Source of the DNA: a virus | DNA: 64,000 nucleotides | Virus record (IMG/VR): IMGVR_UViG_3300008448_000004 | Span: 32,001-96,000 of that record | Direction: 5' to 3' (one strand) | In this document: positions 1 to 64,000 of the stretch, piece by piece | Layout of the letters: each line of letters opens with the position of its first letter | How positions within the stretch are numbered: position 1 is the first letter of the stretch | Notes under the pieces: model-generated | Databases searched by the model: none | What the model saw: only the letters and a program-made list of their open reading frames with translations | What the model was told of the DNA's origin: nothing | Position numbers and translations under genes: made by a program

Positions 1-108
1 AAGAATAGAATTCTCAAGCTTTAAATCTTGAATCTGTCCATGTTGCATAAAGGAATAAATTCCTAGACCAACAATAACAAGAACTAAAATTGCAACTAGC
101 ATAACCAT
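1..108 (-). CDS. Partial membrane protein (N-terminus; runs off window start)
   Basis: Own translation MVMLVAILVLVIVGLGIYSFMQHGQIQDLKLENSIL..., hydrophobic N-terminus, no stop before position 1. Confidence 0.5.
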   Translation of the reverse strand, partial: MVMLVAILVLVIVGLGIYSFMQHGQIQDLKLENSIL

Positions 109-214
109 TGATTTAACTAAAGATAGTAACTTAGCTTCTAACCCCAAACTCTTTACAGATCGTCATGAAGAAGGTTTCCCGCGCGAGATAGCCTACTTTA
201 TTTATATATTGATA

Positions 215-553
215 TCACTTCCAATATATGTTAATCAAGATAATGATCAAGGAAAGTGTAATACAGATACCGGTCTTTACAGTAACCGGTTCACGGAAAA
301 TGATCCAAGACATAACCGAAAACGTAATCACTCCCACTCCTTGTCCGATTAATCTCCCTTGCCAAGTAGCTCCAAAGTAGGCATTAATCAATTCAGTATA
401 CTTGACAAGTAAAAAGCCAATCGGTATACTAACTATGGCTAGAACCCAATAAGACCCCTTTAGAATGGGAAATTTAGATGACCCTTGTAATTGAAGATAA
501 GATATGACCTGGGCGATGGTCACCAAGAGGAGCGGGTATAAAAGCTTTATCAT
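215..553 (-). CDS. Small multi-pass membrane protein (SMR/DMT-like)
   Basis: 112 aa, about 4 hydrophobic segments, C-terminal ..FREPVT.. resembling DMT-superfamily proteins. Confidence 0.5.
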   Translation of the reverse strand: MIKLLYPLLLVTIAQVISYLQLQGSSKFPILKGSYWVLAIVSIPIGFLLVKYTELINAYFGATWQGRLIGQGVGVITFSVMSWIIFREPVTVKTGICITLSLIIILINIYWK

Positions 554-765
554 ATGTATTCGATTAAAAGTTCTTCGGAGGGTAAAAGACGCTGGAGACC
601 TAAAAACTTGTCCGGATGATCAAAGGGCTTGGCTTGAGATTGGTCCATAGTCCAAACCGGTCGACCGCCTTTCTCCAAACCGAGAAAAAACCCGTATTGG
701 CTAAAGATCACAAACTCCCCCTTCCCGACCTCTCCATTAGTATTAGACGATACTCTTCGAGCCAT
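550..765 (-). CDS. Hypothetical protein
   Basis: 71 aa ORF, 4-nt overlap with the next gene. Confidence 0.6.
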   Translation of the reverse strand: MARRVSSNTNGEVGKGEFVIFSQYGFFLGLEKGGRPVWTMDQSQAKPFDHPDKFLGLQRLLPSEELLIEYI

Positions 766-799
766 AATAGGAAGTTAAAAAGTTTACCAAACATATTGA

Positions 800-1123
800 T
801 TACTTGTAATTAGGTTCTACTAATGATCCATCTGCTTGCCTGGAAGCAAAATCTATCCAATAGGCTACATCTTCGGGTAGACAATGGCCTTTAACTGTAT
901 CACCGCCCGGAAACTCAAACCAATTATTCTCTCCATCCCAAATAGCTATTTCGGCCGTAGGACAAGAGTAGATCGGATCACGTTTAATCCAATCAAGAGG
1001 ATCGATATCGGTTCTATTAAGAGAATGGTTATCACAATAGTTACTCGTACCCCACTGTACGGATATAGTCCAACCATTGACAAAACTGATCTGAAAGCCT
1101 TTATTAAATGTAGATTTGAACAT
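800..1123 (-). CDS. Hypothetical phage protein
   Basis: 107 aa ORF with A-rich leader, co-oriented with neighbours. Confidence 0.65.
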   Translation of the reverse strand: MFKSTFNKGFQISFVNGWTISVQWGTSNYCDNHSLNRTDIDPLDWIKRDPIYSCPTAEIAIWDGENNWFEFPGGDTVKGHCLPEDVAYWIDFASRQADGSLVEPNYK

Positions 1124-1412
1124 AACTGAAATATTTATATATTTTACTTAATAGAATTTTTTCTTGGAATCTTGCGAGGCAAGTAACGTGAACTGATTGA
1201 TAAAAAGTAAGATAGGAATATATATTCCCTTAAGTGGTAGGATTTAGAATTCCTTGCAGAGCTATCAAGCCCTTCGGGCTCCTAGTGTACTGCCTATGGG
1301 CTGTAATTACGTTGGTGTCAGACTGACAGCAGACTGCTCTTGACCGGGGGTAGGGTGCGGGCAGGCCACTCCTACATGACCACCCGCTAACCCACGGCTC
1401 CTGTGAGGGATA

Positions 1413-1637
1413 TTAGGCGTTCATAGAGGCCAGCTTAGTAGCTAGTGTCTCACGGCGATACGCCATACGATAAGCAGTATTGGTGATAGTGTCGTTGAAA
1501 CGACGGCCAGCCAGTACATTGCTTACATGCGATGCAGAATAGTTCAACTCGCTTGCGATGTTAACGATGTCGCCACGCTTACGGCGTTGAGCTACCTTTA
1601 CCAGTTTAAATACCGGTGTCAATTTTTGGAATGCCAT
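1413..1637 (-). CDS. Small basic DNA-binding protein (HTH-like)
   Basis: 74 aa, Arg/Lys-rich, IASELNYSASHVSNVLAG resembles a helix-turn-helix. Confidence 0.55.
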   Translation of the reverse strand: MAFQKLTPVFKLVKVAQRRKRGDIVNIASELNYSASHVSNVLAGRRFNDTITNTAYRMAYRRETLATKLASMNA

Positions 1638-1728
1638 GTTAAATGGTTTTGTTGTTAGTGAATATAAATAAAAGATTTCTATTGTCTTATCTATATAAGG
1701 TAAGGACTTTATCTCTGACTACATACTC

Positions 1729-1992
1729 TTACCAGATCGAACCATCGAGTTCATTTGTATCACCATCCTCCAGGTTACCATCTTCATCGTATACATCTCT
1801 ATCATCAGCAGCATCCATAGAGGCGATCAGGTAATCTAGCTCAGTAAGCTCCTCTTGGAGGCCATATTGGATATCATTCCAATGATCGGATTCGGACTTA
1901 GATAGTTCTAGCTCATAGATCTCATCAGTGAGTTGAGCAATAAGGTCTACTAGTTCTTCTTTTAAGGTCTTAATTGTTTCTGTTCTTGACAT
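1729..1992 (-). CDS. Highly acidic hypothetical protein
   Basis: 87 aa, strongly Asp/Glu-rich, coiled-coil-like. Confidence 0.6.
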   Translation of the reverse strand: MSRTETIKTLKEELVDLIAQLTDEIYELELSKSESDHWNDIQYGLQEELTELDYLIASMDAADDRDVYDEDGNLEDGDTNELDGSIW

Positions 1993-2023
1993 AGTGATTA
2001 GTTAAAGAGTGATGAAAGAAAGT

Positions 2024-2062
2024 GGAGGGGGACCGGCCCGAAATGCCGGCCCTGCGACCTCC
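2024..2062 (-). terminator. GC-rich hairpin after the DUF932 gene, probable terminator or stabilising hairpin
   Basis: Minus strand GGAGG..GGCCGGC ATTTCGG GCCGGTC CCCTCC then ACTTTCTTT. Confidence 0.45.
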
Positions 2063-2076
2063 TATTTATCAATCAA

Positions 2077-2910
2077 TCAAACAAACTGCTCAGTTAATGC
2101 CCAGAGCTTCTGGTTCAGCTCAAGGTCTTTCAGCATATTAGTAATCTTACGCACCTTACGTGCACCGCCATTAGCGGTTGTAGTCTCAAAGCCACCTCCT
2201 ACGAGATGCTCTTGAACACGATTGAATACTTTCCAGAGAGTATTACCATCATCCTCTTTACGAGTAGACTGGAGTATCTGACGTACCTCATCATCGGTAC
2301 ACTCTCTTTCTTCACCCATACGGGTCTGCAAGGCTTGCTTAGCGAACTCGGTCTGCTCTTTAGCAGTCATTACCTTCTCAGACAAGACGTTAATCTTCTG
2401 AGTTACTTGAGGTAGAGCGGCCACGGCATCGTTAACCAGCTTCTTAAGCTCATCAAAGGAATAACCTAAGTGACGCATTACAAATGAACCCATATCTTTA
2501 TCCTTAACTACAAGGCCGTTTGAACATACAAGGCGGAATACTCCGATCTCGAATTTAAACTTACCCCAACCTCTGTGGTTGTTCATGATAACGATCTGAG
2601 GATAGGCCTCGATACCACCGTTAGCATCTTGGATGAAGATGGACGGGTTAAAGAACTTGACCAGATGTTTACCATACTTGGTCTGTACTTGATCGGAAGA
2701 CTTCATTGCCTTAGCATCACATACCTCCCAACCGAGGGTCTTCATATCCTCGATGATCTGATAGGTAGGGATGAAGGTATACTTCTTCGAAGTCTTATCG
2801 TAAGGCTCCTGGGTGTAGACCTGAGGTGCTGCTTCACGGATCTGATCGGCAGACATTACGGTCAATGATTTGAACTTAGCTGTTTTCTGTTCCTGTGTAG
2901 GTGTAGACAT
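2077..2910 (-). CDS. DUF932/DUF945-family protein
   Basis: 277 aa; YTFIPTYQIIE, NNHRG, GVFRLVCSNGL, LWKVFNRVQE and N..LW motifs typical of the family. Confidence 0.85.
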   Translation of the reverse strand: MSTPTQEQKTAKFKSLTVMSADQIREAAPQVYTQEPYDKTSKKYTFIPTYQIIEDMKTLGWEVCDAKAMKSSDQVQTKYGKHLVKFFNPSIFIQDANGGIEAYPQIVIMNNHRGWGKFKFEIGVFRLVCSNGLVVKDKDMGSFVMRHLGYSFDELKKLVNDAVAALPQVTQKINVLSEKVMTAKEQTEFAKQALQTRMGEERECTDDEVRQILQSTRKEDDGNTLWKVFNRVQEHLVGGGFETTTANGGARKVRKITNMLKDLELNQKLWALTEQFV

Positions 2911-2938
2911 AACTTTTATTTTTTTTATTTGATTTATA

Positions 2939-2970
2939 TAAAGATAAGAACTTTATTTCATACTAGCAAC
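2939..2970 (-). promoter_or_regulatory. Bacteroidota sigma70-type promoter
   Basis: GTTG-N20-TATCTTTA about 30 nt upstream of the ATG at 2910. Confidence 0.8.
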
Positions 2971-2976
2971 TTTATT

Positions 2977-3306
2977 TTAGAAGCAGATAGAATCTCTTTC
3001 GGCCCAATCCTGCTCCTCAAGCTTTTCAATAGCACTGGCCAGACCGGGGTACCACTTAGCTGTATAAGCCTCGTAGGAGAGCTCTTTTTCATCCTTCATC
3101 ATATTACGAGAAGGAATGTAGATACAATCGCCATTAGAAGCTGACATCGATACCTGACAGTCAGGCATCATATCGGCCATCGCCTCAGCATTAGCAACCA
3201 TGACATCAGCATTATAGTCCTGGATTGTGATCCCATCTCCATTATCGATTTCGATAACATCGGTGAGCTGATTGATTACTTTGATCTTGATTGATACTAC
3301 TGACAT
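2977..3306 (-). CDS. Hypothetical early protein
   Basis: 109 aa ORF directly downstream of its own promoter. Confidence 0.7.
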   Translation of the reverse strand: MSVVSIKIKVINQLTDVIEIDNGDGITIQDYNADVMVANAEAMADMMPDCQVSMSASNGDCIYIPSRNMMKDEKELSYEAYTAKWYPGLASAIEKLEEQDWAERDSICF

Positions 3307-3327
3307 ATGATTGATGATTGATATAAC

Positions 3328-3359
3328 TAAAGATAGGAACTATTTCTCAGACTAGCAAC
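3328..3359 (-). promoter_or_regulatory. Bacteroidota sigma70-type promoter
   Basis: GTTGCTAGTCTGAGAAATAGTTCC TATCTTTA (GTTG-N20-box). Confidence 0.85.
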
Positions 3360-3366
3360 TTTATTT

Positions 3367-3480
3367 TTAAAGCCTTACATCTTTTTCTGGCTTCATAAAC
3401 CTAGCCGCTACCAAGATACTTATACAAACTACCATTGCCAGACCGGCCTCCTGAAACATCTCTTTTAAAATCTCTATCAT
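3367..3480 (-). CDS. Small membrane peptide (37 aa, not in ORF track)
   Basis: MIEILKEMFQEAGLAMVVCISILVAARFMKPEKDVRL*, fills the gap between two promoters. Confidence 0.5.
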   Translation of the reverse strand: MIEILKEMFQEAGLAMVVCISILVAARFMKPEKDVRL

Positions 3481-3500
3481 ATTATTTGATTGACTATACA

Positions 3501-3532
3501 TAAAGGTAGATACTTTCTTTCAGACTAGCAAC
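3501..3532 (-). promoter_or_regulatory. Bacteroidota sigma70-type promoter
   Basis: GTTGCTAGTCTGAAAG.. N20 .. TACCTTTA. Confidence 0.8.
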
Positions 3533-3540
3533 TTTATTTA

Positions 3541-3618
3541 TAACTCATTGATTATCAATCGATTCGATATAGCCGGAATAAATATATATTTGCTAACTAA
3601 TTGATTCTGAAGGAGTTA
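3541..3618. repeat. Two degenerate copies of the 25-bp TAACTCATTG-N5-CAATRAGTTA palindrome
   Basis: TAACTCATTGATTATCAATCGATTC (3541-3565) and TAACTAATTGATTCTGAAGGAGTTA (3594-3618). Confidence 0.6.
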
Positions 3619-3799
3619 TCCCGCGCGGGGGAGTATCTTCTTTCCTATCCCAACACATTTCTCTATATTTTTATACACACAATCTAGATCCTAATCTATA
3701 TTCTATTACCTTATTAGCCTTTCATCTCCCCTGTCTTATTTTCTCTATATCTTTTATACACATTCTACTTTGCTTTAAATCTCCCTTATCTAATAGGGT

Positions 3800-4420
3800 C
3801 TAGAAGGGGTTTCTCGGTATGGGGACCGAATAGTATCTATCCAGCCACGTCCATACATCTTCAGCATCGGTAAACGGTCCTCCGAATACCGGATAGTTAT
3901 CTGCCATATATTCTTCTTCTATCTCTTTCCATCCTCTTTGATTATCAAATAGCCGTTCTCTTTCAAAGTGTATTCCTTCTATGAATCCTGATACCCATAT
4001 ATCTTCATCTGTATAATTTGGAAACAGGCCTTCATCTGGGATTCTATCTATGGCCTCTTTTCTTAATATGGTTTCTTGATACTTGGCAGCCGCCTTGACT
4101 AGTTCTTGACTTGGGGGAGGAGGTTCTTCTATCGCTTTTATCAATATATCTAGATCCTCTTTTGAATAAGATTCAACAGAAGGTAGTCCCGAATACTCAC
4201 AAGTATCTGTCTTATTATATGTTTCGTTGTAGTATTGTTCTCCATTTTCATTTGGTGGCAATATATTTTTGCCATTATTATGTGCCTCTATTATCTGCTC
4301 TTTCTCCATCTCTTTTGCTCTCTCTACTACTTCTAGCCATTCTCTACCTGTTAACTTTTCTTGATTCTCTTTACTCGATATCTGGTCTATCAACCAATTT
4401 ACTGCTGTTTGTTGTGCCAT
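3800..4420 (-). CDS. Hypothetical protein (TAVxWL..AKEMEKEQI family)
   Basis: N-terminal half is similar to the adjacent 4424-4627 ORF. Confidence 0.7.
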   Translation of the reverse strand: MAQQTAVNWLIDQISSKENQEKLTGREWLEVVERAKEMEKEQIIEAHNNGKNILPPNENGEQYYNETYNKTDTCEYSGLPSVESYSKEDLDILIKAIEEPPPPSQELVKAAAKYQETILRKEAIDRIPDEGLFPNYTDEDIWVSGFIEGIHFERERLFDNQRGWKEIEEEYMADNYPVFGGPFTDAEDVWTWLDRYYSVPIPRNPF

Positions 4421-4423
4421 AGT

Positions 4424-4627
4424 TTATTTGTTATATGTTTCTTTATAAAAAATTTCTGCTTCAATTAAAGCATCTTTTTTATCAATGTCTACTGTGCCAT
4501 TCCAATAAGCATCCATTATCTGCTCCTTCTCCATTTGTTTGGCATGATAAAACAAGTGAGCTTTTTCTAATCTATGCTCAAGAGGTAATCTTTGAAGTTC
4601 TGCAATCAACCATTCTACTGCTGTCAT
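4424..4627 (-). CDS. Hypothetical protein (TAVEWL..AKQMEKEQI family)
   Basis: 67 aa paralog of the 3800-4420 N-terminus. Confidence 0.7.
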   Translation of the reverse strand: MTAVEWLIAELQRLPLEHRLEKAHLFYHAKQMEKEQIMDAYWNGTVDIDKKDALIEAEIFYKETYNK

Positions 4628-4628
4628 T

Positions 4629-4763
4629 TTATTCTGATTTAGAAGTTAAATACCCTGTTACAAATCCATTAATCCACATCTGCTTGTCTGTCTCATTACA
4701 TCCATGACATCCTTCCCACATGCTTTCAGCTAGTTGTTTAATTTCTTCTAATGTTTGTGCCAT
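4629..4763 (-). CDS. Small hypothetical protein (44 aa, not in ORF track)
   Basis: MAQTLEEIKQLAESMWEGCHGCNETDKQMWINGFVTGYLTSKSE*, fills an operon gap exactly. Confidence 0.6.
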   Translation of the reverse strand: MAQTLEEIKQLAESMWEGCHGCNETDKQMWINGFVTGYLTSKSE

Positions 4764-4776
4764 AGTTATTTGTTTT

Positions 4777-5019
4777 TTAACTCAATAATTCATCCATCGA
4801 TACCCCATGCTTATTTAATATCTGATAGAACTCCTCTCTTGCTCGGTCTAAAGCATCATAAGCTTCCTGGGTTAGATCTTCGTTATACTTTGTCTGCGAT
4901 CTTAGATACTGATCTACATCCCATAACGCTAGCACGATATCCAATGCCTTAACCGCTCTTAAATGTCCCTGACGGTCATCGGGTTCGTTTAAATCGAATT
5001 CAAGTATTCCTTTTGCCAT
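4777..5019 (-). CDS. Hypothetical phage protein
   Basis: 80 aa, tightly packed in operon. Confidence 0.65.
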   Translation of the reverse strand: MAKGILEFDLNEPDDRQGHLRAVKALDIVLALWDVDQYLRSQTKYNEDLTQEAYDALDRAREEFYQILNKHGVSMDELLS

Positions 5020-5020
5020 A

Positions 5021-5287
5021 TTATTTGTTATTTGTTATTTTCTTAATCATAAACTGTATTAGCTTTACTAATAGGATTACCGCCCCTACCCTGCCTACGA
5101 TCTCGCCCGGTTCCATCTCCTGGGTCTCGTCTGATATCAAAATCCATGTCACTCCTACCACTATCGATAATCCGTAGACATTAAATAGAATAGCTAAAGG
5201 AAGAGCAATTATGATACCTATCCATTCGGCTATCTTCAATAGTACTATTTCTAATAAGCTTTCACCACCGGGTCTATATTTTTTCAT
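5021..5287 (-). CDS. Small membrane protein
   Basis: 88 aa with 2-3 hydrophobic segments. Confidence 0.6.
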   Translation of the reverse strand: MKKYRPGGESLLEIVLLKIAEWIGIIIALPLAILFNVYGLSIVVGVTWILISDETQEMEPGEIVGRVGAVILLVKLIQFMIKKITNNK

Positions 5288-5398
5288 CGATCTACTTTAT
5301 ACTTTTTCAAGCTAGGAACGAGAGCCGGGCGGCCGGCGCTATTTTTTCTCGCGCGCGTCACCGTCTTGGGATCGAGATCGGCGCCCCCTTTCTGCTTA

Positions 5399-5653
5399 CT
5401 AGTAGTGTACGGGTTCATAAGTCATTTCAAAAATATCTGGCTTGCAAGGATAGATCTCACCTTTAACGCCTTTTATTACCCAATCTCCTTTGTCTGCTTT
5501 CATTACTCCTTCTAGAGTTGCAATATACAGGCCTTCTTCTGAATTGTTAATTCCTAATCCATCTCCTTTCATCTCTATAATCTGCTTGACTGATTCTGGA
5601 TCTGTGTACTGAATTGCTTCTACGAAAACTTGTTTCTTTTGAAAAATTGGCAT
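5399..5653 (-). CDS. Conserved phage protein (PGDYG-like)
   Basis: IATLEGVMKADKGDWVIKGVKGEIYPCKPDIFEMTYE matches this common phage family. Confidence 0.7.
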   Translation of the reverse strand: MPIFQKKQVFVEAIQYTDPESVKQIIEMKGDGLGINNSEEGLYIATLEGVMKADKGDWVIKGVKGEIYPCKPDIFEMTYEPVHY

Positions 5654-5656
5654 ACT

Positions 5657-6211
5657 TTATAGTTTTACTTTTATATTATCTGATTCTGCAGTCCATAAAT
5701 GAACGCTTGAATCAACTGTTATATCGCTTCTGTTCGGATCTCTTTTCCAAAACTCATGTCTAATTACTTGAATGATATCAAATGCCACCCTGCATGATTC
5801 ATCTACACTTGGATTGTGTATACCGTAAGAAGCGTTGTGACTCATCATATCACTGAGAAGCATATTCCTTCCCATGCATAATGTTCTCACACCAGCATCA
5901 CGAATGAGATGAAACTTTTCATAATCAATAGATAATTTAACTTGATCTTTAGGAAACCATCTAAGTTCTTCTTTAGCTCCCCACCATCCTTTGGTCTGTA
6001 TCCTATTCTTAGTCACCTTAACTACTTCGCCTTGCTCTGTTCTGTCCCCAATCTCTATAGGCTTCTTAGGTCTGAGCTTCTCTCTTAACACACCTTCGTA
6101 GGTTGGGTGATCTTTGATAACGTCCATCTGTCCTATGCCTACTCTTGAATAGAAGTCTAAAGCTTTTTGAATAAGGCGTAATTGTTCTTCTGTAACCTCT
6201 AATGTTGCCAT
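5657..6211 (-). CDS. Hypothetical protein
   Basis: 184 aa ORF. Confidence 0.7.
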   Translation of the reverse strand: MATLEVTEEQLRLIQKALDFYSRVGIGQMDVIKDHPTYEGVLREKLRPKKPIEIGDRTEQGEVVKVTKNRIQTKGWWGAKEELRWFPKDQVKLSIDYEKFHLIRDAGVRTLCMGRNMLLSDMMSHNASYGIHNPSVDESCRVAFDIIQVIRHEFWKRDPNRSDITVDSSVHLWTAESDNIKVKL

Positions 6212-6279
6212 CTTGTAGTTTGTTTGTTCATTCTAAATATAGTAAATAAACTTCTAATAAACTACTCTATAAGGTTCAT

Positions 6280-6306
6280 AAAAAAGCCGGCTACTAAGGC
6301 CGGCTC
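6280..6306 (-). terminator. Intrinsic terminator
   Basis: Minus strand AGCCGGC CTTAGTA GCCGGCT followed by a T-run. Confidence 0.8.
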
Positions 6307-6329
6307 TTATATGGCATGCAAGGGGTAAT

Positions 6330-6602
6330 CTAAATCGTCTGGTTAATTATAATATGGAGCTCTTCTTTATCTAGTCCGGCTTTATGGGCCGCTAGTACTG
6401 CTTCTTCGAATTCTAAGCGAGGGAAGCTATCTTCAGCTAGAAAATCCATCATCTCAGCATCTACCTCTGCTTCATCTTCCATTACCGGGATCTCTGTTCT
6501 CTGCCCATCTAAAGGTGAGCCAGCATCATCCCAGCATTCGAAACATTCTCTTGATTCGTTTATACCTGCTAGCTTCTGGAGTCTTTTTATTTCGCTTTTC
6601 AT
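6330..6602 (-). CDS. Acidic protein with RLQKLAGINE N-terminal motif (possible internal head protein)
   Basis: Probable start MKSEIK at 6602; motif shared with the neighbouring gene. Confidence 0.55.
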   Translation of the reverse strand: MKSEIKRLQKLAGINESRECFECWDDAGSPLDGQRTEIPVMEDEAEVDAEMMDFLAEDSFPRLEFEEAVLAAHKAGLDKEELHIIINQTI

Positions 6603-6613
6603 TCTTGTTTGTT

Positions 6614-7129
6614 TTAACGTCTGCAATAATGATCAGCAACTTGGTCTCTATTTCCTTCGTCATCTACACGGTAACATTTTCCATCATTACCTCTCATATA
6701 GATTACTTCATATTCATCTAGAACAGCTGATGATTCGTCTCCGGGTATTGCTGTTTCTACTCCTTTCTCATCTGTATCCGGATAGTCTGTTACTGCTTGA
6801 TCTTCTTCTATATCGTCTTCACCTCCTTCAGCAGCAGCTACTAAACTTAAGAATTCTTTATCCTGTAGCATAGCTGGGTTGTGAATATCTAGAGTAGCCA
6901 TTGTATCATCTCCATATTCAACCCATTCTACAGCATCAACTCCTTCTCCACCATCCCATTCGTGCTGGCCTACTACTTTATACTTAGATCTAATGTAATC
7001 AGATACTGCTTGTATAGCATCTAGATCATATCCAAAAAAGAAAGATTTAATTGGTTCTTTTTCCTCATTTAAAGAACGGATTCCAGCTAATTGTTGCATT
7101 CTAGCTGCTTCGTTAACGTATTGTTTCAT
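6614..7129 (-). CDS. Acidic protein with RMQQLAGI..LNE motif (possible internal head protein)
   Basis: 171 aa, very acidic, same N-terminal motif as the neighbour. Confidence 0.55.
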   Translation of the reverse strand: MKQYVNEAARMQQLAGIRSLNEEKEPIKSFFFGYDLDAIQAVSDYIRSKYKVVGQHEWDGGEGVDAVEWVEYGDDTMATLDIHNPAMLQDKEFLSLVAAAEGGEDDIEEDQAVTDYPDTDEKGVETAIPGDESSAVLDEYEVIYMRGNDGKCYRVDDEGNRDQVADHYCRR

Positions 7130-7232
7130 ATATATTGTTTTAAAATTTCGTGATTTGCTTTTATTCTCTTGTCATTTTTTAACCCAGACTTCCTACTTTT
7201 CATAGGTTTGGGTTTAGGTTTTCTTCTTGCCA

Positions 7233-7535
7233 TTATGGTACTAAACTAAAATGTATACGATCTGTGTCTATAAAACGAGACATAACATTGATCATAACGC
7301 TATCTATAGTAGATATATCAGGAAGAAGAGAAACGTTAACAGTCTGTTCAGTAGCTTCTACAGTCTGTACTAGATTACCGTTAAAGTAAAAGAATACAAC
7401 ACAGACCCAAGTGAATGTAGTTTGTGCTTGATTTGTATGACGGGTAATAAATCCTACGCGGTCTGTTCTTTCATACTCCTGTAAGATACTGCCAAACTTT
7501 TCTGCTTCTGTCCTAATTGCTTGAGTAATTGTCAT
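7233..7535 (-). CDS. Hypothetical protein
   Basis: 100 aa ORF, CTATTTATA motif just upstream. Confidence 0.6.
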   Translation of the reverse strand: MTITQAIRTEAEKFGSILQEYERTDRVGFITRHTNQAQTTFTWVCVVFFYFNGNLVQTVEATEQTVNVSLLPDISTIDSVMINVMSRFIDTDRIHFSLVP

Positions 7536-7549
7536 GTCTATAAATAGTG

Positions 7550-8152
7550 TTAAAATTTTACAAAACTACAAAAAAGATTCTTAGATTGCTGCCAAGACTT
7601 AGTCGGTTTAGCATTTAAGAAATAATAGCACTCTTTCTTCTTAGAGATCTCCCAAAATATATGTTTATGAAAAGCAGTTGGTATAGTAGCACCGGCTGGT
7701 ACTCTTGTATTAGATTTAAACTCTAATATTATTTTGATCGTAAGCGGCTCTCTATCATCCCAAATTCTTTCTTGCTGTTCTAATAGTCTCCACTCTCCTC
7801 TATTCAAATCCTGTTGCTGTAGAGCACTATTAAGATAAGAAAAGGTCTGGTAGAGGTTCTCCATACTATCCGAAAAGGTAGCAGCGGGAGCTAGGTGTCC
7901 TTTATCCCAAGGATTACTATAATAGTCTTGTCCGTCTGATGTATGTATATCTCTCTCGGTGTGAAAGTCCATCGTACCTCTATTAACTTTAGTCTGTCTG
8001 TTTGTTGATCTGTATATCAACCATTTTGGTTGTTCTAAAACTTCGGAGTAAACTACTTCAAAGATTTTATTCTTCACGTAAACTGAATCGCGGTTCTGTG
8101 CTTGTGCTGATAAGCTGAAGCTAAATAGTACTAGTAGGAAAATGTTCTTCAT
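7550..8152 (-). CDS. Secreted DNA/RNA non-specific endonuclease (NucA/Serratia family)
   Basis: Signal peptide (..SAQAQ), DKGHLAPA active-site motif, N-rich LNRGEWRLLE helix. Confidence 0.85.
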   Translation of the reverse strand: MKNIFLLVLFSFSLSAQAQNRDSVYVKNKIFEVVYSEVLEQPKWLIYRSTNRQTKVNRGTMDFHTERDIHTSDGQDYYSNPWDKGHLAPAATFSDSMENLYQTFSYLNSALQQQDLNRGEWRLLEQQERIWDDREPLTIKIILEFKSNTRVPAGATIPTAFHKHIFWEISKKKECYYFLNAKPTKSWQQSKNLFCSFVKF

Positions 8153-8172
8153 TCCTTTTGATATAAATAGCT

Positions 8173-8523
8173 TTACTCAGCATATTTACCGTCATCTATA
8201 TCTTTCAATACCTGTTTAATATGTTTACAATGTGATCGTCCTCCTCCAAAGGTAAACGCTTCACAACTACAAGACCATTTCTCATTTGAGTATCTAACAT
8301 CATATACTTTTCCTTTTGATCCAGGTACTTCAAAATCCATCTCTATATCTAGAGCAGGGTTTCTTTTCTGACCGTAATGCTTTCTAAACCAGAGTAGATC
8401 CTTATAGGTAGTCTCCATCGGAACTTCCTCCCACTTACCCTCGACGATCAGATACTTCTTGCCAGGCTCTTGAATTGATTCGAAGAGCACTGGCGGCATC
8501 ATACTGTGTATTATCCTAGGCAT
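8173..8523 (-). CDS. SWIM zinc-finger protein
   Basis: WSCSCEAF..RSHCKHI is a CxC-n-CxH SWIM motif. Confidence 0.75.
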   Translation of the reverse strand: MPRIIHSMMPPVLFESIQEPGKKYLIVEGKWEEVPMETTYKDLLWFRKHYGQKRNPALDIEMDFEVPGSKGKVYDVRYSNEKWSCSCEAFTFGGGRSHCKHIKQVLKDIDDGKYAE

Positions 8524-8526
8524 GTA

Positions 8527-9414
8527 TTAAGCATTTTGGTTTTTAGTATACTCGGCGTAATGCGCTTCAGCTCGCTTAGTCTTCCAATCAGCTGTTTTAG
8601 TTTCCCATTCGTATACTTCTTCGATAAACTGATCAAGTCTCATAGCTGTTAATTCGTAAGTTCGAAGGCTCTTCGGACCACCTTCAACTTCTACGCGATA
8701 TTTTATACCGACTTTACCTATAATCTTATACGAATTAATATAGGTGTATTCGTAGTTACCACGTCCGTACTGAAGTTGTGCGGTGCCTGGCTTCTCTTCA
8801 AGTATACGTTTGTCTTCTTGCCAGTTAATCTCTTTGTAGGGCTTTAGGGTAAACTTAACACCTATCTTCCTATACTCTGCTTTCTTCTGTACTGCCATAT
8901 CTGACTCTACCTGACGAACACTTCGGTTGAGCGTTTGAATCTCTTCCCAGATAGGAGCTATTTCACTCTCTGTAGCATCGTAGGCATGGCTCCAGTTATT
9001 AAGGAATTCATTAGCTATGGCACTAAAGTTCTTTCCTACTTCTCCGACTAGCTTCATATAGGTAAGTTCAGCATTATAGCCGACTTGTATACTGCTCTCT
9101 CCATCAAACCGAAGATTACAGTACTCTTCATTTTTACCTTCGCTACGCCAGTTACGTTCTTTTCGAAGTTCTACCTGACGAGTCCATCGTGATTTGCTTT
9201 CCATATTAACTGAGATGTTAATTGCGGAAGAGTTGGACATCTCTACTTTCAAAGGTACGTAGATTAGATCACATTCAGTTCGCAACCAGTCGGTAATCTC
9301 GGCAACTAGTTTTTCTTTTGCCGGAATAACAACTTCGGTGTGCATAGTTTTAGCTTTAAGCTCGAGCGATTCGATCTGAGACTTAAGGGCGTTGAGGACA
9401 ATTTGATTACTCAT
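8527..9414 (-). CDS. Hypothetical early protein (coiled-coil)
   Basis: 295 aa ORF downstream of its own promoter. Confidence 0.75.
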   Translation of the reverse strand: MSNQIVLNALKSQIESLELKAKTMHTEVVIPAKEKLVAEITDWLRTECDLIYVPLKVEMSNSSAINISVNMESKSRWTRQVELRKERNWRSEGKNEEYCNLRFDGESSIQVGYNAELTYMKLVGEVGKNFSAIANEFLNNWSHAYDATESEIAPIWEEIQTLNRSVRQVESDMAVQKKAEYRKIGVKFTLKPYKEINWQEDKRILEEKPGTAQLQYGRGNYEYTYINSYKIIGKVGIKYRVEVEGGPKSLRTYELTAMRLDQFIEEVYEWETKTADWKTKRAEAHYAEYTKNQNA

Positions 9415-9437
9415 AACTTTTATTTAATTGATTTAAC

Positions 9438-9469
9438 TAAAGATAGGTGATGTTTTTCAGACTAGCAAC
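9438..9469 (-). promoter_or_regulatory. Bacteroidota sigma70-type promoter
   Basis: GTTGCTAGTCTGAAAAACATCACC TATCTTTA. Confidence 0.85.
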
Positions 9470-9475
9470 TTTTTT

Positions 9476-9751
9476 TTAACAGCCAGCTTGACGTTCTAGC
9501 TCTTCATCGATTCGCATCTGATGGTATTTCCATTTCTCCCAAAACTCAGCATTAGTTTCTTTTTCGGGAGCAGGCCAGTTTTTATCATTAGACCAGCCTT
9601 CGGGAAACATCGGCTTAAAGTCCTCGTCTGTTAACTTAGGATTCATAAGCTCAAAAGTAGCTCTAAATCTAGAGTAATCTTTGTCTTCAAGACTCATTCT
9701 CACTAGCGTCTGTAACGCATTCTTCTTATTCATAACTTTTATTTTTAACAT
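9476..9751 (-). CDS. Hypothetical protein
   Basis: 91 aa ORF (start may be an internal Met). Confidence 0.6.
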   Translation of the reverse strand: MLKIKVMNKKNALQTLVRMSLEDKDYSRFRATFELMNPKLTDEDFKPMFPEGWSNDKNWPAPEKETNAEFWEKWKYHQMRIDEELERQAGC

Positions 9752-9758
9752 GATTTGA

Positions 9759-9992
9759 TTAGCAGTAGATAGCGGTGGTTACGTTGGCTTTGAGCCTATT
9801 CCAAAACGTCTTATCTTTTCGTATGAACATTGTCATGCTCTTCTTAACATAAGACTCCTCAATCCAACCGTCGACAGTCACAGAGCTATTATACAGGCGG
9901 ACAAAGATCCCAGCACAGTAAGGCATATTATTATCTCTAAAGAAGTCTACAAGCTGGTCAAGGTTCAGTCTGTCTGTTAAATTCGTATTCAT
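9759..9992 (-). CDS. Hypothetical protein
   Basis: 77 aa ORF downstream of a promoter. Confidence 0.65.
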   Translation of the reverse strand: MNTNLTDRLNLDQLVDFFRDNNMPYCAGIFVRLYNSSVTVDGWIEESYVKKSMTMFIRKDKTFWNRLKANVTTAIYC

Positions 9993-9997
9993 AACTT

Positions 9998-10174
9998 TTA
10001 TTTTTGATTGATATAACTAAAGGTACGAGCTTTTTTTCAGGCCGCCAACTTTTTCCAAGATTTATTTTTACGAGAGTAAACCTTTTTAGAAGGCTTTACC
10101 TTCTGGATCATCTGACGGCGGATGATTTGAGCTACGTGTCGCTCTGAAAGTCCGTTAAAAGTATCGTTTGTCAT
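9998..10174 (-). CDS. Small basic protein (58 aa, not in ORF track)
   Basis: MTNDTFNGLSERHVAQIIRRQMIQKVKPSKKVYSRKNKSW..; 3' end overlaps the next promoter. Confidence 0.45.
10018..10049 (-). promoter_or_regulatory. Bacteroidota sigma70-type promoter
   Basis: GTTG-N20-TACCTTTA. Confidence 0.8.
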
Positions 10175-10196
10175 AACTACTATTGATTGATATAAC

Positions 10197-10228
10197 TAAA
10201 GATACGGAGACTATCTCAGACGAGCAAC
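10197..10228 (-). promoter_or_regulatory. Bacteroidota sigma70-type promoter
   Basis: GTTGCTCGTCTGAGATAGTCTCCG TATCTTTA. Confidence 0.85.
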
Positions 10229-10251
10229 TTTATTTTAAAAAGTACAAAAAA

Positions 10252-10301
10252 AAGCCCATTGAGAATCAATGGGTTATAACTTATTGAGAATCAATGAGTT
10301 A
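10252..10301 (-). repeat. Tandem pair of 25-bp palindromes; second copy plus T-run is terminator-like
   Basis: TAACTCATTGATTCTCAATAAGTTA TAACCCATTGATTCTCAATGGGCTTTTTTTT; the first TAA is the stop of the 10299-10526 ORF. Confidence 0.85.
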
Positions 10302-10526
10302 GAAAAGGCGGTTATTCCCTCTACCTGCTTGATGATTTTCTTTCATCAACCTATACCAGGTTAGGCTAATATCAATTGCTGCAAGAAGAGGAGCAAAGAT
10401 TATAATAGCTAAAGTCTCAAGTCCGGGAGTAGCGCCGATAACTCCGTCGAGGGTATACCTTTTATAACTCTTAAACGCTCTCCAAAGACAGTAGGTAATG
10501 CTTACAATGTAAATAATCCAAAACAT
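10299..10526 (-). CDS. Small membrane protein
   Basis: 75 aa with two hydrophobic segments. Confidence 0.65.
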   Translation of the reverse strand: MFWIIYIVSITYCLWRAFKSYKRYTLDGVIGATPGLETLAIIIFAPLLAAIDISLTWYRLMKENHQAGRGNNRLF

Positions 10527-10537
10527 ATGTTTAATTT

Positions 10538-11317
10538 TTAGTATATATCTAATGTTCTATCTGCTCTAATTTCAACCTCCCAAGGTTTGTTTACTGGGTT
10601 ATAGGCATGGTTACATATGCTTGCGTTTATGTAAGTAGTAAAGACATTCTCATCCCAGCCATGACTTTCATGTATATGTCCCGATAGGTGTAACAGAGGT
10701 GAAATACCTTCTACTTTCTTTCTAAGATCTTCACATCCTACATACTCTTGGGTAGACGGAATGTAGTCTAGTTTATAAGCAACCGGTCCATGAGTTATAA
10801 TTATGTCTGTATCTCTAGGAATCTCTTCCCAGATCTTAGCTATATCCGGACCTCGGTGAGCGTTAAACGCCCATCTATCTCCATGAAACCAGGGAGTATA
10901 TGGACTACCCCATATCTTTATCGTATTACTACCATCGCCTATTTCTATCGACGAGTTTTCCAAATAAGAAACGCCATAATCGCTAAGTTCAAAATCAGAT
11001 AGAGTATTACGAAGCCACGTTGGCTTTTTGCTATGCGATGTATCGTCCCAAAGATCGGAATCTTCATAAGTTCTAAAAAATTTTGGATCAAATGACTTAT
11101 CATGGTTGCCTGCAATAAATACAACTCCATAGGTAAATCTAGGAGCTTGTTTAATACACCATTCAAAGAAGTCCATAACCTCTCCTTTCTGTCCAACTCC
11201 GGAGAAGTCTCCTGCATGTAGTAAAACATCTCCATCAGGCAATGCATTAGGGAAGCGAGCTTTGCTTGTAAGGTGCTTATGCTGGTTGTGTGTGTCTGAT
11301 ATGCAGACTAGTTTCAT
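10538..11317 (-). CDS. Calcineurin-like metallophosphoesterase (MPPED2/239FB-like)
   Basis: SDTH, HAGD, AGNHD, THGP and SGHIH motifs. Confidence 0.9.
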   Translation of the reverse strand: MKLVCISDTHNQHKHLTSKARFPNALPDGDVLLHAGDFSGVGQKGEVMDFFEWCIKQAPRFTYGVVFIAGNHDKSFDPKFFRTYEDSDLWDDTSHSKKPTWLRNTLSDFELSDYGVSYLENSSIEIGDGSNTIKIWGSPYTPWFHGDRWAFNAHRGPDIAKIWEEIPRDTDIIITHGPVAYKLDYIPSTQEYVGCEDLRKKVEGISPLLHLSGHIHESHGWDENVFTTYINASICNHAYNPVNKPWEVEIRADRTLDIY

Positions 11318-11517
11318 GAAAGTATTGCTTTAAGCTTTAACATATCGTACTGTGCTAACATATCTTTAGCATTAAGTATCCCAGTCCTATCAGTATACAT
11401 ACGTGATACTTTTAATTCTTTAACCCATTTCTGGTAGTTAGCATCTAATTTCGTCTGTTCACGTTCCAGCTCAATCTCCTGTAAACGATCTAGATCTAGA
11501 GTTAATATACTATTCAT
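11314..11517 (-). CDS. Hypothetical protein
   Basis: 67 aa, overlaps the next gene by 4 nt. Confidence 0.6.
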   Translation of the reverse strand: MNSILTLDLDRLQEIELEREQTKLDANYQKWVKELKVSRMYTDRTGILNAKDMLAQYDMLKLKAILS

Positions 11518-11559
11518 AGAGGTTTATTTGAAATAAAGATAGGGGTTATCTATCAAATA

Positions 11560-11769
11560 TCAAACTGATTCTTGTTCGTGAGAGTTATCTAAGGATCCTA
11601 CCGTCTGGTATGCATCCCATAGCTGCTCTAAAGCATGCTCTAGTTGAACTTTAACATTTCTATTCTGCTTCGATACTGGATGATTCATACAGTGCTCATC
11701 TAAGGTACACATCAGTATATGTAATCGATCCATAAGTTCAAGATAGTGTCCGGCATTAACTTTTTCCAT
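11560..11769 (-). CDS. Hypothetical protein
   Basis: 69 aa ORF. Confidence 0.6.
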   Translation of the reverse strand: MEKVNAGHYLELMDRLHILMCTLDEHCMNHPVSKQNRNVKVQLEHALEQLWDAYQTVGSLDNSHEQESV

Positions 11770-11774
11770 ATAAA

Positions 11775-12704
11775 CTAATTACTCAGAGGTGCTTTAATTG
11801 CTGGATGATATTGATAGTCTTCTAGTTGAAAGTTAACTTCACCGTTTACTGCTTCATCTAATCCCTTGTGTTCTAAGTTAGCTAAGAATATAGGATTCAT
11901 TTGTAACCTGGGTAGCTTATAAGGTGTTCTTTTAATTTGTTCTTTTGCCTGCTCAATATGGTTACTGTATAGATGTACATCGCCTAGATTACCTATTAGT
12001 TCATCGGGAACCATACCTACTGCTTTAGCGAGAATTTGAAGAAGTAATCCGTACGAAGCAATGTTAAACGGCAACCCTAGGAACGTATCTACTGATCGTT
12101 GATTCCACATTAGAGAGATTGCTCTTGTAGGTGCTGCATTATTTGCCGGGTAATAAGTTAGTCTTTCTTGTACGGTTAACTCTCTCGTATAGACTTGAAA
12201 TCCATAATGACAAGGAGGTAATACCATTTGATCTAACTCGGCTACATTCCAAGCATTGACCATCAATCTTCTACTATCCGGGTCTGTTTTTAGTTGATGT
12301 ATGAGCATTAGAATCTGATCATACCATACTGATCCTTTTGCTAAGTAGTGAACGTTCGGAAGATCTATCCATCCTTGCCATCTCCTCCATTGTTTACCGT
12401 AGATTGGTCCTAATTCACCATCTGTTCTTCCTGATTTAATATAGTCACCATCCCAAATATGGCAGTTATTATCATGTAGAAATTTAATATTAGTATCCCC
12501 TCTCAAGAACCAAACAAGTTCAGTCACCATAGTCTTGAATGCCATCTTCTTTGTAGTCAACAATGGAAATCCTTCTTTCATGTTGTGCCTAATTTGCCAA
12601 CCGAAGATTGATCTTGCCCCTGTACCTGTTCGATCTGCTTTATCGATGCCGAAATGTAGGATATGTTCTACTAACTCTTTGTACTGACGATCTATATTGT
12701 TCAT
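11775..12704 (-). CDS. thyA: Thymidylate synthase
   Basis: DRTGTG, LLTTKK, GPIYGKQWR, LPPCH, QRSVDTFLGLPFNIASY, GDVHLYSNH. Confidence 0.97.
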   Translation of the reverse strand: MNNIDRQYKELVEHILHFGIDKADRTGTGARSIFGWQIRHNMKEGFPLLTTKKMAFKTMVTELVWFLRGDTNIKFLHDNNCHIWDGDYIKSGRTDGELGPIYGKQWRRWQGWIDLPNVHYLAKGSVWYDQILMLIHQLKTDPDSRRLMVNAWNVAELDQMVLPPCHYGFQVYTRELTVQERLTYYPANNAAPTRAISLMWNQRSVDTFLGLPFNIASYGLLLQILAKAVGMVPDELIGNLGDVHLYSNHIEQAKEQIKRTPYKLPRLQMNPIFLANLEHKGLDEAVNGEVNFQLEDYQYHPAIKAPLSN

Positions 12705-12713
12705 TAATCTGGT

Positions 12714-13571
12714 TTAATCTTCACTAACAGCTCTACCTACTTGTTTTAGCCAATCTAGGTCTGTTCTAACTAAAGCATTCTTATTAATAGCTGCTGTAAG
12801 GATGGTTGTATCAACATCTAAAGACTTTGCTAGAAACTCTAGCGCTTTTATATCTTTAGGGAAGCAATGACCTCCGTACCCGTAATCACCATCCGGTCCA
12901 GGCACTGCCCAGTGAGAGTGTCCTAACCTATCATCGTATCGAGCATACTCAATAACCTTATCATAATCTATGCTCAATGCTCGACATAGCTCGTACATTT
13001 CGTTTGCAAAAGAAACTTTAGTTGCAAGGAAAGTATTAGTAACATACTTTATCATTTCAGCAGTTGTAGAATCTGTTTTAATGATATTAACTTTAGGAAA
13101 TACTTTTGAGAAGATATGTTTAACTCTAGAAGATACTTCTCTTTCTCCTCCTATAATTATCCTACTCTGATTTTTATAATCTTCTACTGCGTTAGCTTCT
13201 GTTAGAAACTCTGGGTTAAATGTTACCGTTAGGTTAGAGTACTCTCGATTAAGGCCTTTAGTAGTGCCGGGTGGAACAGTAGACTTTAGAATAACTACAA
13301 GATCTACTATACCTAGATTATAAGCGGCAAGGTCTAGCTCTCTCAGCACGCTTCGTACAATACTAAGATCACATTCGCCATTCTTTTTCATCGGAGTAGG
13401 TACACATAAGAAGATATCTCGAGTTAAAGATACCAGCTGGTCTACTGAGGATGTATTAGTTTGTTTTGTTTTATCTTTATCGTAGGTGTAGATATTGAAA
13501 TGATTCTTCATTCCTTCTCTAACGGCTGAACCTACAAAGCCTTGTCCTATAATACCTATTGATTCTTTCAT
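12714..13571 (-). CDS. ugd: UDP-glucose/GDP-mannose 6-dehydrogenase family, lacking the C-terminal domain
   Basis: GQGFVG, CVPTP, KSTVPPGT, NPEFLTE, AEMIKY..N, GYGGHCFPKD; only 285 aa. Confidence 0.85.
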   Translation of the reverse strand: MKESIGIIGQGFVGSAVREGMKNHFNIYTYDKDKTKQTNTSSVDQLVSLTRDIFLCVPTPMKKNGECDLSIVRSVLRELDLAAYNLGIVDLVVILKSTVPPGTTKGLNREYSNLTVTFNPEFLTEANAVEDYKNQSRIIIGGEREVSSRVKHIFSKVFPKVNIIKTDSTTAEMIKYVTNTFLATKVSFANEMYELCRALSIDYDKVIEYARYDDRLGHSHWAVPGPDGDYGYGGHCFPKDIKALEFLAKSLDVDTTILTAAINKNALVRTDLDWLKQVGRAVSED

Positions 13572-13864
13572 TCTGTTTCTTCTGAGATGATTGTTGCGTA
13601 TTGATCTGCTGCTTTAGGGTTACGTTCGTTAAGTATTTGGAAAGCTACCTGGTAGCGTCCTAACTCTATCTGAGTAGGGAATAATTCACTGTAGAGAGAA
13701 TCAGCTTTACTTTCAATACTGTCTACGTGATGTGCTAGGCTATCTGCTCTTAGCTCTAGAGTGTAGAGTTTAGTTCTTAGCCTGCTTACTTTCTTGTAAT
13801 TAGAGAATTGAAGGATTGCCATACCTGCAACTAAAATTGCAGCTAACAAATAAGTCTTATTCAT
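13568..13864 (-). CDS. Membrane-anchored coiled-coil protein
   Basis: N-terminal hydrophobic helix plus heptads. Confidence 0.6.
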   Translation of the reverse strand: MNKTYLLAAILVAGMAILQFSNYKKVSRLRTKLYTLELRADSLAHHVDSIESKADSLYSELFPTQIELGRYQVAFQILNERNPKAADQYATIISEETE

Positions 13865-14015
13865 GATATATTATTTTTATCTTCTTCATCTGAATCCCAG
13901 TTTAGGAAGTCCTCTCCTTTATAGTCGGGATGATTCTTATGCATATAGGCTATACCTCCGGCCCATAGCCATGCAATACTTAATACGATTGCTAACATAA
14001 ACAGTATAAATCCTA

Positions 14016-14282
14016 TCATTGTTCTATTATTTTTAATCCGTAATTTAAGTTAATCATAGCCATCTCAACTTGAGCTTGTTTCTTAGTTGTTCTCAAATAA
14101 TGCTTAATAAACCCCTCACCCCAATCCCGCCACTGCTTATTCTGTTCTGGAGTCATGGTATACTGCAAATACCATTCATCTGTTCGATTGAGTAGGTCTT
14201 CGTACACTACACTATGCCCTGCTATCTTAAACATCTCGTTTATTAAGGCTCTTATTACTTGAGTTCTATCTAATCGTCCCAT
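14016..14282 (-). CDS. Hypothetical protein
   Basis: 88 aa ORF. Confidence 0.6.
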   Translation of the reverse strand: MGRLDRTQVIRALINEMFKIAGHSVVYEDLLNRTDEWYLQYTMTPEQNKQWRDWGEGFIKHYLRTTKKQAQVEMAMINLNYGLKIIEQ

Positions 14283-14291
14283 AGTGTTAAG

Positions 14292-15416
14292 TTATGAATT
14301 TTCTTCTTTATTCCAAAATGGTTTCTGGTACTTAGGTTTAAGAAGTTTCCAAATAAGCTCAGTCTGCTTTACTCTATTACCGCTCCACATAGCATACATT
14401 ACCGGATGCAGTTCAGGAGGCATATTATTTTGAACGTATAAAGCATAATCTTTCTTAGAAGGTTCTGGATCTTTATCTCCATACTTGCCGTACTTAAACG
14501 AGTCGTGAGCTTTTCCACATCTTTCATATATGCTATAGAATGCATATTTAAACTCTCCTATCTTATACCTAACCCATTTGTCAAACTCATCCGGTACTTG
14601 TTGAAGAAGTTTAATAATGTCTTCCGATCTTCCTTCTTTTAACGCTTCCCAGATATCAGTTGTAGCAAAGTTAGTTAGTAGACTATGAAGTCTAACATAC
14701 TCTTCGAACTTAATCTTCATTCTAAAATTACCTGGCTGAAATCTTAAGATAAATCCTTCTTTATTTGCTTCGTTTTTAGCTTTTAAACTTCTATATAAAT
14801 CAGGGCCAAAAGCAAAGTGTTGTTCAGTCTTGACTAAATCTTCTTCCGGTATTCCGGACATATTAAAGATTGCTTTAGCAGTAGTCCAATGTACCTCTTC
14901 TCCGTTGATTGTTGCACTTAAAAAGACTACCTTTTCTTCTCCATTATAATCTACTACGATTCTATTTTCAGGGTATATTATCTCGCAGATATACGCTGTA
15001 TTAGTTTCAAAAGCTCTTAAGTTGTACTTAGATTTAATAATCTCCATACCTTTAATAGCTTGCTCTGATATAAATGATCCTTTAGTAGCTAAATGCCATT
15101 CGTTATTATAGTAGAATAAAGTACCTAAAGAGCCGTCTACTTTCTCTTGAACATAAACGTAATCTCCTTTTTCCGGTATTTGATTAGGCCGTAATAACTC
15201 TTCGTAGTTAAAAAACTTAGCAAAAGAACTAGCTATAACATTTCCTTCTTTATCTAGAATTAAACCTCTACAGTTTAAAGTTATATCATCCCACTTCTTC
15301 TCATACTGGCATGTCCTTGAGTAGTTGTAGATAGAAAGAGGAAGGGTTGGATGATCTTGTTTGACTATCCACCCTTCATCAATATAACTGTTTAGTATGC
15401 TTAGATCGTATCTCAT
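14292..15416 (-). CDS. T4 Rnl1-like RNA ligase
   Basis: FAKFFN, motif I EKVDGSL, ATKGSF, EIIYPENRIVVDY, EGFILRF, KIKFEEY. Confidence 0.9.
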   Translation of the reverse strand: MRYDLSILNSYIDEGWIVKQDHPTLPLSIYNYSRTCQYEKKWDDITLNCRGLILDKEGNVIASSFAKFFNYEELLRPNQIPEKGDYVYVQEKVDGSLGTLFYYNNEWHLATKGSFISEQAIKGMEIIKSKYNLRAFETNTAYICEIIYPENRIVVDYNGEEKVVFLSATINGEEVHWTTAKAIFNMSGIPEEDLVKTEQHFAFGPDLYRSLKAKNEANKEGFILRFQPGNFRMKIKFEEYVRLHSLLTNFATTDIWEALKEGRSEDIIKLLQQVPDEFDKWVRYKIGEFKYAFYSIYERCGKAHDSFKYGKYGDKDPEPSKKDYALYVQNNMPPELHPVMYAMWSGNRVKQTELIWKLLKPKYQKPFWNKEENS

Positions 15417-15826
15417 AATTTGATCTCAAATCTATTTTTCATTTGCTCTAACTTCTCAGCAGGTACTCCATGCTCGTTAACTCCTCCATGCCTGTTCTCA
15501 ACTATTATACTAAAGACATGGTACCCGTACTCTTCTGCTAGCTTATAATACTCCTCCATTTCCCATTCCTGGGTAAAAGTATTCGATACTACAATCTCAG
15601 GATAGTACTGAGAGTTTAATTGATTATCTTTCATTCTCGTCTCTACTTCTCTCCTACACCAAGCATGAGCGTCTTTTATCTTAGATGGGTCAAAGTTATA
15701 GACTCCATCTGCTCCTATAAAATACTTATCTGCTTCACATACAGCATATTCATTCCAGATTAAATTAGCAAAAGTACTCTTACCTGCTCCTGGACAGCCT
15801 CTAACTAAAAATAGTGCTTTTATCAT
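15413..15826 (-). CDS. P-loop polynucleotide kinase-like (AAA_33) domain
   Basis: Walker A GCPGAGKST, EAD, VSNTFTQ..E, NEHGVP; translationally coupled to the ligase. Confidence 0.85.
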   Translation of the reverse strand: MIKALFLVRGCPGAGKSTFANLIWNEYAVCEADKYFIGADGVYNFDPSKIKDAHAWCRREVETRMKDNQLNSQYYPEIVVSNTFTQEWEMEEYYKLAEEYGYHVFSIIVENRHGGVNEHGVPAEKLEQMKNRFEIKL

Positions 15827-15832
15827 ACAGTC

Positions 15833-16495
15833 TTATTTTTCTCCTACTAAACGTTCTTCGTGGTGATCTTGAGGCAGTCTATTAGCTTGGACTGGACGGC
15901 CGGATAACATTCTAACAACATCTTCCATATCGTAAGGAGTTAGATCGTTTCCATCCATGCCTACGTCCATACTTCTACCTCCCATTTTCTTTTTAGATGA
16001 AGGCAGGTGTACGTGTCCAAATAGGTGAAACCTTCCCTTATTCATATTATGCCAACTACATAAAGGATAATGCATGAGCACAAACTCATAATTACCTTTC
16101 GGTGAGTAAACATTTAACACCAGGTATTCAAAAGTCTTTCTAAAGATACCTTGAATACCTTCGCGGTTATTCTCGATATGATGATCGTGATTCCCGTATA
16201 GAAGGAATATGTTCTGACATACAATTCGATCTCTAAATTCTTTGATTGATTCAAATCCTCCGAAAGACCAGTCCCCTAAGTGAAATAGTATATCATCCTG
16301 CCCCACTGTGTTATTGATACCGGCTACAATAGCGGCGTTCATCTTTTCGAGGTTAGCAAAGTCTCTAGTCTGAGAGATAGGAATATCTCCAGTTTGAGTT
16401 CTCCAGTCAGTTACTCCTCTACATATGTTTCTATGATTATAGTGCGTATCGGAAGTAAAGAACAGACGTTGTCCTTCTCTTAAAACCAGCTTCAT
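15833..16495 (-). CDS. Calcineurin-like phosphoesterase
   Basis: SDTH, HLGD, GNHD, MHYP, FGHVH and DVGMD motifs. Confidence 0.9.
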   Translation of the reverse strand: MKLVLREGQRLFFTSDTHYNHRNICRGVTDWRTQTGDIPISQTRDFANLEKMNAAIVAGINNTVGQDDILFHLGDWSFGGFESIKEFRDRIVCQNIFLLYGNHDHHIENNREGIQGIFRKTFEYLVLNVYSPKGNYEFVLMHYPLCSWHNMNKGRFHLFGHVHLPSSKKKMGGRSMDVGMDGNDLTPYDMEDVVRMLSGRPVQANRLPQDHHEERLVGEK

Positions 16496-16498
16496 ATT

Positions 16499-16708
16499 TT
16501 ATTCTTTTGAGGTACTATTAGATCTTGTAAACAGGACTTGGAATAATGCAATTAACCCCAAAGCTTTCCAGAAAGTAATCTCATGTATACCTTCTACAGT
16601 ACCTACCAGGCAACTGTTCCAAAGCCACATAACCGGGTAGGCTAAAAGTATTGCTATTACTGCTATAAATACTATAGCTGTTACTACTACAACTAAAGTC
16701 TGTTTCAT
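16499..16708 (-). CDS. Small membrane protein
   Basis: Two hydrophobic segments; ITFWKALGL. Confidence 0.6.
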   Translation of the reverse strand: MKQTLVVVVTAIVFIAVIAILLAYPVMWLWNSCLVGTVEGIHEITFWKALGLIALFQVLFTRSNSTSKE

Positions 16709-16728
16709 GTTTGTTTGATTGAGTATGT

Positions 16729-16965
16729 TTAGAATTCGCCTTTCATTTTTATTTTTGTCTTGCGAGAAAGATCTCTTCGCAGTTGATCCGATTCAAGTGT
16801 TTTCTCTAACTCTTCTTGATTTACTATATCAAGGATTTGTCGAGCGGCTTCTGCATCTACCCAAGGATTGCCATCAACGTCGTAGATGTCTCCTATGTAG
16901 TAGAGGTCGTCTACCATTTTAAGATCGGATAATTTTCTTTTGTAATAACCATAACTGAAGCTCAT
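16729..16965 (-). CDS. Hypothetical protein
   Basis: 78 aa ORF. Confidence 0.6.
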   Translation of the reverse strand: MSFSYGYYKRKLSDLKMVDDLYYIGDIYDVDGNPWVDAEAARQILDIVNQEELEKTLESDQLRRDLSRKTKIKMKGEF

Positions 16966-16995
16966 ACATCACATTTTACTTTTTAACGATATACC

Positions 16996-17027
16996 TTAAG
17001 ATAGGTAATTTGACTCAATTTACCAAC
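16996..17027 (-). promoter_or_regulatory. Bacteroidota sigma70-type promoter
   Basis: GTTG-N20-TATCTTAA. Confidence 0.65.
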
Positions 17028-17305
17028 TTTACTTCTTTGATAAGGTTGGTATAAGTCTTCCCACAAATAGCAGGGTTAGAAGCTATTTCGCTAGCTATAG
17101 AATTTTTCTGGATCTTTTTAGTCCAGATTTGATTCTTGTAGTTAGCAACAGTACACTCGGTACCGTTATCTTCTAAAACAATCCACATCTCAGGATCATA
17201 ACTATGCCTACTTGTCATAGACATTCCCCAGGCAGATACAAAGTAGCAATATCCTACAAGGTTAATTTCTTTCAATTGATCGTAACTCTTCAATTTCATA
17301 TACAC
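17015..17305 (-). CDS. Hypothetical protein
   Basis: 96 aa ORF. Confidence 0.6.
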   Translation of the reverse strand: MYMKLKSYDQLKEINLVGYCYFVSAWGMSMTSRHSYDPEMWIVLEDNGTECTVANYKNQIWTKKIQKNSIASEIASNPAICGKTYTNLIKEVKLVN

Positions 17306-17322
17306 ATTTTTTGATTACTAAA

Positions 17323-17760
17323 TTAAGCGGCATTCTGTACGAATGCCATTGATGCCCAAGTCTTGGTATTTAAGCTCTTCCACATATTCCAGTCGACCAT
17401 TTTACTGAAAGCGCGGTGCATATCACCTACGGTTAAAGCTTCTAAGATACCTTTGTCAATACTAACCCATTTACCACCTTTAACACACAGTACGTGAAAC
17501 CAGTGGCCACCTATCTTTACTTCAACACCTCCGCAGTGCTTGGATAAGTTATGTACTAAGCTTCCAACTGTACCTTTCGCATCAGCAATAATTTGGAAAC
17601 CAGCTCTACATTTCGTAATCCAACGAAACTCATACTCGTCTGTTGCAGATTTTAAGTGGTTACTAACGCTTACATCTTTACCGTTGATTCTGATGTTACC
17701 GTAGAACACATCACCGCCACAAATACTTTTCTTGTCATTTACTGTGATCATACTTTTCAT
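17323..17760 (-). CDS. Hypothetical early protein
   Basis: Start re-placed at MKSMIT (17760), downstream of the promoter at 17791-17822. Confidence 0.7.
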   Translation of the reverse strand: MKSMITVNDKKSICGGDVFYGNIRINGKDVSVSNHLKSATDEYEFRWITKCRAGFQIIADAKGTVGSLVHNLSKHCGGVEVKIGGHWFHVLCVKGGKWVSIDKGILEALTVGDMHRAFSKMVDWNMWKSLNTKTWASMAFVQNAA

Positions 17761-17790
17761 AACTCTTATTTTTGATTTGATTGATATAAC

Positions 17791-17822
17791 TAAAGATAGG
17801 AAACTTTTTTCAGACGAGCAAC
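17791..17822 (-). promoter_or_regulatory. Bacteroidota sigma70-type promoter
   Basis: GTTGCTCGTCTGAAAAAAGTTTCC TATCTTTA. Confidence 0.85.
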
Positions 17823-17956
17823 TATTTTTCTTGCTCTTCTTGAATTTTTTCCATAAACACCTCATACAGCTCTTCGAAGGTGAGGTCAGTCTGCCACATT
17901 CTGGTAATGATTAACCACTTGCTAAATTCGATTGCTCTTTCTTTTACGTAATCCAT
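17822..17956 (-). CDS. Small hypothetical protein (44 aa, not in ORF track)
   Basis: MDYVKERAIEFSKWLIITRMWQTDLTFEELYEVFMEKIQEEQEK*, lies between two promoters. Confidence 0.55.
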   Translation of the reverse strand: MDYVKERAIEFSKWLIITRMWQTDLTFEELYEVFMEKIQEEQEK

Positions 17957-17978
17957 ATCCTTGATTGATTAATATACC

Positions 17979-18010
17979 TTAAGATAGGAATCTTTTTTCA
18001 GACGAGCAAC
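17979..18010 (-). promoter_or_regulatory. Bacteroidota sigma70-type promoter
   Basis: GTTGCTCGTCTGAAAAAAGATTCC TATCTTAA. Confidence 0.8.
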
Positions 18011-18033
18011 TTTTTCTTGAAAAATACAGAAAA

Positions 18034-18083
18034 AAGTTTATTGAGAATCAATGAGTTATAACCTATTGAGAATCAATGAGTTA
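18034..18083 (-). repeat. Tandem pair of 25-bp palindromes plus T-run
   Basis: TAACTCATTGATTCTCAATAGGTTA TAACTCATTGATTCTCAATAAACTTTTTT; the first TAA is the stop of the 18081-18329 ORF. Confidence 0.85.
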
Positions 18084-18329
18084 TAGCTCTTCTAGTATAC
18101 TTAATACTTTTCTCCAATATGACTGGTAGTGCGGTTCTAAAGAAGCGTATGAGTTGAATTGTTGCCATTGAGCATCATCTTTCAGTAGAGGTATTATTTC
18201 CTCAACGCAGGCTTTAGCTGCTATCTTAGCATGATACTTTTCCTCTGAGGTGCCTGATTGTCCGTAGCAGTTATTTCTAAACTTATGTATAAGCTCTGCT
18301 GCTTTAGTTGTAGGTGTTGGGTATATCAT
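18081..18329 (-). CDS. Hypothetical protein
   Basis: 82 aa ORF. Confidence 0.65.
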   Translation of the reverse strand: MIYPTPTTKAAELIHKFRNNCYGQSGTSEEKYHAKIAAKACVEEIIPLLKDDAQWQQFNSYASLEPHYQSYWRKVLSILEEL

Positions 18330-18517
18330 TGTGCTCCTATTTCAGTTGTGCCTTTATGTCCATTTGTTCCTTCCCATTCAACAATTGCTTTAACATACTG
18401 CTGTCTAAGTCTCATGACCATAAAGGGGAGGGTTTGTTCTTCTAGAGAGATCTTCTTTACTTTTTCAATTCCGTGCGGGAACTTAATCTTGAAAGTGTAC
18501 AGTACTTCTTTTTTCAT
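18326..18517 (-). CDS. Hypothetical protein
   Basis: 63 aa ORF, coupled to its neighbour. Confidence 0.6.
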   Translation of the reverse strand: MKKEVLYTFKIKFPHGIEKVKKISLEEQTLPFMVMRLRQQYVKAIVEWEGTNGHKGTTEIGAQ

Positions 18518-18543
18518 AATCTTGATTTAAGGTATTTTAATTT

Positions 18544-19140
18544 TTAATCCCACCACCTCTCACTTCTCTCTTCCATGATCTTCCAGAGTAGCTTATTACT
18601 TCTCTGCTGGTTGAAACTAGCTACATAGTAAGATAAGGTTTGTTTTCCTTGCAAGCCACTAAAATCTTTTCCTGAGTATTTCTTCTTTACTCTTTTAACC
18701 GATCCTGGATACTTTGCTAAGTAGGCATCTAAGTTTTCTGATTTAGTTTCAAACGCTAGCTCAGTTACTTCCGGATTACCTTCGGCAGGTATAAATTTCA
18801 TATCTATATCCTGATAATCATGATGTTCTGTGCCGTAATATTCTTCGTGCTTACGTTCAATTAAATTTAGTACCCATGTCATATCTCTATTATCTCGTTC
18901 TATATCCATATGACGGTTATGGTGTACGAGATATGCTCTCTGATACTCTATCTTCTTTTGGAGTAGTTTTGTTATAAAGTAATCATCCCAGTCTTTATCC
19001 TTGTAGATGGTTGGGATCCACCTAATGATATTTTTTACACCATCCCAGAAGTTATTGAACCAGTAAGGAGTGTACCTTCTCCAAGTTCTTCTACCCCATG
19101 CTGAATCTTGCGGAAGTATCAGCTTTTTGTATTGTGTCAT
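18544..19140 (-). CDS. Hypothetical phage protein
   Basis: 198 aa ORF. Confidence 0.7.
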   Translation of the reverse strand: MTQYKKLILPQDSAWGRRTWRRYTPYWFNNFWDGVKNIIRWIPTIYKDKDWDDYFITKLLQKKIEYQRAYLVHHNRHMDIERDNRDMTWVLNLIERKHEEYYGTEHHDYQDIDMKFIPAEGNPEVTELAFETKSENLDAYLAKYPGSVKRVKKKYSGKDFSGLQGKQTLSYYVASFNQQRSNKLLWKIMEERSERWWD

Positions 19141-19597
19141 TTGTAACTGGTTTTAATATAATGTACTTATGTTTCTTGATAATGCTTTTAAGCTTTACAG
19201 TATAGTTTTTACCTTCAGAGTATGTTCTGTCTAACATTGACATATACTGTGTTCTTGTATACTCTTTTTTAGAGAACATATAATCTTGATAGAGCTTATA
19301 ATCATACACCGATTGAACCCAGTCTGTGTATTTGGCATACCCTTTACTTCCTTTCGTAGCTACAGTTTCTCGAAGCCTGGGTAGCTTCATACCGAATAGG
19401 TTATTGTTGTTTATGCAATTAGCGCTTTTAAAATGTCCTGTCTCTAGAACAGCTTGTGCAAATACTAAATCAGGATACTTTATATCCATCTGATTAATTA
19501 CTCGCCATAGGTTCTCTTTGGTTAGGAGCTTTCCTTCTCCGGGAAGGGCAAAGCTGAAGAATAGGACTCCAGCAAGTACCAGTAGTACTTTTTTCAT
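19091..19597 (-). CDS. Secreted glucosaminidase (GH73-like peptidoglycan hydrolase)
   Basis: Signal/anchor, AQAVLETG, NNLFGMK, GYAKY..W..SV.DY, YSEG..Y..KL. Confidence 0.8.
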   Translation of the reverse strand: MKKVLLVLAGVLFFSFALPGEGKLLTKENLWRVINQMDIKYPDLVFAQAVLETGHFKSANCINNNNLFGMKLPRLRETVATKGSKGYAKYTDWVQSVYDYKLYQDYMFSKKEYTRTQYMSMLDRTYSEGKNYTVKLKSIIKKHKYIILKPVTNDTIQKADTSARFSMG

Positions 19598-19627
19598 TTT
19601 AAATAAGTTAAGTTAAGAAATAAGCTC

Positions 19628-19879
19628 TTACTTATAAGTCTGAGCTAGGTTTTGAAAGTCTGCAATTCTCATTGCTCCGTTTCTCCTACCTACTTCTTGT
19701 CCGTCTTTTATATAGATGAAAGTAGGGACACTTCTCACTCCGTATTGTCTAGTAAGATCCGGACTCATCTCAGCATCTACTTTCTCGATCGATAAAAACT
19801 GCTGAGCTTCTGCTACTACAGGTGCCATTGCTTTGCAAGGACCGCACCATGATGCTGTAAAATATAATACTTTAAACAT
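19628..19879 (-). CDS. trxA: Thioredoxin
   Basis: WCGPCK active site, YGVRSVPT. Confidence 0.92.
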   Translation of the reverse strand: MFKVLYFTASWCGPCKAMAPVVAEAQQFLSIEKVDAEMSPDLTRQYGVRSVPTFIYIKDGQEVGRRNGAMRIADFQNLAQTYK

Positions 19880-19893
19880 AGATTGATTTTAAA

Positions 19894-19925
19894 TAAAGAT
19901 ACGGAGTTGCCTCCGTACCTCCAAC
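19894..19925 (-). promoter_or_regulatory. Bacteroidota sigma70-type promoter
   Basis: GTTG-N20-TATCTTTA upstream of thioredoxin. Confidence 0.7.
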
Positions 19926-19945
19926 TTGTTATGGTTCGTCTATAA

Positions 19946-20545
19946 TTACGCTAAGTAAGAATAGTACTCTTTAAAATGCTTAATTCGATCCGGAAGGCCG
20001 ATTGTACCTCCGTTTACTTTTTTGGTAACTGCTGTTACGACTGCATCGGTAGCTCCTTTATCTGCATCTAGATTTATCTTTCTACTATTCCAATACCATG
20101 CTGCAGAAAGGAGAGGGTACTTTGTTGATACTAAGTCCGGATTCTCGAGGATATTTTCTGTAACAATAACGTCAAAGGCTTTATAGTTATCTTTACCAGT
20201 AAGCTGAATATAACCACGACCACGATACTTCCAACCTTCACCAGATGCTTTATCACCATTTCCCATGCGAGACGCATAAACAATGTTAGCAATCTTCTCA
20301 GGCTTACGCTCATATAATTTAGCAGTTGCTTCATCGGGGAAGTATTTTTTGAAGGTAGTCAATAATCCTTTTGCTCCGTAGTTTAAATTTTCGTTAACTA
20401 CTTTGAAGCCTCCTGATTCATGTCCACATTGAGCTAGGAAATGGGCTAAACGTAGCGGGGTATTGATCTGAAACTTCGATATTGTGTCTGGTATTTGAGC
20501 TAAAACAGCTTCAGGTACGTGACCTTTTAGTTTATCTAAATTCAT
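19946..20545 (-). CDS. GH19 endolysin
   Basis: LAHFLAQCGHESGGF, ENLNY, YRGRGYIQLTGKDNY, SAAWYW, VNGGTIGL. Confidence 0.92.
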   Translation of the reverse strand: MNLDKLKGHVPEAVLAQIPDTISKFQINTPLRLAHFLAQCGHESGGFKVVNENLNYGAKGLLTTFKKYFPDEATAKLYERKPEKIANIVYASRMGNGDKASGEGWKYRGRGYIQLTGKDNYKAFDVIVTENILENPDLVSTKYPLLSAAWYWNSRKINLDADKGATDAVVTAVTKKVNGGTIGLPDRIKHFKEYYSYLA

Positions 20546-20940
20546 AGTCTAAATTGATTTTGATTATTTAATGTATCGATTACTTCTTCTACTGTACTAT
20601 CGGACTTAACTGAGGTAGTTGTTTTTGCTTTACCCCAGAAGTTCTTTTTAGTCTCTATATAAATAGTATCAGTCTTAGTGATAACTTTATTAGCTGTTAA
20701 TCTAGCTTCTGCTACCTCTTCTTTTAAAGTTTCGATCTTCTCAACTGTCTGTTCAATTTTCTGTGTAATTATTTTCTCGCTTACTTTATTGATACTATCA
20801 TTTACCAGTACGTGTTCTTGGCTGATCTGTATGATAGAATCTATTTCTGCATACTCTTGTTTAACTGCATCCTGTATTGAAGGTTCGTTTGTAGAGCATC
20901 CAGCTAAGAGCATTAATCCGACTAAGTGTACAACTTTCAT
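20542..20940 (-). CDS. Lipoprotein, o-spanin candidate
   Basis: LLAGC lipobox, coiled coil, adjacent to the endolysin. Confidence 0.55.
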   Translation of the reverse strand: MKVVHLVGLMLLAGCSTNEPSIQDAVKQEYAEIDSIIQISQEHVLVNDSINKVSEKIITQKIEQTVEKIETLKEEVAEARLTANKVITKTDTIYIETKKNFWGKAKTTTSVKSDSTVEEVIDTLNNQNQFRL

Positions 20941-20941
20941 A

Positions 20942-21208
20942 TTATTTTATTTTACCGAGTTCTTGCAATACAGTTATCTTAGAAGCTAAAGCAGAAGCTG
21001 CACTATCTGATTTGCGAAGCTGTTCTGTAAGTTGAGATACTTTTGCTTCAAGTACTTCTATCTTAGCATCTTGCTTAGACTGTATATTACTGTTGGACAT
21101 TTTAATATCAACATAGAGGTATCCAACAGCAACTATGCAAATAAACATTAGACCCTTTACTGGGTCTTTTGAAAATTCTTTAAATGTTATAGGAGTTTTT
21201 ACTGGCAT
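20942..21208 (-). CDS. Single-TM coiled-coil protein, i-spanin candidate
   Basis: One TM helix followed by heptad repeats; in the lysis cassette. Confidence 0.5.
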   Translation of the reverse strand: MPVKTPITFKEFSKDPVKGLMFICIVAVGYLYVDIKMSNSNIQSKQDAKIEVLEAKVSQLTEQLRKSDSAASALASKITVLQELGKIK

Positions 21209-21238
21209 TTTGTTTTAGATTTCGAGAGGTTGCTAATA

Positions 21239-21520
21239 TCACAACGCTGTCGTATCTACACTAGTATTAACTAGAGTATCAACAACTTGGTTTGCACTAT
21301 CTACAACAACAGGTTGTTCGAAAACTCCAGATACGTATTTAACTATTAGGTCTGGATTGAGAAACTCTTCGGGTATGTATCCGTAATGTACTCCTATTGC
21401 GGCTAGGATAAATACTCCGGTACATACTCCGACGATAGATAACTTCTTTCCTTTAAGCTTTTCAAGTAACGATACTGCTTTTTCAGTAAGGATAGCAGAG
21501 AGGGTCTTCTTTGTACTCAT
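21239..21520 (-). CDS. Small membrane protein
   Basis: Probable start MSTKK (21520); one hydrophobic helix. Confidence 0.5.
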   Translation of the reverse strand: MSTKKTLSAILTEKAVSLLEKLKGKKLSIVGVCTGVFILAAIGVHYGYIPEEFLNPDLIVKYVSGVFEQPVVVDSANQVVDTLVNTSVDTTAL

Positions 21521-21545
21521 TCTATCTATTTTAATTATTAAGGGA

Positions 21546-21821
21546 TTATAGCTCTTCTTCGCCTTCTGCTTTTTCTTCCTGTGCAGCTTTCTTATTGATA
21601 AACTTATCAACAGAAGCAATACCGAAAGATCCTAGAGTTAACCAAAGGAACGCATTAAAGATAAAGTCGTTAATTACTAGATCTTTACCTAAGTACCCGG
21701 TTATAATATCAGCAATGGCGAAAATAACCATCATAAAAAAAGCTAAAAAGCCTATGACTGCTTTCTCGTTTATGTCATTGCTGTCTCTAAATAAAGCCCC
21801 TACCCACTCTTTGAATTTCAT
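21546..21821 (-). CDS. Two-TM membrane protein, holin candidate
   Basis: Two TM helices with a charged C-terminus, first gene of the lysis cassette. Confidence 0.5.
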   Translation of the reverse strand: MKFKEWVGALFRDSNDINEKAVIGFLAFFMMVIFAIADIITGYLGKDLVINDFIFNAFLWLTLGSFGIASVDKFINKKAAQEEKAEGEEEL

Positions 21822-21842
21822 AAGGTTAAGTTAATTAGTACA

Positions 21843-21877
21843 TAAAAAAAGGCTACATATATTCCTATATGTAACCT
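21843..21877 (-). terminator. Intrinsic terminator after the TonB receptor/lipoprotein pair
   Basis: GGTTACATATA GGAA TATATGTAGCC TTTTTTT. Confidence 0.85.
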
Positions 21878-21921
21878 ACCTTTTACATTTATAAATAGTA
21901 AGGTACTGTTAAAAATAAAGC

Positions 21922-23109
21922 TTACTGTCCTTTTATAGGGAATCTAGTCCATCCATTAATCCAAGTAGGCATAGCAATCTCCGGAATCGTTATGCTAATC
22001 TCTTTATTTCCTTGAGTTAATGCTTTTACTTTTACGTCATCTGAAGTAATAACTGAAGACTTGCTTATAAAGTTTAAACTGGGTATAAAAGATCCTACCG
22101 AGTTATCTTCGAATTTAGACGTACCATCTTTATAAAAGGTAGCAGTCTCATTTGATTCTAAACTGAATCCTCCTTTCATATAGCCGAAGAATGTTGAGTT
22201 GGTAACAGTAAATTGTGTAGCTCTTCTGAATCTTAGAGCTAGGTTATGGTTAGTCAAAGCATCAGCGACGTTAGGGCCAATTAAAACTAACCCTATCAGC
22301 TTTGGATGAGTGAATGGTTGAGCTGTAGAGCCTACACCGTCGTTATCACACTCAACTCCGTTACCGGCATCTCCGTTATCTACAAACTGCGGATCACGTT
22401 TTGCTATACTATTACTAACAGTTCCAGTATAACCGAAATCAAAATCGTAATCATCATCTGCTGTAGCAAATGCATATAAATTTTTAGGCGATACAGTACC
22501 GCCGAAGAATTCAAATGCATCGTCGTTAGCGTAAACTGTTTGCACGTATTCAATTATAGTGCCTGAACCTACGGCGCCTAAAGTAAGTGCGTTAATTTCA
22601 GAGTTAGGTAAAGCAGCAATGCCGGCATATTCGATACGAACATACTTCAGTATACCGCTATTGTCGCTATCATCGGTACCTCCGTAAGGACGTCCCACGC
22701 CTCCTTCAATAGTTGGTTCAGATGAACGATTAGTTTTAGCTTTACCCAAAATAATAATACCGCCCCAGTCACCAGGAGATCTCTCGCCGGCGATTTTACC
22801 TGAAGTGAATATGATTGGCTTTTGAGCAGTTCCTTCAGCTAGTATCTTTGCTCCTCTTTCGATACACAAAGCACCTTTTTCTGCAATATCACTTTTGATT
22901 ACAGTACCTGGTTGGATGATAAGAGTAGCACCTTCTTTAACATAAACGTACCCTTTTAATGTCCATTCCTTATCTGATGTTAAAGTTGTGGTTGTTGTAA
23001 TATTACCTGTTATAATTTTGTCTATAGGTACATTGATTGGTTCATCCACAGGACTCTTTTTACATGCAAATAGACCGATAAGTACTAACAGCGATACTAG
23101 CTTTTTCAT
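21922..23109 (-). CDS. Surface lipoprotein (beta-helix-like), TonB-receptor partner
   Basis: LFAC lipobox; GDWGGIIILG, YGG..D.DNSG.L.YVRIEYAG, DDAFEFFGG and DDDYDFD.G motifs as in Bacteroidota lipoproteins encoded beside TonB receptors. Confidence 0.8.
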   Translation of the reverse strand: MKKLVSLLVLIGLFACKKSPVDEPINVPIDKIITGNITTTTTLTSDKEWTLKGYVYVKEGATLIIQPGTVIKSDIAEKGALCIERGAKILAEGTAQKPIIFTSGKIAGERSPGDWGGIIILGKAKTNRSSEPTIEGGVGRPYGGTDDSDNSGILKYVRIEYAGIAALPNSEINALTLGAVGSGTIIEYVQTVYANDDAFEFFGGTVSPKNLYAFATADDDYDFDFGYTGTVSNSIAKRDPQFVDNGDAGNGVECDNDGVGSTAQPFTHPKLIGLVLIGPNVADALTNHNLALRFRRATQFTVTNSTFFGYMKGGFSLESNETATFYKDGTSKFEDNSVGSFIPSLNFISKSSVITSDDVKVKALTQGNKEISITIPEIAMPTWINGWTRFPIKGQ

Positions 23110-25361
23110 AAATTAAAGTTTAATGATAGTGAAATTGTTTGTTCGTTATTTGTTTTAATTAGATCACCTCTTGATTTTTGATAGTAGATAGACGGTTGGG
23201 CTAGTATATCGCTTATCGCTAACTTAATCTCACCTTTACCTGCTTTACGTAGATAAACTACATCAACCACATCTCTTGAATTTTCAAAGATGTCTGAGTA
23301 GCCTTGAAAGCCTACAGCAGATATTCTATCTCCAGTTCTATTATAGGATACATTAAAAGTATTCTTATTCTTATGTATATTGACTCCGCTATTAACTACA
23401 TAATCAGATTGACCTTGTAACCTTCTCTTAAGTCCGGTACCGGTAACCTGAGAATGTATTAGGGAACTATTCGTATAGATTTCTAACCACTTGGTAACAT
23501 TCTTTCTCACTTCTACTTCTATACCTACTGTTACTGCTTTCTTGGGATTAGAAAATGTTAATAGTAGGTTAGAAGGTACAGAACCATCTGCTACAATCTG
23601 TTCAATAGGGTTAGTGAATTGTTTACCGAATAAACTAACAGATATATTCTCTCCAGCTTTAGGATAGTATTCCCATTTCAAGTCCAAGTTATAGATGTCT
23701 GTCTTTTTAAGATTAGGATTACCGAGCAGCTGAGCATTTCTTACAAAGTCGTAGTAGGCAAAGTTAGCTACCTCTCTAAATTCAGGACGTGCTAAAGTCT
23801 TTGAAGCTGAGAAGCGATACTTCACTTTATCTAAACTATAGGATAGGTTAATAGAAGGTAGTATATCTAGGTATACTCTATTGACGTTAAGTCTCTGTCC
23901 AGAAAAGTCTGCAGTATATAAATCAAATATATTATATTCACTTCTAAGACCTCCGGATACTTTTAATTTTTTAAATTGATTATCATATTGAATGAAGCTG
24001 CTTCCTAAAAAGAAATTAGCGGTATACCTGTCTGTATTATTTGTTATTTCCTCTAATAAGTCTTCTCTCTGGTATCTAAATATTCTTGCTTTAAAAGCTC
24101 TACCTCTTTGTAGGTAGTTTGCACCTACTTTAAAGTTACTCAACTCTTTAGATAAACCTAAGTTGAAACTCTCTTCGTTCATATCAGACCAAAACCTGTA
24201 TGTATCCCTCCACGCTACAGTGTATAGATCTTCTGTACCTAAAGATCTGACTTTAGGAGTTACTCTATAATCAGGCTGATCTCTTACCATAAGATTGAAT
24301 CCTGCTTGAGCATCCCAGGACTTTATTTTTGCTTCTATCTGTGAATTTAAAAATGTCTTGATAATATTATTTGTAGAAGTAGTACTAACTTGCTGTACGT
24401 TGTCGTAGTTTAGTCCTGATCTTGTTAGGTAAGATCTATCTATCTGTCTGTTGAAATTGGTCTTGAATGTATACTTGTTCTCTCCAAGGTAGGTTAGGTT
24501 TAAGAAACTATTTAAAAGAGAGGTGTTGGTGTAGACAGTATCTTTGTACTTGTACGCTAATTCAGAGCTTGATTGGTAATCTAACCTATCAATATAATTT
24601 AAAGTATAGTTGTTTCTAAAAGACGTATTAAACAATATTCCAAGTTTACCTCTTTTATTTCCTACTGTAAAGCTGCTATTAAGGTTAGGAAAGGATGTAA
24701 ACTTCTTTACGGGTGGAGTTTTTATAAGAGACGTGTACTGCTCTTTTTGAACATTGTTAGATACTCTATAAAGGTAAGTACTAGGAAACGTGGAGGGGAA
24801 CACCGCTTGGTGTACTAATTTAAAATCTCTCGCGGTTGAAATCGTCCCCCATCCACTTCCTATTCCTGCTGAAATAAAGTTACTTGTAACCTCTTTTAGG
24901 TTAACTTGAATTATGCCACCTGCAAAATCTCCCGGTAAGTTTGGGCTTGCTGATTTTAATACAATAATATTATCTATAAGTCCTGTAGGTATGATATCAA
25001 AAGAGAAAGCTCTTCTATCAGGCTCGGTAGAAGGTAGTACCGTTCTTCCTATCATTGCAACATTATACCTATCCGATAGACCTCTGACTAGTACATATTT
25101 ATCAGACTGTATCGTTACTCCGCTAACTCTCTTAAGAGCATCACTAACAACTCTGTCAGGTGTTCTTTTTAAAGCTTCAACAGAAACTCCATCCGAGATA
25201 GAAATATTGTTCCTAACTGTTGATATAACAGCTGAAATGTTTTCTTTCTTTGCGGAAGAACGAACTACTATTTTCGAAAGAGTCTGGTTAAATAAAGTGT
25301 CTTGTGAAAAACTAACTTGTGTTATGAAGAGACAAGCAGTAAGAAAAAGCCTAGCAACCAT
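23106..25361 (-). CDS. TonB-dependent outer-membrane receptor
   Basis: Signal peptide, plug (ALKRVSGV..VRGLSDRYN, FDIIP..ID.I.V.KS), LARPEFRE..F, GNPNL, C-terminal aromatic beta-strand. Confidence 0.92.
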   Translation of the reverse strand: MVARLFLTACLFITQVSFSQDTLFNQTLSKIVVRSSAKKENISAVISTVRNNISISDGVSVEALKRTPDRVVSDALKRVSGVTIQSDKYVLVRGLSDRYNVAMIGRTVLPSTEPDRRAFSFDIIPTGLIDNIIVLKSASPNLPGDFAGGIIQVNLKEVTSNFISAGIGSGWGTISTARDFKLVHQAVFPSTFPSTYLYRVSNNVQKEQYTSLIKTPPVKKFTSFPNLNSSFTVGNKRGKLGILFNTSFRNNYTLNYIDRLDYQSSSELAYKYKDTVYTNTSLLNSFLNLTYLGENKYTFKTNFNRQIDRSYLTRSGLNYDNVQQVSTTSTNNIIKTFLNSQIEAKIKSWDAQAGFNLMVRDQPDYRVTPKVRSLGTEDLYTVAWRDTYRFWSDMNEESFNLGLSKELSNFKVGANYLQRGRAFKARIFRYQREDLLEEITNNTDRYTANFFLGSSFIQYDNQFKKLKVSGGLRSEYNIFDLYTADFSGQRLNVNRVYLDILPSINLSYSLDKVKYRFSASKTLARPEFREVANFAYYDFVRNAQLLGNPNLKKTDIYNLDLKWEYYPKAGENISVSLFGKQFTNPIEQIVADGSVPSNLLLTFSNPKKAVTVGIEVEVRKNVTKWLEIYTNSSLIHSQVTGTGLKRRLQGQSDYVVNSGVNIHKNKNTFNVSYNRTGDRISAVGFQGYSDIFENSRDVVDVVYLRKAGKGEIKLAISDILAQPSIYYQKSRGDLIKTNNEQTISLSLNFNL

Positions 25362-25441
25362 ATGAGAGATTAAGTTTAATTAGTACTCTCATACCTAGTT
25401 GAAAAGCTTACTCTAACCTCAATTCTAGTATTAAGTATATA

Positions 25442-25789
25442 TTAAGATTCGCTCTCAGAATCCTGATCAGCTATTTGCTGCTTACCTTTTTCGGTTAAGA
25501 ATAACCACTCTACTCCTTCAGCATCTTCAACACTATCGGCATAACCTCTATCAACGAGAGAGTTAACAATCGACTCAGCTAACGATCGCATTATTAGATC
25601 TTGAGCTTCTTCTTCTTCCCATACTAGTTCTGCTCCATTAGTCCATTTTGTAAATAAGGACTCTGCTAGAACTCTCTCCAGTATGTCTCGATTAATCTCT
25701 TCTTCTTCCTGCCAGGACTCTACAATTATGCCTGCGGCTTGTTGAGCGACTTTCTTTACCTCTTCTGGGTAATGTTCTGCTGAAATCAT
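25442..25789 (-). CDS. Acidic hypothetical protein (winged-helix-like C-terminus)
   Basis: Start re-placed at MISAEH because the track start lies inside the tmRNA; ..FLTEKGK.. Confidence 0.65.
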   Translation of the reverse strand: MISAEHYPEEVKKVAQQAAGIIVESWQEEEEINRDILERVLAESLFTKWTNGAELVWEEEEAQDLIMRSLAESIVNSLVDRGYADSVEDAEGVEWLFLTEKGKQQIADQDSESES

Positions 25790-25804
25790 AACGTATGTTT
25801 TAAA

Positions 25805-26242
25805 TGGTGGAGATGACGGGAGTCGAACCCGTGTCTCCGAAAGAGACAATAACACCAACGTTTCACATGCTTAGTACTGCTTTCGGGCCCGTATGCTAAA
25901 CTTAGGCTAGCTGGGTCTGTCTACTGCACCGTAAGGGCTGACCGGTTATGGTCGAATCCACCACCTTGTTTTAATTGACTACAAGGAAAACTACGGCTCG
26001 CAATATGCGTCCGGATGCCGTCTCTATAGCGTACGACTCGCTGTTGTGTTCTGTTCCTAGGCTCTCTACCGCCCGATGCGGACTAGGCTGCTACAGCGTA
26101 GTCGGCGCCTACGAAAGACATTAAGTCTTCGAAGGTCATAGTTGACATTTCGTCATTTGTTGTTTAGTATCTTCTAAGGCAGTATACTCAAATGCCTGCA
26201 TGTGGTATTACCTCAACATTCGGATCAATACCAAACATCCCC
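25805..26242 (-). ncRNA. ssrA: tmRNA
   Basis: 5' GGGGATG pairs with 3' CATCTCC-ACCA giving G3.U70; T arm CGGGTTCGACTCCCG; internal tag ORF ending ..GADYAVAA* (26083-26154). Confidence 0.95.
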
Positions 26243-26268
26243 ATATTGTAAAGAACTAAATATAAATA

Positions 26269-26478
26269 TCACTTGCCTCTCGATTCATTCAAACGAGCAA
26301 CTTGTTTAGCAGTCTCTGGATCTCGTATGATGTTAATCCAGGTAGTTGATTTATGGTCAGCAACTACGTGTCCGGAAAAACGAGAAGTTGTAGAATGGTT
26401 TACGCAGGTATCTTTATACCCAAGCTCTACTCGTTTAGTTGGAATAGCACTCTTACAAACTTTGCAATAATATGTCAT
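26269..26478 (-). CDS. Small zinc-finger protein
   Basis: CKVC..TCVNH. Confidence 0.6.
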   Translation of the reverse strand: MTYYCKVCKSAIPTKRVELGYKDTCVNHSTTSRFSGHVVADHKSTTWINIIRDPETAKQVARLNESRGK

Positions 26479-26543
26479 AACTGTTTATTTTAATATTAAA
26501 GAAAAAAAAGAGCCCCGAGCCTAGACAAGCTAGGGCGTTTAGG

Positions 26544-26945
26544 TTATGAAAACAATTCTTTAAAGCATCTTGTTCTATCTTTTCGAGCTATGATACGGGC
26601 TTCTACTTCTAACGGATCTCCATCTTCGAAAGCCATATCCAATTTACCTTCTTTAGCCATTGCTCGTAAATGACTTCTTAACGGCTGCTGGTAGTGTACC
26701 CATTCGTGAATCATAGTATCGATGATATCCATTATCGTCTTATTCTTATCTTTGCTTACGAAGATCGTATTTTCTATCCAATCATACTCTCCGTAAATTC
26801 CTTCAGTAAGGTAGTCTTCTTTTCGATACTGCAAGTCCGGATATGGTCCGTTTATCTTGCTCCTCCCGTAATTAGATACACACCACCAATACACTTTTTC
26901 GACATCTGCTCTAGTTGGCTTGCTCTGTTTAGTTCTCTTCTTCAT
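26544..26945 (-). CDS. Putative zinc metallopeptidase
   Basis: MIHEWVHYQQ (HExxH) with downstream E.EAR. Confidence 0.7.
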   Translation of the reverse strand: MKKRTKQSKPTRADVEKVYWWCVSNYGRSKINGPYPDLQYRKEDYLTEGIYGEYDWIENTIFVSKDKNKTIMDIIDTMIHEWVHYQQPLRSHLRAMAKEGKLDMAFEDGDPLEVEARIIARKDRTRCFKELFS

Positions 26946-27038
26946 AGTTATACCTTTTACGTGGTTAAAGATACAACCTATTTCTTAGAGTTAAAACTAT
27001 CCTCTGCTCCTAGCAGCAATTATAAATATAGAACTGCT

Positions 27039-27458
27039 TTACTTTTCGTTGAGAACTTCTTTAAGAGGCTTAGTCCATCCACCGTACTGTGAGGTAGCAA
27101 TCCAGCCTGTTTCGGGATCGTAAAGGTAGTTGAACTCCTCGGCGATCTTGTTACTGTAAAACTCTTCCAGGGTAGTGGTCTTAGCTTCTGAGTTTTTCTC
27201 GTTTCGATCTCGTCCGTAGAAGACGCAAACATCTTCTTGAGGATCATCAAAGGTATGAGTAGCGTCTGAAGAAGCGGTGATCTTCTCGTTTAAGGAACTA
27301 AGGTCTCCTAGTTCTAAAATCTGATCGATCAATTCTGGATCGGTATAATACTCTTGTAAGAGTACTCCGTTATGTTCAGGGTATCCGTCCCAGTGACAGT
27401 ATACAGAGGTTACTGAACCATCAGAATTTAACTTGCCAATTCGTGAACGTGTTGCCAT
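27039..27458 (-). CDS. Conserved phage/MGE protein of unknown function
   Basis: MATRSRIG..VYCHWDGYP..NG motif family. Confidence 0.75.
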   Translation of the reverse strand: MATRSRIGKLNSDGSVTSVYCHWDGYPEHNGVLLQEYYTDPELIDQILELGDLSSLNEKITASSDATHTFDDPQEDVCVFYGRDRNEKNSEAKTTTLEEFYSNKIAEEFNYLYDPETGWIATSQYGGWTKPLKEVLNEK

Positions 27459-27483
27459 GTGTTTATATATTTTTGGTTAGGAA

Positions 27484-28332
27484 TTAAGCACGGGAGTAGG
27501 TTACTTGCTCCCGTGTGATGTTGAATGCGAGTCTTTCGCCAGCAGTTCCGAGACGGTTCTTACTGAACTCCATTATGCAACGATTCTCTTCTCTATCGCG
27601 AGACATTTCGAGCATTGCGGAAGTCATATGCTTAAGACGGTTGCTTCCTAAGAAGTCTCCGTTCTTAGTTACTTGCTGAATAATCAGGAAGCAGGTATAT
27701 AGGCTAGCTTGGTTGTAGCCTTCGTTATGCTTTTCCATAAGATCTAAAATCCAGCTCTCAGCTTGAGACTTAGACATTCCGGAGTAATCCTGAACGGTAC
27801 GGCACACCTCAGCCCAAGAGTCTATGAGCACAAGATCGTAACCGTTCTGCAAGATTCGTTCGATAGCTACAACAGGATTCGTCTTAGCATAGTCGGCCAG
27901 GAATAGGATATCCAGGTCAGCGAAAGCAGGGAAACGTTTACAGTAGCGGAACATATCTATTCGGCCCATCTCTCCGGAGATGAATAGAACTTTCTTACCA
28001 GATCGCTTCGCACGATCTACAAAGTCAAGACCTACAGTCGACTTACCTACACCGGGACTACCGATAAGGATTACGTTTGTAGCGGGCATAAAGCCGCCTT
28101 CGGAGGAAATAAACTGGTCAAGATTCTTATTACCAGTTCTGATTGGAGAGAAGATTTGCTGATCAAAATTTAGATCTTTAATCCTAACGGTGTTTACATC
28201 GAAGGTACCGTAGTTAGTTTCCATTTTAGGAACTGAAGGATTGTTGCTGATTAGTCCGAGAGTCTTTGCTCGAACATAACCTACCATCTTACCCGTAGCA
28301 GGGTTCAGGAATTTTTGTTGTGTTAGATTCAT
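27484..28332 (-). CDS. RadA/Sms-like RecA-family ATPase (no Zn finger or Lon domain)
   Basis: Walker A GSPGVGKST, FISGEM, LIDS, QQVTKNGDFLGSNRLKHM (cf. RadA HVTKEG.IAGPR.LEHM), SKNRLG. Confidence 0.75.
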   Translation of the reverse strand: MNLTQQKFLNPATGKMVGYVRAKTLGLISNNPSVPKMETNYGTFDVNTVRIKDLNFDQQIFSPIRTGNKNLDQFISSEGGFMPATNVILIGSPGVGKSTVGLDFVDRAKRSGKKVLFISGEMGRIDMFRYCKRFPAFADLDILFLADYAKTNPVVAIERILQNGYDLVLIDSWAEVCRTVQDYSGMSKSQAESWILDLMEKHNEGYNQASLYTCFLIIQQVTKNGDFLGSNRLKHMTSAMLEMSRDREENRCIMEFSKNRLGTAGERLAFNITREQVTYSRA

Positions 28333-28366
28333 AACCTATTATTGTTTTACTTTTGACTGATATAAC

Positions 28367-28398
28367 TAAAGATAGATACTTTTTTTCAGACTAGCAAC
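28367..28398 (-). promoter_or_regulatory. Bacteroidota sigma70-type promoter
   Basis: GTTGCTAGTCTGAAAAAAAAGTATC..TATCTTTA. Confidence 0.85.
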
Positions 28399-28446
28399 TT
28401 TTTGTTGATCTTTTTTTTCTATCTTTTGCTTTCTCATTAATATACC

Positions 28447-28478
28447 GAAAGATAGGAACTATTTTTCAGACTAGCAAC
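28447..28478 (-). promoter_or_regulatory. Bacteroidota sigma70-type promoter (tandem, 80 bp upstream of the previous one)
   Basis: GTTGCTAGTCTGAAAAATAGTTCC TATCTTTC. Confidence 0.8.
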
Positions 28479-28496
28479 TTTTTTTCAAACAAAAAA

Positions 28497-28550
28497 TAAC
28501 CCACTGAGAATCAATGAGTTATACCTAACTACTTGAGAATCAATGAGTTA
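28497..28550 (-). repeat. Pair of 25-bp palindromes plus T-run
   Basis: TAACTCATTGATTCTCAAGTAGTTA GGTA TAACTCATTGATTCTCAGTGGGTTATTTTTT; the first TAA is the stop of the 28548-28838 ORF. Confidence 0.85.
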
Positions 28551-28838
28551 TGATTTCTTAAATTTTCCCTTGGTTTGAGGGCCAAATTCTTCAACCGATA
28601 TAGGTCCGTATGGGAACTTTTTTAGGTCGTATGTCCATCGACTATCTACGTTTCCTTCTTCGTCTTTGTATAGGACTACAAACTTTGTTTCTTTCTGAAA
28701 CTTTTCTTCTTTGGCTTCTCGAGGACCTCTTCTACTAGCTAGTACCTGTTCTACTTTTTGAGATATATCTTGCTCGGGGAGAGCATTATTGGTTTTGCCG
28801 TAGAGTTGTTTTTTCTTTTCCTTACTTGCCTTTGACAT
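28548..28838 (-). CDS. Hypothetical protein
   Basis: 96 aa; RWTYDLKKFPYGPISVEE. Confidence 0.65.
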   Translation of the reverse strand: MSKASKEKKKQLYGKTNNALPEQDISQKVEQVLASRRGPREAKEEKFQKETKFVVLYKDEEGNVDSRWTYDLKKFPYGPISVEEFGPQTKGKFKKS

Positions 28839-29163
28839 TCTTTGCTCCCTTTACTGCTGGTTTTTTAGTGCTCTTGTTCGCCGGAGCTTTCTTTGCAGTA
28901 GATTTCTTTTCAGATTTGATAGCAGGTAATGCGCTTGCACCTGCAGTCGGAGTGACTACCGGGAAGTTAGTCATTTCAAAATCGATCTTGTCAGATTCAA
29001 CGGGGAGGATTTCTTCGGCAACAGCTTCTTTGTTTCCTGTAAACCAGCTCTTAAGTTTTTTTAAAAGGCTCATTGTGTTTTGTTTTGCGTTTTGGATTGT
29101 GAAATTGTTTATGATAAAAATACTATACTCTTCTTCGGTAAATGGTCTTTTAAGGAGTCCCAT
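28822..29163 (-). CDS. Hypothetical protein with Lys/Ala-rich histone-like tail
   Basis: C-terminal KKSTAKKAPANKSTKKPAVKG; start may be MSLLKK. Confidence 0.6.
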   Translation of the reverse strand: MGLLKRPFTEEEYSIFIINNFTIQNAKQNTMSLLKKLKSWFTGNKEAVAEEILPVESDKIDFEMTNFPVVTPTAGASALPAIKSEKKSTAKKAPANKSTKKPAVKGAKNVKGK

Positions 29164-29252
29164 TTCTTTTATCTAGTTTGTTATAAATAGTTTGTTTTTT
29201 ACTACCAAGCTCTTTTAATTTAGCGAATCTACTGTCCGCTTTTAAGATCTTA

Positions 29253-29462
29253 TTAGCTACTTTCTCTAACGCTTTTCTCTTTAGGGAGTCTTTCTTTTCT
29301 TCTTTCATCTACTAGTCTTTGAATTGCTGGTGTTAAATATCTGTTCCATGGGTTGGTATCTAACTCTACCTTTACTCTCGGTAACCTTGGATATTTAATC
29401 TTGTCTTGAAACCTTTCTTTGTAACCTGCTATTTTATTAGTTTGCATAAGCTGATCTTTCAC
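29253..29462 (-). CDS. Hypothetical protein
   Basis: 69 aa ORF. Confidence 0.5.
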   Translation of the reverse strand: MKDQLMQTNKIAGYKERFQDKIKYPRLPRVKVELDTNPWNRYLTPAIQRLVDERRKERLPKEKSVRESS

Positions 29463-29697
29463 ATAGAATTGATTTCCACTCTTTACAGGTTCCGATTATG
29501 GCTGTAATGCTATGCGGTATAGCTTCTTTATCTAACAGCCTAAGTATCAGAGTCTGCATAGTCTTTCTCCTATCAACATGAAGTAGAGGATCAATTCCAG
29601 CTGGCACATACCTGTCAACAAGCTCACTGACTATTAGTTCAGTATCCTTATCTACTTTCATTTTAACCAAATTAGGCTTTTTTTGGCTTTTCAACAA
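29437..29697 (-). CDS. Hypothetical protein
   Basis: 86 aa ORF. Confidence 0.5.
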   Translation of the reverse strand: MLKSQKKPNLVKMKVDKDTELIVSELVDRYVPAGIDPLLHVDRRKTMQTLILRLLDKEAIPHSITAIIGTCKEWKSILCERSAYAN

Positions 29698-29992
29698 CTT
29701 GTTCTAGCTCCTTAATTAATCCTTGAATCTGGCTACACCTTTCATACATTTCATTTTCACTAAAAACTTCTAAGCATTTTGTTAGAGCAAAGCTCCATTG
29801 ATCTTTTTCAAGTTTAAACTTATATACGTTCAAAGGATCCTCTCTAAGCTGTACATCAAATACATTTACTGTCTTATACTTTTTAGTCATCCCTCTTTTT
29901 ATAGAAGCATATATTACTTCTGTTATCTCTAAGTCATTAGATTCTAACTTAGCTTTAAATTCACTCAAGGTACTTACAGCTATTTGTTTCAT
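29672..29992 (-). CDS. Hypothetical protein with UVR-like C-terminal motif
   Basis: ENEMYERCSQIQGL; paralog of 32986-33369. Confidence 0.6.
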   Translation of the reverse strand: MKQIAVSTLSEFKAKLESNDLEITEVIYASIKRGMTKKYKTVNVFDVQLREDPLNVYKFKLEKDQWSFALTKCLEVFSENEMYERCSQIQGLIKELEQVVEKPKKA

Positions 29993-29996
29993 TTAA

Positions 29997-31013
29997 TTAT
30001 TTTAATTGTTCAAGGATACTTGTCATATACTTCAACCAAGGCTCTTTAATAAATAGCTCCCTAGCAGTAGTATAAGCCTGTTTACTGCAGTACGCCCAAT
30101 ACTCCTCGTCTGCCCATAAATCGTAAGCTTTGTTACTTCCGGCGGGTACATCGTCTGCAGCGACACTTAGTTCTGGATGGCATAAACGTTGAGTGTCAAC
30201 TTGTTCGTTACCTATTACTGGTATTCCTAGGTATGCACAGTTGAGGGAAAAGGTTCCAGCTGCAACTGTAGGCATCATATGAACTCCTATTTTAAAGGTA
30301 GAAAGTTCTTTCATCCAATCTATCCACGACAGATAGGGAAGGTGTTTAACTAGGATTTCTTCTCCAGGTCTTTTATTGTGCATAGAAGGTACCCAAGCCT
30401 CGTATCCTTTGTCAATTAAGTACTTAGATACTTTGTAGCTTTTCATACCTCCATACCACCTACAGAAGTTTCCTCCTATTATGAGCTTCTTCTCACGAAT
30501 AGGAACTTTATCGACAATCTGTTTTACACTGTCTTCTATGAGGAGAGTTCTCATAACAGCTACTTGTTTACCGTAGACCGAGTAGTATGCCTTGTCTGCT
30601 TCATTGTGGCAGAAAATAGCATCACTTTGATCTAATATAATCTCATGGTATATTTGTTCTGTTAGACTGTAGTCTTCCGGGAACCAACTTGGCCCTTCTT
30701 GAACGAAACATACTTTACCGTTCTGGCTCTTAAGTGTTGGAATAATTTTGTCTAGAGTTCCACTACTGCAGAACATATTATACAACCTAGGCGGCTGTGT
30801 ATTAGACAGTGTTAGCCCTTCAGCATTTAACTCAACATTTCCTTTAGGCCAGATTATAAAGACAAAATCAAACCCGGAGACGCTTTTGTAATTAAAGAGA
30901 GAGAAGTGTTCTGCGTCTAAGGCATGCATCCAGGCAAACTCAGTTCGCATATTAGGGTAGTTTGCAGGAATCTTACCTGTCATGCCCATTTCGGTTAGGA
31001 AAGCAATTTTCAT
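29997..31013 (-). CDS. Glycosyltransferase-like protein (GT-B type)
   Basis: C-terminal ..GTFSLNCAYLGIPVIG.. nucleotide-sugar binding segment; context. Confidence 0.6.
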   Translation of the reverse strand: MKIAFLTEMGMTGKIPANYPNMRTEFAWMHALDAEHFSLFNYKSVSGFDFVFIIWPKGNVELNAEGLTLSNTQPPRLYNMFCSSGTLDKIIPTLKSQNGKVCFVQEGPSWFPEDYSLTEQIYHEIILDQSDAIFCHNEADKAYYSVYGKQVAVMRTLLIEDSVKQIVDKVPIREKKLIIGGNFCRWYGGMKSYKVSKYLIDKGYEAWVPSMHNKRPGEEILVKHLPYLSWIDWMKELSTFKIGVHMMPTVAAGTFSLNCAYLGIPVIGNEQVDTQRLCHPELSVAADDVPAGSNKAYDLWADEEYWAYCSKQAYTTARELFIKEPWLKYMTSILEQLK

Positions 31014-31943
31014 TTATACAACCTGTTTCGTGATCAAATATTCGTATGTATGTTTAACTGCAGCTTCAAACGGTGTTAGTTTGAAATTAGGGAATACTTG
31101 TTTTAATTTTTCGTTACTAGCATCTTTTCTGTACTGCCCATCTAAATCTCCGGAGTATCTAATTTCAAAATGTTCTAATCCTAAAGCTTTTAACGTAGCT
31201 AATGTTAGTTCGTTTATAGATAAAACTTCCGAGGGGCATACGTTAAGGTTAGTATAGGTGTTAGTCTCTATCATCTCTACTATTAGCCTAGCTAAATCTT
31301 TTGCATACATAAACTGTCTAAGAGGCTTACCTGTTCCTAGTAATTCAATATAAGACCTGCCTTCTTTTTGAGCAACTATAATTTTTTTCAACAAAGCGCT
31401 TACAAAATGACTTCCTTTATCGTCGTACTTATCGTATTCGCCGAAAAGGTTACACGGTGTAAGGTAGCAGTAATTACTGTTGTTATTCGTAGCATTGATT
31501 ACATCTACGTGGACTCCCATAACCCTCTTTGCATATCCGTATCCGTAGTTGGTAGGAGTCGGAGGTCCGAAATGTAGATCTTCTTCTTTCATAGGGTATT
31601 GAAACTCTTCTATACGGTCAAAGTTATCCGGGAATACACAAGTACTGAGAGCTGTGATAAAATTGTTTACTTTAAATTCTCGACAAGCTCTGACAATGTT
31701 AAAGTTCATCATTAAGTTATCTTCGAAATAAACCAGCGGTCTTTCAATATTATCTCGAATACCTCCCACTACTGCAGCTAAGTGTATTACAATTTCCGGC
31801 TTGTACGACTGTACGTAGCTGTAAGTATGAGAAGGATTTAATAAATTAAGCTGATGTGAGGAGGGGTAATCTGCTTGTGGGAGTAGTTCTCTTAAGTACT
31901 TACCTACCATACCACTTCCGCCTGTAACTAGTATTCTTTTCAT
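31014..31943 (-). CDS. fcl: GDP-4-keto-deoxysugar epimerase/reductase (Fcl/ColC-like)
   Basis: GGSGMVG, HLAAVVGGI, STCVFP (catalytic Cys), YGYAKR (YxxxK), SHFV (catalytic His), GTGKPLRQF. Confidence 0.88.
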   Translation of the reverse strand: MKRILVTGGSGMVGKYLRELLPQADYPSSHQLNLLNPSHTYSYVQSYKPEIVIHLAAVVGGIRDNIERPLVYFEDNLMMNFNIVRACREFKVNNFITALSTCVFPDNFDRIEEFQYPMKEEDLHFGPPTPTNYGYGYAKRVMGVHVDVINATNNNSNYCYLTPCNLFGEYDKYDDKGSHFVSALLKKIIVAQKEGRSYIELLGTGKPLRQFMYAKDLARLIVEMIETNTYTNLNVCPSEVLSINELTLATLKALGLEHFEIRYSGDLDGQYRKDASNEKLKQVFPNFKLTPFEAAVKHTYEYLITKQVV

Positions 31944-31945
31944 AT

Positions 31946-32575
31946 TTAGTATCTTGATATAAATTCAGATCCATCTCGATCAGGATCTGCTGTATATTGA
32001 TTAATCCTATCTAAAACATCTCTATCTAAATCCCAATCTACGGGAACTGTTTTATGCTTAGCTGCTCCAAAATCTTCTAGAAGTCTCTGCTCTCGACTTG
32101 TAAATATATCTCCTACGTGAAGATAGTAGCAATTGTAGCAAAGTAATTCTAAATTCTCCAATCGCCAATCACTCTTAATACCGCTCTTAAAATTTAAAAG
32201 CAAAGGTACTTTAAAGTCTATAACTCTCTTTTCGTTAAAGCCACATTTACAACATTCATTAGATAGGTATCCCTCTACTAGTAGTCGATGCTTTAGCTTA
32301 TTAATATTGTAGGACTCTATACTCATACCTTCCTGAAGTAATTTATGAAGGTGAGGTTCTTTAGAAAGAGAGTTAAATTTAGGAATACCTTTACCGGCTT
32401 TATTCTTATGAAGATCAAATAAAGTTAATCCAGATTTTTCATCTCTATACAATTTAGAGTAAAGTCTATAGGTAGGAAAAGAAACATTCAAGAATCTTGC
32501 TGCACCGCGATTACTTTGAGTACGAGACATTGCGTACCTGATCTGCTGTTCAGTCAAAAGTACTGCTTTCGGCAT
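31946..32575 (-). CDS. HTH plus degenerate HNH/zinc-finger protein
   Basis: N-terminal HTH-like helices, CCKCG..LENLELLCYNC, but LLLNFKSG where HNH enzymes have L..DH..G. Confidence 0.65.
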   Translation of the reverse strand: MPKAVLLTEQQIRYAMSRTQSNRGAARFLNVSFPTYRLYSKLYRDEKSGLTLFDLHKNKAGKGIPKFNSLSKEPHLHKLLQEGMSIESYNINKLKHRLLVEGYLSNECCKCGFNEKRVIDFKVPLLLNFKSGIKSDWRLENLELLCYNCYYLHVGDIFTSREQRLLEDFGAAKHKTVPVDWDLDRDVLDRINQYTADPDRDGSEFISRY

Positions 32576-32576
32576 A

Positions 32577-32996
32577 TCACTTTTCTAATTTAGGATTGAC
32601 TCTTAACATCAGGTTCCATAGATCGAGAGGAGTCTCTAGAGTAATCTCGTTTCCGTCCGTACCTATTAATGTGTTTAAGCTCTGGTCTGGGTTTGTTCTC
32701 TCCCAGAGATAAAATGTTATTAATTCAAAGCATTCTTTTCCATATTTAGCTAGTAGTAGCATATCTATAATTTCAAGAAAGCCTTCATCGTAGGTTCCGA
32801 AATCTACTTTTAAATCTGCATATAGTAGAGTGCTGCGGGTTGATACAGCTTCTAAGTGTTGTATTACTTGCAGGAAAAGTTCTCTTTGTTTATCAAATTC
32901 TTTCTTCGTTCTGCGCTTTAAGTTGGAATTTACATTCAAAATTTGATCTACTGCTTGTCTAACTATCTCTAACCCTTTTTGTTCATTACTGTCCAT
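32577..32996 (-). CDS. Hypothetical protein
   Basis: 139 aa ORF. Confidence 0.7.
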   Translation of the reverse strand: MDSNEQKGLEIVRQAVDQILNVNSNLKRRTKKEFDKQRELFLQVIQHLEAVSTRSTLLYADLKVDFGTYDEGFLEIIDMLLLAKYGKECFELITFYLWERTNPDQSLNTLIGTDGNEITLETPLDLWNLMLRVNPKLEK

Positions 32997-33369
32997 TCCT
33001 TTTACTTTTAGAACTTTTATTTCGGATTGTTGTAGGTATCTTATTGTACTGGTCTAGCTTTGAAAGTACTTCTTTTATCTCTATACATTTCTCAAAATCT
33101 TCTTCATCTGTATAGTACTCCATGCATGCATTTAAAGCATTCTTCCAAAACTTATAAGGTATTTCAATACAGTACCCGGAGTTATTAACCTCCATTATGG
33201 TTGCATCTTGCTTATTAGTCTCAATAGCTCTCTGTATACCTTTAGGAGTTTCTTTACGTACCAAGTCTAAAATTGGTTCATACTCCATTAACTCTTCTAC
33301 ACTAATCCCTTTTAGTGGAGTTATAACCAAGTTAGGTACTTTATTATTTAGCCCTACTCTTTTTTTCAT
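32986..33369 (-). CDS. Hypothetical protein with UVR-like motif
   Basis: EEDFEKCIEIKEVL; paralog of 29672-29992. Confidence 0.6.
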   Translation of the reverse strand: MKKRVGLNNKVPNLVITPLKGISVEELMEYEPILDLVRKETPKGIQRAIETNKQDATIMEVNNSGYCIEIPYKFWKNALNACMEYYTDEEDFEKCIEIKEVLSKLDQYNKIPTTIRNKSSKSKRNGQ

Positions 33370-33370
33370 A

Positions 33371-33700
33371 TTAAGCTCCTTTAATGACTCTGTTCATTAC
33401 AAAGTTAGCGATCGAGGCTAAAGGTAGCATAAAACCGATAACCGTTGGATCTTGAACTTCAGTGTCTCTATCTATTTGCAATCCCTGCTCGGCAAATTTC
33501 TTCTGTAGAATTACAGCTATCTTATTTGCTAGATCATTTAGCTTTCTAATATCTAACTGCTGCTCTGATTGAGGGTAGAATCTAATCTTAACTCCTCTCT
33601 TAGTTTCGTTGATATTAGTATCAAATTGAACTGCGAAAGATACTCCTTCGAGTTTAACTTTATACTGCGGTTTTGGAATTATAGCGGCTTCTTTAATCAT
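33371..33700 (-). CDS. Hypothetical protein
   Basis: Probable start MIKEAA (33700), preceded by an ATATTTAT motif. Confidence 0.65.
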   Translation of the reverse strand: MIKEAAIIPKPQYKVKLEGVSFAVQFDTNINETKRGVKIRFYPQSEQQLDIRKLNDLANKIAVILQKKFAEQGLQIDRDTEVQDPTVIGFMLPLASIANFVMNRVIKGA

Positions 33701-33717
33701 CGTTTTATAATAAATAT

Positions 33718-34932
33718 CTAGAAAATATTTTTGAACCAAGGTTGAATCATTTCTCGAGAATCAAGACTATCTACTCTTATGATAAATCTATCCCAATTAT
33801 AAACTCCGGGTTCTGCGGTTTGTTCAATTACAAAGGGTATATTCTGAATAAAATCAGTATAGTGTCTAGGGGTGAAAGAAGTTCCGTCGAATAGTATCGT
33901 TATAGCTGTTTTAGGAAGTCCGCTGCCAAGTTCGTGAAACTTACCGCTTAGATCAAACAAAGTCTTTTTTTGTTCAGAGACTAAATACTCCTCGTATGAG
34001 CAATCCACCCACATTTCATCACACCACGGTTCTAATAAATATATAAGCTCTTGATCACAGTTGGTAATTATAAAAGCAGTTTCATACCTCTTAGTTACAA
34101 TAGGGAGCAACTCTTCGTTATGTAGGACATTAATCTTCCACTTCCTCCACCACTCTCTAAATTTATTCTTTCTAAGCTGAGTATACTCTTCCGAGTCTTC
34201 TGGTTTAAGCCATACGTTTCCTTCTCCTAGATTTATTTTATTCTGTATCTTTACTCCATCTTTAAACCTACTTCCTCTACAAGTCATATGGTACACAAAA
34301 GCATCTCTAGCTTGTACAAATTTATATCCGGCTAAAAACATCCTATTAAAGAGATCCGAGTCTTCAAGCTCCATTGGAGCAAATAACTTATCATGACCTC
34401 CTATTTTTATAAAATCTTCTTTATACATAATCCACGGAGCAAAAACACCTTCGGTTATCCTTCCTTGCTCTTGCTCTGAAGTTTGTTTGGCAAAAACTTC
34501 AAACTCCTCGAATTTAAAATCTTCTGGTTCTAGTCCGAAATCCTTTACTATCTTTTCAGGTCCCGGTGGATGGAGGGGAGGTTCTATCCTAGTTAAAGAA
34601 ACAACAGTGCCTGGCTTTACATGCTTAGTAGCATTAATATAAGTTTCAGACATTACCATATCGGCATGAAATATAGCAAAGACTTCGTTAGAGCAAAGCT
34701 TAACTCCTTGATCATATAACACAGTATGTCCTACTCTCTCTTCTTCAAAGTTTCTATAAATCTCTACATTAGGATCTCTAGTCCTTATAACTTGTAGCCA
34801 CTCCCAGGTACCGTCTGTTGAAGCATCGTCTAGTAGTACTATCTGGCTGCTCCAATATTTTCGAATGCTATGATAGGCTTGTTTTAAATACTTAAGGTTA
34901 TTCCTACTTGGTATAATAAAGCTTATGTCCAT
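33718..34932 (-). CDS. GT2-family glycosyltransferase
   Basis: SFIIPSRN, LDDASTDGT, HADM, GGHD..F...ED. Confidence 0.88.
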   Translation of the reverse strand: MDISFIIPSRNNLKYLKQAYHSIRKYWSSQIVLLDDASTDGTWEWLQVIRTRDPNVEIYRNFEEERVGHTVLYDQGVKLCSNEVFAIFHADMVMSETYINATKHVKPGTVVSLTRIEPPLHPPGPEKIVKDFGLEPEDFKFEEFEVFAKQTSEQEQGRITEGVFAPWIMYKEDFIKIGGHDKLFAPMELEDSDLFNRMFLAGYKFVQARDAFVYHMTCRGSRFKDGVKIQNKINLGEGNVWLKPEDSEEYTQLRKNKFREWWRKWKINVLHNEELLPIVTKRYETAFIITNCDQELIYLLEPWCDEMWVDCSYEEYLVSEQKKTLFDLSGKFHELGSGLPKTAITILFDGTSFTPRHYTDFIQNIPFVIEQTAEPGVYNWDRFIIRVDSLDSREMIQPWFKNIF

Positions 34933-34936
34933 ATAT

Positions 34937-34968
34937 TAAAGATATACTATTTTATTCTTATAACCAAC
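34937..34968 (-). promoter_or_regulatory. Bacteroidota sigma70-type promoter
   Basis: GTTG-N20-TATCTTTA. Confidence 0.65.
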
Positions 34969-35750
34969 TATATCACTATCCAATCAGAGCAGTAAATATC
35001 TCTAGTATCCCAACTTGCATATGCTGGTCCAAACCATTTCTTAGGTGCTACAACAATCTTATTCTTATTCTCATTTAACCATGCTGCCCACCAGCTAAAT
35101 GTTGAGTTAACTATTATGTTATGGGTACAGCAGCTCATTAAAAGCAGGTCATCTGAGTCTTTATTTCCTTCTACAAAGAAGAAATTATCTCCTTGGAAAG
35201 TATACTTACACCACTCTATATCATCTGAGAAGATTAGATATTTTGTATCAGCAGGCATATTGCTCATTGCTTGATAATAGTATTCTAAAGGCTGAATAGG
35301 GTGGTGTTGCTGCCTGCTTAGGTAGTCTCCTCTTCTTACGTGTAGGGAGCATAGAGTCATACCTTCGTAATGCTTAAAAAGCTGCAGAGCTTCTTCTTTC
35401 TTAGTAGGTGTAAATAAATCTCTTATAAACTGCTCACAGTGTTTAAAGTATTTTTCACTTTGGAAATAACCGTCTAGCAGTATACTATTTTCGTAAACAG
35501 GTATTTCCTCATAATTAAAACTAGGTTCTTTATATCTTTGAAATTCTTGCAGAGGTAGGTTTACTGGGATTATTTTCTCGAAAAGATCTTCTCTATAAGT
35601 GTTAAAAGAATTATGTACAGGAAAAGTATCTTGTAGGGTTATTATAGGAGTATGTCCATTTTTAAGAGCATACCCGTATACAGCTGCTATCTGAAACATA
35701 AAGTTTCCTAATCCTCCTACTAGCTTAGTCGTTACTATTTTACTTGTCAT
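34968..35750 (-). CDS. GT11 alpha-1,2-fucosyltransferase-like
   Basis: GGLGNFMFQ, GYFQSEKYF, HVRRGDY, FSDDIEWC, NSTFSWWAAWL. Confidence 0.93.
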   Translation of the reverse strand: MTSKIVTTKLVGGLGNFMFQIAAVYGYALKNGHTPIITLQDTFPVHNSFNTYREDLFEKIIPVNLPLQEFQRYKEPSFNYEEIPVYENSILLDGYFQSEKYFKHCEQFIRDLFTPTKKEEALQLFKHYEGMTLCSLHVRRGDYLSRQQHHPIQPLEYYYQAMSNMPADTKYLIFSDDIEWCKYTFQGDNFFFVEGNKDSDDLLLMSCCTHNIIVNSTFSWWAAWLNENKNKIVVAPKKWFGPAYASWDTRDIYCSDWIVI

Positions 35751-36369
35751 AGTTTTTATTTTCCCAACATTCCCATATAAACTCGTATTCGTATCTTAGT
35801 TTAAATCCAAGAGATGTTAAACCTTGTTGTATTAAGTTTCTCCTTTCAGTACAGTTCTCTATAAAGCTATGAAACTGTACTTGTACAAATCTAAATCTTT
35901 TTAGAATATCACTTTGTATCCATTTTTCAAAAAGAGGATATTCTTCTCCTTCTATATTAACCTGTATTAGGTCGACTCTACCTATGTTGTACTTCTCTAA
36001 AAGAGCTTCTAAAGTTATACATTGAACATCATACTCTACTCCGAAAGAGCTATACGCTGTAGATGCATCTCCTGATGCATACAGTTTTATTACTTTAGGC
36101 TCGGTGCTTATTGCGATATTCTCTACAGAAATCTTTTCTTCGTAGTTTGGTATATTTGTAGTAAGTCTAGATACCATTCTGTTGTAAAAGCTAGGTATTG
36201 GCTCTACTGCTACAACTCTACAGTTATATCTTCGTACTATATTCTCTGTCCATAGCCCTTCGTATCCGCCTAACTCTAGAACTATAGAATTCTCAGTTAG
36301 AGGATAATCTAAGATGTGAGTATTGTCGCCATCACCCTTATTCCATTTCTTATGTGCTTCTGTTAACAT
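35740..36369 (-). CDS. FkbM-family SAM-dependent methyltransferase
   Basis: VLELGGYEG, VAVEP, INIEGEE equivalent (QVNIEGEEY), QVQFH. Confidence 0.8.
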   Translation of the reverse strand: MLTEAHKKWNKGDGDNTHILDYPLTENSIVLELGGYEGLWTENIVRRYNCRVVAVEPIPSFYNRMVSRLTTNIPNYEEKISVENIAISTEPKVIKLYASGDASTAYSSFGVEYDVQCITLEALLEKYNIGRVDLIQVNIEGEEYPLFEKWIQSDILKRFRFVQVQFHSFIENCTERRNLIQQGLTSLGFKLRYEYEFIWECWENKNYDK

Positions 36370-37172
36370 TATGCTCTACTTAATATGTTATCCACTACCT
36401 GTTTAAGTCTATCTAACAAAGTCATATAGGGTTTAGCTGCAAAATAATTTCTTTGTACAGAATCTAACCTATCAAAATAATCTTCTACTCTGAGATTATT
36501 TACTGTTGTGATCGCTTCATCTGCGGACTGTACGATGAAGAAGCCTTTTGTATCAAAAAAATCACATATATTACTGCAACCGTAATATACGGGAATTGTC
36601 TTAGTTATCAAACAGTCTATGATTTTTTCTGTAAAACAATTCTTCTGTGCCGTATTTTCAATACAGAGGTGAAACATAGAATTAAACATAGGTGTTTTTG
36701 TATCTCCTAAAACTTTATTTCCATATAGATTAGGAACACCGCCGTGTCTACTTATATAAAAATCTGTAGGTATCTGTATTTCAGGTTGCCTAAAATAAAT
36801 TTCTTTTCGTAGTCTGTGACCGTAGGTTATTTCTTTAAACCCTGTTAAATGAGATACTTGAAATTTTTTCTGGGTTGTTAGGTCATAATCCCATACCCAG
36901 GCTGTACCGAAAGCCATAAACCAGGCGTTAGGACAGTTTTGAAGAATTTCTTCATCGTACGTGATAATAGCGTCAAATAGCTTCGCATAGCTAATAGCTG
37001 TCTGCTTAAACCTGCTTATTTCTTCGACTTCTTTTACCCAGAGTATATTAAAGGTATCTGAGAATATTTCAACATTTTCTACTGTATCTACGAACAAGCG
37101 TACCGGTCTTTCAAATTCTATTTCTATTTCAGGCCAGGTATTATCAGTTGTACTATATAAGATTTGTTTCAT
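36369..37172 (-). CDS. GT10-like fucosyltransferase
   Basis: FHLCIENT..NCFTEKIIDC...TIPVYYG (alpha-1,3-FucT motif). Confidence 0.75.
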   Translation of the reverse strand: MKQILYSTTDNTWPEIEIEFERPVRLFVDTVENVEIFSDTFNILWVKEVEEISRFKQTAISYAKLFDAIITYDEEILQNCPNAWFMAFGTAWVWDYDLTTQKKFQVSHLTGFKEITYGHRLRKEIYFRQPEIQIPTDFYISRHGGVPNLYGNKVLGDTKTPMFNSMFHLCIENTAQKNCFTEKIIDCLITKTIPVYYGCSNICDFFDTKGFFIVQSADEAITTVNNLRVEDYFDRLDSVQRNYFAAKPYMTLLDRLKQVVDNILSRA

Positions 37173-38076
37173 GTAGAACTTCTTTTAGTTTTACTAACTT
37201 CTCTTCATCTATATTAATATCCGGTATATGTCGGTTGTAAAATAGTTTGTAGTATAGTGCAAACCTTTCTAATGCCCATTTTCCATACCCGGGATTAGTA
37301 TCTTGCATTCCTTTATTATATATTCTCATACCGGTACCTATACCTGCAAAATGAAACAGTAGCTCCCCAAAGTCCATATCGCTATTTAAATAGGAGTACT
37401 TATTTACCCTACCTCTTTCGTTACTTATACCTCCGACTAAGTCTTCGTTTAATATAGCAATCTTACCTCCGTTATGTAAAATATCAAAAGCGACTGGATC
37501 AAAGAAATCTAAAACAGGATGATTAAGAGGGTTGTAAATACCTTCTATCATTAAGGATAGTACTTCTGGTTTAAGATCAGATATCTTGTTCTTGTTAAAG
37601 CCGAAAAAATATGTCTGAGTAACATCTGAATATCCTCGTATGTTATCTATTCCGTTTAAATTATTTTTATAGCAACGGACTGGGCCAATAAGGTCGTACC
37701 CTTCTTCGATCTTATCGTAAATAAGACTTAAAGCTTCTTTTCTAAAAATAACATCACTGTCAATATGAATAATGTAATCATATTCTTTTGCATATTCTTT
37801 TATTACCTGAGTCCATATATAAGCTGTGCCTGCGTGTCCTCTAGAGTAATGAAAATGGACTGAGGGGTCGAGTACATGGTAGTCTGCGTTGGAAAAAATA
37901 CCAACTTCATTAAAATCAGTATTTATACCAAAAACATTAATTTTAGTTTTAGGGTGATACTTGTAGAAAGACTCTAAACATTTTCGAGCTACAAAACCAC
38001 AGCTGTAAGCTTCTGTGAAAAGAAATATTTTTTTATCCATTTTTAAACAGATCGCTTTTATACTTAAGAAATGCAA
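37153..38076 (-). CDS. GT-A fold glycosyltransferase-like
   Basis: IIHIDSDVIF DxD motif; context. Confidence 0.65.
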   Translation of the reverse strand: MHFLSIKAICLKMDKKIFLFTEAYSCGFVARKCLESFYKYHPKTKINVFGINTDFNEVGIFSNADYHVLDPSVHFHYSRGHAGTAYIWTQVIKEYAKEYDYIIHIDSDVIFRKEALSLIYDKIEEGYDLIGPVRCYKNNLNGIDNIRGYSDVTQTYFFGFNKNKISDLKPEVLSLMIEGIYNPLNHPVLDFFDPVAFDILHNGGKIAILNEDLVGGISNERGRVNKYSYLNSDMDFGELLFHFAGIGTGMRIYNKGMQDTNPGYGKWALERFALYYKLFYNRHIPDINIDEEKLVKLKEVLHETNLI

Positions 38077-38935
38077 GACGGTCTTCTAGCGGTAGAGATT
38101 GGTAGTAATGCCAAACTTCTCTCATAGCTCCTTCTAATGGATTGCTATTCCATACAGGGTCGTGATACATATGAAATACATCGATATGAGGATTATCTGC
38201 ATATTCAATATGTCCAATTTCATCAAGTACCTTACTCCAAAACATCTGATCCTCTACCGCGTAGCCCCAGAATATCTCAGGATCAAAACCTCCTACTCTA
38301 GTGAAAGCTTCTTTAGTTATTAAAATAGAGCCTCCTTTAGATCCTTTGAGCTGCGGTTCTGAAACCCAAGGAGGGTTATTTTGTAGTTCGTTATGATCTA
38401 GAGTAGCTTCCAGTAATCTTTCAGTCCACGACGGGTTTACATATAGCACGCATCTGCCACCAAAAGGTTGTAAGCATTGTACTTCTGGGTTTAAGTTTTT
38501 TTCTAATCTAAGAAAGAAGTCTTTCTTAACTATTATATCTAAATCATGTAGAAGATAGTACTTTGCTTTATTTGAATACTTAACTCCGAAGTTATAAGCA
38601 AAGCTGCGGCTATAAGTTGCGCGTACGTTACCGGGAGTGTAAATGTAATTAACATCACCAGTAAGCTTTTCTTCACTGTAAGGTGCAATATCGTGTTCAA
38701 CAAAAGTTAAAAGTATGTTAGTAAACCTATTACTTTCTGTTTTATTATCAAAGTAATATCTTATAGCTTCTTTGAAAGTTCTAACTGTTGTATCTAAAAA
38801 GTTATACCTTCCTTGAAAACCTACTATGACGTTTATGTCGCAATCTTCGTCACTGAGGAGTTTAATCTTTGAAAGAGTTTGTATCTCTGCATAATCAATT
38901 CTATTCTGATCTACTACTCTGTATAGTTCATTCAT
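38033..38935 (-). CDS. GT2/GT7-like (galactosyltransferase-like) glycosyltransferase
   Basis: RSFAYNFG, LHDLD, GGFDPE.FWGYAVED, HMYH. Confidence 0.75.
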   Translation of the reverse strand: MNELYRVVDQNRIDYAEIQTLSKIKLLSDEDCDINVIVGFQGRYNFLDTTVRTFKEAIRYYFDNKTESNRFTNILLTFVEHDIAPYSEEKLTGDVNYIYTPGNVRATYSRSFAYNFGVKYSNKAKYYLLHDLDIIVKKDFFLRLEKNLNPEVQCLQPFGGRCVLYVNPSWTERLLEATLDHNELQNNPPWVSEPQLKGSKGGSILITKEAFTRVGGFDPEIFWGYAVEDQMFWSKVLDEIGHIEYADNPHIDVFHMYHDPVWNSNPLEGAMREVWHYYQSLPLEDRLAFLKYKSDLFKNG

Positions 38936-39689
38936 CTTCGTATAATTTTTCTAAAGGAGTATATACAGGCATATTCTGAATAACACGATCTACTCTCTTT
39001 ATCTCTTCCTGTAGATACTTTGATTCATTATAAGGATTTTCTACATTGTAGACATACAGTATCTCGGGAATATATTGACTTTTATCTATACCGCACATCT
39101 CTAACATAGGATATTGAAATACTCTATCTCCAGATAATGCGAAATGTTCTCCAGTATCCGGATCTATAAAGTCTTCAGATTTTATCTTTAAAAATAACTC
39201 TCGTTTGAAAGTCCTTAAGTGTGATCCTAACCAGGTATATGTTCTAAATGTTCTTAACGCCCTAACTGTTAAAGGATACTCTCTATAGTGGTATGTTACA
39301 TCTCTATAAGGATATTCTTCGTACGTGCCGTAAGTCATCCAACACCCGGTTTCTACATACTCTTTATTTACTCTCTGTAAAACTCCTGAATGCGGAAACC
39401 AGTCATCACCATCTAAAGTAACAATTATAGATCTAGCAGGTGCTAACTCGACTGCTAGACGGTAATTCTCTACTTGGTACTTTCGAGTCTCGTTACGTAT
39501 TACTCTTAGATTTTTATTTCTAGATTCAAACTCTTTGACTATTTCAAAGCTTCCATCGTCTGAGCAGGCGTCTATGTACAATATATTAAACGACGGGTAG
39601 TCTTGCTCTAATGCGCTAGTTAAAGATTTTTTTACATAACCGATTACATTTCGAGCTGCTATAACAATAGTCACGTGGTTATATGTCAT
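38928..39689 (-). CDS. GT2-family glycosyltransferase
   Basis: IDACSDDGS, LDGDDW, SHLRTF, YVYN. Confidence 0.88.
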   Translation of the reverse strand: MTYNHVTIVIAARNVIGYVKKSLTSALEQDYPSFNILYIDACSDDGSFEIVKEFESRNKNLRVIRNETRKYQVENYRLAVELAPARSIIVTLDGDDWFPHSGVLQRVNKEYVETGCWMTYGTYEEYPYRDVTYHYREYPLTVRALRTFRTYTWLGSHLRTFKRELFLKIKSEDFIDPDTGEHFALSGDRVFQYPMLEMCGIDKSQYIPEILYVYNVENPYNESKYLQEEIKRVDRVIQNMPVYTPLEKLYEDE

Positions 39690-40647
39690 ACTGCCAGTAT
39701 TCGATCATTTCCTGCAACATCGTTTCAAAAGTATACTTAGGCTTCCAACCTGTCCGCTCTCTTAGTTTTGTTGCGTCACCTTTTAGGTTATTCAGTTCTT
39801 CCGGTCTTAAAAACTTTTCATGCGTTACAACATACTCTCTATAATCAAGACCTAATTCGCTAAATACAAAATCGCACAGCTCGGCTACTGAATGAGATAT
39901 TCCGGTAGCACATACAAAGTCGTCTGGCTGGTCTAGTTGTAGAATTGAATGCATAGCTTCCACGTAATCTTTAGCATGTCCCCAATCTCGGGTTGCTTGT
40001 AAGTTACCTAGTACTAACTTATCTGATTTACCTTGTTTAATCCTGACAGCTTCTTTGCATACTTTATTTGTAACAAAATTTGTACCGCGGCGAGGCGATT
40101 CGTGGTTAAACAGTATACCGTTTGAGATATACATGCCGTAAGAATTTCTATAATTTCTAGCTATGTTATAGCCAAATACCTTAGCACAGCCGTAAGGAGA
40201 TACTGGATGCAAAGGGGTAGTTTCTCTCTGGTATCCATCAGCATCAATTGAGTTGCCGAACATTTCTGAGGAGGATGCTTGGTATATTTTTATCTTAGGG
40301 TTAATTTCTTTTACTGCTTCTAATAGATTTAAAACGCTTAGTCCTGTTGCATTAGCTGTATAAAGGGGCTGGTCAAAAGAGATACGTACGTGAGACTGAG
40401 CAGCTAGATTATAAATTTCATCAGGCTGTACTTTATTTATTACTCTATACAAAGAAGCGATATCAGTCATATCAGCGTAATGCAGTCTAATAAGTCCGAA
40501 AACTTTATCGAGTCTTGCTGTTTGATTCTCAGCTACAGAATTTCTCTTAAGTATTCCGTGAACGTGGTATCCTAATTCAAGCAAATACTCTGCAAGGTAA
40601 GAACCATCCTGTCCGTTTATTCCTGTAATTAAAGCTGTTTTATTCAT
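39679..40647 (-). CDS. gmd: GDP-mannose 4,6-dehydratase
   Basis: TGINGQDGSYLAE, YNLAAQSHV, QASSSEMFG, SPYGCAK, LFNHESPRRG, RDWGHAKDYV. Confidence 0.96.
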   Translation of the reverse strand: MNKTALITGINGQDGSYLAEYLLELGYHVHGILKRNSVAENQTARLDKVFGLIRLHYADMTDIASLYRVINKVQPDEIYNLAAQSHVRISFDQPLYTANATGLSVLNLLEAVKEINPKIKIYQASSSEMFGNSIDADGYQRETTPLHPVSPYGCAKVFGYNIARNYRNSYGMYISNGILFNHESPRRGTNFVTNKVCKEAVRIKQGKSDKLVLGNLQATRDWGHAKDYVEAMHSILQLDQPDDFVCATGISHSVAELCDFVFSELGLDYREYVVTHEKFLRPEELNNLKGDATKLRERTGWKPKYTFETMLQEMIEYWQYDI

Positions 40648-41800
40648 TATCGTTAACTATTTTAGATATTAACTCAATCTCCTGTTCTGATAGATCTTGA
40701 TGATTAGGTAAGTAAAAGCCTTGTTGGTGTAGTAATTCACAGTTAGGAAGATCTACTGGTTGGTAGTATGATTTCCAGAAAGGCTGTCTAGCCATTGAGC
40801 CAGCAATAAGGGGTCTTACTTCTATCTTAGCTTCTCTCAATGCCTGTACTATCTTCTCTCGGCTAGGACTGACTACCGGATAGGCAAAATTAGAAATTAA
40901 ATCACTATCTTGTACTTCTAAGGATAGTTTATTGTGTCTGATTAAATGCTTGTAGTATCTGAAATTTCTCTGTCTTTTAACTTTTATATCATCTAGTTTA
41001 CCTATTTGACGTAGTCCTAAGAAAGCTTGTAGGTCTGTTGCTCTAAGGTTAAAACCCGGGTAGTAGAAAGTGTATTGAGCATCAAAATCGGAAATGTTAT
41101 GTCCGTTTCTTAAATGTGCTTGTTCAGAAGGTTCTAAATCTCTATCCCATCCGTGATTTCTCATCATTAAAGATACCCCGGCTAAGAATCTATTATTTGT
41201 ACATACAAAACCTCCTTCTATGGTGGACAGGTGGTGGCCGTAGTATAAACTAAATACAGACATTTCACCAAAGGTTCCTAGCTTTTTGCCTTTGTATTCC
41301 GATCCCATTGATTCGCAAACATCTTCTAATAGCACTACATCGTGTTTTTTACATAGAGCTAGAATAGCATCCATATCAGGAACAAATCCTAAAACGTGTA
41401 CTAGTATAAATGCTGCAGGTTTATGTGTTTTAAATAATTTTTCTAGGTGAGTTAAGTCTACAGCTAAGTTTTCAAGATTACAATCACATAGTATAGGGCG
41501 AAGTCCTAGTTGAGTACAGGAAGTTACATCTGTTATCCAAGACAAGCCTGGAACTATGATCTTATCGTTCTTTAACTTTGCAGTATGTTTTAAGACTGAT
41601 AGCATCAACAACAAGGCTGATGAGCCAGAGTTTACATACGTTGTGTATTTTACTCCTAGGTACTCGGACCATTCTGCTTCTAATTGTCTAGTTAAAGGTC
41701 CTTTAGTTAATTGAGGTGTAGGATTTTGCTGTAGCCATCCTACTAAAGCATCTATATCGCTTCTATCTATAGTATCTGAGACTAGTTTAACTGGTTGCAT
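40640..41800 (-). CDS. colD: PLP-dependent GDP-4-keto-6-deoxymannose 3-dehydratase (ColD/E1-type)
   Basis: DegT fold (VNSGSSA, EDVCESMG) with SLYYGHHLSTIEGG: His at the position of the Schiff-base Lys in aminotransferases. Confidence 0.75.
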   Translation of the reverse strand: MQPVKLVSDTIDRSDIDALVGWLQQNPTPQLTKGPLTRQLEAEWSEYLGVKYTTYVNSGSSALLLMLSVLKHTAKLKNDKIIVPGLSWITDVTSCTQLGLRPILCDCNLENLAVDLTHLEKLFKTHKPAAFILVHVLGFVPDMDAILALCKKHDVVLLEDVCESMGSEYKGKKLGTFGEMSVFSLYYGHHLSTIEGGFVCTNNRFLAGVSLMMRNHGWDRDLEPSEQAHLRNGHNISDFDAQYTFYYPGFNLRATDLQAFLGLRQIGKLDDIKVKRQRNFRYYKHLIRHNKLSLEVQDSDLISNFAYPVVSPSREKIVQALREAKIEVRPLIAGSMARQPFWKSYYQPVDLPNCELLHQQGFYLPNHQDLSEQEIELISKIVNDNE

Positions 41801-41811
41801 ATAAAGTTTAT

Positions 41812-42480
41812 TTAGTACTTTAGTAAATGTCTACTATCTGTTACTTTCATTTCTATATCAGAATAGTCAGCTTTTTGCCAAGCTAATGCTGGGTAGAAGG
41901 AGTATGTAGGTACTACTGAATGTAGTAATGCTAGCCATACATCGGCGCTAACTACGTTAGTGTATGTAATAGGAGGAGTCATCTCGAGAATTCTGAGTAG
42001 GTGGTATTCTAAATTGTAATGTATGTACTCAAAAGCTTCTTTCCTGTAGCCTATTGCATGAGTAGATAAACTACTTTTACACCTTAAAATATTAGGGTGT
42101 TCTGTTGTATACACTCCGTTGCTGTGATTACCTCCGAAATATAACATACCCCAGTCGCCGGGTACTTGTTCGATATACTCAGCGAAACGTTGGTTAAAGT
42201 CTTCCGGAAATTCAACATCATCTTCTAAGAGCAGTACATTGCCTGCGCCCTCTGCAATTAGCTTATTAAAGAAGCCGACAAAACTATCTAGGTGAGCTAC
42301 ATTAGCTCTATATCTCTGCTCATACTCCGTATCAATAAAAATATCTTTCCAATCGGTAGCTGAATATCTTTCAACTAAGAGATTGTGTTTTTTAAAAACC
42401 TCTTGGGAAGTTTCCCATCTATCTGTTCTCCTATCTAGATTAAGGCAGTATGTTTTATCAAAAAACTGATTAGGTGTCAT
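41812..42480 (-). CDS. GT25-like glycosyltransferase
   Basis: YCLNLDRRTDRW, LLLEDD, LYFGG. Confidence 0.8.
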   Translation of the reverse strand: MTPNQFFDKTYCLNLDRRTDRWETSQEVFKKHNLLVERYSATDWKDIFIDTEYEQRYRANVAHLDSFVGFFNKLIAEGAGNVLLLEDDVEFPEDFNQRFAEYIEQVPGDWGMLYFGGNHSNGVYTTEHPNILRCKSSLSTHAIGYRKEAFEYIHYNLEYHLLRILEMTPPITYTNVVSADVWLALLHSVVPTYSFYPALAWQKADYSDIEMKVTDSRHLLKY

Positions 42481-43112
42481 AACGTGCTGTATAGTTCGTT
42501 CTGTTTTTCTTGGCGTTCAATAGTCTTAGGATGTATTAAATCATACCCTTCTGGAAGGTAGCTTGCTTCTCTTGCTCCGACTATACGTTCATGCACTTTA
42601 TTTACCCAGCCAATCTCAGAAGTATTCTTAAGTATACGTGTCTGATAATCAGGGTAGTTAACCCATCCATTTTCATTAACATACCATCTCCACTTCAGTA
42701 TATGTTCTTGAGTCAATCCTTCTACTGTATTAATTCTAGGAACAGCATAGAGTTCAACACTAGGGTTAAGTTCCAGTATCTCTGGCAAGGCCGTTAATAG
42801 CTCTTCGGAAGGGTATTCATCAGCGTCTATTTGAAAAATGTAATCTTTAGTACAGCGTCTTTTTAGGTTATTTTTATATGCTGAAAAGTCTTTATTTAAA
42901 GGATAGAAAGTTAGCTTTACGTTGCTGTAGATATTATCTCTAGAATCAGCTAACTGTTTCATAACTTTCTGAACTTCAACAGTAGTGTTCTTTTCATCTG
43001 CTTGTACGACAAGTTCATCTTCTTCTCTCAAAAAGGGTAGGAGTATTTTTCCTAACCTCTCTAATTCCCTATGTTCATTACAAACGGTTACTGCGTAGGA
43101 GATACTAGGCAT
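42477..43112 (-). CDS. GT2-family glycosyltransferase
   Basis: SYAVTVCNE, FQIDADE, PRIN, PDYQTR, VHE. Confidence 0.85.
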   Translation of the reverse strand: MPSISYAVTVCNEHRELERLGKILLPFLREEDELVVQADEKNTTVEVQKVMKQLADSRDNIYSNVKLTFYPLNKDFSAYKNNLKRRCTKDYIFQIDADEYPSEELLTALPEILELNPSVELYAVPRINTVEGLTQEHILKWRWYVNENGWVNYPDYQTRILKNTSEIGWVNKVHERIVGAREASYLPEGYDLIHPKTIERQEKQNELYSTL

Positions 43113-43115
43113 CTT

Positions 43116-43568
43116 TTAAGGTTTGAAGTTGAAAACACCCACATAATCGCAAGCTTCTATAAAGTCTGTTCCGAAAAGCTTAAGCGTTTTTGTATCGCTT
43201 AAGTGTGTTATGTTCTTCTTAGCGTACTTTTCTTTTTCTTCTGCGGTTAATTCTCTAACCAATATACCTGCCCACTGCCAGTCTTCTGAATTAACTCCGT
43301 TAATAAACACTGTTCCTTTTTCCGGAATATTAATAGTAGACGGATACCATTTGCGTCCATCAGAGTCGATCTTTGCTAGGTCCTTATAAAGCTCTGGGTA
43401 TCCGATTTCGAGTTCCTCAAAGTCGAATTCTCCTACTCTCATTAAATCTGTTGTGTTATAACCACACCCCCAGCAAAAATAGCTATTAGCAAATTCACTA
43501 ATGGGAGCTATATAACATGCATCGCATTCGCATAGAGGACAGTGTCCTAAATTATCTCTACTTGTCAT
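43116..43568 (-). CDS. Zinc-ribbon hypothetical protein
   Basis: CPLC..C and CWGCG. Confidence 0.65.
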   Translation of the reverse strand: MTSRDNLGHCPLCECDACYIAPISEFANSYFCWGCGYNTTDLMRVGEFDFEELEIGYPELYKDLAKIDSDGRKWYPSTINIPEKGTVFINGVNSEDWQWAGILVRELTAEEKEKYAKKNITHLSDTKTLKLFGTDFIEACDYVGVFNFKP

Positions 43569-43786
43569 AGTATTCTTTCTTCTGTTGTTGTATAACTATT
43601 AAATACAGGAATTTCTGTGTGATTTACAACTCCTGCGGGGTACCCTGGTATATAAGGAATGTTGCTAGGAGTGCTTATTTCATTGAGTTCCTCCATTATT
43701 AGTTCCCAATCCTCGGTACTAATTTCACCTTCTCGCTTAGCTGCTGCGAAGCCTTTAAGCCATGTTACGAATTCACTACTTGTCAT
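43565..43786 (-). CDS. Hypothetical protein
   Basis: 73 aa; F..WLKGF motif. Confidence 0.6.
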   Translation of the reverse strand: MTSSEFVTWLKGFAAAKREGEISTEDWELIMEELNEISTPSNIPYIPGYPAGVVNHTEIPVFNSYTTTEERIL

Positions 43787-45098
43787 TGCTTGTTGCTTTT
43801 GTAAGTTTTGGAATATTGAGTGTTGGCATTTTAGGGAGAACTAAAGCTTGAAACTTCGGAGCTTTCTCGTTCAAGAACTTATTTAAGAGCTCCGACATTG
43901 CATCAAAGCTAAACTCTTTTTTTGCTTTATAGGCTTGTCGTTTAGCTAGGTCCAAGTACTTATCGTAGTTTTCATATAGTTCTAACATCATTTGATTAGT
44001 CTGAAGAGGGTCTGGTGCAAACCAGGATGCTTCGGCTATAATGGTGTTTTCTACGACTGCGCTTGGATGTACTTTAGTTAAACTACCGGACAATAGAAAA
44101 GTAAATTTAGGGTCTAGAAAATCTGTATGACCAGACCAACCGCTTGCTATAATAGGTTTTTTAACTTGAGTAAATTCAAGAAGGGGTCTTCCAAATCCTT
44201 CCCCTTTTGTGAAGTTAAGCATTGCTTTGACTTTAGGGTGGTTGTAGAGGTAATTAATCTCCTCCTCAGGCAGGTCTCCATATAGTAAATATATTCTAGG
44301 CAAATCTCCCTGTACTACATTTTGAATTTCAGAAAGTCTGCTAAGTATAACGTCTCTGTCAACAATGCTTGCACCGCTCATAGCAGTTTTCAAAATCAAG
44401 GCTGGTTTGTTCTTTCTATTTTTAAAAGTTTCTAAGAAAGCTTTTACCATGTAGCCTACATTTTTTCTATCCTCGTTTATGGAACCGGGTAGCCAATGCC
44501 CGACGAATAGGTAGCAGAAATCTTCTTCGATACTGTCTAAATCCTCTATTAATTCTGTTGCAGGGAGATCTGCATCCTCTATGGAGTAGTATTTATTAAG
44601 ATCAACTCCTTCAAATAAAACTTCAACTGGGACTTTTAATTCGATAACACCTGTGGTCTGATCTTGTTTATTTCTGATTTCTGCTCTAGAATTTACAAAA
44701 ACATTCTTAGCATGATTAGAAGAAACCAATACTAGGTTCATTCTATTACAACCTTCTATCCAAGAAGGATGACATATGTTAGTTTCAATCCCTGCCGTGA
44801 CTCCACAGTTCCATTTGCCTACAGGTTGAAACTCAGTCGGAATTGTAATTTGAAACCAGTAGTCCGGCTGTTTAGGAAGTTGGTTACCTGCCAACATATA
44901 CTTTTTCATCCATCCCCATTCTTGTTCGTGGTCTGATAAGTATCCGAAAGGTAAAGCACCCCATCTTTGAGACATGATTTTAATTTCCCATTCTTCTCCT
45001 TTCTCTTTTATTAGAGCTTTAATAAAATCTCTAGCACGAGCTCCATATCCGGAGTACGTATCTGGTGGAGCAGAAACTACGCATAACGGTTTATTCAT
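43776..45098 (-). CDS. GT4-like glycosyltransferase
   Basis: SGYG..AR, GITAGIET equivalent, TKGEGFGRPLLE, WSGHTDFL. Confidence 0.85.
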   Translation of the reverse strand: MNKPLCVVSAPPDTYSGYGARARDFIKALIKEKGEEWEIKIMSQRWGALPFGYLSDHEQEWGWMKKYMLAGNQLPKQPDYWFQITIPTEFQPVGKWNCGVTAGIETNICHPSWIEGCNRMNLVLVSSNHAKNVFVNSRAEIRNKQDQTTGVIELKVPVEVLFEGVDLNKYYSIEDADLPATELIEDLDSIEEDFCYLFVGHWLPGSINEDRKNVGYMVKAFLETFKNRKNKPALILKTAMSGASIVDRDVILSRLSEIQNVVQGDLPRIYLLYGDLPEEEINYLYNHPKVKAMLNFTKGEGFGRPLLEFTQVKKPIIASGWSGHTDFLDPKFTFLLSGSLTKVHPSAVVENTIIAEASWFAPDPLQTNQMMLELYENYDKYLDLAKRQAYKAKKEFSFDAMSELLNKFLNEKAPKFQALVLPKMPTLNIPKLTKATSNDK

Positions 45099-45099
45099 A

Positions 45100-46542
45100 T
45101 TAGTAAATTAATTTGTGTGTTAGTTTTTTTCGAGGTAATTTAGCAGCATGTATAAGTTCATGTTGCTTTCTAGGTTTCCATGTCTTTAATGTTTCTTCTA
45201 CTCCTTCTATAATATTCTCTCCCATAAGCTCACCTGACATCATAGCTTCTCTAGAGGTAGCCCATTCACGGCCTTTTAAACCTCTTCTTACTCTTTCTTC
45301 AGAGTCAAGGTTGTAACACTCCTCCATTGCTTGTGCTAAGTCTCTAAAGTCAGCCCTATCGTCCCAAATGTAGGGTGTTGCTAGAGATCCCACCATTGAA
45401 GAGTTAGAAGGAAATACCGGTATAGCCCATTCACCACATTCCTTATACGTACCGAAATGGTTAGAGCAAAAATTCTCATTAAAGTCAATCCACTTACCAT
45501 TCTCATCAACAAACCTCATCTGGTCTTGCATACCACCTGTTACAGTTGCTATAAACATCTTACCGCACATCATCGCTTCAGTTAAAGAGAGACCCCATCC
45601 TTCGTTACTAGAAGGAAGACAGACAGCATCGACGCTGTTGTATAGGTACTTCATGTCTGCAGGAGCGTATTTCGCCGGTGTAAATTCTACATTAGTGTGT
45701 TCTGGGTCGCAAAGTAATTCTTTAACTGCTAGGAGGTCTGTACCGTTTTGATCTAGAGGGTCTGTGTGTAGTAGGAGTAAACATTTTTTTGCTTTCTCTT
45801 TTCCTATCTTTTCGCAGAAGACAGTGTAGCCAGCTATAAGATCTGAGGGACTCTTTCTTCTAATATTTCTAGAATTGTATAAAAATACGAAATCGTATTG
45901 CTTATCTTTAAAAAGATTCTTTTTGAATTCTTCAAGCTTTTTAAACTCTTCTTCGTTGTTCTGGTCAATAGGGATAAACATCTTAGAATTTATACCGTGA
46001 GGTACATACTTCAACACTTTATCCTTTGTTTTCTCTCCTAAGACTAGCTTGTTTATATTTAAAGTTTGCTTTGATATAGCAAATAAAGCGTCGCAGGATT
46101 CGTAAAAAGATTTATTATATAGCGGAGCAGGCAGATCATCCCAGATGTTTAAGTACATCATCGGAATTTTCTTTCTAATTTCGCTCTCTATTGCAAATAA
46201 CCAACCCCAGTATCTAGGATCTGTAAAAAAGATTATACCGTCTGGTCTTTCTCTATCGATAAGAAATCGTATCAGATCTGCGTTGCCATATCCATTAGTC
46301 GGGTATATAAGACCTGATGCGTCTGGAATGTTAGCGTTTTGACTTAAGTCCTGAGATATATCAATTACTTTTTGCTTATCTGGATGCTCTATCGCAGCAC
46401 CTAGTTGAACCCAGTTAAAACGGTGACAGGTTTGAACTACTAGCTCTCGAGACATAGTAGCAATTCCTGAATGAAGTCTTAGATCGTCTGATAAAAGTAG
46501 TAGTTTCTTTCTTTTTTCTTTTGGAATGTAACCTTCTCTCAT
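45100..46542 (-). CDS. GT4-like glycosyltransferase
   Basis: SGIATMSR, RNIRRK, NEGWGLSLTEAM, TGGMQDQ. Confidence 0.85.
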   Translation of the reverse strand: MREGYIPKEKRKKLLLLSDDLRLHSGIATMSRELVVQTCHRFNWVQLGAAIEHPDKQKVIDISQDLSQNANIPDASGLIYPTNGYGNADLIRFLIDRERPDGIIFFTDPRYWGWLFAIESEIRKKIPMMYLNIWDDLPAPLYNKSFYESCDALFAISKQTLNINKLVLGEKTKDKVLKYVPHGINSKMFIPIDQNNEEEFKKLEEFKKNLFKDKQYDFVFLYNSRNIRRKSPSDLIAGYTVFCEKIGKEKAKKCLLLLHTDPLDQNGTDLLAVKELLCDPEHTNVEFTPAKYAPADMKYLYNSVDAVCLPSSNEGWGLSLTEAMMCGKMFIATVTGGMQDQMRFVDENGKWIDFNENFCSNHFGTYKECGEWAIPVFPSNSSMVGSLATPYIWDDRADFRDLAQAMEECYNLDSEERVRRGLKGREWATSREAMMSGELMGENIIEGVEETLKTWKPRKQHELIHAAKLPRKKLTHKLIY

Positions 46543-46554
46543 AAACTAATTTAA

Positions 46555-46800
46555 TTACTTAACTTTTGATTCTTGTGGAAGCTGTAAATGATTGTGTGTT
46601 AATATTTGTTTTCTGAATTCTTCATCTGTTAAAAATAAATGTATACACCTGTCTGTTAATTTCTGAAGTGAAAATTTATGGCGTATGCAGAGTATTTTAA
46701 ATTCTTGAAATAAATCAGCGTCAACTTTAACACTGGTTAATTGTTGTTTCGTACTCATATACTTGTTTATAAATAAATATATAAATACAGAGAAAAACAA
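46555..46800 (-). CDS. Ribbon-helix-helix DNA-binding protein
   Basis: LTSVKV beta-ribbon followed by two helices; start probably MSTKQQ. Confidence 0.6.
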   Translation of the reverse strand: MFFSVFIYLFINKYMSTKQQLTSVKVDADLFQEFKILCIRHKFSLQKLTDRCIHLFLTDEEFRKQILTHNHLQLPQESKVK

Positions 46801-46804
46801 TCAA

Positions 46805-47695
46805 CTATTGAGTATTATTTTTTTTATCACAAATATCGGGTCTATCATTAAAAGGACAAAACTTACAAGAATCCCCAACATTTTTATAATATTCTTTTTC
46901 TACATAAGCTCCTTCAGAAGTAAAGCACTCTGTGATAAAAGATTGAAAATCTTCATAAGCTTTCTTTACTTTAGTCTTTCCGTGAGCTGGTTTGAATTCT
47001 TGCACTCTGTGAATAGGAAACTCTGCTATTTCGGGAACTTTTCTTTTTACAATAAAAAAGGTAACATCTACATCTTCTTCCGATACTTGATTCATATCTG
47101 CAAAAAATCTCTTATAGAGTAGTACCTGATTTACTTTTTTCTCGTCTTTCTTATCTTGATCGGTCCATCCTCTTGTAGATGTTTTTATATCGTATATACT
47201 GTATCTCTTAAGTTTTTTATCGTATAAGATAAAGTCGATAGCACCTTTGAGTGTAACATTGTCTATTCCCTTATTAGCTTGGGTTAAAACAGGTATCTCT
47301 ATACCTATAAGGTCTACATCACGTACAGAAAAATACCTGCTTCTCTTCTTTCTAACCCAGTCTAAGATAGCTAACCCATCTAGGTAGAACTCTTGCAATT
47401 CTTCTTTACTGGAAAAATGCTCGCCGTTATATTCTTGTACTCTTTTTTTATACTCCTCTATAAACCTTTGTTTAAAGTCTAAACAGAGATCCATTTTATC
47501 TGCTGCGGAAGCAGATTGGGTGTACATGACTTTAAGCCATAGCTGTAGTGTCTCGTGAATACTTGTACCGAAGACTAGATGTATCGAAGGTTTAAAATTA
47601 TAGAGACCTTTTACATACTGGGAATACCATAGATAAGGACAAGTCTTATAGAGAGAATACTGTGAGTAAGAAACAGTTTTTTTCTTTCTAGCCAT
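46805..47695 (-). CDS. PD-(D/E)xK nuclease (RecB/Cas4-like)
   Basis: SYSQ..Y..CP, GAID..DIKT, C-terminal CKFCPF..C. Confidence 0.85.
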   Translation of the reverse strand: MARKKKTVSYSQYSLYKTCPYLWYSQYVKGLYNFKPSIHLVFGTSIHETLQLWLKVMYTQSASAADKMDLCLDFKQRFIEEYKKRVQEYNGEHFSSKEELQEFYLDGLAILDWVRKKRSRYFSVRDVDLIGIEIPVLTQANKGIDNVTLKGAIDFILYDKKLKRYSIYDIKTSTRGWTDQDKKDEKKVNQVLLYKRFFADMNQVSEEDVDVTFFIVKRKVPEIAEFPIHRVQEFKPAHGKTKVKKAYEDFQSFITECFTSEGAYVEKEYYKNVGDSCKFCPFNDRPDICDKKNNTQ

Positions 47696-47969
47696 TTGTT
47701 TTGTTCTTCAGCTCCTGCTCTATTCGAGTAATATATAGAAGCCCGTCCATCAACTCTTCTCTAAAGTGCTGGATCCAGTCAAGCAATTCAAGGTCTGTTC
47801 TATCTAAATCAGTACCGTATTTAGCTTTGCCTTTCTTAGCTCTTTCAAGAAACATTTCTCTAACATTCTGAACGATAGAGTCTGGTTGGAAGTTATTCTC
47901 CATCTTGTACTCCTTTAAGTGGTTCAGGGATGAACTCTTCGTTAACGTGACTGCATTTAGAGCAGGCAA
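47688..47969 (-). CDS. All-alpha NTP pyrophosphatase-like protein
   Basis: G..KYG..LD..D...W..H..EE.MD..LY motif. Confidence 0.55.
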   Translation of the reverse strand: MPALNAVTLTKSSSLNHLKEYKMENNFQPDSIVQNVREMFLERAKKGKAKYGTDLDRTDLELLDWIQHFREELMDGLLYITRIEQELKNKTNG

Positions 47970-48129
47970 AAGTGGGTATAGGTAGAACAGAATCTCTGCT
48001 TGAGGCTGTTAGAAATTTAGAAACCTTTCTCAGATATAATACCTCTTTGAAAGTATCGTTGGAGCATTCTTCACATACGATAGGAAGTGTTTTTTCTATC
48101 TGTAAATTAATCTGACCTTGTTCTTGCAT
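47893..48129 (-). CDS. Small zinc-finger protein
   Basis: CEEC..CSKC. Confidence 0.6.
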   Translation of the reverse strand: MQEQGQINLQIEKTLPIVCEECSNDTFKEVLYLRKVSKFLTASSRDSVLPIPTFACSKCSHVNEEFIPEPLKGVQDGE

Positions 48130-48177
48130 AATTGTTTATTTTAAAAATAAGAATTTAATATTAATGAGCAAACTTTT

Positions 48178-50487
48178 TTAGTGACCATCTCTAAGATTAT
48201 GTGCTAGCTCCGGTGGTGCTTTTAAGGTAATACCGGAAGGTTGAGTTGTTGTCTCCATTAAGTGTTTGACAATTTTAGCAGCTTCTTGTGCTTGTTCTTC
48301 TTTAACTAAAATTACTAGCTGGTCATGTATCTGGGCAACAACTTGTCCGTCCCAACCCTTCTCTCTAAACGCTCTGTTAATGGCTAGAGCAGCTCGGTTA
48401 ACTACTGATGCAGCGTAAGACTGGATCTGAAAGTTTAGTACGTTATTTAGTCCGTTACGGTAATCTCTATATAGATTCATAACTACTTCTTTGCCGTATT
48501 CAGTCTCTAATTCTTTTCGCACTCTCCAGTCCATTATCCTATCTTGCATACTCTCATAGACCTCTTTCACAACAGGTAAATGTCTGATGCGACCAACTGC
48601 ATTTTTAATATAGCCGTTTTCTTTAACAAACTCCCTAGATTTATTAATCCAGTTTGCAACTCCCGGGAATCCTTCTAGATAAGCAGCGTGAAGTCTTTCT
48701 CCTTCTTTCTGCGGTACTCCTAGTGACATTGCAAGAGCGTAAGGAGACATACCATAAGCAATACCCAGTGAGTAAGCTTTAGCTTTATTACGCTTAGGTG
48801 CATCTAGCTTCTTAAGAAAGTTAGGTGCTTTCTTATCTGCAGAGACTCCTTCTAGTTTTTCAGTCTTAATAGCCACGTAAGAATAGAAATCATATCCAGT
48901 ATCGAATATCTCTTGCAAGTTTTTATCATCCGATATAGATGCAAAAAGATGCGGTTCCAAGGATTCGTAGTCACAATCAATAAAAAGATATCCTGGATCT
49001 GATACAAAGAATGCTCGTATCTGGTTTGTATATTTGATGATAATTTCAGCAGCTTCGCCATCTTCCTTCGGTCTTGGCAGCTGTTGAAGGTCAGATCCGT
49101 ATCGTCCTGATACAGTTCCGTTTTGTTTAAAGTAGGGGTAAAATCTTCCATCTTCTGCGCTAGTTAAAAACCTATCTACATAGGCAGATTTAATCTTCAA
49201 AAGCTTATTATAAATACGTAAATTTTCTGCCCAGGTGTGTTTATCTGAGATAGCTTGGATCATATCGTCGTCAAATTGCGGCTTGCCTTTTGTTGTTTCG
49301 GATAAAGGTTTAATACCTAGTACATCAAAAGCTATCTTACCCATTTGATCTTTTGACTGTATATTAAAGTAATCCCCGTTAGACTCTCTCCACAACTTCA
49401 AGCTAATCCTGGCGATCTCGGTTATATCTAGAAAAGACTTGTCTCCTGTTAAAAGAAAAAACTTAAGGTTACTATCAGGTAGTATAGATATTACTGCTTT
49501 ATTTAAAGTATACTTTCCGGATTTATCCGATTTAGGTAGGTTAAGTTTGTGATGCTCTACAAGAGCTTGAGCAAAGCCTCCTTTGTGTGAGGGAGGGTAT
49601 TCGGCTGTTGCCTGGTCTATAATCCACTTTCGTATTTTAGTATTAGCTAGAAGTTCATCTGTGACTGCTTTTTTATAAGCTTCTAGATCTTTCTCAATTT
49701 CATTCTTAGTTGCTTGTATAAGAGGTATGTCTAACATAATACCTTTTTCCTCCATCGGAATAGTTACTTCTCTATAAAGAGGCATTACTTCGTCTTCAAA
49801 GAAAAACTTATGTAGTCCTTCCTCGACAAGCTTTGTCATAAAGTGGTTGTATATCCTCAAAGTTAAGTCAGTATCGGCTGCAGCGTATTCTGAGAGTATG
49901 TTTAGGTCTGCTTTGTAGATCTCGTAATTATCTTTAGTGGTTGAACCTCCATTCTTCTTAATGCTATCTTTGAGTGCAACCTGCTCTTTGTTAGCTCTCT
50001 CCTCTACATCTAATCCAATCTCTTTCTGTACCATAATTGCAATCTCTTTCAATCCGAAAGGTTTACCTCCGAATCCAAAAGCGCCTTCTTCCCTAACGGT
50101 ATGTACGAGTAATGCAGTATCAGCATGGAGAGAAGGTAGTAGGTCTACTCCATAAAAGTTTTTCGTGAATCGAACGTCGAAAGAGGCATTGTGCATAACA
50201 AGCTTCTTACCTACTAGCATTTCAATAATCTTTCTAGCTAAGGTATGTGCACCAGTCCCTTCTATAATGACTTCTTCTAGAGCTTGCTTATCAGAATTCC
50301 AGACCATAACAGGAAAGTAAAAACCTATTCCTATTTCTCCTGAGACTGAGAATCCAATTACTTTTCCTTTTCTTACGTTAAGACTGTTAGTCTCAGTATC
50401 GAAGGCAATATACTCTGAGTCTTTAATATGCTGGTAGAGTAGCTTTAAAGATTCTTTGTCTGTAACTGTATAGTACTTTTTTTCCAT
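48178..50487 (-). CDS. polA: Family A DNA polymerase with 3'-5' exonuclease (no 5'-3' exo)
   Basis: ExoI AFDTET, ExoII HNASFD, ExoIII YAAAD; motif A DYESLEPH, motif B KAYSLGIAYG, motif C IHDQ. Confidence 0.95.
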   Translation of the reverse strand: MEKKYYTVTDKESLKLLYQHIKDSEYIAFDTETNSLNVRKGKVIGFSVSGEIGIGFYFPVMVWNSDKQALEEVIIEGTGAHTLARKIIEMLVGKKLVMHNASFDVRFTKNFYGVDLLPSLHADTALLVHTVREEGAFGFGGKPFGLKEIAIMVQKEIGLDVEERANKEQVALKDSIKKNGGSTTKDNYEIYKADLNILSEYAAADTDLTLRIYNHFMTKLVEEGLHKFFFEDEVMPLYREVTIPMEEKGIMLDIPLIQATKNEIEKDLEAYKKAVTDELLANTKIRKWIIDQATAEYPPSHKGGFAQALVEHHKLNLPKSDKSGKYTLNKAVISILPDSNLKFFLLTGDKSFLDITEIARISLKLWRESNGDYFNIQSKDQMGKIAFDVLGIKPLSETTKGKPQFDDDMIQAISDKHTWAENLRIYNKLLKIKSAYVDRFLTSAEDGRFYPYFKQNGTVSGRYGSDLQQLPRPKEDGEAAEIIIKYTNQIRAFFVSDPGYLFIDCDYESLEPHLFASISDDKNLQEIFDTGYDFYSYVAIKTEKLEGVSADKKAPNFLKKLDAPKRNKAKAYSLGIAYGMSPYALAMSLGVPQKEGERLHAAYLEGFPGVANWINKSREFVKENGYIKNAVGRIRHLPVVKEVYESMQDRIMDWRVRKELETEYGKEVVMNLYRDYRNGLNNVLNFQIQSYAASVVNRAALAINRAFREKGWDGQVVAQIHDQLVILVKEEQAQEAAKIVKHLMETTTQPSGITLKAPPELAHNLRDGH

Positions 50488-50522
50488 ACAGTAAATATAA
50501 GGAATTTATAGCGTTATTCAAA

Positions 50523-51302
50523 CTATAAAATGTTCTTAGAGCTTCTCTCAAGTCTCTGTTGTTCATCTTGGAACCACCTCCATTTTATATATCTCCAGTC
50601 TGATAACACTCTACTACCGGGGTGTCCTTCTCTTGCGTTTTGAGAATTCCTCATTAGCTCTTTAGTACTTTCAACTTCTCGATATCCCTTTTCCCAGCCT
50701 ATTTTTTCTATTAATTTTAGAGCTTCTGGTGAGTGGGTTGTTCCGTAATGTATATATCGGTAAGTAGAGTCTTTTGGTGCTCTTATTTCCGGGAAATACT
50801 GGGCGATACCGTGCATGTAACCGTCGAAGTATAGTATATCTCCGAATAAGCCGGATGAAGTATTGTTACCGTGTTTCTGCTCTATCCATTCGTATATACT
50901 ACGGTGTGTTGCAGGAAACCAGCAATAGGGTGCTGAGAATATAAAAGAAGGTATTTCGTAGTACTCTTCGAGTCTGTATTTTAAATCTCCCGGATCTGTT
51001 AGTATTGCATCATCATTCCAGATCTGTAAATAGCGCCCTGTAGCTACTCCGTAGAGAGAGTTGTGGTACTCCGGAAGATCCATATAACCTCGTCCTTGCG
51101 GGGATACGATAACTTTCAAATCCGGGCCAGCTAATTTTCTCAAAGCCTCAAAACTAGCAATATCATCGTCATCGATTTTCACACATATCTCTATTGACAT
51201 ATGTTGTCCAAATCCGTTTCGTAGACTTGAAATACATTGATCTAATATTTCAGCTCGGTTTCGAGTAGGGAATAAAATACTGAGCAGAGGGGTGTTGTTC
51301 AT
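50523..51302 (-). CDS. GT2-like glycosyltransferase
   Basis: LSILFPTR.R, KIDDDD, WNDDA; paralog of the next ORF. Confidence 0.7.
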   Translation of the reverse strand: MNNTPLLSILFPTRNRAEILDQCISSLRNGFGQHMSIEICVKIDDDDIASFEALRKLAGPDLKVIVSPQGRGYMDLPEYHNSLYGVATGRYLQIWNDDAILTDPGDLKYRLEEYYEIPSFIFSAPYCWFPATHRSIYEWIEQKHGNNTSSGLFGDILYFDGYMHGIAQYFPEIRAPKDSTYRYIHYGTTHSPEALKLIEKIGWEKGYREVESTKELMRNSQNAREGHPGSRVLSDWRYIKWRWFQDEQQRLERSSKNIL

Positions 51303-52294
51303 AGTATATTCTCTTTTTTAAGTAATTCAAATAGATCACAGACTTCTGCTTGATATGCCTTCTTTAGCGTAGGCCTCTTTTTTAAAAAACTTAACTTCTG
51401 CTCAAGGGTAAGCTGTGTGTATTGGTACCAGTTAAAAAATACTAAGTCTAATATACTCCATTCGTCGTATGTTCTTCTAGCGCTAGGATGGTACATTAGC
51501 CCGGGGTCATTGCGATTTATACTACTTTTATCTTCTATTACCGGTTGCCATCCGGCTTCCCATCCTACCTCTGCTATTAATGCAGATACATCTTCTGATT
51601 TATATTCGTTGTGGGAGTTTATAATCCTATCACCTTCCCAGTGAGAATATTCGTAAGTTGCGATATCTTCAAACTGAAGGAGTTCATACTCTTCCGGGCT
51701 TATGTGTCCTTTGACAGAAACTTTTACGTGGTCTGCGAAGTAGACATCCACAAAGACCATACCTTCGAAGATATGTCTATCCCCTCTATACCCGTGTGTT
51801 TCTCTTAAACGTTCCCATATACCCCAGTGTATAATTCTAAAGTAACATTTTTCTCCTCGAGCCTCAGATCTAATAATACACGGTAGGTCTTTATTCCTGT
51901 TAAGGAGTATTTGCGCTAAATTACCGGGAGTATCCAACCAGGCATCGTCGTTCCACAACATAAGGTAGGTTCCGTTACTTATACTGGCTAAATCATTCCA
52001 GTACTTGCCCATAGACCCATATCCTTCTCCTCGTTCTGATATTATATAACGAACGTTTGGGTATTTAATTTTTGAGATCGCTTGAATTGTTTCATGGTCG
52101 TCTGTGTCTACTTTAATGCAAATTTCAATAGGTATTTGCTCTCCTATAGTATCTCTAAGTCTATCGATGTTTTTTTTGAGTATCTTACTTCTATAACGAG
52201 TGGGGTACATTATAGAAAGAAGCGGTATGTTTTCCGGACGTTTATAATTGCAATGCTCCCAAAAAGGAAAGCTATGTATGTACTCTCTAATCAT
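51299..52294 (-). CDS. GT2-like glycosyltransferase
   Basis: LSIMYPTR.R, KVDTDD, WNDDA. Confidence 0.7.
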   Translation of the reverse strand: MIREYIHSFPFWEHCNYKRPENIPLLSIMYPTRYRSKILKKNIDRLRDTIGEQIPIEICIKVDTDDHETIQAISKIKYPNVRYIISERGEGYGSMGKYWNDLASISNGTYLMLWNDDAWLDTPGNLAQILLNRNKDLPCIIRSEARGEKCYFRIIHWGIWERLRETHGYRGDRHIFEGMVFVDVYFADHVKVSVKGHISPEEYELLQFEDIATYEYSHWEGDRIINSHNEYKSEDVSALIAEVGWEAGWQPVIEDKSSINRNDPGLMYHPSARRTYDEWSILDLVFFNWYQYTQLTLEQKLSFLKKRPTLKKAYQAEVCDLFELLKKENIL

Positions 52295-52985
52295 AATTAT
52301 AAAAATATTTTACTAAATTCTCATAAGACTTACTTCTGTATGTGGAGTCTAAATCAAAGATAGGATTTTTGTAGTTAGACATGCTATTAGTGTATAAATC
52401 TACTCCTAGTTCTATAGTTGAATTAAAATAACGTTTTACTTCTTTTAGTTCAATAATATCCTCAGATACAAAATCAATAACACCGCTATAGTGTTTATAA
52501 TCTCCTGTTGTAATAAATCTGAGGATATCTTGCATTAGTATGTAGTTGAAAGTAGACTCTCCACTAATACCAATTCGTCCTATGTTTGCTTTTAGTTTTG
52601 TAGCGTGATTAGGTTTCATAGTATCTCCGAACATCATAGGACACCTTAAGATCAAGTCATAGCTATCTAATAGACTTTCCGCAAAGCGTTTAAAAAGAGC
52701 ATAGACAGTCGGAGAAGTTTGGTATACGTCAACTGTTGATATATAGACAAAATATTTATGCGGTAAAGCTTTTAGCTTTTGAGTCAAGAAGATATTATCT
52801 TCCATATACTTCTTGTAGTCTGTTATAGGATACTCCTTATTAAAAGCGCAGTGTATTATTGTATTGTAACCTTCTTCTGAAAGACTATCAAAATTAACTC
52901 TACTCAATCCCTGAGATCCTGGGATGTTTATATGTAAGTATTTACCGAGACCGCTTCTGATGCCTGTAATAAGAAAATCATTCAC
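52287..52985 (-). CDS. NAD-dependent epimerase/reductase (short extended SDR)
   Basis: TGIRSGLG, IIHCA, YISTVDVY, YALFK (YxxxK). Confidence 0.75.
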   Translation of the reverse strand: MNDFLITGIRSGLGKYLHINIPGSQGLSRVNFDSLSEEGYNTIIHCAFNKEYPITDYKKYMEDNIFLTQKLKALPHKYFVYISTVDVYQTSPTVYALFKRFAESLLDSYDLILRCPMMFGDTMKPNHATKLKANIGRIGISGESTFNYILMQDILRFITTGDYKHYSGVIDFVSEDIIELKEVKRYFNSTIELGVDLYTNSMSNYKNPIFDLDSTYRSKSYENLVKYFYNYD

Positions 52986-52991
52986 AGTATT

Positions 52992-53528
52992 TTATTTTGT
53001 ATTATAGTACTCTGTGTGTTCTATAACCAAAGTTGACTTGGTATCTGAACGTAAGTATGCATGTTGGTAAGCGGATATTGCTTGGTCAGGTTCGGTTAGT
53101 TCAATAACATCTACGTCTGTTAACATTTGCTTTATAGCTTCTGTGTGATTTTGTGAATGTTGGGGTCCTGAATGTAGTGGTGTTTTTGCTCCGATTCCTA
53201 CTCGTATAATAACTTTAGGTGTTAAAATTCCTTTAGACATCTCATTCATCTTATCTAGATGATTTACGAGTTGATTCATAGCTAAAATAAAAAAATCAAA
53301 ACGAGGGTAGCAAGTGATCGGTACGAAGCCTTCTAATGCAAGGCCTGTCGACATTCCCATCTGAGTTTCTTCAAATACAGGAAGTTCTATTCTCTTCTCT
53401 AGAGGAACATTCACCAATGTGCTAGATAAAGCGTGGCCACTTACCTTTACTGCTTGTCCTAAAAAGACTGTATTAGGTTGATTCCCTAACCAGTTCATTG
53501 CTTCTATAATTGCTTCTCTATATTTCAT
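52992..53528 (-). CDS. TPP-dependent enzyme, E1-beta/transketolase pyrimidine-binding domain only
   Basis: VFLGQ.V, IELPVFE..Q.G.S.GLALEG, HSGPQHSQ; 178 aa. Confidence 0.85.
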   Translation of the reverse strand: MKYREAIIEAMNWLGNQPNTVFLGQAVKVSGHALSSTLVNVPLEKRIELPVFEETQMGMSTGLALEGFVPITCYPRFDFFILAMNQLVNHLDKMNEMSKGILTPKVIIRVGIGAKTPLHSGPQHSQNHTEAIKQMLTDVDVIELTEPDQAISAYQHAYLRSDTKSTLVIEHTEYYNTK

Positions 53529-54160
53529 TAGAAGTTAACCCATTTACCTGTTCCGTGATGTGGATATTTCATTTCATAAGTATAATATATAACTTTATTA
53601 GGAATTACACATCGCTTACCCCAGGCTGATTCTGTATTTGTATGTACACTATTGTTGTTATCTTCTACAACAAACTGCAAAGGTAGATCGAAGTTTTGAG
53701 AATACTTATAAGCTTCCCAAAATACACCTGTTTCAAAAGTCATATCTCCAATAAAGCACCAGACTTTATCTTTTGAATTCTTTAGCTTGAGTCCTTGTGC
53801 TACTCCTAAAGCAATAGGTATGATGCCTCCTACAATTGAAGATGTGTAGAAGTTAGGATCTGAGTTTATTATACCCATGCTTCTACCTTCTATGATCCAA
53901 TCGCGTAATTTACCGGGATTAACTCCGTGAAGTAATGCATGGTAGTGGTTTCTCCATGCAGAGAATACCCAGTCGGTAGGGGAGATATACTGAAAGAGTT
54001 TGATAAGTTCTGGTTCGTTATTGCCGGATAGGTGTATTGGACCTTTTATTTGCCCTTGCTCGTATAAAGCTTTTATATTATCTTCGAAAGAAGATAGATC
54101 TTCGGCAGTTAGTATAACGTCCCTTCTCTTTTCAAAACTAAAATTAACCGGAAAATGCAT
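53528..54160 (-). CDS. TPP-dependent enzyme, E1-alpha-like subunit (short)
   Basis: GPIHLSG, WRNHYH, IVGG.IP.A.G, TPP motif GDMT..EDNNNS. Confidence 0.85.
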   Translation of the reverse strand: MHFPVNFSFEKRRDVILTAEDLSSFEDNIKALYEQGQIKGPIHLSGNNEPELIKLFQYISPTDWVFSAWRNHYHALLHGVNPGKLRDWIIEGRSMGIINSDPNFYTSSIVGGIIPIALGVAQGLKLKNSKDKVWCFIGDMTFETGVFWEAYKYSQNFDLPLQFVVEDNNNSVHTNTESAWGKRCVIPNKVIYYTYEMKYPHHGTGKWVNF

Positions 54161-54197
54161 TTGATGCTTTTATATAAATATGCATCAATCTAAAAAG

Positions 54198-54284
54198 TAC
54201 CTAGGGCGGGAATCGAACCCGCACGACCTTTTTCGGGTCAAAGGATTTTAAGTCCTTCGTGTCTACCTGTTCCACCACCTAGGC
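54198..54284 (-). tRNA. tRNA-Leu(TAA)
   Basis: Cloverleaf with long variable arm, loop CTTAAAA, A73, no encoded CCA. Confidence 0.93.
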
Positions 54285-54314
54285 ATACGCTACTGTTCTT
54301 TGACGTTTTTTATT

Positions 54315-54626
54315 TTATCCTTTTAAAATTTGTTTACTGCTCGATAACTTACTTTCAAGCTTATCACAGCGTGAATCTATTGTTCTGTAAATATCCTGTG
54401 CGATATCATCAGTCTGTTTTTGAACTTCGTTAATTCGCTGAAAGATATTTCCAGATTCGGTACTTATTGATCGGTAGATATGATCAGTGTTCTCATGTAA
54501 AACCTGTCTTAGGTCTCTGATCTGTGTGTTTAAATTGTTTACCCTAACGAAAGCATAAACAGCAACTGCTGCAATAGCAACAACCGCCACGAATGCTATC
54601 CCTAAACTAAATGATAATAGTTCCAT
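54315..54626 (-). CDS. TM plus coiled-coil protein (..DSRCDK..)
   Basis: Start re-placed at MELLSF (track start overlaps tRNA-Leu); paralog of 57480-57782. Confidence 0.65.
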   Translation of the reverse strand: MELLSFSLGIAFVAVVAIAAVAVYAFVRVNNLNTQIRDLRQVLHENTDHIYRSISTESGNIFQRINEVQKQTDDIAQDIYRTIDSRCDKLESKLSSSKQILKG

Positions 54627-54663
54627 AATTTGTTTCTCCTTATATGTCAAAGAACAGTAGCTG

Positions 54664-54745
54664 TGCTCCATGAGAGACTCGAACTCTCAAGCCTTGCGGC
54701 ACCAGATCCTAAGTCTGGCGTGTCTACCAATTTCACCAACGGAGC
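54664..54745 (-). tRNA. tRNA-Leu(TAG)
   Basis: Cloverleaf, loop CTTAGGA, long variable arm. Confidence 0.93.
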
Positions 54746-54750
54746 GGTGC

Positions 54751-54828
54751 GTCCCAGTTTGAACAGATAATGTGCTGTTCTCTCATTGCTCCCGTATACG
54801 ACACCTGCGTACCTCGTAGGAGTGGGAC
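54751..54828 (-). ncRNA. Candidate three-way-junction RNA of unknown class
   Basis: Stems GTCCCA/TGGGAC, CTCC-TACGA/TCGTA-GGAG and GAACAG/CTGTTC; ends 5 nt before tRNA-Leu. Confidence 0.4.
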
Positions 54829-54845
54829 TACAACATCAACGAGCG

Positions 54846-55388
54846 TTAATAGAGAATATTGGTTACTCCTGCTATTAACTGACCTTGTTTTTGAAAAGCA
54901 TCTTCTTCCCAAGGCCTCTTTTCATAGGTAACATTTTCTAAATTAAATTCTTCGCCTTTCCAGTATACAATTCCTGTATTTTGGTCATAGGAGATGTCGC
55001 CGTCTTGGTATTGTGTGAGATGTATTGTTTCGTGGGAAAGTACTTCGATAGCATCTTCTCTATCTAGCTCTGCAATAAACAGGTAGTATATGCCATTGAA
55101 AGACCTAATATGAGCTTTAAGTTCGCCGTCAAACTGCGACTTTGCTTGGTCTGAGAGAGGGTTAATAACAACGGTGATGCCTGTTAGTCCGGCTTGGTCT
55201 AGAGCTATGCTTAGAGCAGTGTCGTAGTAAGTAGGCATACTGTTATTTACTACAGAATTGTTAAACGGTAATTCGACTTGCTTATAAGGCTCTTCTTGAG
55301 TGAAGTTGTTAGCCATCAATATTCCCGCTACTATTAGCAGTGTAACTACTCCGGTAGCTATTCCAATTTTTTTCCAGTTTGATTTCAT
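54846..55388 (-). CDS. Membrane-anchored putative zinc metallopeptidase
   Basis: N-terminal TM, LSHETIHLTQY (HExxH), RPWEEDA. Confidence 0.7.
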   Translation of the reverse strand: MKSNWKKIGIATGVVTLLIVAGILMANNFTQEEPYKQVELPFNNSVVNNSMPTYYDTALSIALDQAGLTGITVVINPLSDQAKSQFDGELKAHIRSFNGIYYLFIAELDREDAIEVLSHETIHLTQYQDGDISYDQNTGIVYWKGEEFNLENVTYEKRPWEEDAFQKQGQLIAGVTNILY

Positions 55389-55404
55389 TGTTGATAATTT
55401 TTAG

Positions 55405-55510
55405 CAGCCAGGGGAGGAATCGAACCTCCACGCTTAAATTAAGCGGACACTAAAAGTGCCTGTGTATATCCTTCGGTAGTCATATGCCTACACGTTTTCA
55501 CCACCTAGCT
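55405..55510 (-). tRNA. Non-canonical tRNA-like gene (TTT-centred loop, long variable arm, 34-nt D-loop)
   Basis: Acceptor AGCTAGG/CCTGGCT+G, T arm GGAGG-TTCGATT-CCTCC, variable hairpin GCTT-AATTT-AAGC, anticodon arm GGCA-CTTTTAG-TGTC. Confidence 0.7.
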
Positions 55511-55523
55511 TTTTATGCCTTTA

Positions 55524-55733
55524 TTACTTGATAGCTTGGTCGTGAGCAGATTTACCACCACCTACGGAGACGGTATCTTCACTACCTGAAATTTTAGCTA
55601 CAGTACTATCTGTTGCGACAACTGAGCTGTCTGCTACAGCGGTGCTATCAGCGCCGGTGTTTTCGGTTGAAGCGGATCCTCCGCAGGACATCATGGCAAA
55701 CATAACGGCAATTGCAAGAATTGTCTTTTTCAT
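55524..55733 (-). CDS. Small low-complexity lipoprotein
   Basis: AMMSC lipobox, repeated DS(T/S)A/V. Confidence 0.65.
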   Translation of the reverse strand: MKKTILAIAVMFAMMSCGGSASTENTGADSTAVADSSVVATDSTVAKISGSEDTVSVGGGKSAHDQAIK

Positions 55734-55771
55734 ACTTTTTTTTTAATTTTGATTTGTTAATAATTGTAGAA

Positions 55772-55803
55772 TAAATATAGAATAAAAACTTCAGACTTCC
55801 AAC
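55772..55803 (-). promoter_or_regulatory. Bacteroidota sigma70-type promoter
   Basis: GTTG-N20-TATATTTA. Confidence 0.65.
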
Positions 55804-56711
55804 TAAAGGCGGGCTCCTACCTTATTTTTTATAATTAACGTATCATTCTGTATATCTGTACAAGCTGTAGGGGTTGGTCCTATCCACCAGGATGCTAAAC
55901 AACTACTGCCAATAGAACCCATAATAGGACCTGTTAGACCGTTACATGGTTTGTATGTGTAAAGTAAATTACAATTAGCATCCCATTGGGCCTGGTGTAG
56001 TAAACCAACAGTATGTCCTGCTTCATGAGATACGCATACTCTAGTTCGTAAAGCATTGTAGCTTAGTGTATTAGTAAATACAAAACACGGAGTATCACTT
56101 CCCCAAAACATACTCCCTACATATGCTACACCTGCTACTCCTGGATATATTTCATTAGAAGTGGTAATTACTACTCTCATTCTTTTTGTTATACTAGCTT
56201 TAAGGTATACGCTTTCATCTGTAGTAACAATTACATTAAATTTAACATAGTCTTTAGATACACTATCTAATATTGTCTGTATATCTGCAGGGTATAATCC
56301 ACTTGGTAAGAGCTGTTTCGGTATACCGTTATTCCAAGATGGGCTGTTTAAGTAGTATCCATCGAAATCTAATAATATAACTGAGCTAGCACCCGGGTTA
56401 TTCCCGTACGGGTATGGATCACAGGCATTACCTATACCATCACCATCAGAATCTAATTGAGTTGAATTTGAAACTTTAGGACAGTTATCATTTATATCAG
56501 GGATACCATCTTTATCAAAATCTCTTAATTTGGTCGATCCTCCGACTCGAGCCATTTCAAACTCTATTCTAGTTTTGAATGAACTATTATCTAGAGGGCC
56601 AAAATCACAAATTTCAACTTTAGGATTACTTGGTTGATTAATTTTCTCTTTAGTACAGGTTGATAGCACTGCTATAAAAAGTATGCAGCAAAGCAATAAT
56701 CTAGTGTTCAT
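55803..56711 (-). CDS. Lipoprotein metzincin protease with TSP3-like repeat
   Basis: LSTC lipobox, DFDKDGIPDINDNCP..DSDGDGIGNACD, HEAGHTVGLLH zinc motif, IMG Met-turn. Confidence 0.8.
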   Translation of the reverse strand: MNTRLLLCCILFIAVLSTCTKEKINQPSNPKVEICDFGPLDNSSFKTRIEFEMARVGGSTKLRDFDKDGIPDINDNCPKVSNSTQLDSDGDGIGNACDPYPYGNNPGASSVILLDFDGYYLNSPSWNNGIPKQLLPSGLYPADIQTILDSVSKDYVKFNVIVTTDESVYLKASITKRMRVVITTSNEIYPGVAGVAYVGSMFWGSDTPCFVFTNTLSYNALRTRVCVSHEAGHTVGLLHQAQWDANCNLLYTYKPCNGLTGPIMGSIGSSCLASWWIGPTPTACTDIQNDTLIIKNKVGARL

Positions 56712-56761
56712 TATAGTAAGGTTGTACTTATAATTAGTTTACAGCCTTAGCAGGACGTCGA

Positions 56762-57223
56762 TTATTTTTTGCATACTGAATCTGCAGCATAAGTCATCAG
56801 GGGGGAATTTCCTTTGTGTCTCACCTTATACCCCATCCCGGTTACTATACCTACTGCTGAAGTGAGAGCTTGGTTTGATTGGTATTTTGGGTCGGGATTA
56901 ATATCAATATCAATCCAGGTTGCTTTAATGTTTAATTCTGATCTTAGCAGTTCTGCTATTTCAACTGAAAACCAAACTTCGTTTAGTAGCCTTGGTGTGT
57001 TTTCTCTTTCTCTACCTGTGTTAAATTTTGAGAAAAGAACATGAGCTCCTTTTCCGGGCTTGTACAGCCCCACTACCAGGGCGTATACTGTTGTGAGTAA
57101 TCTATTTTGAGAATCGCATCCAATTAAAACTTCAACTCCGGGGTTCCTTTCTGTGTAATCTTTTACGTATTTAACTAGGTCTACTCTCTGCTTAGTGGAG
57201 AGTGTTTTAAACTCTCTTTCCAT
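56762..57223 (-). CDS. RNase H-like protein (YkuK/DUF458 family)
   Basis: VLIGCDSQ, RLL.EV..S.E.A, IDIDIN, GMG, YAAD. Confidence 0.75.
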   Translation of the reverse strand: MEREFKTLSTKQRVDLVKYVKDYTERNPGVEVLIGCDSQNRLLTTVYALVVGLYKPGKGAHVLFSKFNTGRERENTPRLLNEVWFSVEIAELLRSELNIKATWIDIDINPDPKYQSNQALTSAVGIVTGMGYKVRHKGNSPLMTYAADSVCKK

Positions 57224-57253
57224 AGTCTTTAATTTTTACGTTTTACCAATCAG

Positions 57254-57325
57254 TAGTCTCACCAAGAATCGAACTTGGATCCACTGCTTAGAAGGCAGTT
57301 GTTCTATCCGTTGAACTATGAGACC
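57254..57325 (-). tRNA. tRNA-Arg(TCT)
   Basis: Cloverleaf, loop CTTCTAA, A20 present. Confidence 0.93.
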
Positions 57326-57331
57326 AAAAAG

Positions 57332-57470
57332 GAAGAGTTGCTAACGAGCTTTGAATCTTACCTACGCACTGTGAGGTATCTCGTCTTCTTTGTTCGCATT
57401 GCCTGTTCATGGTGCACCAATTCCAGGTTGCCGTGCGTGTCAGTGTTATAACAACTCTTCAAATCGTTTC
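57332..57470 (-). ncRNA. Candidate rod-like structured RNA (~139 nt)
   Basis: Terminal GAAGAGTTG/CAACTCTTC, inner ACGCAC/GTGCGT and CCTG/CAGG stems; no ORF; abuts tRNA-Arg. Confidence 0.45.
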
Positions 57471-57479
57471 GTTATATTC

Positions 57480-57782
57480 TTATCTATTTTGATCTCCTGC
57501 TTTTTTAATAGCAAGGATTGCTTTATCTACTCTTGAATCAACTTTCTTAGAGAGTTCTTGAATTTTTTGATCTGTACTTTTTGATACACTTCCTAGAGTT
57601 TCTGTTATATCTCTTATATCTTCTCTAAATGCTCTAACTTCATCTCTCATCTTTCTATGATCTATAACTACGTATATAACCGTAACAATCATTATACCTA
57701 AAAGAAACATTGAGATTGGGTGTGGTAGTGATGATACTACTACTTCATCAGAAAAACCAGGAAGTGTTTGTAACAGATACAT
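57480..57782 (-). CDS. TM plus coiled-coil protein (..DSRVDK..)
   Basis: Paralog of 54315-54626. Confidence 0.6.
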   Translation of the reverse strand: MYLLQTLPGFSDEVVVSSLPHPISMFLLGIMIVTVIYVVIDHRKMRDEVRAFREDIRDITETLGSVSKSTDQKIQELSKKVDSRVDKAILAIKKAGDQNR

Positions 57783-57961
57783 AATCTTTAATTTTTGGTT
57801 TATAAAAAGGTATAGTACACTCTTAATATTGACTCCGACTCTTTTTCAAGCCAGCACCTCCGAAATGACGCTGACGTTGGGATAGGAGAGTCTAACCTTT
57901 TTTCAAAGTTAAACAATAGAATTGAACTATAACACAACTCTATATCGAAAGCATACTATTG

Positions 57962-58032
57962 TGGATGATACTGGAATCGAACCAGCGCTTCAAGAGTCGG
58001 AGTCTCGCGTCCTGCCATTAGACGAATCACCC
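57962..58032 (-). tRNA. tRNA with CCG anticodon (nominally Arg), Glu/Gln-like body
   Basis: GGGTGAT TC GTCT AATGGC AGGAC G CGAGA CTCCGAC TCTTG AAGC GCTGG TTCGATT CCAGT ATCATCC A. Confidence 0.85.
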
Positions 58033-58057
58033 ATCAGATCTGAAAAGATCTTTTCTG

Positions 58058-58131
58058 TTGACCCTGCTGGACTCGAACCAGCTACCCGCAGATTATGAGT
58101 CTGCTGCTCTAACCTGGTGAGCTAAGGGTCA
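58058..58131 (-). tRNA. tRNA(CAT), most like Ile2
   Basis: Loop CTCATAA, no GGG/CCC initiator stem, body resembles bacterial tRNA-Ile2 (..CTTAGCTCA..GCTGGTTCGAGTCCAGCAGGG). Confidence 0.85.
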
Positions 58132-58208
58132 CTGTTAATATTTTAAATATAGTGACTATTTATAAATATACAAACGGTTTCAGTATCTTTAACTTAAATT
58201 TTTAAAAC

Positions 58209-58376
58209 ATGAAAGAACAAGTATTAGGCCTAGTAAGACACGCTTTAACTTTTGTCGGCGGTATTATCGTCGCTAAAGGACTTCTTGACGAGGCTCTTTT
58301 TCAAGAAGTACTCGGCGGAGTTATGACTCTAGTCGGTGCTGTTTGGTCAATTGCTTCTAAGAAGAAAGCAGCTTAA
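58209..58376 (+). CDS. Small two-TM holin-like protein (55 aa, not in ORF track)
   Basis: MKEQVLGLVRHALTFVGGIIVAKGLLDEALFQEVLGGVMTLVGAVWSIASKKKAA*, with own CTATTTATA motif and terminator. Confidence 0.75.
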   Translation: MKEQVLGLVRHALTFVGGIIVAKGLLDEALFQEVLGGVMTLVGAVWSIASKKKAA

Positions 58377-58399
58377 TCTAACTGTTCTCACTTTTTAAT

Positions 58400-58426
58400 G
58401 AGCCGGCTTTATGCCGGCTTTTTTTT
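58400..58426 (+). terminator. Intrinsic terminator of the plus-strand holin-like gene
   Basis: AGCCGGC TTTAT GCCGGCT TTTTTTT. Confidence 0.8.
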
Positions 58427-58427
58427 G

Positions 58428-58499
58428 TACTCGGTACGGGAATCGAACCCGTATCTTATCCGTGAAAGGGATACGTCCTAACCGTTAGACGAACTGAGC
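58428..58499 (-). tRNA. tRNA-Glu(TTC)
   Basis: Cloverleaf, loop CTTTCAC. Confidence 0.93.
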
Positions 58500-58502
58500 G
58501 TG

Positions 58503-58573
58503 TTACTCCGACTGGGCTCGAACCAGGAACTGCAGAATCAAAATCTGTCGTGTTACCATTACACCACGGAGCA
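58503..58573 (-). tRNA. tRNA-Gln(TTG)
   Basis: Cloverleaf, U1-A72, loop TTTTGAT. Confidence 0.92.
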
Positions 58574-58579
58574 ATGTAG

Positions 58580-58651
58580 TAGAGTAGACAGGGCTCGAAC
58601 CTGCACGCACTTGCTCCCAAAGCAAGGGACCTACCATTGGTCAACTACTCT
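58580..58651 (-). tRNA. tRNA-Pro(TGG)
   Basis: Cloverleaf, loop TTTGGGA. Confidence 0.9.
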
Positions 58652-58656
58652 ATTAG

Positions 58657-58728
58657 AGCTCCCATCCGGAATCGAACCGAATTATCTTGATTACAAGTCA
58701 AGTGCATCGCCTGCAATGCTTTGGGAGC
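58657..58728 (-). tRNA. tRNA-Thr(TGT)
   Basis: Cloverleaf, loop CTTGTAA. Confidence 0.9.
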
Positions 58729-58734
58729 TGTTAG

Positions 58735-58807
58735 CGCGGATGGTAGGACTCGAACCTACAACCTTCGGTTTTGGAGACCGCAACTCTACCAATTGAGCTA
58801 CACCCAC
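58735..58807 (-). tRNA. tRNA-Trp(CCA)
   Basis: Cloverleaf, loop CTCCAAA, G73. Confidence 0.93.
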
Positions 58808-58811
58808 GTTT

Positions 58812-59315
58812 CTACTTATTCAATATGTCAATGATCTTCTTCTTTATACCAGCTTCTTTCAGACCCTGGTTATCTTTAGTTCTAACAAACTTATCCCTTG
58901 CATCTCCCTTGTCTAATAGGTCTTTTAAGTCTAAGTCGTCTAGAATAACAAACTGTTTTAAATCAAAGTGATTAATGAAATCCAGCACTTCATTTGCTCG
59001 GTTTTTTTCGAGCCAAGAAAAGCTTACAGGTTTATTCTTTGTAACAGATCTTGGCATTTTATTAATACCGTTATGCTTAAAGATTTCAGCTAACTGAACT
59101 AATCCCCAATGGTGCCTCCAATCAGAACTTACTACAATCTCTGCTTCTGTTTCTTCTACTATTTCGTTTAGGATCTTAACGCATTTCTCATCGAAAGGAT
59201 AAGGTACTCCGAGTTCTTTTGCCCATTCGTATTTTTTCCAAAAGTTAACTCTATTCCTCATAAATTGCTCTTCTGTTGCTACTACTCCGTCGATGTCTAA
59301 AAAAATTACTTTCAT
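58812..59315 (-). CDS. HAD-superfamily protein (HAD_SAK, RNA-repair-associated type)
   Basis: IFLDIDGV, IVVSSDWR, FVILDD, FVRT..GL. Confidence 0.85.
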   Translation of the reverse strand: MKVIFLDIDGVVATEEQFMRNRVNFWKKYEWAKELGVPYPFDEKCVKILNEIVEETEAEIVVSSDWRHHWGLVQLAEIFKHNGINKMPRSVTKNKPVSFSWLEKNRANEVLDFINHFDLKQFVILDDLDLKDLLDKGDARDKFVRTKDNQGLKEAGIKKKIIDILNK

Positions 59316-59329
59316 ATACTTCAGTTAAT

Positions 59330-59360
59330 AAAAAAGCCCCAGATTTTTATATCCAGGGCT
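59330..59360 (-). terminator. Attenuator-type intrinsic terminator upstream of the HAD gene
   Basis: AGCCCTGGAT ATAAAA ATCTGGGGCT TTTTT, 15 nt before the ATG. Confidence 0.8.
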
Positions 59361-59387
59361 CTTTGTAAATTCTTATATTGGTAAAAG

Positions 59388-59468
59388 TTATCTTACAATA
59401 CATGCCCTGTTGCTTACTGGTTCTTGCCAGCTAGTCGTGGGGGTTGTGTATGTGTTAGATATCTTCAT
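59388..59468 (-). CDS. Putative leader peptide (26 aa)
   Basis: MKISNTYTTPTTSWQEPVSNRACIVR*; 3' part can pair with the terminator 5' arm. Confidence 0.6.
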   Translation of the reverse strand: MKISNTYTTPTTSWQEPVSNRACIVR

Positions 59469-59504
59469 ATGATTGTTACTTGTATAAATACACTTGATAA
59501 ATAA

Positions 59505-60375
59505 AAAACGACCTGAGACTACAGTCTTTATGTTAACTCTTTTGCAGCATTATTGATTCTCTGCTTGTCCAGTACCTTTTGAGCACTATGTTAACAATGC
59601 CGGTTGTTAGGTCAACCACCCCTTGAGGTGCTTTTATTGTGGTCTACTCTCTTCTTACTCTAACCGTTCTACCCTGCCGGGCAGATAAGTCCTTGCGGGA
59701 CTACGATCTTTTCATAAGAATCATTATTGGCTTGCGACCTTTAATGGCAATGGACAACCCATTACTGTGTAGGCATCTTTCGACCGCACCTGGCAAGCGC
59801 TTAAGCTTATTATGTTATTGTAATTTTGCAATCCAATGCAAATAAGTTTGACTTGTGGATTATAGAAGTAGTGGCTTGCCCTGAGCCTGCTCAGCTTTTG
59901 GCCGAGTTGATACTCAACTACTCCTTGAGATGTCCCCATCTCGGTTAACTTTAGACTACTTCATTACAACACCTTGGTAGGTAATCGTAAAGGATATTAG
60001 CAGCACCACCTGTTCTACATCTTACCTTTCGGTTTTAAGTACCCTTTCAGTTCTGGGCGTCGCAATAATATGGTTGGATAAACTATATGTCTTGCATGCA
60101 CCCTTCGGGTTAATCTTATTGCTCTTCCGAGCTCAACCAAACGACCCACATCGCTTAGTCTACCAACCACTTTCCCTACAGTGTTACCCTCAGTACTAAA
60201 GGTCAGTAGATATCCCGATTGCATACTCGAGCTCCTTCCGAAAGGAGCCGCAGATCCACTCAGTCAAATGAATCCACTTTATACCGGTTTCCCGGTTTAT
60301 TTAACGACTATATGCCGCCGACTGCTATTTACTACCGATCTTACTCTCGCAAGCGATTTCAGACCTTCGAAGGGA
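59505..60375 (-). ncRNA. Large structured ncRNA, GOLLD-like candidate (~870 nt, ends approximate)
   Basis: No credible ORF; many tetraloop hairpins (ACCGG-GAAA-CCGGT, GCTCCT-TTCG-GAAGGAGC, ACC-GAAA-GGT, GTCCC-GCAA-GGAC); own promoter and boxA; next to a tRNA array. Confidence 0.65.
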
Positions 60376-60382
60376 TAACAGT

Positions 60383-60394
60383 ATGTCAAAGAAC
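60383..60394 (-). promoter_or_regulatory. boxA-like antitermination element
   Basis: GTTCTTTGACAT just downstream of the promoter; also at 54644-54655, and GTTCTTTACAAT before the tmRNA (26245-26256). Confidence 0.6.
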
Positions 60395-60422
60395 TTCTGT
60401 TGTTATCTTCTTATCTATAAAT

Positions 60423-60454
60423 TAAAGATAGCTTCTTTAATTCAGACTAACAAC
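60423..60454 (-). promoter_or_regulatory. Bacteroidota sigma70-type promoter driving the large ncRNA
   Basis: GTTGTTAGTCTGAATTAAAGAAGC TATCTTTA. Confidence 0.8.
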
Positions 60455-60472
60455 TTTTTTTTAATTTTTTTT

Positions 60473-62119
60473 TTAAAAACCCATTCCCATATCCATCATC
60501 CCAGATCCTTCCTTCTTTTCTTCTTTCTTGTTAAAGATTACGGATTCGGTTGTAAGGATCGTACCAGCCACAGAAGCAGCATTCTCGATCGCAATACGCA
60601 CTACCTTGGTCGGATCAAGCAATCCAGCTTCGAAAGCATCGACTACTTTACCAGCTTTGGCATCGTAGGTGCTGTTACTTAATCCGGACTGCATTACTTC
60701 TGTTGCAATTTCATGCCAGTTCTCAATACCTGCGTTAGCAAGGATTCTAACAAAAGGAGCTTTACATGCTCTTAGTAGAATTTGTTTACCGATATCTTCA
60801 CTGTAATCGCTACCAAGAGTAATATTGTCAACAGCTTTATTAACTGCTTTATACAGAGCAATACCTCCGCCTGATACGATTCCTTCATCAAGAGCTGCTC
60901 GGGTAGCAAATAGTGCATCCTCTACTCTATCTTTCTTTTCTTTTATTTCAAGTTCACTATTACCTCCAACTGAGATTACTGCTACACCTCCGACAAGCTT
61001 TCCGAGCCTCTCTTGTAGTTTTTCTTTGTCGTAGAAGGAAGCTGCTTTTTCGATCTGATCTTTAATGTCTAAAGCTCTTTGCTGAATAGCTTCTTTACTT
61101 CCAACTCCATCAACAATTGTTGTTTTTTCTTTTTCAACTGTTACAGTTCTAGCTTTACCTAAATACTGTTCAAGTACATTGGCGTTAATTTTATCTAGCT
61201 TATGTCCTTTATCTTTAGACAGTACTTGACCGCCTGTAATGATTGCTAGATCTTCAAGTGCTAAGGTTCTTCTTTCTCCGAACTCCGGTGCTTTTACTGC
61301 AACACCTCTTACAATACCTCTTGCTTTATTCACAATTAGGGTAGCTAGAGCTTCTCCGTCTATGTCTTCCGCAACAATTAAGAGAGGTTTATTCTCTGCA
61401 TTAGCTTTAGTCATTACAGGGAGTAATTCAGCTGCTGTTGTAATACGGCCGTCGTACATAAAAATATACGCATCTTCAAGAACAGCTTGCATAGTGTTAT
61501 TGTTCGTCACAAAGTAAGGAGATTTGTATCCTCTATCAAATTGCATACCTTCTACTGTCTCTAATTCAGTTTCACCGGTCTTACTCTCCTCGATAGCAAC
61601 TACTCCATCACGTCCAACTTTTTCAAGAGCTGTTGCGATTAAGTTTCCAATCATCTCATCGTTATTACCTGAGATAGTTGCAACTTGTTTAATCTGCTCT
61701 TCGGTATCTAGTTCTTTAGAGACTTCTTTTAGTGCAGCTACAATCTCTTTTACTGCTTTATCTATACCTCTTTTAACTGCAACAGGACTTACTCCCTGGT
61801 TAATTGCTTTCAAACCTTCTTCTACAATAGTTGCGGCAAGGAGAGTAGAAGTTGTTGTACCGTCTCCAGCTTCATTAGCTGACTTGATGGATACTTGTTT
61901 AACAAGTTGAGCACCGATATTTTCAACCTCGTCTTCGATTTGCGAGAAAGCCTTCGCAACAGTAACGCCGTCTTTAGTAACTTTAATTCCATTTACGTTA
62001 TCTTCAATTAATACTGTTCTACCACCAGGTCCTAGTGTTGATGAAACACTGTTGTTTAATTTCTGGATTCCTTTTAGTAGTTTGTTTTTTAATTCAATTC
62101 CAAATAAGCTGTCAACCAT
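60473..62119 (-). CDS. groEL: Chaperonin GroEL
   Basis: TLGPGGR, TKDGVTVA, AGDGTTT, EGMQFDRGY, ERLGKL.GGVAVI, C-terminal MMDMGMG. Confidence 0.97.
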   Translation of the reverse strand: MVDSLFGIELKNKLLKGIQKLNNSVSSTLGPGGRTVLIEDNVNGIKVTKDGVTVAKAFSQIEDEVENIGAQLVKQVSIKSANEAGDGTTTSTLLAATIVEEGLKAINQGVSPVAVKRGIDKAVKEIVAALKEVSKELDTEEQIKQVATISGNNDEMIGNLIATALEKVGRDGVVAIEESKTGETELETVEGMQFDRGYKSPYFVTNNNTMQAVLEDAYIFMYDGRITTAAELLPVMTKANAENKPLLIVAEDIDGEALATLIVNKARGIVRGVAVKAPEFGERRTLALEDLAIITGGQVLSKDKGHKLDKINANVLEQYLGKARTVTVEKEKTTIVDGVGSKEAIQQRALDIKDQIEKAASFYDKEKLQERLGKLVGGVAVISVGGNSELEIKEKKDRVEDALFATRAALDEGIVSGGGIALYKAVNKAVDNITLGSDYSEDIGKQILLRACKAPFVRILANAGIENWHEIATEVMQSGLSNSTYDAKAGKVVDAFEAGLLDPTKVVRIAIENAASVAGTILTTESVIFNKKEEKKEGSGMMDMGMGF

Positions 62120-62131
62120 TTTTTATAAATT

Positions 62132-62428
62132 TTAATTTTCTGAAACAATGCCGATTACTTCTACAGTTTTACAGAGGAAATACTCATCACCTCCTAGTGT
62201 AACTCTCATACTACCTACTTTAGGAATAAGCAATTTGTCACCTACGTCGAACTTTGTTTGAACAAATTGACCGGTTTGAAAGTTATAAAAATCACTATAC
62301 GCGATTACTTCGCCAATAGCTGGTTTTTCTTTTCCTAGATCAGGAATAATAATGTTGCCTGCAAGGATCTCTTCCTCTTCTACAGGCTTGAGCAAAACGT
62401 ATCCGTTTAGCGGTTTTAATACACTCAT
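62132..62428 (-). CDS. groES: Co-chaperonin GroES
   Basis: LKPLNGYVLLKP, GNIIIPD..KEKP..GEV, VGDK. Confidence 0.9.
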   Translation of the reverse strand: MSVLKPLNGYVLLKPVEEEEILAGNIIIPDLGKEKPAIGEVIAYSDFYNFQTGQFVQTKFDVGDKLLIPKVGSMRVTLGGDEYFLCKTVEVIGIVSEN

Positions 62429-62452
62429 ACTTTTATTTTTAATATAGTAAAA

Positions 62453-62644
62453 TTATTTCAGTTCTTCAACTATTTCTAACTCGGGAATAAGCTCTACAAA
62501 GTATATCATATCTTCCTTTCTCAAAGCCACGTCAGCACCTGTAAAGTATTTCCAGGCTTCAATATTAGGGTTATACTCTGCTTTAACTTTCTTTTTAAGA
62601 ATGTAGAGCTTGTCGTCGAACTTTATAAACTCGTTTCTAAACAT
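62453..62644 (-). CDS. Hypothetical protein
   Basis: 63 aa ORF in the chaperone operon. Confidence 0.6.
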   Translation of the reverse strand: MFRNEFIKFDDKLYILKKKVKAEYNPNIEAWKYFTGADVALRKEDMIYFVELIPELEIVEELK

Positions 62645-62674
62645 AGAGATAATGACAGGTCTTTTATGTGTAAC

Positions 62675-63076
62675 TTATTGTATTTGTACTTTCTTAGGTG
62701 CTCTCTCTTCAGCAAAAGGAATAGTTAATGTTAATAATCCTTTCTCTAGCTTTGCTTCAATTTTGCCAAGATCAAATTTAGTAGCTATTTTCCAAGCTAG
62801 GTCAAAAGAGCTTTTTTTAATTCCTCTGTAAATAGCAGTTTTTTCGTCGTCGGGTTTTTTATACCTAATACGGAGAATATCTCCTTCAGTTAAAATTTCA
62901 ATTTCCTCTTTATCGAGGCCTACTGCTGCTACTTCAATTGCAATACCTGTCGGTGTTTCGTAGATGTCTGTGGGATGGGAAACTTTCTGGTTAATTCCAG
63001 AAAAGTGGTTTGAGTCTTTAAACAGATCCTTCCATAGAAGGTCGAATTCGTCCAGTGTGAATGGTTTAAACGTCAT
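62675..63076 (-). CDS. hsp20: Small heat-shock protein (Hsp20/alpha-crystallin)
   Basis: PTDIYET, IEVAAVG, LRI, A.LEKGLLTLTIP. Confidence 0.9.
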   Translation of the reverse strand: MTFKPFTLDEFDLLWKDLFKDSNHFSGINQKVSHPTDIYETPTGIAIEVAAVGLDKEEIEILTEGDILRIRYKKPDDEKTAIYRGIKKSSFDLAWKIATKFDLGKIEAKLEKGLLTLTIPFAEERAPKKVQIQ

Positions 63077-63155
63077 AGTTTTAAATTTGTGCTCCCCTTA
63101 GGTGAGCGAGTTAATAAATATGTAACCGAGACCTGTCAAGTATCTCTTGCTTATA

Positions 63156-63187
63156 TAAATATACGTAGTAAAAAAAAGAAAGCCAAC
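63156..63187 (-). promoter_or_regulatory. Bacteroidota sigma70-type promoter of the chaperone operon
   Basis: GTTG-N20-TATATTTA. Confidence 0.65.
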
Positions 63188-63191
63188 TTTT

Positions 63192-63809
63192 TTAGCGGCT
63201 TTTCAAATAGTTTGTAATCACTCCTCCGAGAACTGCTGCCTCTACTTCTAACTCTCCAATTTCACTTCGAGTTAACTCTCGTTTCTTTTTAGTGTATTCG
63301 ACTCCGAGAGTACCAATGAGTTTATTCTCAATACAGAAAATTGCAAATCCATAGTAGCTTTTACATCCGGTTTCATCAGCTAAGTATTTCATTCCGTAGT
63401 TTTCAGTATCAGGGTCTTTAAAATCTGGAACCGCTAAGTACCCTTTATCGTATACCTCGGCTGTTGTTTTTGCAAACAGAGAAACTGGTATATTCTGAAA
63501 CATCATCTTAGTAGGAGGGATATCTGGTGCTGTTACTTCGTAGAAGATAGAAAACTTCTGAATAGATTTACCTGTTGGTGCGTAGTGTCCTCCGTTATGA
63601 AATTGAGTAATCCAAACTCGATCAGCTTGGTACCTGTCTTTGATTTCTTCTATTTTATGATCAATCGCTCTAGAGAAATTAATCTCTTCAGCAACAGTGT
63701 CTTTTTTCTGAGATTGTCTTGCTTTTATCCACTGTACGGCTATTGGCCCAGCGACACCTGTTAAAAAAGCTCCTAAAATAGTTGCTACTACTTCTTGATT
63801 CCAAGTCAT
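63192..63809 (-). CDS. Single-TM protein with GAF-like soluble domain
   Basis: N-terminal TM, ADRVWITQFHNGG, KFSIFYEV, IGTLGVEY. Confidence 0.65.
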   Translation of the reverse strand: MTWNQEVVATILGAFLTGVAGPIAVQWIKARQSQKKDTVAEEINFSRAIDHKIEEIKDRYQADRVWITQFHNGGHYAPTGKSIQKFSIFYEVTAPDIPPTKMMFQNIPVSLFAKTTAEVYDKGYLAVPDFKDPDTENYGMKYLADETGCKSYYGFAIFCIENKLIGTLGVEYTKKKRELTRSEIGELEVEAAVLGGVITNYLKSR

Positions 63810-63865
63810 TATAAGTACGGGATTTACAGTTTTTAATACTAATAAATAGTATAATTTTTCCGTAT

Positions 63866-64000
63866 TTAAAAAGTACTCTGCTTTTCGAATAAACTTAAAG
63901 CTTTCTCATACTCTACGTTGTAAACCTTCTTATTTTTTTGACCTGATATGATTTCAAGTTCGCTACATAAAGCAAGGAATTCGTTAATATCCTTTAAAGT
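63866..64000 (-). CDS. Partial CDS (C-terminus; runs off window end)
   Basis: Open frame ..TLKDINEFLALCSELEIISGQKNKKVYNVEYEKALSLFEKQSTF*. Confidence 0.55.
   Translation of the reverse strand, partial: TLKDINEFLALCSELEIISGQKNKKVYNVEYEKALSLFEKQSTF

Follow-up and report, generated by a model that had tools for sequence, protein, structure and literature searches.

Phage-borne tRNA-like RNAs and the setting of the gene

Phage tRNA genes not only supplement codons but also counteract defences that cut tRNAs. PARIS, for instance, is neutralised by phage tRNA-Lys variants such as the nuclease-resistant tRNA-Lys of phage T5 (PMC11464382), and the Pnkp and Rnl1 enzymes of phage T4 are described in PMC2610378 as repairing tRNA-Lys cut by PrrC. 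In Bacillus cereus, tRNA-Other is a tRNA-like small RNA charged by the LysRS1:LysRS2 complex (work cited in PMC5389517), and allo-tRNAs are Ser-charged tRNAs with non-Ser anticodons and an acceptor/T layout of 8/4 or 9/3 (PMC5389517). Here we describe a 106-nt tRNA-like gene on the minus strand of a 181-kb freshwater phage, at positions 55405-55510 of a 64,000-nt window (the whole stretch of DNA that was analysed). As in the T5 and T4 systems, a phage encodes an RNA whose anticodon stem-loop is altered and whose anticodon-type loop contains UUU, and the phage also has an Rnl1-like ligase and a kinase; the T5 tRNA-Lys, for its part, is a canonical class I molecule with point changes in the anticodon stem. 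The allo-tRNAs and tRNA-Other resemble it as non-canonical tRNA-shaped RNAs in which the variable arm is long or the anticodon unusual; like them, it may be charged without normal decoding, but its acceptor/T layout is 7/5.

We found that the gene takes up 106 nt of a 135-nt intergenic gap between two same-strand ORFs. The upstream ORF (69 aa, 55524..55733, minus strand), which carries a lipoprotein-type signal (MKKTILAIAVMFAMMSCGG) and had no match in Pfam, has its stop codon 13 nt before the RNA gene, and the downstream ORF (180 aa, 54846..55388, minus strand), which carries an HExxH motif and for which a pattern search found no relatives, starts 16 nt past G73. The gene for a 302-aa secreted reprolysin-like metallopeptidase or lipoprotein (55803..56711, minus strand) provided an anchor for synteny. 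A sigma-70 promoter scan stayed at chance level, and no terminator was found between the RNA gene and its flanking ORFs. The locus sits in the tRNA-gene region of the phage, which has ten ordinary tRNAs, encodes GOLLD RNA and, elsewhere, a tmRNA, and carries a T4 Rnl1-like RNA ligase gene with an adjoining kinase gene. The phage encodes no tRNA-Lys, tRNA-Asp or tRNA-Asn gene; AAA is the commonest among the codons tabulated for it (47 per 1000), and its other tRNAs match the frequent A-ending codons TTA, CTA, AGA, GAA and CAA. Taken together, ligase and kinase, tmRNA and tRNAs for the commonest A-ending codons suggest a heavy investment in tRNA protection.

Fold and fit to tRNA models

We delimited the gene by its fold, by Rfam and family covariance models and by the ORF map. 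The fold confirmed the extent and anatomy of the original prediction: all helices are intact, 25/25 pairs are standard, and the minimum-free-energy structure (-34.2 kcal/mol, z = -2.3) recovers the acceptor stem, the T arm and both the anticodon-type and the variable helix. The acceptor stem AGCUAGG/CCUGGCU has 7 bp, one U.G pair among them, with its 5' strand at 55504..55510 pairing at 7/7 positions with 55406-55412; its 3' strand and the discriminator G73 (55405..55412) are followed by CUAAAA, and no CCA is encoded. U8, G9 and the 5' strand of the D stem, GUG, occupy 55499..55503, in a stretch (UGGUGAAA) that is the same in the giant-armed relatives described below and in the window's own tRNA-Leu(UAG); the Leu-like D arm that had been predicted holds. 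The D stem has 3 bp (GUG/CAC), the 3' strand CAC with A26 (55461..55464) having been placed by alignment to relatives; CAC-A recurs in the subgroups of L004, L056 and L087, whereas tRNA-Leu and the Asn-type group described below have G26. The D loop of 34 nt (55465..55498) consists of AAAA, an inserted hairpin and then GAAGGAUAUA, within which lies the GG expected for the elbow contact. In the insert (55474..55494), GUAG-GCAUAUGA-CUAC is extended in RNAfold by a C-G and a G-C pair with one bulge, and its 8-nt loop contains the palindrome CAUAUG; by itself this hairpin reaches -5.6 kcal/mol, a value that 6% of shuffles equal, and its folding taken alone is only suggestive.

The anticodon-type hairpin GGCAC-UUUUA-GUGUC (55446..55460; fold and family-model alignment) can also be read as a 4-bp stem, GGCA/UGUC, with the 7-nt loop CUUUUAG and anticodon UUU, a tRNA-Lys-type loop that forms only when the closing C-G pair (C31-G39) is opened. 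In the family-model alignment the loop is 2 nt shorter than that of the relatives, so that, whether taken as 5-nt UUUUA or as CUUUUAG on a 4-bp stem, the arm is one base pair short, in agreement with the register shift first noted here. Reading UUA as the anticodon in the standard register (an ochre suppressor) leaves 3/5 stem pairs; the phage uses the standard code, TAA is its main stop (125 of 164 long ORFs), and we rejected this assignment. The variable region C-GCUUA-AUU-UAAGC-GU (55430..55445) forms a 5-bp arm in a 13-nt hairpin, and its last U is positioned to pair with A15 in tRNA-Leu fashion. The T arm, GGAGG-UUCGAUU-CCUCC (55413..55429), has 5 bp, and its stems are the same in all relatives. 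The core-stabilising nucleotides of a tRNA (U8, A14, A15 with U48, the elbow GG and the T-loop consensus) are all present.

Measured against a canonical tRNA, the 7-bp acceptor, 5-bp T arm and TPsiC-type loop agree, whereas the D loop has 34 nt instead of the usual 7-11 or so, and a 5-bp anticodon stem carrying a 7-nt loop with U33 and a purine at 37 is replaced by 5 bp/5 nt or 4 bp/7 nt. G73 stands where tRNA-Lys has A73. Compared with tRNA-Leu, represented in the window by the UAA (54197-54284) and UAG (54663-54745) isoacceptors, the candidate has the same D stem with flanks (UGGUGAAA...CAC) and T loop, a variable arm of 5 bp with a 3-nt loop, and a similar acceptor strand (AGCUAGG vs GCCUAGG); it differs in G73 for A73, in the 5-nt anticodon loop UUUUA, which is not a Leu anticodon, and in the D loop (34 vs 11 nt).

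Upon searching with the Rfam tRNA model (RF00005), all 106 nt were aligned at 27.3 bits, just below the cut-off of 29 (E = 0.019 in 7 kb and 0.00058 in 211 nt), with 29 nt of the D loop treated as an insert. RF00005 was the only model matching the locus at E <= 10; tmRNA, YrlA and the other Rfam tRNA-like families gave no match. Of the tool-based check that had been proposed, the ARAGORN part came out negative: default settings made no call, and with introns allowed and thresholds lowered the program forced a tRNA-Arg(CCG) model that required an 'intron' of 28 nt and whose D and anticodon arms were poor; we rejected it. Annotation pipelines would show the gene as empty intergenic space, and some freshwater phages keep tRNA-shaped genes that standard finders miss.

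Relatives with a tRNA-Leu body and G73

The relatives form a family of giant-armed, Asp-type tRNA-like RNAs in freshwater phages, whose body is that of tRNA-Leu (class II), with G73 as the discriminator. It has no match in Rfam at E <= 1 and is thus an uncatalogued group of tRNA look-alikes. Giant-armed members lie at L004:2259-2426, L056:3262-3418, L065:1924-2082, L087:594-747 and L089:1024-1181, and shorter forms occur in L096 (121 nt) and in L128 and L133 (104 nt). Their 7-nt anticodon loop, YYGUCUC, carries the aspartate determinants G34, U35, C36 and C38, their variable arm of 36-97 nt covaries and bears a conserved UUGA(A)CCAC motif, and the structure of the family is itself supported by double changes at 11 pairs. 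The candidate resembles them in the Leu-type class II body, U8-G9, the GUG/CAC D stem, AGCGU preceding the T arm, identical T-arm stems, G73, A26, a weak first pair (A-U or U-A) and a D loop expanded at the same site, between AAA and GG; the variable-arm base CGCU...AGCGU is also found in L004 and L087, where the arms measure 76-77 nt. It departs from them in its UUUUA loop, without GUC and C38, and in a 13-nt variable hairpin without the UUGA(A)CCAC motif. Among the forms compared, the candidate is, as judged from its sequence, the most reduced and the sole one with a Lys-type loop. More generally, the related phages are rich in tRNA-shaped genes with hypervariable interiors and a constant acceptor/T/D frame; at this locus and in its relatives, acceptor, T arm, D stem and G73 are strongly conserved, and the anticodon loop, D loop and variable arm have been rebuilt between phages.

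The expanded D loop, which had been singled out from the start, proved recurrent. Most giant-armed members carry an insert at this site (none in L062, L096, L128 and L133), seven distinct variants of the expansion were seen, and 5/7 contain perfect palindromes of 8-12 nt (P 0.002-0.03 each), a statistic that constitutes the support for these hairpins, none of which is significant individually by folding energy. The proposed search for the same insert in relatives was therefore borne out as to the site, and as to a 9-mer (GAAGGATAT) common to the D loops of the candidate and L004, but not as to the insert sequences, which differ. With the D-region pattern GGTGGTGAAA..GAAGGATAT, L004 was the sole relevant match among 46 that were mostly due to chance.

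A second group consists of long-armed phage tRNA-Asn(GUU)-like genes (L063:5753-5857, behind L063:4873-5748; also in L054, L055 and L057), which always lie immediately downstream of a truncated gene for a class IIb synthetase (291-aa tRNA-synt_2 catalytic core). They share with the candidate a Leu-type body, an identical T arm, G73 and the variable-arm base ...UUUAAGCGU, and their anticodon loop CUGUUUA is three substitutions away from CUUUUAG (positions 34, 37 and 38); unlike the candidate, they encode CCA, their D loop is of normal length (10-12 nt), and their anticodon stem has 5 bp with a 7-nt loop that includes U37. Since no class IIb synthetase-like gene was found in the candidate's phage, an enzyme-linked model drawn from this group is not transferable to it. 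When we trained a covariance model on nine giant-armed genes, all from other phages and the candidate excluded, the candidate scored 50.2 bits (E about 1e-12) and the members 67-179 bits; the window's two tRNA-Leu genes reached 30.9 and 29.5 bits and true tRNA-Leu genes with an identical T arm 40-43 bits, and the Asn-type group scored 47-67 bits, a range spanning the candidate's value, from which the candidate is not clearly set apart.

Upon examining the distant relative L004, we observed a 168-nt tRNA-like gene in the same slot between orthologous genes (64% identity for the 302-aa protein and 50% for the 180-aa protein, L004:3071-3610); it agrees with the candidate in T arm, G73 and the site at which the D loop is expanded, and the L004 slot contains two tRNA-like genes. 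Core identity peaks with L004 and L087, at 54/68 positions (79%). At four-fold sites, identity between the candidate's phage and L004 is 21-27%, where base composition alone would predict 29-31%, and synonymous sites between the two are saturated. Pairs 1-72, 3-70, 27-43 and 28-42 have changed on both sides relative to nearly all relatives, with pairing kept; at 1-72 and 3-70 both sides differ from each giant-armed relative except L062, which has A1-U72. Neither chance resemblance nor long-standing decay to a pseudogene explains the candidate, and the early impression that it does not represent simple decay was upheld by its intact helices and by a core conserved across divergence that saturates synonymous sites. 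The chimeric origin that had been suggested is not supported; the gene would instead descend from a phage family on a tRNA-Leu body with G73.

Beyond these relatives, the exact 25-mer of T arm plus acceptor had no match in IMG/VR, and a DNA-similarity search of the phage collection returned ordinary tRNA-Leu matches only. We rejected L087:1877-1978 and L077:50-151 as interior homologues: their acceptors (AGCUAGG/..UGGCU-G) match, their interiors are unalignable, and L087:1877-1978 folds no better than shuffles.

Function of the candidate and competing explanations

Our main reading, to which we assign a probability of about 0.4, is that the locus is a genuine selected gene specifying a processed tRNA mimic and not a normal decoder; tentatively, we also place it as a stripped-down offshoot of the giant-armed look-alikes, with their tRNA-Leu class II body and G73. 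The gaps of 13 and 16 nt, with no terminator between, suggest that it would be co-transcribed with the flanking genes. The transcript may then be excised by RNase P and 3' processing and receive CCA from a host enzyme, as would the ten ordinary tRNAs of the phage. Its loop anatomy, rejection by ARAGORN, sub-threshold Rfam score and G73 are non-decoding features; because of the loop anatomy and G73 we read it as a mimic instead of a standard decoder. Standard decoding would be hindered by the short anticodon loop, and G73, which lowers Lys identity and counteracts LeuRS (PMC9976931), would be unfavourable for both LysRS and LeuRS. Such a mimic could work as a ligand, and perhaps as a substrate for charging or cleavage, of a protein that recognises tRNAs; the likeliest targets, at a guess, are readers of a UUU anticodon stem-loop, namely LysRS or PrrC- or PARIS-type defence nucleases aimed at tRNA-Lys. 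A decoy for PrrC-type nucleases had been proposed at the outset as a possibility; the phage does have its Rnl1-like ligase beside a kinase, but a Lys-type loop was found in this one phage only.

The loss of both family hallmarks (in the anticodon loop, GUC and C38; in the variable arm, the UUGACCAC motif) also fits a recently lost function. We consider it doubtful that the locus is a relic, left when an Asp-type giant-armed gene was disabled not long ago, with its variable-arm interior deleted, its loop shrunk and its RNA idle; this explanation would account for a singleton variant that scores below the thresholds of both tRNA finders. The core is 79% identical to L004 despite saturated neutral sites, so that function, if lost, must have been lost very recently; moreover, all 25 pairs are standard, the deletion would have left a perfect 5-bp variable hairpin, pairing was preserved through lineage-specific double substitutions, and the gene fits exactly into a tight intergenic slot.

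It is unlikely, in our view, that the RNA is an unusual but working tRNA-Lys(UUU), its loop opening to CUUUUAG and LysRS charging it through UUU despite G73, which would supply or replace host tRNA-Lys for AAA and could constitute a nuclease-resistant isoacceptor resembling that of T5. The loop agrees with the CUUUUAA of E. coli tRNA-Lys at 6/7 positions, with U33 and A37 in place (PMC11464382), and Lys identity is mainly anticodon-based, but G73 reduces lysine acceptance (PMC9976931). Codon usage would fit, AAA being the commonest tabulated codon of a phage without tRNA-Lys whose other tRNAs read frequent A-ending codons, and so would the Rnl1- and kinase-type repair genes; yet the anticodon stem would have just 4 bp, the more stable fold has the 5-nt loop, and neither tRNA finder accepts the gene. 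To our knowledge, a 34-nt D loop and a class II body are not known for any tRNA-Lys. Additionally, ARAGORN found no tRNA-Lys in the related phages examined, and a single IMG/VR scan, with a pattern for long-armed genes on a Leu body that contain CTTTTA, gave no second example; as the UUU loop was found in one phage, we draw no inference of selection on the loop itself.

Less probable still is that the fold serves as a processing or stability signal only, drawing RNase P and 3' enzymes to cut a polycistronic mRNA between the lipoprotein and 180-aa genes and freeing an RNA without a role. The same-strand ORFs with their short gaps and missing terminator would suit this explanation, as would the hypervariable interiors and constant frame of the tRNA-shaped genes in related phages. 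RNase P requires only the acceptor/T minihelix, and the candidate retains its D stem, its tertiary-contact nucleotides and its anticodon-type and variable stems; the L004 equivalent, furthermore, keeps a conserved 77-nt arm.

The earlier suggestions of a serine-accepting tRNA placing Ser at Lys codons, or of a tRNA with a spliced D-loop insert, are very improbable: the long variable arm and G73 are serine determinants, G2-C71, conserved in bacterial tRNA-Ser, is present (PMC9976931), and allo-tRNAs offer a precedent (PMC5389517), but pair 1-72 is A-U and not the conserved G1-C72 of bacterial tRNA-Ser, the D arm, like the pair A15/U48, is of the Leu type, the 7/5 layout is not that of allo-tRNAs, G73 in the relatives goes with GUC or GUU anticodons, where it is the normal cognate determinant (PMC9976931), and mistranslation of the phage's top codon would be costly, and, as to splicing, no splicing motif is present, relatives carry differing inserts at one site, and the ARAGORN intron model fits poorly even at low thresholds. 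A conversion of tRNA-Leu into tRNA-Ser listed among the references of PMC9976931 needed eight changes.

Extending the tRNA-mimic reading, one could place the candidate, as its lysine-type representative, in a phage superfamily of mimics on a tRNA-Leu body, a view that we regard as speculative and rather unlikely. Every member would display the identity signals of one class IIb synthetase (for Asp, GUC together with C38 and G73; for Asn, GUU together with G73; in the candidate, UUU) while falling short of what decoding requires through C33 or U37, giant arms or a shortened loop, and would exist for proteins to bind, charge or cut it instead of a host tRNA. If true, this would define a new phage RNA class acting on host synthetases or anticodon-nuclease defences, and the candidate would show the family retargeting itself by small anticodon-loop changes. 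The candidate also offers a compact construct with which to probe the frame alone, in processing, charging and binding by LysRS or nucleases. Finally, in representative bacterial genomes the T-arm pattern combined with G73 gave four matches only, in metagenome-assembled genomes (MAGs) of the Mesoaciditoga lineage (Thermotogota).

Structure and genomic setting of the tRNA-like gene

We observed that the 106-nt gene, read on the minus strand from 55510 to 55405, begins with the acceptor 5' strand AGCUAGG and UG, followed by a D stem GUG/CAC around a 34-nt D loop, A26 after CAC, and an anticodon-type hairpin GGCAC-UUUUA-GUGUC. The variable region consists of C, the arm GCUUA-AUU-UAAGC and GU, and precedes a T arm GGAGG-UUCGAUU-CCUCC, the acceptor 3' strand CCUGGCU and G73, with CCA not encoded. 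All 25 proposed pairs are standard, and RNAfold recovered the acceptor, anticodon-type, variable and T helices (−34.2 kcal/mol, z = −2.3), together with a hairpin within the D loop that carries CATATG in its own loop (55476-55491). The Rfam tRNA model spanned the whole gene at 27.3 bits (cut-off 29 bits), skipping a 29-nt D-loop insert. The anatomy, pairing and predicted helices agree with the description in the original prediction, of a chimeric-looking tRNA with a Lys-type anticodon, class II variable arm, G73 and enlarged D loop; the ARAGORN check that it proposed gave no call by default.

The phage record in IMG/VR, from which the window takes bases 32001-96000, is 180,934 bp long and rated complete, with 37.5% G+C, the standard code and TAA stops in 125 of 164 long ORFs. 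The gene fills 106 nt of a 135-nt gap between two same-strand ORFs, starting 13 nt past the stop codon of a lipoprotein-like ORF of 69 aa and ending 16 nt ahead of the start of a membrane-anchored HExxH protein of 180 aa (54846-55388, minus strand). No terminator-like site was found between it and the flanking ORFs, and a sigma-70 promoter scan was at chance level. Further neighbours on the minus strand are a secreted metallopeptidase, reprolysin-like and bearing a thrombospondin type 3 repeat (302 aa, 55803-56711), located upstream, and a PF04308 RNase H-like protein (56762-57223). Ten ordinary tRNA genes on this strand span 54197-58807 (Leu-UAA, Leu-UAG, Arg-UCU, Arg-CCG, Met, Glu, Gln, Pro, Thr and Trp); genome-wide there are no others, so that Lys, Asp and Asn have no tRNA gene. 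Upstream of the array lies a GOLLD RNA (59510-59925, minus strand; full-length Rfam model match, 260.5 bits). A tmRNA at 25805-26242 (minus strand) scored 65 bits with Rfam, and ARAGORN called none within the window; tmRNAs also occur near tRNA-like genes in the related sequences L003, L004, L056, L058 and L089.

Families of related tRNA-shaped genes

Searching IMG/VR and metagenomes with the shared T-arm string returned two recurrent gene types, both with a tRNA-Leu-type body and G73. The giant-armed type is 104-170 nt long, with a loop YYGUCUC and a variable arm of 36-97 nt in which the motif UUGA(A)CCAC is conserved. Of the 37 pairs in its consensus fold, 11 show compensatory double changes, and this type has no match in Rfam. 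The loop retains G34, U35, C36 and C38, which with the G73 of the RNA make up the five strong aspartate determinants (PMC9976931). C33, present in most members, and U37, present in all, are poor decoding features. In the search of relatives suggested originally, most giant-armed members were seen to carry a D-loop insert, between AAA and GG. Perfect palindromes of 8-12 nt occur in five of seven distinct inserts (P 0.002-0.03 each, by shuffling), those of L058, L077, L087, L089 and L004 being GCGTACGC, TGCGTATACGCA, TGCGTACGCA, GGTAGCTACC and AGTTATAACT; folding energies of individual inserts were not significant. Such self-complementary D loops could allow two RNAs to pair with each other. Two diverged copies of the giant-armed gene lie on the minus strand of the single contig L080, at 9068-9237 and 11508-11666 (131 and 173 bits); in the copy at 9068-9237 the T stem is GAAGG/CCUUC and the D loop forms a hairpin of 8 bp that includes G.U pairs.

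The long-armed Asn-type genes (84-105 nt) have the loop CUGUUUA with a GUU anticodon, U37 and an encoded G73-CCA. They are placed immediately 3' of a 291-aa gene whose only match is to the class IIb synthetase catalytic core (PF00152, 63 bits), as at L063:4873-5748 and L063:5753-5857, an arrangement repeated in L054, L055, L057, L059-L061 and many metagenome loci.

A further tRNA-shaped family has the frame AGUCAGG-UG-GCG-GAAUUGGU..A-CGC ... GCAGG-UUCGAAU-CCUGU-CCUGACU-A73, retaining the tRNA-Leu D arm and A73, with a hypervariable interior, 86-143 nt, in place of the anticodon and variable arms. Its members are L004:2960-3058, L084:2592-2689, a tandem array in L087 (1077-1169, 1730-1870, 1985-2127) and genes in L116, L117, L122, L123 and L130. 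ARAGORN also called a four-base-anticodon (aaaa) tRNA at L089:1374-1447, in a relative's tRNA cluster.

Placement and conservation of the gene

With a covariance model of nine giant-armed genes, built with the gene itself left out, the gene scored 50.2 bits, compared with 30.9 and 29.5 for the window's two tRNA-Leu genes, 40-43 for genuine tRNA-Leu genes whose T arm is identical, 47-67 for the Asn-type group and 67-179 for giant-armed members. Its top core identity was to the giant-armed subgroups L004 and L087 (54/68). Judged by these scores and identities, it belongs to the tRNA-Leu-bodied G73 superfamily; in genomic position it corresponds to a giant-armed gene. It lacks both hallmarks of the giant-armed family, the YYGUCUC loop and the long motif-bearing variable arm; its UUUUA loop is 2 nt short when aligned to the model, and a clean hairpin of 5 bp with a 3-nt loop forms its variable arm. 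Scanning IMG/VR for long-arm genes on a Leu body that contain CTTTTA gave new short Asp-type members (L128, L133) and many further tRNA-shaped genes whose interiors are odd, but no other gene combining a UUU-type loop with G73, which leaves the Lys-type loop as a singleton. No close sister phage was found in the collections searched, and a representative-genome scan with the exact T arm gave only four hits, in MAGs of the Mesoaciditoga lineage (Thermotogota).

Six relatives of the metallopeptidase gene occur in IMG/VR. In one, the distantly related phage L004, two tRNA-shaped genes lie between the orthologues of this gene (64% identity) and of the 180-aa gene (50%). The first of the two, L004:2259-2426 (168 nt), has the acceptor UGUAAGG/CCUUACA, in which three pairs are changed on both sides with pairing kept. 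The two RNAs share the stretch UGGUGAAA, the 9-mer GAAGGATAT within a 33-nt D loop in L004, CAC-A, the T-arm stems and G73; the L004 gene also has a 5-bp hairpin with the loop UCGUCUC and a 77-nt variable arm with the same base, CGCU...AGCGU. As L004 was retrieved through the protein and not the RNA, this resemblance is not a search artefact. Fourfold degenerate sites of the flanking genes are 21-27% identical between the two phages, against 29-31% expected from base composition alone, indicating that neutral sequence has been randomised. Since 54 of 68 core positions nonetheless agree, purifying selection has acted on the tRNA-like core through most of this divergence.

Candidate functions

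We favour, at a probability of roughly 40%, a tRNA mimic kept by selection, whose binding partner would be a tRNA-recognising protein. Natural guesses for this partner are LysRS or a tRNA-Lys-directed nuclease, because the phage encodes a T4 Rnl1-like RNA ligase (14700-15275, minus strand, within a frame of 377 aa; PF09511, 54.5 bits) and an adjoining AAA_33 kinase-like ORF (15497-15814, minus strand), a tRNA-repair-type gene pair. Given the conserved frame, tight operon embedding and lack of an encoded CCA, the RNA is probably released through RNase P cleavage and 3' processing and then, as must happen to the neighbouring tRNAs, completed by the CCA enzyme of the host.

It is unlikely that the gene is instead a very recent relic. 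An odd but working tRNA-Lys is about as unlikely. In its favour, the opened loop CUUUUAG agrees with CUUUUAA, the loop of E. coli tRNA-Lys, at six of seven positions (PMC11464382), AAA is the commonest of the tabulated codons (47 per 1000), and the phage's remaining tRNAs serve its frequent A-ending codons. Normal decoding looks unlikely, because the loop has 5 nt or else a 4-bp stem leaves the anticodon arm one pair short, G73 reduces lysine acceptance and acts against LeuRS (PMC9976931), and the D loop is three times as large as normal. A bare processing signal is improbable. Serine misreading and D-loop splicing, both raised in the original prediction, are very improbable: the A1-U72 pair and Leu-type D arm speak against the former (PMC9976931), while for the latter no splicing motif is present and the intron model from ARAGORN is forced and fits poorly. 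An allo-tRNA identity was ruled out by the 7/5 layout.

A separate stretch of about 105 nt (57346-57450, minus strand), directly 5' of tRNA-Arg(UCU) at 57253-57325, has no match to Rfam models and may be a structured RNA or leader outside Rfam. It is 74-75% identical to L004:2827-2930 and L003:8450-8534, and L003:8450-8585 is 84% identical to L004:2835-2969; in both relatives the stretch lies directly 5' of a tRNA-shaped gene (L004:2960-3058, L003:8568-8655).

Follow-up and report, generated by a model that had tools for sequence, protein, structure and literature searches.

A putative leader-peptide attenuator in front of a HAD phosphatase and tRNA operon in a freshwater phage

In the DNA analyzed here, a stretch of 64,000 nucleotides (the window) from a 181-kb freshwater phage, a short open reading frame and an intrinsic terminator precede an operon consisting of a HAD phosphatase gene and five tRNA genes. 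From the sequence we consider it fairly probable that this arrangement controls the operon as a transcription attenuator of the ribosome-mediated (leader-peptide) type. Synthesis of the five tRNAs would then probably be confined to conditions in which ribosomes are slow to decode the matching codons, and the best reading of the element is that it reports decoding capacity. This proposal draws on the parts, their geometry, their conservation and a correspondence between leaders and tRNA arrays across phages, from which we infer that the leader is translated, that stalling is the signal and that read-through is the output.

A leader, a terminator with a T-run, a HAD_SAK gene and five tRNA genes had been named in a preliminary description of this DNA. 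All of them were found in the sequence, and the leader ORF (59468-59388) consists of exactly the 26 codons listed there. The features, in window coordinates, are the following.

59510..59925, minus strand: 3' domain of the GOLLD RNA, the upstream neighbour (Rfam RF02032, 260.5 bits vs. a gathering score of 150); the whole RNA extends to about 60400
59483..59491, minus strand: promoter-like motif (G)TATTTAT(A), ending 14 nt 5' of the leader ATG
59388..59468, minus strand: leader ORF, 26 codons plus TAA (from the sequence; frame open in relatives)
59384..59466, minus strand: predicted hairpin P1 (regions 1:2, anti-antiterminator), covering the entire ORF (MFE and RNAalifold)
59418..59429, minus strand: codons 14-17 (TGG CAA GAA CCA), in the apical part of the leader hairpin
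59392..59409, minus strand: region 2, the 5' strand of the antiterminator, within the last seven codons of the leader
59354..59369, minus strand: region 3, the 3' strand of the antiterminator (spacer and 5' arm of the terminator)
59330..59364, minus strand: intrinsic terminator with T-run (regions 3:4); 14 nt lie between its end and the HAD ATG
58812..59315, minus strand: HAD_SAK_2 phosphatase gene, the first gene past the terminator (Pfam PF18143, E 6.5e-26)
58821..58836, minus strand: weak copy of a boxA-like element at the 3' end of the HAD gene, about 14 nt before tRNA-Trp
58427..58807, minus strand: tRNA array Trp(CCA), Thr(TGT), Pro(TGG), Gln(TTG), Glu(TTC) (ARAGORN, Rfam)
58400..58420, no strand assigned: bidirectional terminator at the end of the operon, common to the convergent holin gene

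The tRNA genes of the array lie 2-5 nt apart according to ARAGORN. The T-run is followed by the HAD ATG after only 14 nt, and the end of the HAD gene by tRNA-Trp after only 4 nt, and therefore the operon must be read through the terminator; there is no room for another promoter between the terminator and HAD as the first regulated gene. The neighbouring GOLLD RNA is not required for the switch, because a relative, L009, possesses leader and terminator and lacks GOLLD.

The motif in front of the leader recurs throughout the phage. The pattern [ACG]TATTTAT[AT] occurred 49 times on the gene strand vs. 10 times on the opposite strand, and 29 of the 49 copies were located at most 40 nt 5' of the ATG of an ORF of at least 80 aa, where 2.1 would be expected at random. 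The leader ATG follows its own copy after 14 nt, which is the typical spacing between motif and gene in this phage. The motif is conserved in L001 and L186 and present as a variant in L009, L354, L365 and L388. By its distribution, the TATTTATA-type motif appears to be a promoter-like element that this phage uses recurrently at the starts of its genes. A scan for sigma-70-type promoters revealed nothing specific, nor did a search for Bacteroidota-type -33/-7 motifs, which returned 2 sites vs. 1.9 expected.

The terminator hairpin (59364-59331) has a 10-bp core with two G-U pairs that is extended to 14 bp by A/U tracts; its predicted stability is -17.9 kcal/mol, and the T-run extends to 59330. 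All lineages have kept this terminator, those without a leader included, and changes in its arms preserve the pairing (L200, L009). Both helices of the antiterminator that had been proposed to compete with it, CAGGGC/GCCCTG and TTGTAA(G)/(T)TTACAA, proved to be present at the positions given for them. P1 was part of the minimum free energy fold of our phage, L001 and L186 as well as of the RNAalifold consensus, and the fold comprising P1 and terminator was predicted independently for each of these three. In an alignment of three to four lineages from one clade, from which the structure itself had been derived, P1 plus terminator were paired in 95% of cells vs. 32-52% with the partner slid, and the antiterminator (regions 2:3) was paired in 96.7% of cells with two compensatory pairs in L001. 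When region 1 was masked in folding, pairing of regions 2 and 3 resulted in all four lineages, and in L009 both antiterminator strands have changed together. Compared with shuffled sequences, the duplex of region 2 with the terminator arm gave P values of 0.028, 0.062, 0.010 and 0.012 in the four lineages, i.e. it beat 94-99% of the shuffles. The covariation of the helices, which had been suggested as a check, was thus borne out in that the pairings are kept in relatives with compensatory changes. P1 is absent in L009 and L034. As the anti-antiterminator is missing in these two, an untranslated leader should lead to read-through there.

In the proposed attenuator, transcription would begin at the TATTTATA-type phage promoter and the 26-codon leader would be translated at once. 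A ribosome that reaches the stop codon would cover region 2, upon which the 14-bp terminator would form and transcription would end 14 nt before HAD. If the leader were left untranslated, P1 would hold region 2, and the terminator would again form and end transcription before HAD. A stall within about the first 16 codons would mask region 1 and leave region 2 free; the latter would then pair with the 5' arm of the terminator and RNA polymerase would enter HAD and the tRNA genes. In terms of geometry, a ribosome at codon 14 leaves region 2 free and a ribosome at the stop codon covers it. The stall would be caused by scarcity of charged tRNA for a codon in that stretch, so that the output of the operon would be proportional to the shortage of its own tRNAs. 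Within the stall region of the leader, Trp, Gln, Glu and Pro are each represented by a single codon and Thr by several. The sensitivity of the leader is uncertain, because it offers one or two codons per tRNA, unlike the runs of a single regulatory codon in classical attenuators.

The leader frame is open in four diverged lineages and has experienced in-frame indels only. It comprises 26 codons in our phage and in L186-L190, 28 in L001/L002, where two 3-nt insertions are present relative to ours, and 47 in L009/L010. The remaining two reading frames of the region contain 1-6 stops, and upon simulation of neutral substitution at the observed levels the ORF stayed intact in only 13% and 5% of the trials. 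Conserved residues are N5, T8, P10, W14, Q15 and a C-terminal R-x-C-I-x-R, and all four lineages share TGG and a Gln codon without exception. Of the codon run, GAA and CCA persist only in lineage A and are lost in L186. Between our leader and that of L001, substitutions are distributed 5/6/7 over the three codon positions (hand count from the alignment), and this even spread indicates that the peptide itself is not under purifying selection. In near-identical variants, all three SNPs inside the leader ORF are non-synonymous, two of them removing Thr codons. A nascent-peptide arrest of the TnaC type, in which Trp-Gln and the C-terminal residues would stall the ribosome on a small molecule and thereby control termination, would fit the single invariant Trp, located 12 residues from the C-terminus in our phage and in L186, and the conservation of C-terminal residues in three lineages. 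However, the distance from Trp to the end is 14 in L001 and 36 in L009, the conserved C-terminal codons overlap the strand that serves as region 2, the leaders of more distant modules are without such a motif, and an arrest at the stop codon would leave region 2 covered and promote termination. We regard arrest of this type as very improbable.

The claim that the leader codons are those read by the downstream tRNAs was sustained in part. The leader contains cognate codons for five of the five tRNAs (null mean 2.7, P 0.025), and among the 479 ATG ORFs of 20-40 codons in the genome it alone combines the five kinds of codon with a run of four. In contrast to this coverage, the total of 6-7 cognate codons out of 25 does not amount to an enrichment (P about 0.09-0.12); the total is not enriched in the L009 leader either (P 0.75). 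TGG and CCA of the run are not independent, as they also form the 4-bp arms of the apical stem (CTGG/CCAG). A further match of ATA and AGA with more distal tRNAs, also put forward in the preliminary description, looks like chance, since both are common codons (3.0% and 2.3% of usage) and ATA is lost in relatives. The amino-acid diversity of the leader is unusual only in L009 and L034 and not in the window.

The same module was found with unrelated sequence in the more distant phages L034, L354, L365 (twice, termed a and b), L388 and L396. The 3' end of the small ORF complements the terminator arm in all of these (shuffle P 0.002-0.027 in five cases, 0.12 in L365b) and the leader codons are enriched for the tRNAs of the respective array (P 3e-5 to 0.05). 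For eight leader/array pairs, which as pairs from related phages are not phylogenetically independent, the true pairing outscored every other of the 40,320 possible permutations (P 5e-5 when scored by amino acid, 1.5e-4 when scored by codon). From L388 to L396, eight of eight amino-acid replacements lead to residues of the six-tRNA set of L396 (P about 4e-5), and L365 bears two complementary leaders in a single genome. The traits of the class are a promoter, a small ORF, a terminator with a complement inside that ORF, tRNA genes and a leader that samples the array. The window has all of these; it differs from the other members by the HAD gene between terminator and array and by a leader that is less array-pure. 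With ORF, P1, antiterminator and terminator kept in relatives and the module recurring elsewhere, the core of the original reading, a terminator/antiterminator switch before the HAD-tRNA operon, has held. Tracking of the array by the leader codons, which had been proposed as a check, applies across the eight pairs and is loose within the phage's own clade, because L001/L002 keep and extend the Trp-Gln-Thr-Glu-Pro run with tRNA-Trp as the only tRNA downstream and L186 is devoid of GAA and CCA. L364, in which a small ORF and a terminator are present but a complementary strand is missing (P 0.57), was left out of the class. No second attenuator was found within the window, and a 'rod RNA' preceding tRNA-Arg(TCT) showed no significant structure (z -0.7).

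The looseness within the clade bears on the possibility that the switch is real and senses general translation status, the codon content of the leader being largely historical. Ribosome availability, coupling of RNA polymerase and ribosome, or the stage of infection could be the sensed variable, and the operon would open whenever the leading ribosome is slowed, whatever the cause. Such a sensor would account for the missing enrichment of cognate codons in this clade, for the persistence of the same leader in L001/L002 where four of the five tRNAs are absent, and for L009 and L034, in which non-translation alone would give read-through because there is no anti-antiterminator. On the other hand, leaders track their own arrays across phages, and a codon-blind sensor predicts neither the complementary leaders of L365 nor the directional replacements between L388 and L396. 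Hence we consider a sensor of general translation status unlikely.

Lineage B (L003-8, L200, L201-3) provides a case of loss. Promoter, ORF and antiterminator are absent, the terminator is kept and no tRNA follows the HAD gene. A terminator without any leader is what one would expect if it simply served the GOLLD unit or a small-ORF unit constitutively, with HAD and tRNAs expressed from leaky read-through, the small ORF being untranslated or encoding an unrelated micro-protein and the alternative pairings being incidental. The conserved leader residues and several synonymous changes between our leader and that of L186 would be in keeping with this explanation. It is nevertheless quite unlikely in our view: in every lineage, as in the modules of unrelated sequence, the 3' end of the ORF harbours a strand complementary to the terminator, promoter, ORF and antiterminator have been lost together with the downstream tRNAs, and the correspondence between codons and arrays would be left unexplained. 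Searches further afield were unproductive. At some 160 more distant HAD_SAK_2 loci there is no leader, and most of them are also without tRNAs, and a scan of GTDB genomes yielded distant HAD homologues only, without the module. A search of IMG/VR by the HAD protein alone retrieved no close relatives, a search of the same collection with a 16-nt leader-context pattern and a terminator-plus-HAD-start pattern retrieved only unrelated DNA, and the surroundings of GroEL relatives in IMG/VR are free of tRNA arrays. Blastn against INPHARED phages returned only tRNA matches and pieces of GOLLD.

The proposed attenuator resembles the classical leader-peptide systems ahead of amino-acid operons (trpL, hisL, thrL, leuL, pheL and the multivalent ilvGMEDA and thr leaders) and of pheST in its promoter-proximal short ORF, the mutually exclusive 1:2, 2:3 and 3:4 pairings, the intrinsic terminator directly before the genes, the covering of region 2 by a ribosome at the stop codon and the presumed relation of leader codons to the product of the operon. 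It differs in that phage tRNA genes and a phosphatase gene stand where the classical systems have biosynthetic or synthetase genes. The best sub-threshold Rfam matches to the region were His_leader (RF00514; 21.8 bits vs. a gathering score of 49) and Thr_leader (RF00506; 20.5 vs. 55). Since both are below gathering, the element lies outside these families and the resemblance is architectural only. T-box riboswitches share the proposed sensing of tRNA status via a choice between terminator and antiterminator; however, in these riboswitches the uncharged tRNA itself is bound, by specifier loop and T-box bulge and independently of translation, whereas the element described here measures about 140 nt and contains a conserved ORF. 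A T-box was rejected, as there was no match at the gathering threshold in the window or at E values up to 10 in 59300-59520 and no specifier or T-box sequence. Ribosome-mediated attenuators are also found ahead of antibiotic-resistance genes, where stalling in the leader opens a terminator, as observed for example in Term-seq studies of Firmicutes. There, too, a leader stall induces genes that relieve a translational block, but the signal is a drug-stalled ribosome and not, as proposed here, a shortage of tRNAs that are themselves induced. Leader-peptide attenuation has been reported as likely in Flavobacterium (PMC9723704). The literature searched links neither an attenuator nor a leader peptide to phage tRNA genes, and we found in it no description of trp-operon-style control of tRNA genes.

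The purpose and timing of phage tRNA genes have been argued for decades between codon compensation and counter-defence against tRNA-cleaving host systems (PMC10264068; PMC11555353). By their titles and abstracts, these papers concern the function of phage tRNAs and not their regulation, and counter-defence would supply a reason for replacing specific tRNAs on demand. An inducible counter-defence circuit, in which tRNA depletion would stall the leader and thereby call up replacement tRNAs and an end-healing HAD phosphatase, and which would operate in many large phages, is a tentative possibility. Depletion could stem from a tRNA-cleaving defence of the host or from the phage's own host shut-off, and leaders would be rewritten for each array that they govern. 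Host anticodon nucleases might act as the trigger. For the HAD protein, healing of RNA ends is a conjecture; the AlphaFold model (pLDDT 97) has only generic HAD phosphatases as neighbours, and no informative solved relative was detected by sequence or by fold.

If the leader samples the codons of its array, the phage would measure decoding capacity and supply tRNAs on demand. The debate on phage tRNAs would then become the testable question of which limitation opens which array, and classical attenuation would gain tRNA genes themselves as targets and reach into phages and Bacteroidota-type hosts. For metagenomic phages, promoter, mini-ORF, terminator with a complement in that ORF and tRNA array would provide a signature for annotation.

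A further element is shared by several of the modules. A full boxA-like element, GTTCTTTGACATATTGG, is situated between the terminator and the first tRNA in L034, L365b, L388 and L396, and a one-base variant, GTTCTTTGAAATATTGG, is present in L365a. The copy in the window is doubtful because it is not conserved in L001 or L186. The GOLLD unit also starts with a boxA-like element, and transcripts arriving from this unit might disregard the terminator.

The window (bases 32001-96000) belongs to a single phage contig of 180,934 bp with 37.5% G+C, and all ten tRNA genes of this contig fall inside it. Five of them stand in the following arrangement:

Features around the tRNA operon of the window
62119-60473, minus strand: GroEL gene, upstream of the GOLLD RNA
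59925-59510 (whole RNA to about 60400), minus strand: conserved 3' domain of the GOLLD RNA (Rfam RF02032, 260.5 bits), directly upstream of the putative attenuator
59315-58812, minus strand: HAD_SAK_2 gene, after the leader/terminator stretch
58807-58427, minus strand: tRNAs Trp, Thr, Pro, Gln and Glu, after the HAD gene
58400-58420: bidirectional terminator, common to the tRNA array and the convergent holin gene, with further tRNAs beyond
58209-58376, plus strand: holin gene (55 aa, PF23987), antisense, between the two tRNA groups

The arrangement of holin gene and bidirectional terminator is kept in all related contigs. GOLLD RNAs are known from the vicinity of phage tRNA islands (bioRxiv 10.1101/2024.12.08.627333). 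The phage also encodes a tmRNA (25805-26242, minus strand; Rfam RF00023, 65 bits with a gathering threshold of 47).

The preliminary description had proposed a 26-codon ORF, a terminator, two antiterminator helices, the HAD gene and five tRNA genes, and all of these were found where it had located them. The whole genome has 49 gene-strand copies of the motif [ACG]TATTTAT[AT] and 10 copies on the other strand; 29 of the 49 lie at most 40 nt upstream of a long-ORF ATG (2.1 expected). Examples of these promoter-like copies are 59483-59491 and 58161-58169, and the leader ATG follows 14 nt after the end of one copy. The gene for tRNA-Met(CAT) is likewise preceded by a copy, and the strand-biased motif resembles a single-element late-type promoter. 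Only 14 nt separate the terminator from the HAD ATG and 4 nt the HAD gene from tRNA-Trp. The unit therefore consists of promoter, leader, terminator, HAD gene and tRNAs, and everything downstream of the terminator depends on read-through. At the level of sequence, these parts, their order and their spacing are established, and the ORF and three alternative helices are shown to be conserved.

Clade relatives were metagenomic contigs (L-numbers) reached via HAD homologues of 69-89% identity. They form the following lineages:

Lineages of the clade
Lineage A: the window with near-identical contigs L172-L184, plus L001/L002; leader and terminator of L001 at 375-524
Lineage C1: L186-L190; leader and terminator at L186:2348-2488
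Lineage C2: L009-L011; leader and terminator at L009:2558-2759; no GOLLD RNA
Lineage B: L003-L008, L200 and L201-L203; GOLLD RNA, terminator and HAD gene present

Lineages A and C1 carry the GOLLD RNA as well; its position in L009-L011 is occupied by a cREC_REC gene. The gene order in C2 is terminator, tRNA-Phe, tRNA-Lys, HAD and eight further tRNAs.

The 195-nt spacer of the window folded better than all of 200 dinucleotide shuffles (z -3.4), giving a long hairpin, P1 (regions 1:2), which encloses the whole ORF and is followed by a 14-bp terminator (regions 3:4). Separate folding of the window, L001 and L186 yielded the same structure, in agreement with RNAalifold. When a ribosome with its A site at the Trp codon was mimicked by masking the first part of the leader, the 3' portion of the ORF paired with the 5' arm of the terminator in the window, L001, L186 and L009 alike, forming the putative antiterminator (regions 2:3). 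In L009 both antiterminator strands differ in sequence, yet they are still complementary. In an alignment of seven sequences, P1 plus terminator was 95% paired and the antiterminator 96.7%, with two compensatory pairs, versus 16-59% in a slid-partner control. Against dinucleotide shuffles, the duplex of upstream RNA and terminator arm gave P values of 0.028, 0.062, 0.010 and 0.012 in these four leaders. A ribosome on the stop codon (59390-59388) would cover region 2 (59409-59392) and one at or before codon 16 would leave it free, the same geometry as in classical attenuators. The best Rfam matches to the region, His_leader and Thr_leader, were sub-threshold, an architectural resemblance and not membership. 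No anti-antiterminator was found in L009 or in the distant relative L034, and because of its absence an untranslated leader should give read-through there; in the window's lineage P1 should then give termination.

The leader ORF is open in A, C1 and C2, with 26 codons in the window, 28 in L001, 26 in L186 and 47 in L009. Both indels of the L001 leader are 3 nt each; A and C1 share exactly the same start context, and stops interrupt the remaining frames. Under simulated random substitution at the observed levels the ORF survived in 13% (L001) and 5% (L186) of trials, with substitutions only, so that indels come on top. Changes between the window and L001 were spread 5/6/7 over the codon positions (counted by hand from the alignment) and all three SNPs inside the ORF among near-identical variants were non-synonymous, as expected if the reading of the leader matters and not its product; the peptide itself is under no clear purifying selection. 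Lineage B lacks the promoter motif, ORF and antiterminator strand (about 95 nt) and has no tRNA after HAD, with the terminator kept. This co-loss with the tRNAs is a single event and, counted once, is suggestive.

All five downstream tRNAs have a cognate codon in the window leader (P 0.025). This leader is unique among 479 small ORFs of the genome in having all five codon kinds plus a run of four. Its total of cognate codons was not significantly high (P 0.09-0.12), its amino-acid diversity is ordinary (15 kinds in 26 residues, P 0.40), and the TGG and CCA codons are also the two sides of an apical 4-bp stem. In all clade leaders a Gln codon comes directly after TGG, and tRNA-Trp is the one tRNA that all leader-bearing lineages share after HAD. 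L001 and L002, two independent contigs, have Trp-Gln-Thr-Glu-Pro codons in a row with only tRNA-Trp present, the L186 leader has lost GAA and the in-frame CCA, and the L009 leader covers nine of ten tRNAs without enrichment of cognate codons. Within the clade, leader codons track the tRNAs only loosely. The L009 leader (L009:2558-2701), which precedes one of the larger arrays, is unusually diverse, its 47 residues including all 20 amino acids (P 0.018). The tRNA-Pro(TGG) of the window (58579-58651) is 97% identical to L009:3764-3837 and L010:1283-1356, with flanking DNA at about 73%. The wide array differences among close relatives suggest exchange or turnover of single tRNA genes.

In L034, whose HAD is 36% identical, a 32-codon ORF lies between HAD and a 16-tRNA array (leader and terminator at L034:3111-3289). 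The terminator there is unrelated in sequence, and a 10-bp segment spanning the stop codon of the ORF is complementary to it, outscoring 99.35% of shuffles. Of the 16 tRNAs, 15 have a cognate codon among the 31 of this leader (P below 1/5000). The leader (L034:3111-3209), likewise ahead of a larger array, is also unusually diverse, its 32 residues including 19 of the 20 amino acids (P 0.009). IMG/VR relatives of the L034 HAD led to five further modules:

Further modules
L354:1925-2072
L365:1616-1743 (L365a) and L365:5173-5349 (L365b), in one phage
L388:4498-4666
L396:7357-7525

The in-ORF terminator complement was significant in four of the five (P 0.002-0.027) and weaker in L365b (P 0.12). 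Distant-module leaders were enriched in cognate codons (P 3e-5 to 0.05). For eight leader/array pairs, one of them that of the window, the amino-acid Jaccard sum of the true pairing was the highest of all 40,320 permutations (P 5e-5), and the codon-level F1 gave P 1.5e-4; common descent of leaders and arrays among related phages makes both values optimistic. Two contrasts are free of this problem. The two L365 leaders are complementary in composition, as are their two different arrays, which makes this pair a clean within-genome control. L388 and L396 have homologous leaders before arrays of ten and six tRNAs, and each of the eight amino-acid replacements in L396 relative to L388 introduces a residue served by the six tRNAs of the L396 array (P about 4e-5). 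The proposal that leader codons follow the tRNA set in relatives holds for the modules as a class and, given L001/L002 and L186, only loosely within the clade.

The conserved ORF, the alternative helices and the class-wide match support the core interpretation of a leader-peptide terminator/antiterminator switch before the HAD-tRNA operon. The leader would be translated, scarce charged tRNA would stall the ribosome, and read-through would rise as a result; the trigger may be plain codon demand, shut-off of the host or a tRNA-cleaving defence of the host. The name HAD_SAK_2 comes from an association with RNA-repair systems. The predicted HAD model (pLDDT 97) had only generic HAD phosphatases as structural neighbours, which makes healing of RNA ends by this protein a guess. 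For Flavobacterium, control by leader-peptide attenuation is regarded as likely (PMC9723704), and our literature search found no paper in which phage tRNA genes are tied to leader peptides or attenuators. Leader/terminator modules before phage tRNA arrays apparently put classical attenuation to a use not yet described; the window module, with five tRNAs, HAD between terminator and array and a loosely matched leader, is a modest member of this class.

A conserved element resembling the boxA of rRNA operons, GTTCTTTGACATA(TTGG), stands directly before RNA genes (GOLLD, tRNA arrays): at 60382-60396 and 54643-54657 in the window, and between terminator and first tRNA in L034, L365, L388 and L396. 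Promoter, processing site and antitermination site are candidate roles. In L173:1203-1886 and L178:1260-2120, phage HAD and the 5' half of tRNA-Trp are joined to a bacterial tRNA-Trp, secE and nusG, probably as assembly chimeras through the shared tRNA-Trp segment. The NusG proteins are 91-92% identical to those of Chitinophagaceae, and the joins hint at a host from this family (Bacteroidota) and at a host-like phage tRNA-Trp.

What the first reader, a model, noticed from the sequence alone, without database searches (positions are those of the whole stretch)
59505..60454. ~870-nt highly structured non-coding RNA (GOLLD-like) with its own promoter and rRNA-style boxA
The longest non-coding stretch in the window is packed with GNRA/UNCG-type hairpins (e.g. 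60283-60296, 60231-60248, 60024-60033, 59689-59701) and is preceded by a consensus promoter and GTTCTTTGACAT. Size, phage origin and tRNA adjacency match GOLLD RNAs (established; function unknown). The family assignment is by resemblance, not by search. boxA suggests it is transcribed like an rRNA.
Basis: partly seen in the sequence, partly recalled or inferred. Interest (0 to 1): 0.75.

Follow-up and report, generated by a model that had tools for sequence, protein, structure and literature searches.

The report
Phage GOLLD RNA with rRNA-style leader
This stretch is a true gene for GOLLD, a known giant cage-forming phage RNA, and it starts with the phage's standard early promoter and the same short boxA signal that its Bacteroidota hosts put in front of their ribosomal RNA genes, which suggests how the RNA is made but not what it does.

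Summary
The observation and the family guess hold. Rfam's GOLLD model (RF02032) matches window 59925-59510, minus strand, full length, at 260.5 bits (cut-off 150).

- **5' half.** The Rfam model does not cover 60320-59926. It is homologous to about 45 other phage GOLLD loci and folds into about 20 helices. Of 108 predicted pairs, 81 show compensatory changes.
- **Promoter.** 60453-60423 is one of 11 copies of this 181-kb phage's early promoter motif. It is of the Bacteroidota type, not sigma-70 consensus.
- **boxA.** GTTCTTTGACAT (60394-60383) is kept upstream of 43 of 44 related GOLLD genes. Its core GTTCTTTGA equals the word found in 16S leaders (14 of 22) and 16S-23S spacers (21 of 22) of sampled Bacteroidota.
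- **Expression.** Metatranscriptome contigs from four freshwater studies match 59511-60268 exactly. They do not cover the flanking groEL or HAD genes.

Best reading: host RNA polymerase makes GOLLD early, probably modified by the Nus/boxA complex as on rRNA operons. By homology, the RNA then assembles into a 14-mer cage. Its function is still unknown.

GOLLD itself is known. I found no paper linking GOLLD and boxA. However, this scan has already reported the same boxA leader before GOLLD on at least five other phage genomes.

The parts
60423..60453 (-). Early promoter, Bacteroidota sigma-A type: -33 TTG at 60453-60451 and -7 box TATCTTTA at 60430-60423. The predicted start near 60417 is inferred and not mapped.
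   Evidence: It is one of 11 copies of TTGnnnG(T/C)CTGA-N9-14-TAnnTTTA in the 181-kb genome. All copies are on the minus strand and the other ten precede ATG starts. A relaxed form of the motif occurs 43 times on the minus strand against 13 +/- 3 in shuffles. Relatives carry TTG/TTTG ... TAnnTTT[GA] at the same place. No sigma-70 site scoring 9 of 12 or better is found here.
60383..60394 (-). boxA-like leader element GTTCTTTGACAT.
   Evidence: GTTCTTT[GA] lies 12-82 nt upstream of the conserved core in 32 of 33 non-redundant homologous loci, against a background of 0.146 per kb. It is also present in 11 of 11 loci of an independently drawn sample. The core GTTCTTTGA is found in Bacteroidota 16S leaders (14 of 22) and 16S-23S spacers (21 of 22). 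It matches the gamma-proteobacterial consensus GYTCTTTAANA at 10 of 11 positions (PMC5725501).
60322..60381 (-). Variable leader hairpin closed by CUGUUAU/AUAGCAG. It is optional in the family.
   Evidence: The alignment shows a hairpin of variable length and sequence here in most loci. It is absent in L031, L008, L017, L038, L025 and L046, where boxA lies 12-14 nt from the core.
59926..60320 (-). GOLLD 5' domain, about 20 helices, not covered by the Rfam model.
   Evidence: An nhmmer profile finds full-length homologues in about 45 IMG/VR loci and in LR745206 and LR756502. RNAalifold on 29 sequences gives 108 pairs, 81 with compensatory changes. 97% of cells are paired against 36-46% when partners are slid, and 0 of 500 shuffles reach the observed values.
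59510..59925 (-). GOLLD 3' domain (Rfam RF02032, full model).
   Evidence: 260.5 bits against a gathering score of 150, E 5e-73, model positions 1-416 of 416.
59792..59863 (-). A/U-rich variable linker between the first 3'-domain hairpin and the pseudoknot strand. It corresponds to the disordered internal linker of the solved GOLLD cage.
   Evidence: The Rfam alignment shows an unpaired, poorly conserved region here. This is the conservation minimum, at 59820-59839. In the cryo-EM structure the linker is unresolved and lies inside the cage (PMC12286853).
59782..59791 (-). 5' strand of the Rfam pseudoknot, which is the intermolecular kissing bridge in the solved cage.
   Evidence: It pairs with 59635-59644. 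The core four pairs, 59785-59782 with 59641-59644, are kept in 26-33 of 33 sequences with many pair types. The paper assigns this covarying contact, L20-J13/15, to bridge B7 between chains.
59635..59644 (-). 3' strand of the same pseudoknot or kissing contact.
59503..59526 (-). Terminal hairpin (GAC-UGUAGUCUCAG-GUC) followed by a U run at 59508-59503. This is the likely 3' end.
   Evidence: The Rfam model ends at 59510. A T run follows in most relatives. RNA contigs of two studies stop at 59511 and 59513, which is only a weak hint. The terminator scan does not call this site on the minus strand.

Best explanation
Window 60453-59503, minus strand, is a complete transcription unit for a GOLLD RNA in a 181-kb, T4-like freshwater phage whose signals point to a Bacteroidota host.

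Shown:
- The 3' half is a full-length Rfam GOLLD.
- The 5' half is a conserved, strongly covarying domain shared with about 45 other phage loci.
- RNA identical to the body occurs in lake metatranscriptomes, while the neighbouring genes do not.

Inferred:
1. Host RNA polymerase starts at the phage's standard early promoter, near 60417.
2. About 25 nt into the transcript, the boxA word GUUCUUUGACAU binds host NusB and S10. This converts the polymerase into an rRNA-type Nus complex.
3. That complex would resist Rho on this roughly 900-nt untranslated RNA. It may also tether the 5' end and help co-transcriptional folding.
4. Transcription ends at the U run after the last hairpin.
5. By homology with the solved env-38 GOLLD, the RNA of about 830 nt then assembles into a 14-chain hollow cage. 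The covarying kissing contact that links chains in that structure is kept here.

What the cage does is not known. A role in the phage's translation and tRNA programme is the favoured guess, based only on context.
For: - **GOLLD membership:** RF02032 at 260.5 bits, full model.
- **5' domain:** homology and covariation.
- **Inter-chain kissing contact:** it covaries in 26-33 of 33 sequences, and its role in the cage is described in PMC12286853.
- **Promoter:** it belongs to an 11-copy, strand-specific phage promoter family and is positionally conserved in relatives.
- **boxA in GOLLD loci:** 32 of 33 and 11 of 11 loci carry it.
- **boxA in hosts:** the same word sits in Bacteroidota rrn leaders and spacers.
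- **Host lineage:** the nearest relatives of the phage's TonB-dependent receptor are in Sphingobacteriaceae and other Bacteroidetes MAGs.
- **Expression:** zero-mismatch RNA contigs from four studies cover 59511-60268. There is no cover on groEL or the HAD gene.
- **Published background:** boxA-NusB-S10 nucleates the rrn complex (PMC13753749; PMC3177189). The complex promotes RNA maturation by looping (PMC4807359). Phage T7 uses a boxA behind its early promoters (PMC3709561).
Against: - No start site, strand or Nus binding was measured, and contigs cannot show them.
- No RNA contig covers the leader and boxA (60353 onward). The leader may be trimmed, or it may simply not have assembled.
- This window lacks the small hairpin that precedes boxA in many relatives and in rrn leaders.
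- The leader alone is not unusually structured, z +0.49.
- The RNA is G-rich rather than C-rich, so it is not an obvious Rho target.
- GOLLDs outside this subgroup have no boxA-like word upstream: Acinetobacter phage vB_AciJM_313 and three divergent IMG/VR loci. boxA is therefore not required for GOLLD as such.
- Cage formation is inferred from a relative whose sequence I did not align to this one.
Confidence: 0.62

Rival explanations
1. It is a GOLLD gene with its own promoter, but GTTCTTTGA is not a Nus site here. It would be a conserved processing or 5'-end signal, a second promoter element (it contains TTTG, the core of the Bacteroidota -7 box, and TTGACA), or the binding site of a phage protein.
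For: Binding was not tested. The word contains TTGACA and TTTG. The leader is not covered by RNA contigs, which would fit removal of the leader at or near this word. A second exact copy at 54655-54644 is half of a 16-bp inverted repeat that brackets an ORF between two tRNA-Leu genes, so there it looks like a processing stem.
Against: A better promoter lies 28 nt upstream and belongs to the phage's 11-copy family. No -10 or -7 partner follows TTGACA at the right spacing. The same 9-mer occurs in 16S-23S spacers of 21 of 22 Bacteroidota rrn loci, where a promoter role is unlikely. It matches published boxA consensus sequences in three phyla.
Confidence: 0.2
2. boxA is kept on the abundant mature RNA and acts as a decoy. 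Fourteen boxA copies per cage would soak up host NusB-S10 and depress host rRNA synthesis.
For: GOLLD RNA is far more abundant than its neighbours in metatranscriptomes. In some relatives boxA lies only 12-14 nt from the core and could stay attached. Ribosome binding by GOLLD in pull-downs is mentioned in PMC12286853.
Against: No RNA contig reaches boxA. GOLLDs of other lineages lack boxA. Nothing here bears on NusB levels.
Confidence: 0.07
3. The stretch is not an independent gene. It is the long structured 3' untranslated tail of the groES-groEL message, or the leader of the downstream HAD-tRNA operon.
For: Only about 20 nt and no hairpin terminator separate the groEL stop (60473) from the promoter. 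The HAD gene and five tRNAs follow on the same strand.
Against: RNA contigs cover GOLLD but neither groEL nor the HAD gene. No other GOLLD locus has groEL or groES nearby. The unit carries its own copy of the phage promoter and a conserved U run at its end.
Confidence: 0.06

Closest known systems
GOLLD RNA (Rfam RF02032; Weinberg et al. 2009; cryo-EM structure of env-38 GOLLD, Kretsch et al. 2025, PMC12286853)
   Same: The 3' domain matches the full model. Overall size is about 830 nt. It has a two-domain layout, with a 5' domain of about 395-455 nt, a 3' domain of 416 nt, and an unconserved linker about 60-130 nt into the 3' half. The covarying kissing contact is present. It lies in a phage near a tRNA island.
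   Different: Nothing places it outside the family. The published descriptions I could read call the 5' region 'less conserved'. Here the 5' domain is conserved and covaries across about 45 loci, so this is one well-defined subgroup. I did not align it to env-38 itself.
Bacterial rrn operon leader and spacer: promoter, boxB hairpin, boxA, boxC; the Nus/SuhB/S4 antitermination complex (PMC3177189, PMC4807359, PMC13753749)
   Same: A host-type promoter is followed within a few tens of nt by the phylum's rrn boxA word and then by a long, untranslated, highly structured RNA. Many relatives also have a small GNRA hairpin just before boxA, as reported for B. subtilis rrn operons.
   Different: The cargo is a phage RNA, not rRNA. 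In this window there is a single promoter and no boxB-like hairpin. No boxC was identified. Factor binding was not tested.
boxA outside rRNA: suhB and CRISPR leaders in gamma-proteobacteria (PMC5725501; cited in PMC13753749), and the boxA behind phage T7 early promoters (PMC3709561)
   Same: A boxA is placed early in a transcript that is poorly translated or untranslated. It is used by a phage on host-polymerase early transcripts without lambda N.
   Different: Those cases are in Proteobacteria and concern mRNAs or CRISPR arrays. This one is in Bacteroidota phages and leads a giant structured RNA.
ROOL and OLE RNAs (other large ornate RNAs that form RNA-only assemblies)
   Same: They are large, ornate RNAs, and ROOL is phage- or prophage-associated and forms a cage.
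   Different: No Rfam hit to either was found in the window at gathering thresholds. Their sequences and folds are unrelated.

Membership tests
GOLLD RNA (RF02032) | Covariance-model score at or above Rfam's gathering score, over the whole model | tested here: met
   260.5 bits against 150, E 5e-73, model 1-416/416, not truncated.
GOLLD RNA (RF02032) | Conserved pseudoknot or kissing contact of the 3' domain, supported by covariation | tested here: met
   In the window 7 of 10 positions pair. The core four pairs are kept in 26-33 of 33 relatives with 4-6 standard pair types each.
GOLLD RNA (RF02032) | Total length near or above 800 nt, with a structured 5' domain upstream of the conserved 3' domain | tested here: met
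   The core 60320-59510 is 811 nt, or about 870 nt with the leader hairpin. The 5' domain has 108 pairs, 81 with compensatory changes.
GOLLD RNA (RF02032) | Phage or prophage location, often near tRNA genes | tested here: met
   The record is a 180,934-base virus record rated complete. Ten tRNAs lie within 5.3 kb downstream. Relatives often have a tRNA directly before or after the RNA.
GOLLD RNA (RF02032) | Made as a discrete, stable RNA | tested here: inconclusive
   Exact RNA contigs from four metatranscriptome studies cover 59511-60268 and not the flanks. Contigs cannot give ends, strand or size.
GOLLD RNA (RF02032) | Self-assembly into a D7 14-mer cage | not testable with these tools
   Known only for env-38 GOLLD (PMC12286853) and inferred here by homology.
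rrn-type boxA / Nus antitermination leader | Sequence equals the boxA word of the host lineage's own rRNA operons | tested here: met
   GTTCTTTGA lies 78-210 nt before 16S in 14 of 22 sampled Bacteroidota rrn loci and 322-559 nt after 16S in 21 of 22. This includes the Sphingobacteriaceae genome nearest to a phage gene.
rrn-type boxA / Nus antitermination leader | Lies in the transcript, shortly downstream of a promoter and upstream of the long RNA | tested here: inconclusive
   The promoter is predicted 28 nt upstream and is well supported by repetition and conservation. The start site was not mapped, and no RNA contig covers the leader.
rrn-type boxA / Nus antitermination leader | Accompanying boxB-like hairpin and boxC | tested here: not met
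   There is no convincing hairpin between promoter and boxA in this window. Many relatives do have a GNRA hairpin there. boxC was not identified.
rrn-type boxA / Nus antitermination leader | Binding of NusB-S10, and resistance to Rho or improved folding | not testable with these tools
   This needs biochemistry or genetics.

The most novel reading that the evidence does not exclude
In the Bacteroidota-phage branch of GOLLD, the gene is built as a miniature rRNA operon, and the host's Nus/boxA machinery is needed to make and correctly fold the cage-forming RNA. In that case rRNA-type transcription would be a general route for producing giant structured RNAs. Nus or boxA mutants would then give the first genetic handle on GOLLD biogenesis.
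Probability: 0.5. Interest if true: 0.6.

Novelty: new member of a known kind. Interest (0 to 1): 0.45.

Why it matters
GOLLD has been known since 2009 and is now known to build RNA-only cages larger than a ribosome, yet its role remains open. This locus adds three things.

- **A clean natural example.** It has a defined promoter, leader, body and end, and the exact RNA is present in lake metatranscriptomes.
- **A better-defined 5' half.** In this subgroup the 5' half is as constrained as the 3' half. That gives a full-length alignment for modelling.
- **A testable idea about synthesis.** The rRNA-type boxA is kept in 43 of 44 relatives. This suggests the RNA is made by the same modified polymerase that makes rRNA, which can be checked with standard reporter and binding assays.

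None of this reveals the function. The GOLLD identification itself is routine.

Tried and rejected
- **Sigma-70 reading of the promoter.** The scan gives no site at 60395-60472, so I dropped the E. coli reading in favour of the Bacteroidota type.
- **TTGACA inside boxA as a -35 box.** No -10 follows at 16-18 nt.
- **Coding potential.** Only ORFs of 71 aa or fewer occur, on both strands. Covariation argues for RNA.
- **boxA as a universal GOLLD feature.** Rejected. Acinetobacter phage vB_AciJM_313 GOLLD (207 bits) sits inside a tRNA array with no GYTCTTTRA in 5 kb. Three divergent IMG/VR GOLLDs have none within 800 nt. LR756502 also lacks it.
- **A link between GOLLD and the chaperonin genes.** No groEL or groES lies near any other GOLLD locus.
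- **blastn against cultured and GenBank phages.** This gave only three partial hits.
- **Uncovered parts in the RNA runs.** The leader at 60353 onward, groEL and the HAD gene have no cover. This is absence of contigs only and does not prove absence of RNA. Short pieces at 58743-58805 are tRNA fragments of other organisms.
- **Alignment to the solved env-38 sequence.** I did not attempt this, because that sequence is not among the sequences I may hand to the tools.
- **Literature.** No paper in the searchable library holds both GOLLD (the RNA) and boxA. The 2009 discovery paper was not among the searchable texts.

Full report
**What is there**

An Rfam scan of the whole window gives one large-RNA hit. 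GOLLD (RF02032) matches 59925-59510 on the minus strand at 260.5 bits, against a gathering score of 150. The E-value is 5e-73 and the match covers model positions 1-416 of 416. The same hit is the only one in the whole 180,934-base virus record, which is rated complete. The Rfam model covers only the conserved 3' half of GOLLD.

The stretch has only short ORFs of 71 aa or fewer, on both strands. 59316-60382 is the longest stretch in the window without an ORF of 80 aa or more.

**The 5' half**

blastn found the segment 60319-60109 at 74% and 68% identity in two huge uncultured phages, LR745206 and LR756502. In both, a full Rfam GOLLD 3' domain follows. Two short conserved words from this alignment retrieved 53 IMG/VR loci. 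An nhmmer profile showed that about 40 of them carry both halves in full.

- In a 33-sequence alignment, conservation is high and continuous from 60319 to about 59505 and drops on both sides.
- RNAalifold on 29 distinct 5' domains predicts 108 pairs in about 20 helices. Of these, 81 have compensatory double changes.
- 97% of cells are paired, against 36-46% when the partners are slid by 1-3 columns. No shuffle out of 500 reaches the observed values.
- The whole RNA folds 3.7 sd better than shuffles.

The 5' half is therefore a conserved structured domain. The gene is a full GOLLD of about 811 nt (core), or about 870 nt with a variable leader hairpin at 60381-60322.

**Link to the solved structure**

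Kretsch et al. 2025 (PMC12286853) show that env-38 GOLLD has these features:

- It is 833 nt long, with a 5' domain at 1-420 and a 3' domain at 421-833.
- A disordered linker occupies positions 497-538.
- It forms a D7 14-mer cage.
- The covarying L20-J13/15 contact is an intermolecular bridge.

The window's layout has the same proportions. In my alignment the core of that contact, 59785-59782 with 59641-59644, is paired in 26-33 of 33 sequences with many pair types. Cage formation here is an inference from homology. I did not align env-38 itself.

**Promoter**

The sigma-70 scan finds nothing between groEL and the RNA. The sequence at 60453-60423 is TTGTTAGTCTGAATTAAAGAAGCTATCTTTA.

- It is one of 11 copies of TTGnnnG(T/C)CTGA-N9-14-TAnnTTTA in the genome. 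All are on the minus strand and none on the plus strand. The other ten are each followed by an ATG within a few tens of bases.
- A relaxed form of the motif is three-fold enriched over shuffles.
- The form, TTG at -33 and TAnnTTT(G/A) at -7, is the Bacteroidota housekeeping type. That assignment rests on established knowledge.
- The rRNA promoters of a Sphingobacteriaceae genome read TTG-N19-TACCTTTG.
- Relatives have TTTG/TTG ... TAnnTTT[GA] at the equivalent place.

GOLLD therefore carries the phage's standard early promoter.

**boxA**

GTTCTTTGACAT lies at 60394-60383, 28 nt after the -7 box.

- *In GOLLD loci.* In 32 of 33 non-redundant GOLLD loci, GTTCTTT[GA] lies 12-82 nt before the conserved core. 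The background over 0.95 Mb of the same loci is 0.146 per kb. I drew a second sample with a 3'-domain pattern, so it is independent of the 5' words. It gave 11 more loci of this subgroup with enough upstream sequence, and all have the word 442-523 nt before the 3' domain.
- *In host rRNA operons.* The phage's TonB-dependent receptor finds its nearest relatives in Sphingobacteriaceae and other Bacteroidetes MAGs. In the complete Sphingobacteriaceae chromosome, GTTCTTTGA lies 120 nt before 16S and again 504 nt after it. In a sample of the phylum it is in the 16S leader in 14 of 22 rrn loci and in the 16S-23S spacer in 21 of 22. Leader plus spacer is the classical boxA arrangement.
- *Against published consensus sequences.* The word matches the gamma-proteobacterial consensus GYTCTTTAANA at 10 of 11 positions (PMC5725501). 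It also resembles the B. subtilis consensus AUGAUCUUUGAAA (PMC13753749).

Binding of NusB-S10 was not tested.

boxA is not universal in GOLLD. The Acinetobacter phage vB_AciJM_313 GOLLD (207 bits) sits inside a tRNA array without it. Three divergent IMG/VR GOLLDs and LR756502 also lack it.

**Expression**

Six metatranscriptome runs from four studies hold about half of the sampled words of 59300-60600. I laid one run from each study on 58700-61300 and found zero-mismatch RNA contigs at these positions:

| Run | Exact cover |
|---|---|
| X15 | 59511-60192 |
| X17 | 59562-60192 |
| X18 | 59513-60146 |
| X19 | 59598-60268 |

- No contig covers groEL, the leader beyond 60353, or the HAD gene and its leader at 58874-59482.
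- DNA carry-over would cover the flanks too. The RNA is therefore present well above its neighbours.
- Contigs of two studies end at 59511 and 59513, next to the Rfam 3' end and the U run at 59508-59503. This is a weak hint at the 3' end.
- Contigs give no strand and no true ends. The missing cover on the leader is not evidence of processing.

**Mechanism**

The reading I favour, at about 0.6, has three steps:

1. Host polymerase transcribes the gene early from the phage promoter.
2. NusB-S10 loads on boxA, giving an rrn-type complex.
3. The complex protects this long untranslated RNA from Rho, or tethers the 5' end and aids folding. Looping and folding is the role proposed for rRNA in PMC4807359.

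Phage T7 offers a precedent for a boxA behind early host-polymerase promoters (PMC3709561).

Several points count against this reading. The window has no boxB-like hairpin. The RNA is G-rich rather than C-rich. The leader is not covered by RNA contigs.

The rivals are listed in their own section: a processing or promoter role for the word, a NusB-S10 decoy, and a mere groEL tail or operon leader.

**Novelty**

GOLLD is a known family, and this is a new member. I found no paper in the searchable library that connects GOLLD with boxA or antitermination.

The scan's own notes show the same 'rRNA-style boxA leader before phage GOLLD' on at least five other phage genomes. I reached the result before reading those notes, and they agree with it. 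They are not independent evidence.

Noticed in passing
window 54289-54304 and 54646-54661: A perfect 16-nt inverted repeat (GCTACTGTTCTTTGAC / GTCAAAGAACAGTAGC) brackets a small membrane-protein-like ORF of about 103-118 aa between tRNA-Leu(UAG) and tRNA-Leu(UAA). It contains the second exact copy of the boxA word. It looks like a long-range processing stem that would excise the mRNA from the tRNA precursor.
   Followed up: partly
whole genome; window copies at 2969?, 3358, 3531, 9468, 10048, 10227, 17821, 28397, 55802, 60453 (minus strand): There is a highly conserved phage promoter family, aaaaagTTGCTAGTCTGAAA-N-TATCTTTAgttatatcaatcaa. Eleven strict copies exist, all on the minus strand. The copy at 55802 precedes the odd tRNA-like gene region, and the copy at 60453 precedes GOLLD.
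   Followed up: partly
window 58812-59315 (-): The gene just downstream of GOLLD encodes a HAD_SAK_2 domain protein (PF18143, 'HAD domain in Swiss Army Knife RNA repair proteins', 91.8 bits). It is followed by five tRNA genes.
   Followed up: no
window 60473-62428 (-): The phage encodes GroEL (Cpn60, 208.7 bits) and GroES (Cpn10, 57.9 bits) directly upstream of GOLLD. No other GOLLD locus examined has them nearby.
   Followed up: partly
window 25805-26242 (-): A phage-borne tmRNA gene (Rfam RF00023, 65 bits, full model). ARAGORN did not call it.
   Followed up: no
L064 2366-2749 (PX050566.1, about 81344-81727, complement): Acinetobacter phage vB_AciJM_313 has an unannotated GOLLD (207 bits) in the 985-nt gap between tRNA-Gln and tRNA-Pro of its 20-tRNA array. 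It has no boxA-like word.
   Followed up: partly
L002 3440-3845 (LR745206.1) and L003 3421-3827 (LR756502.1): Two huge uncultured phages of 635 and 642 kb carry full GOLLDs (287 and 275 bits). One lies directly after a tRNA-Met and the other directly before a tRNA-like gene.
   Followed up: partly
window 60092-60265: RNA contig depth is 5-30 times higher here than on the rest of GOLLD in all four runs, and several short contigs carry 2-5 mismatches. This is most likely the pooled signal of many related GOLLDs sharing this conserved segment.
   Followed up: no
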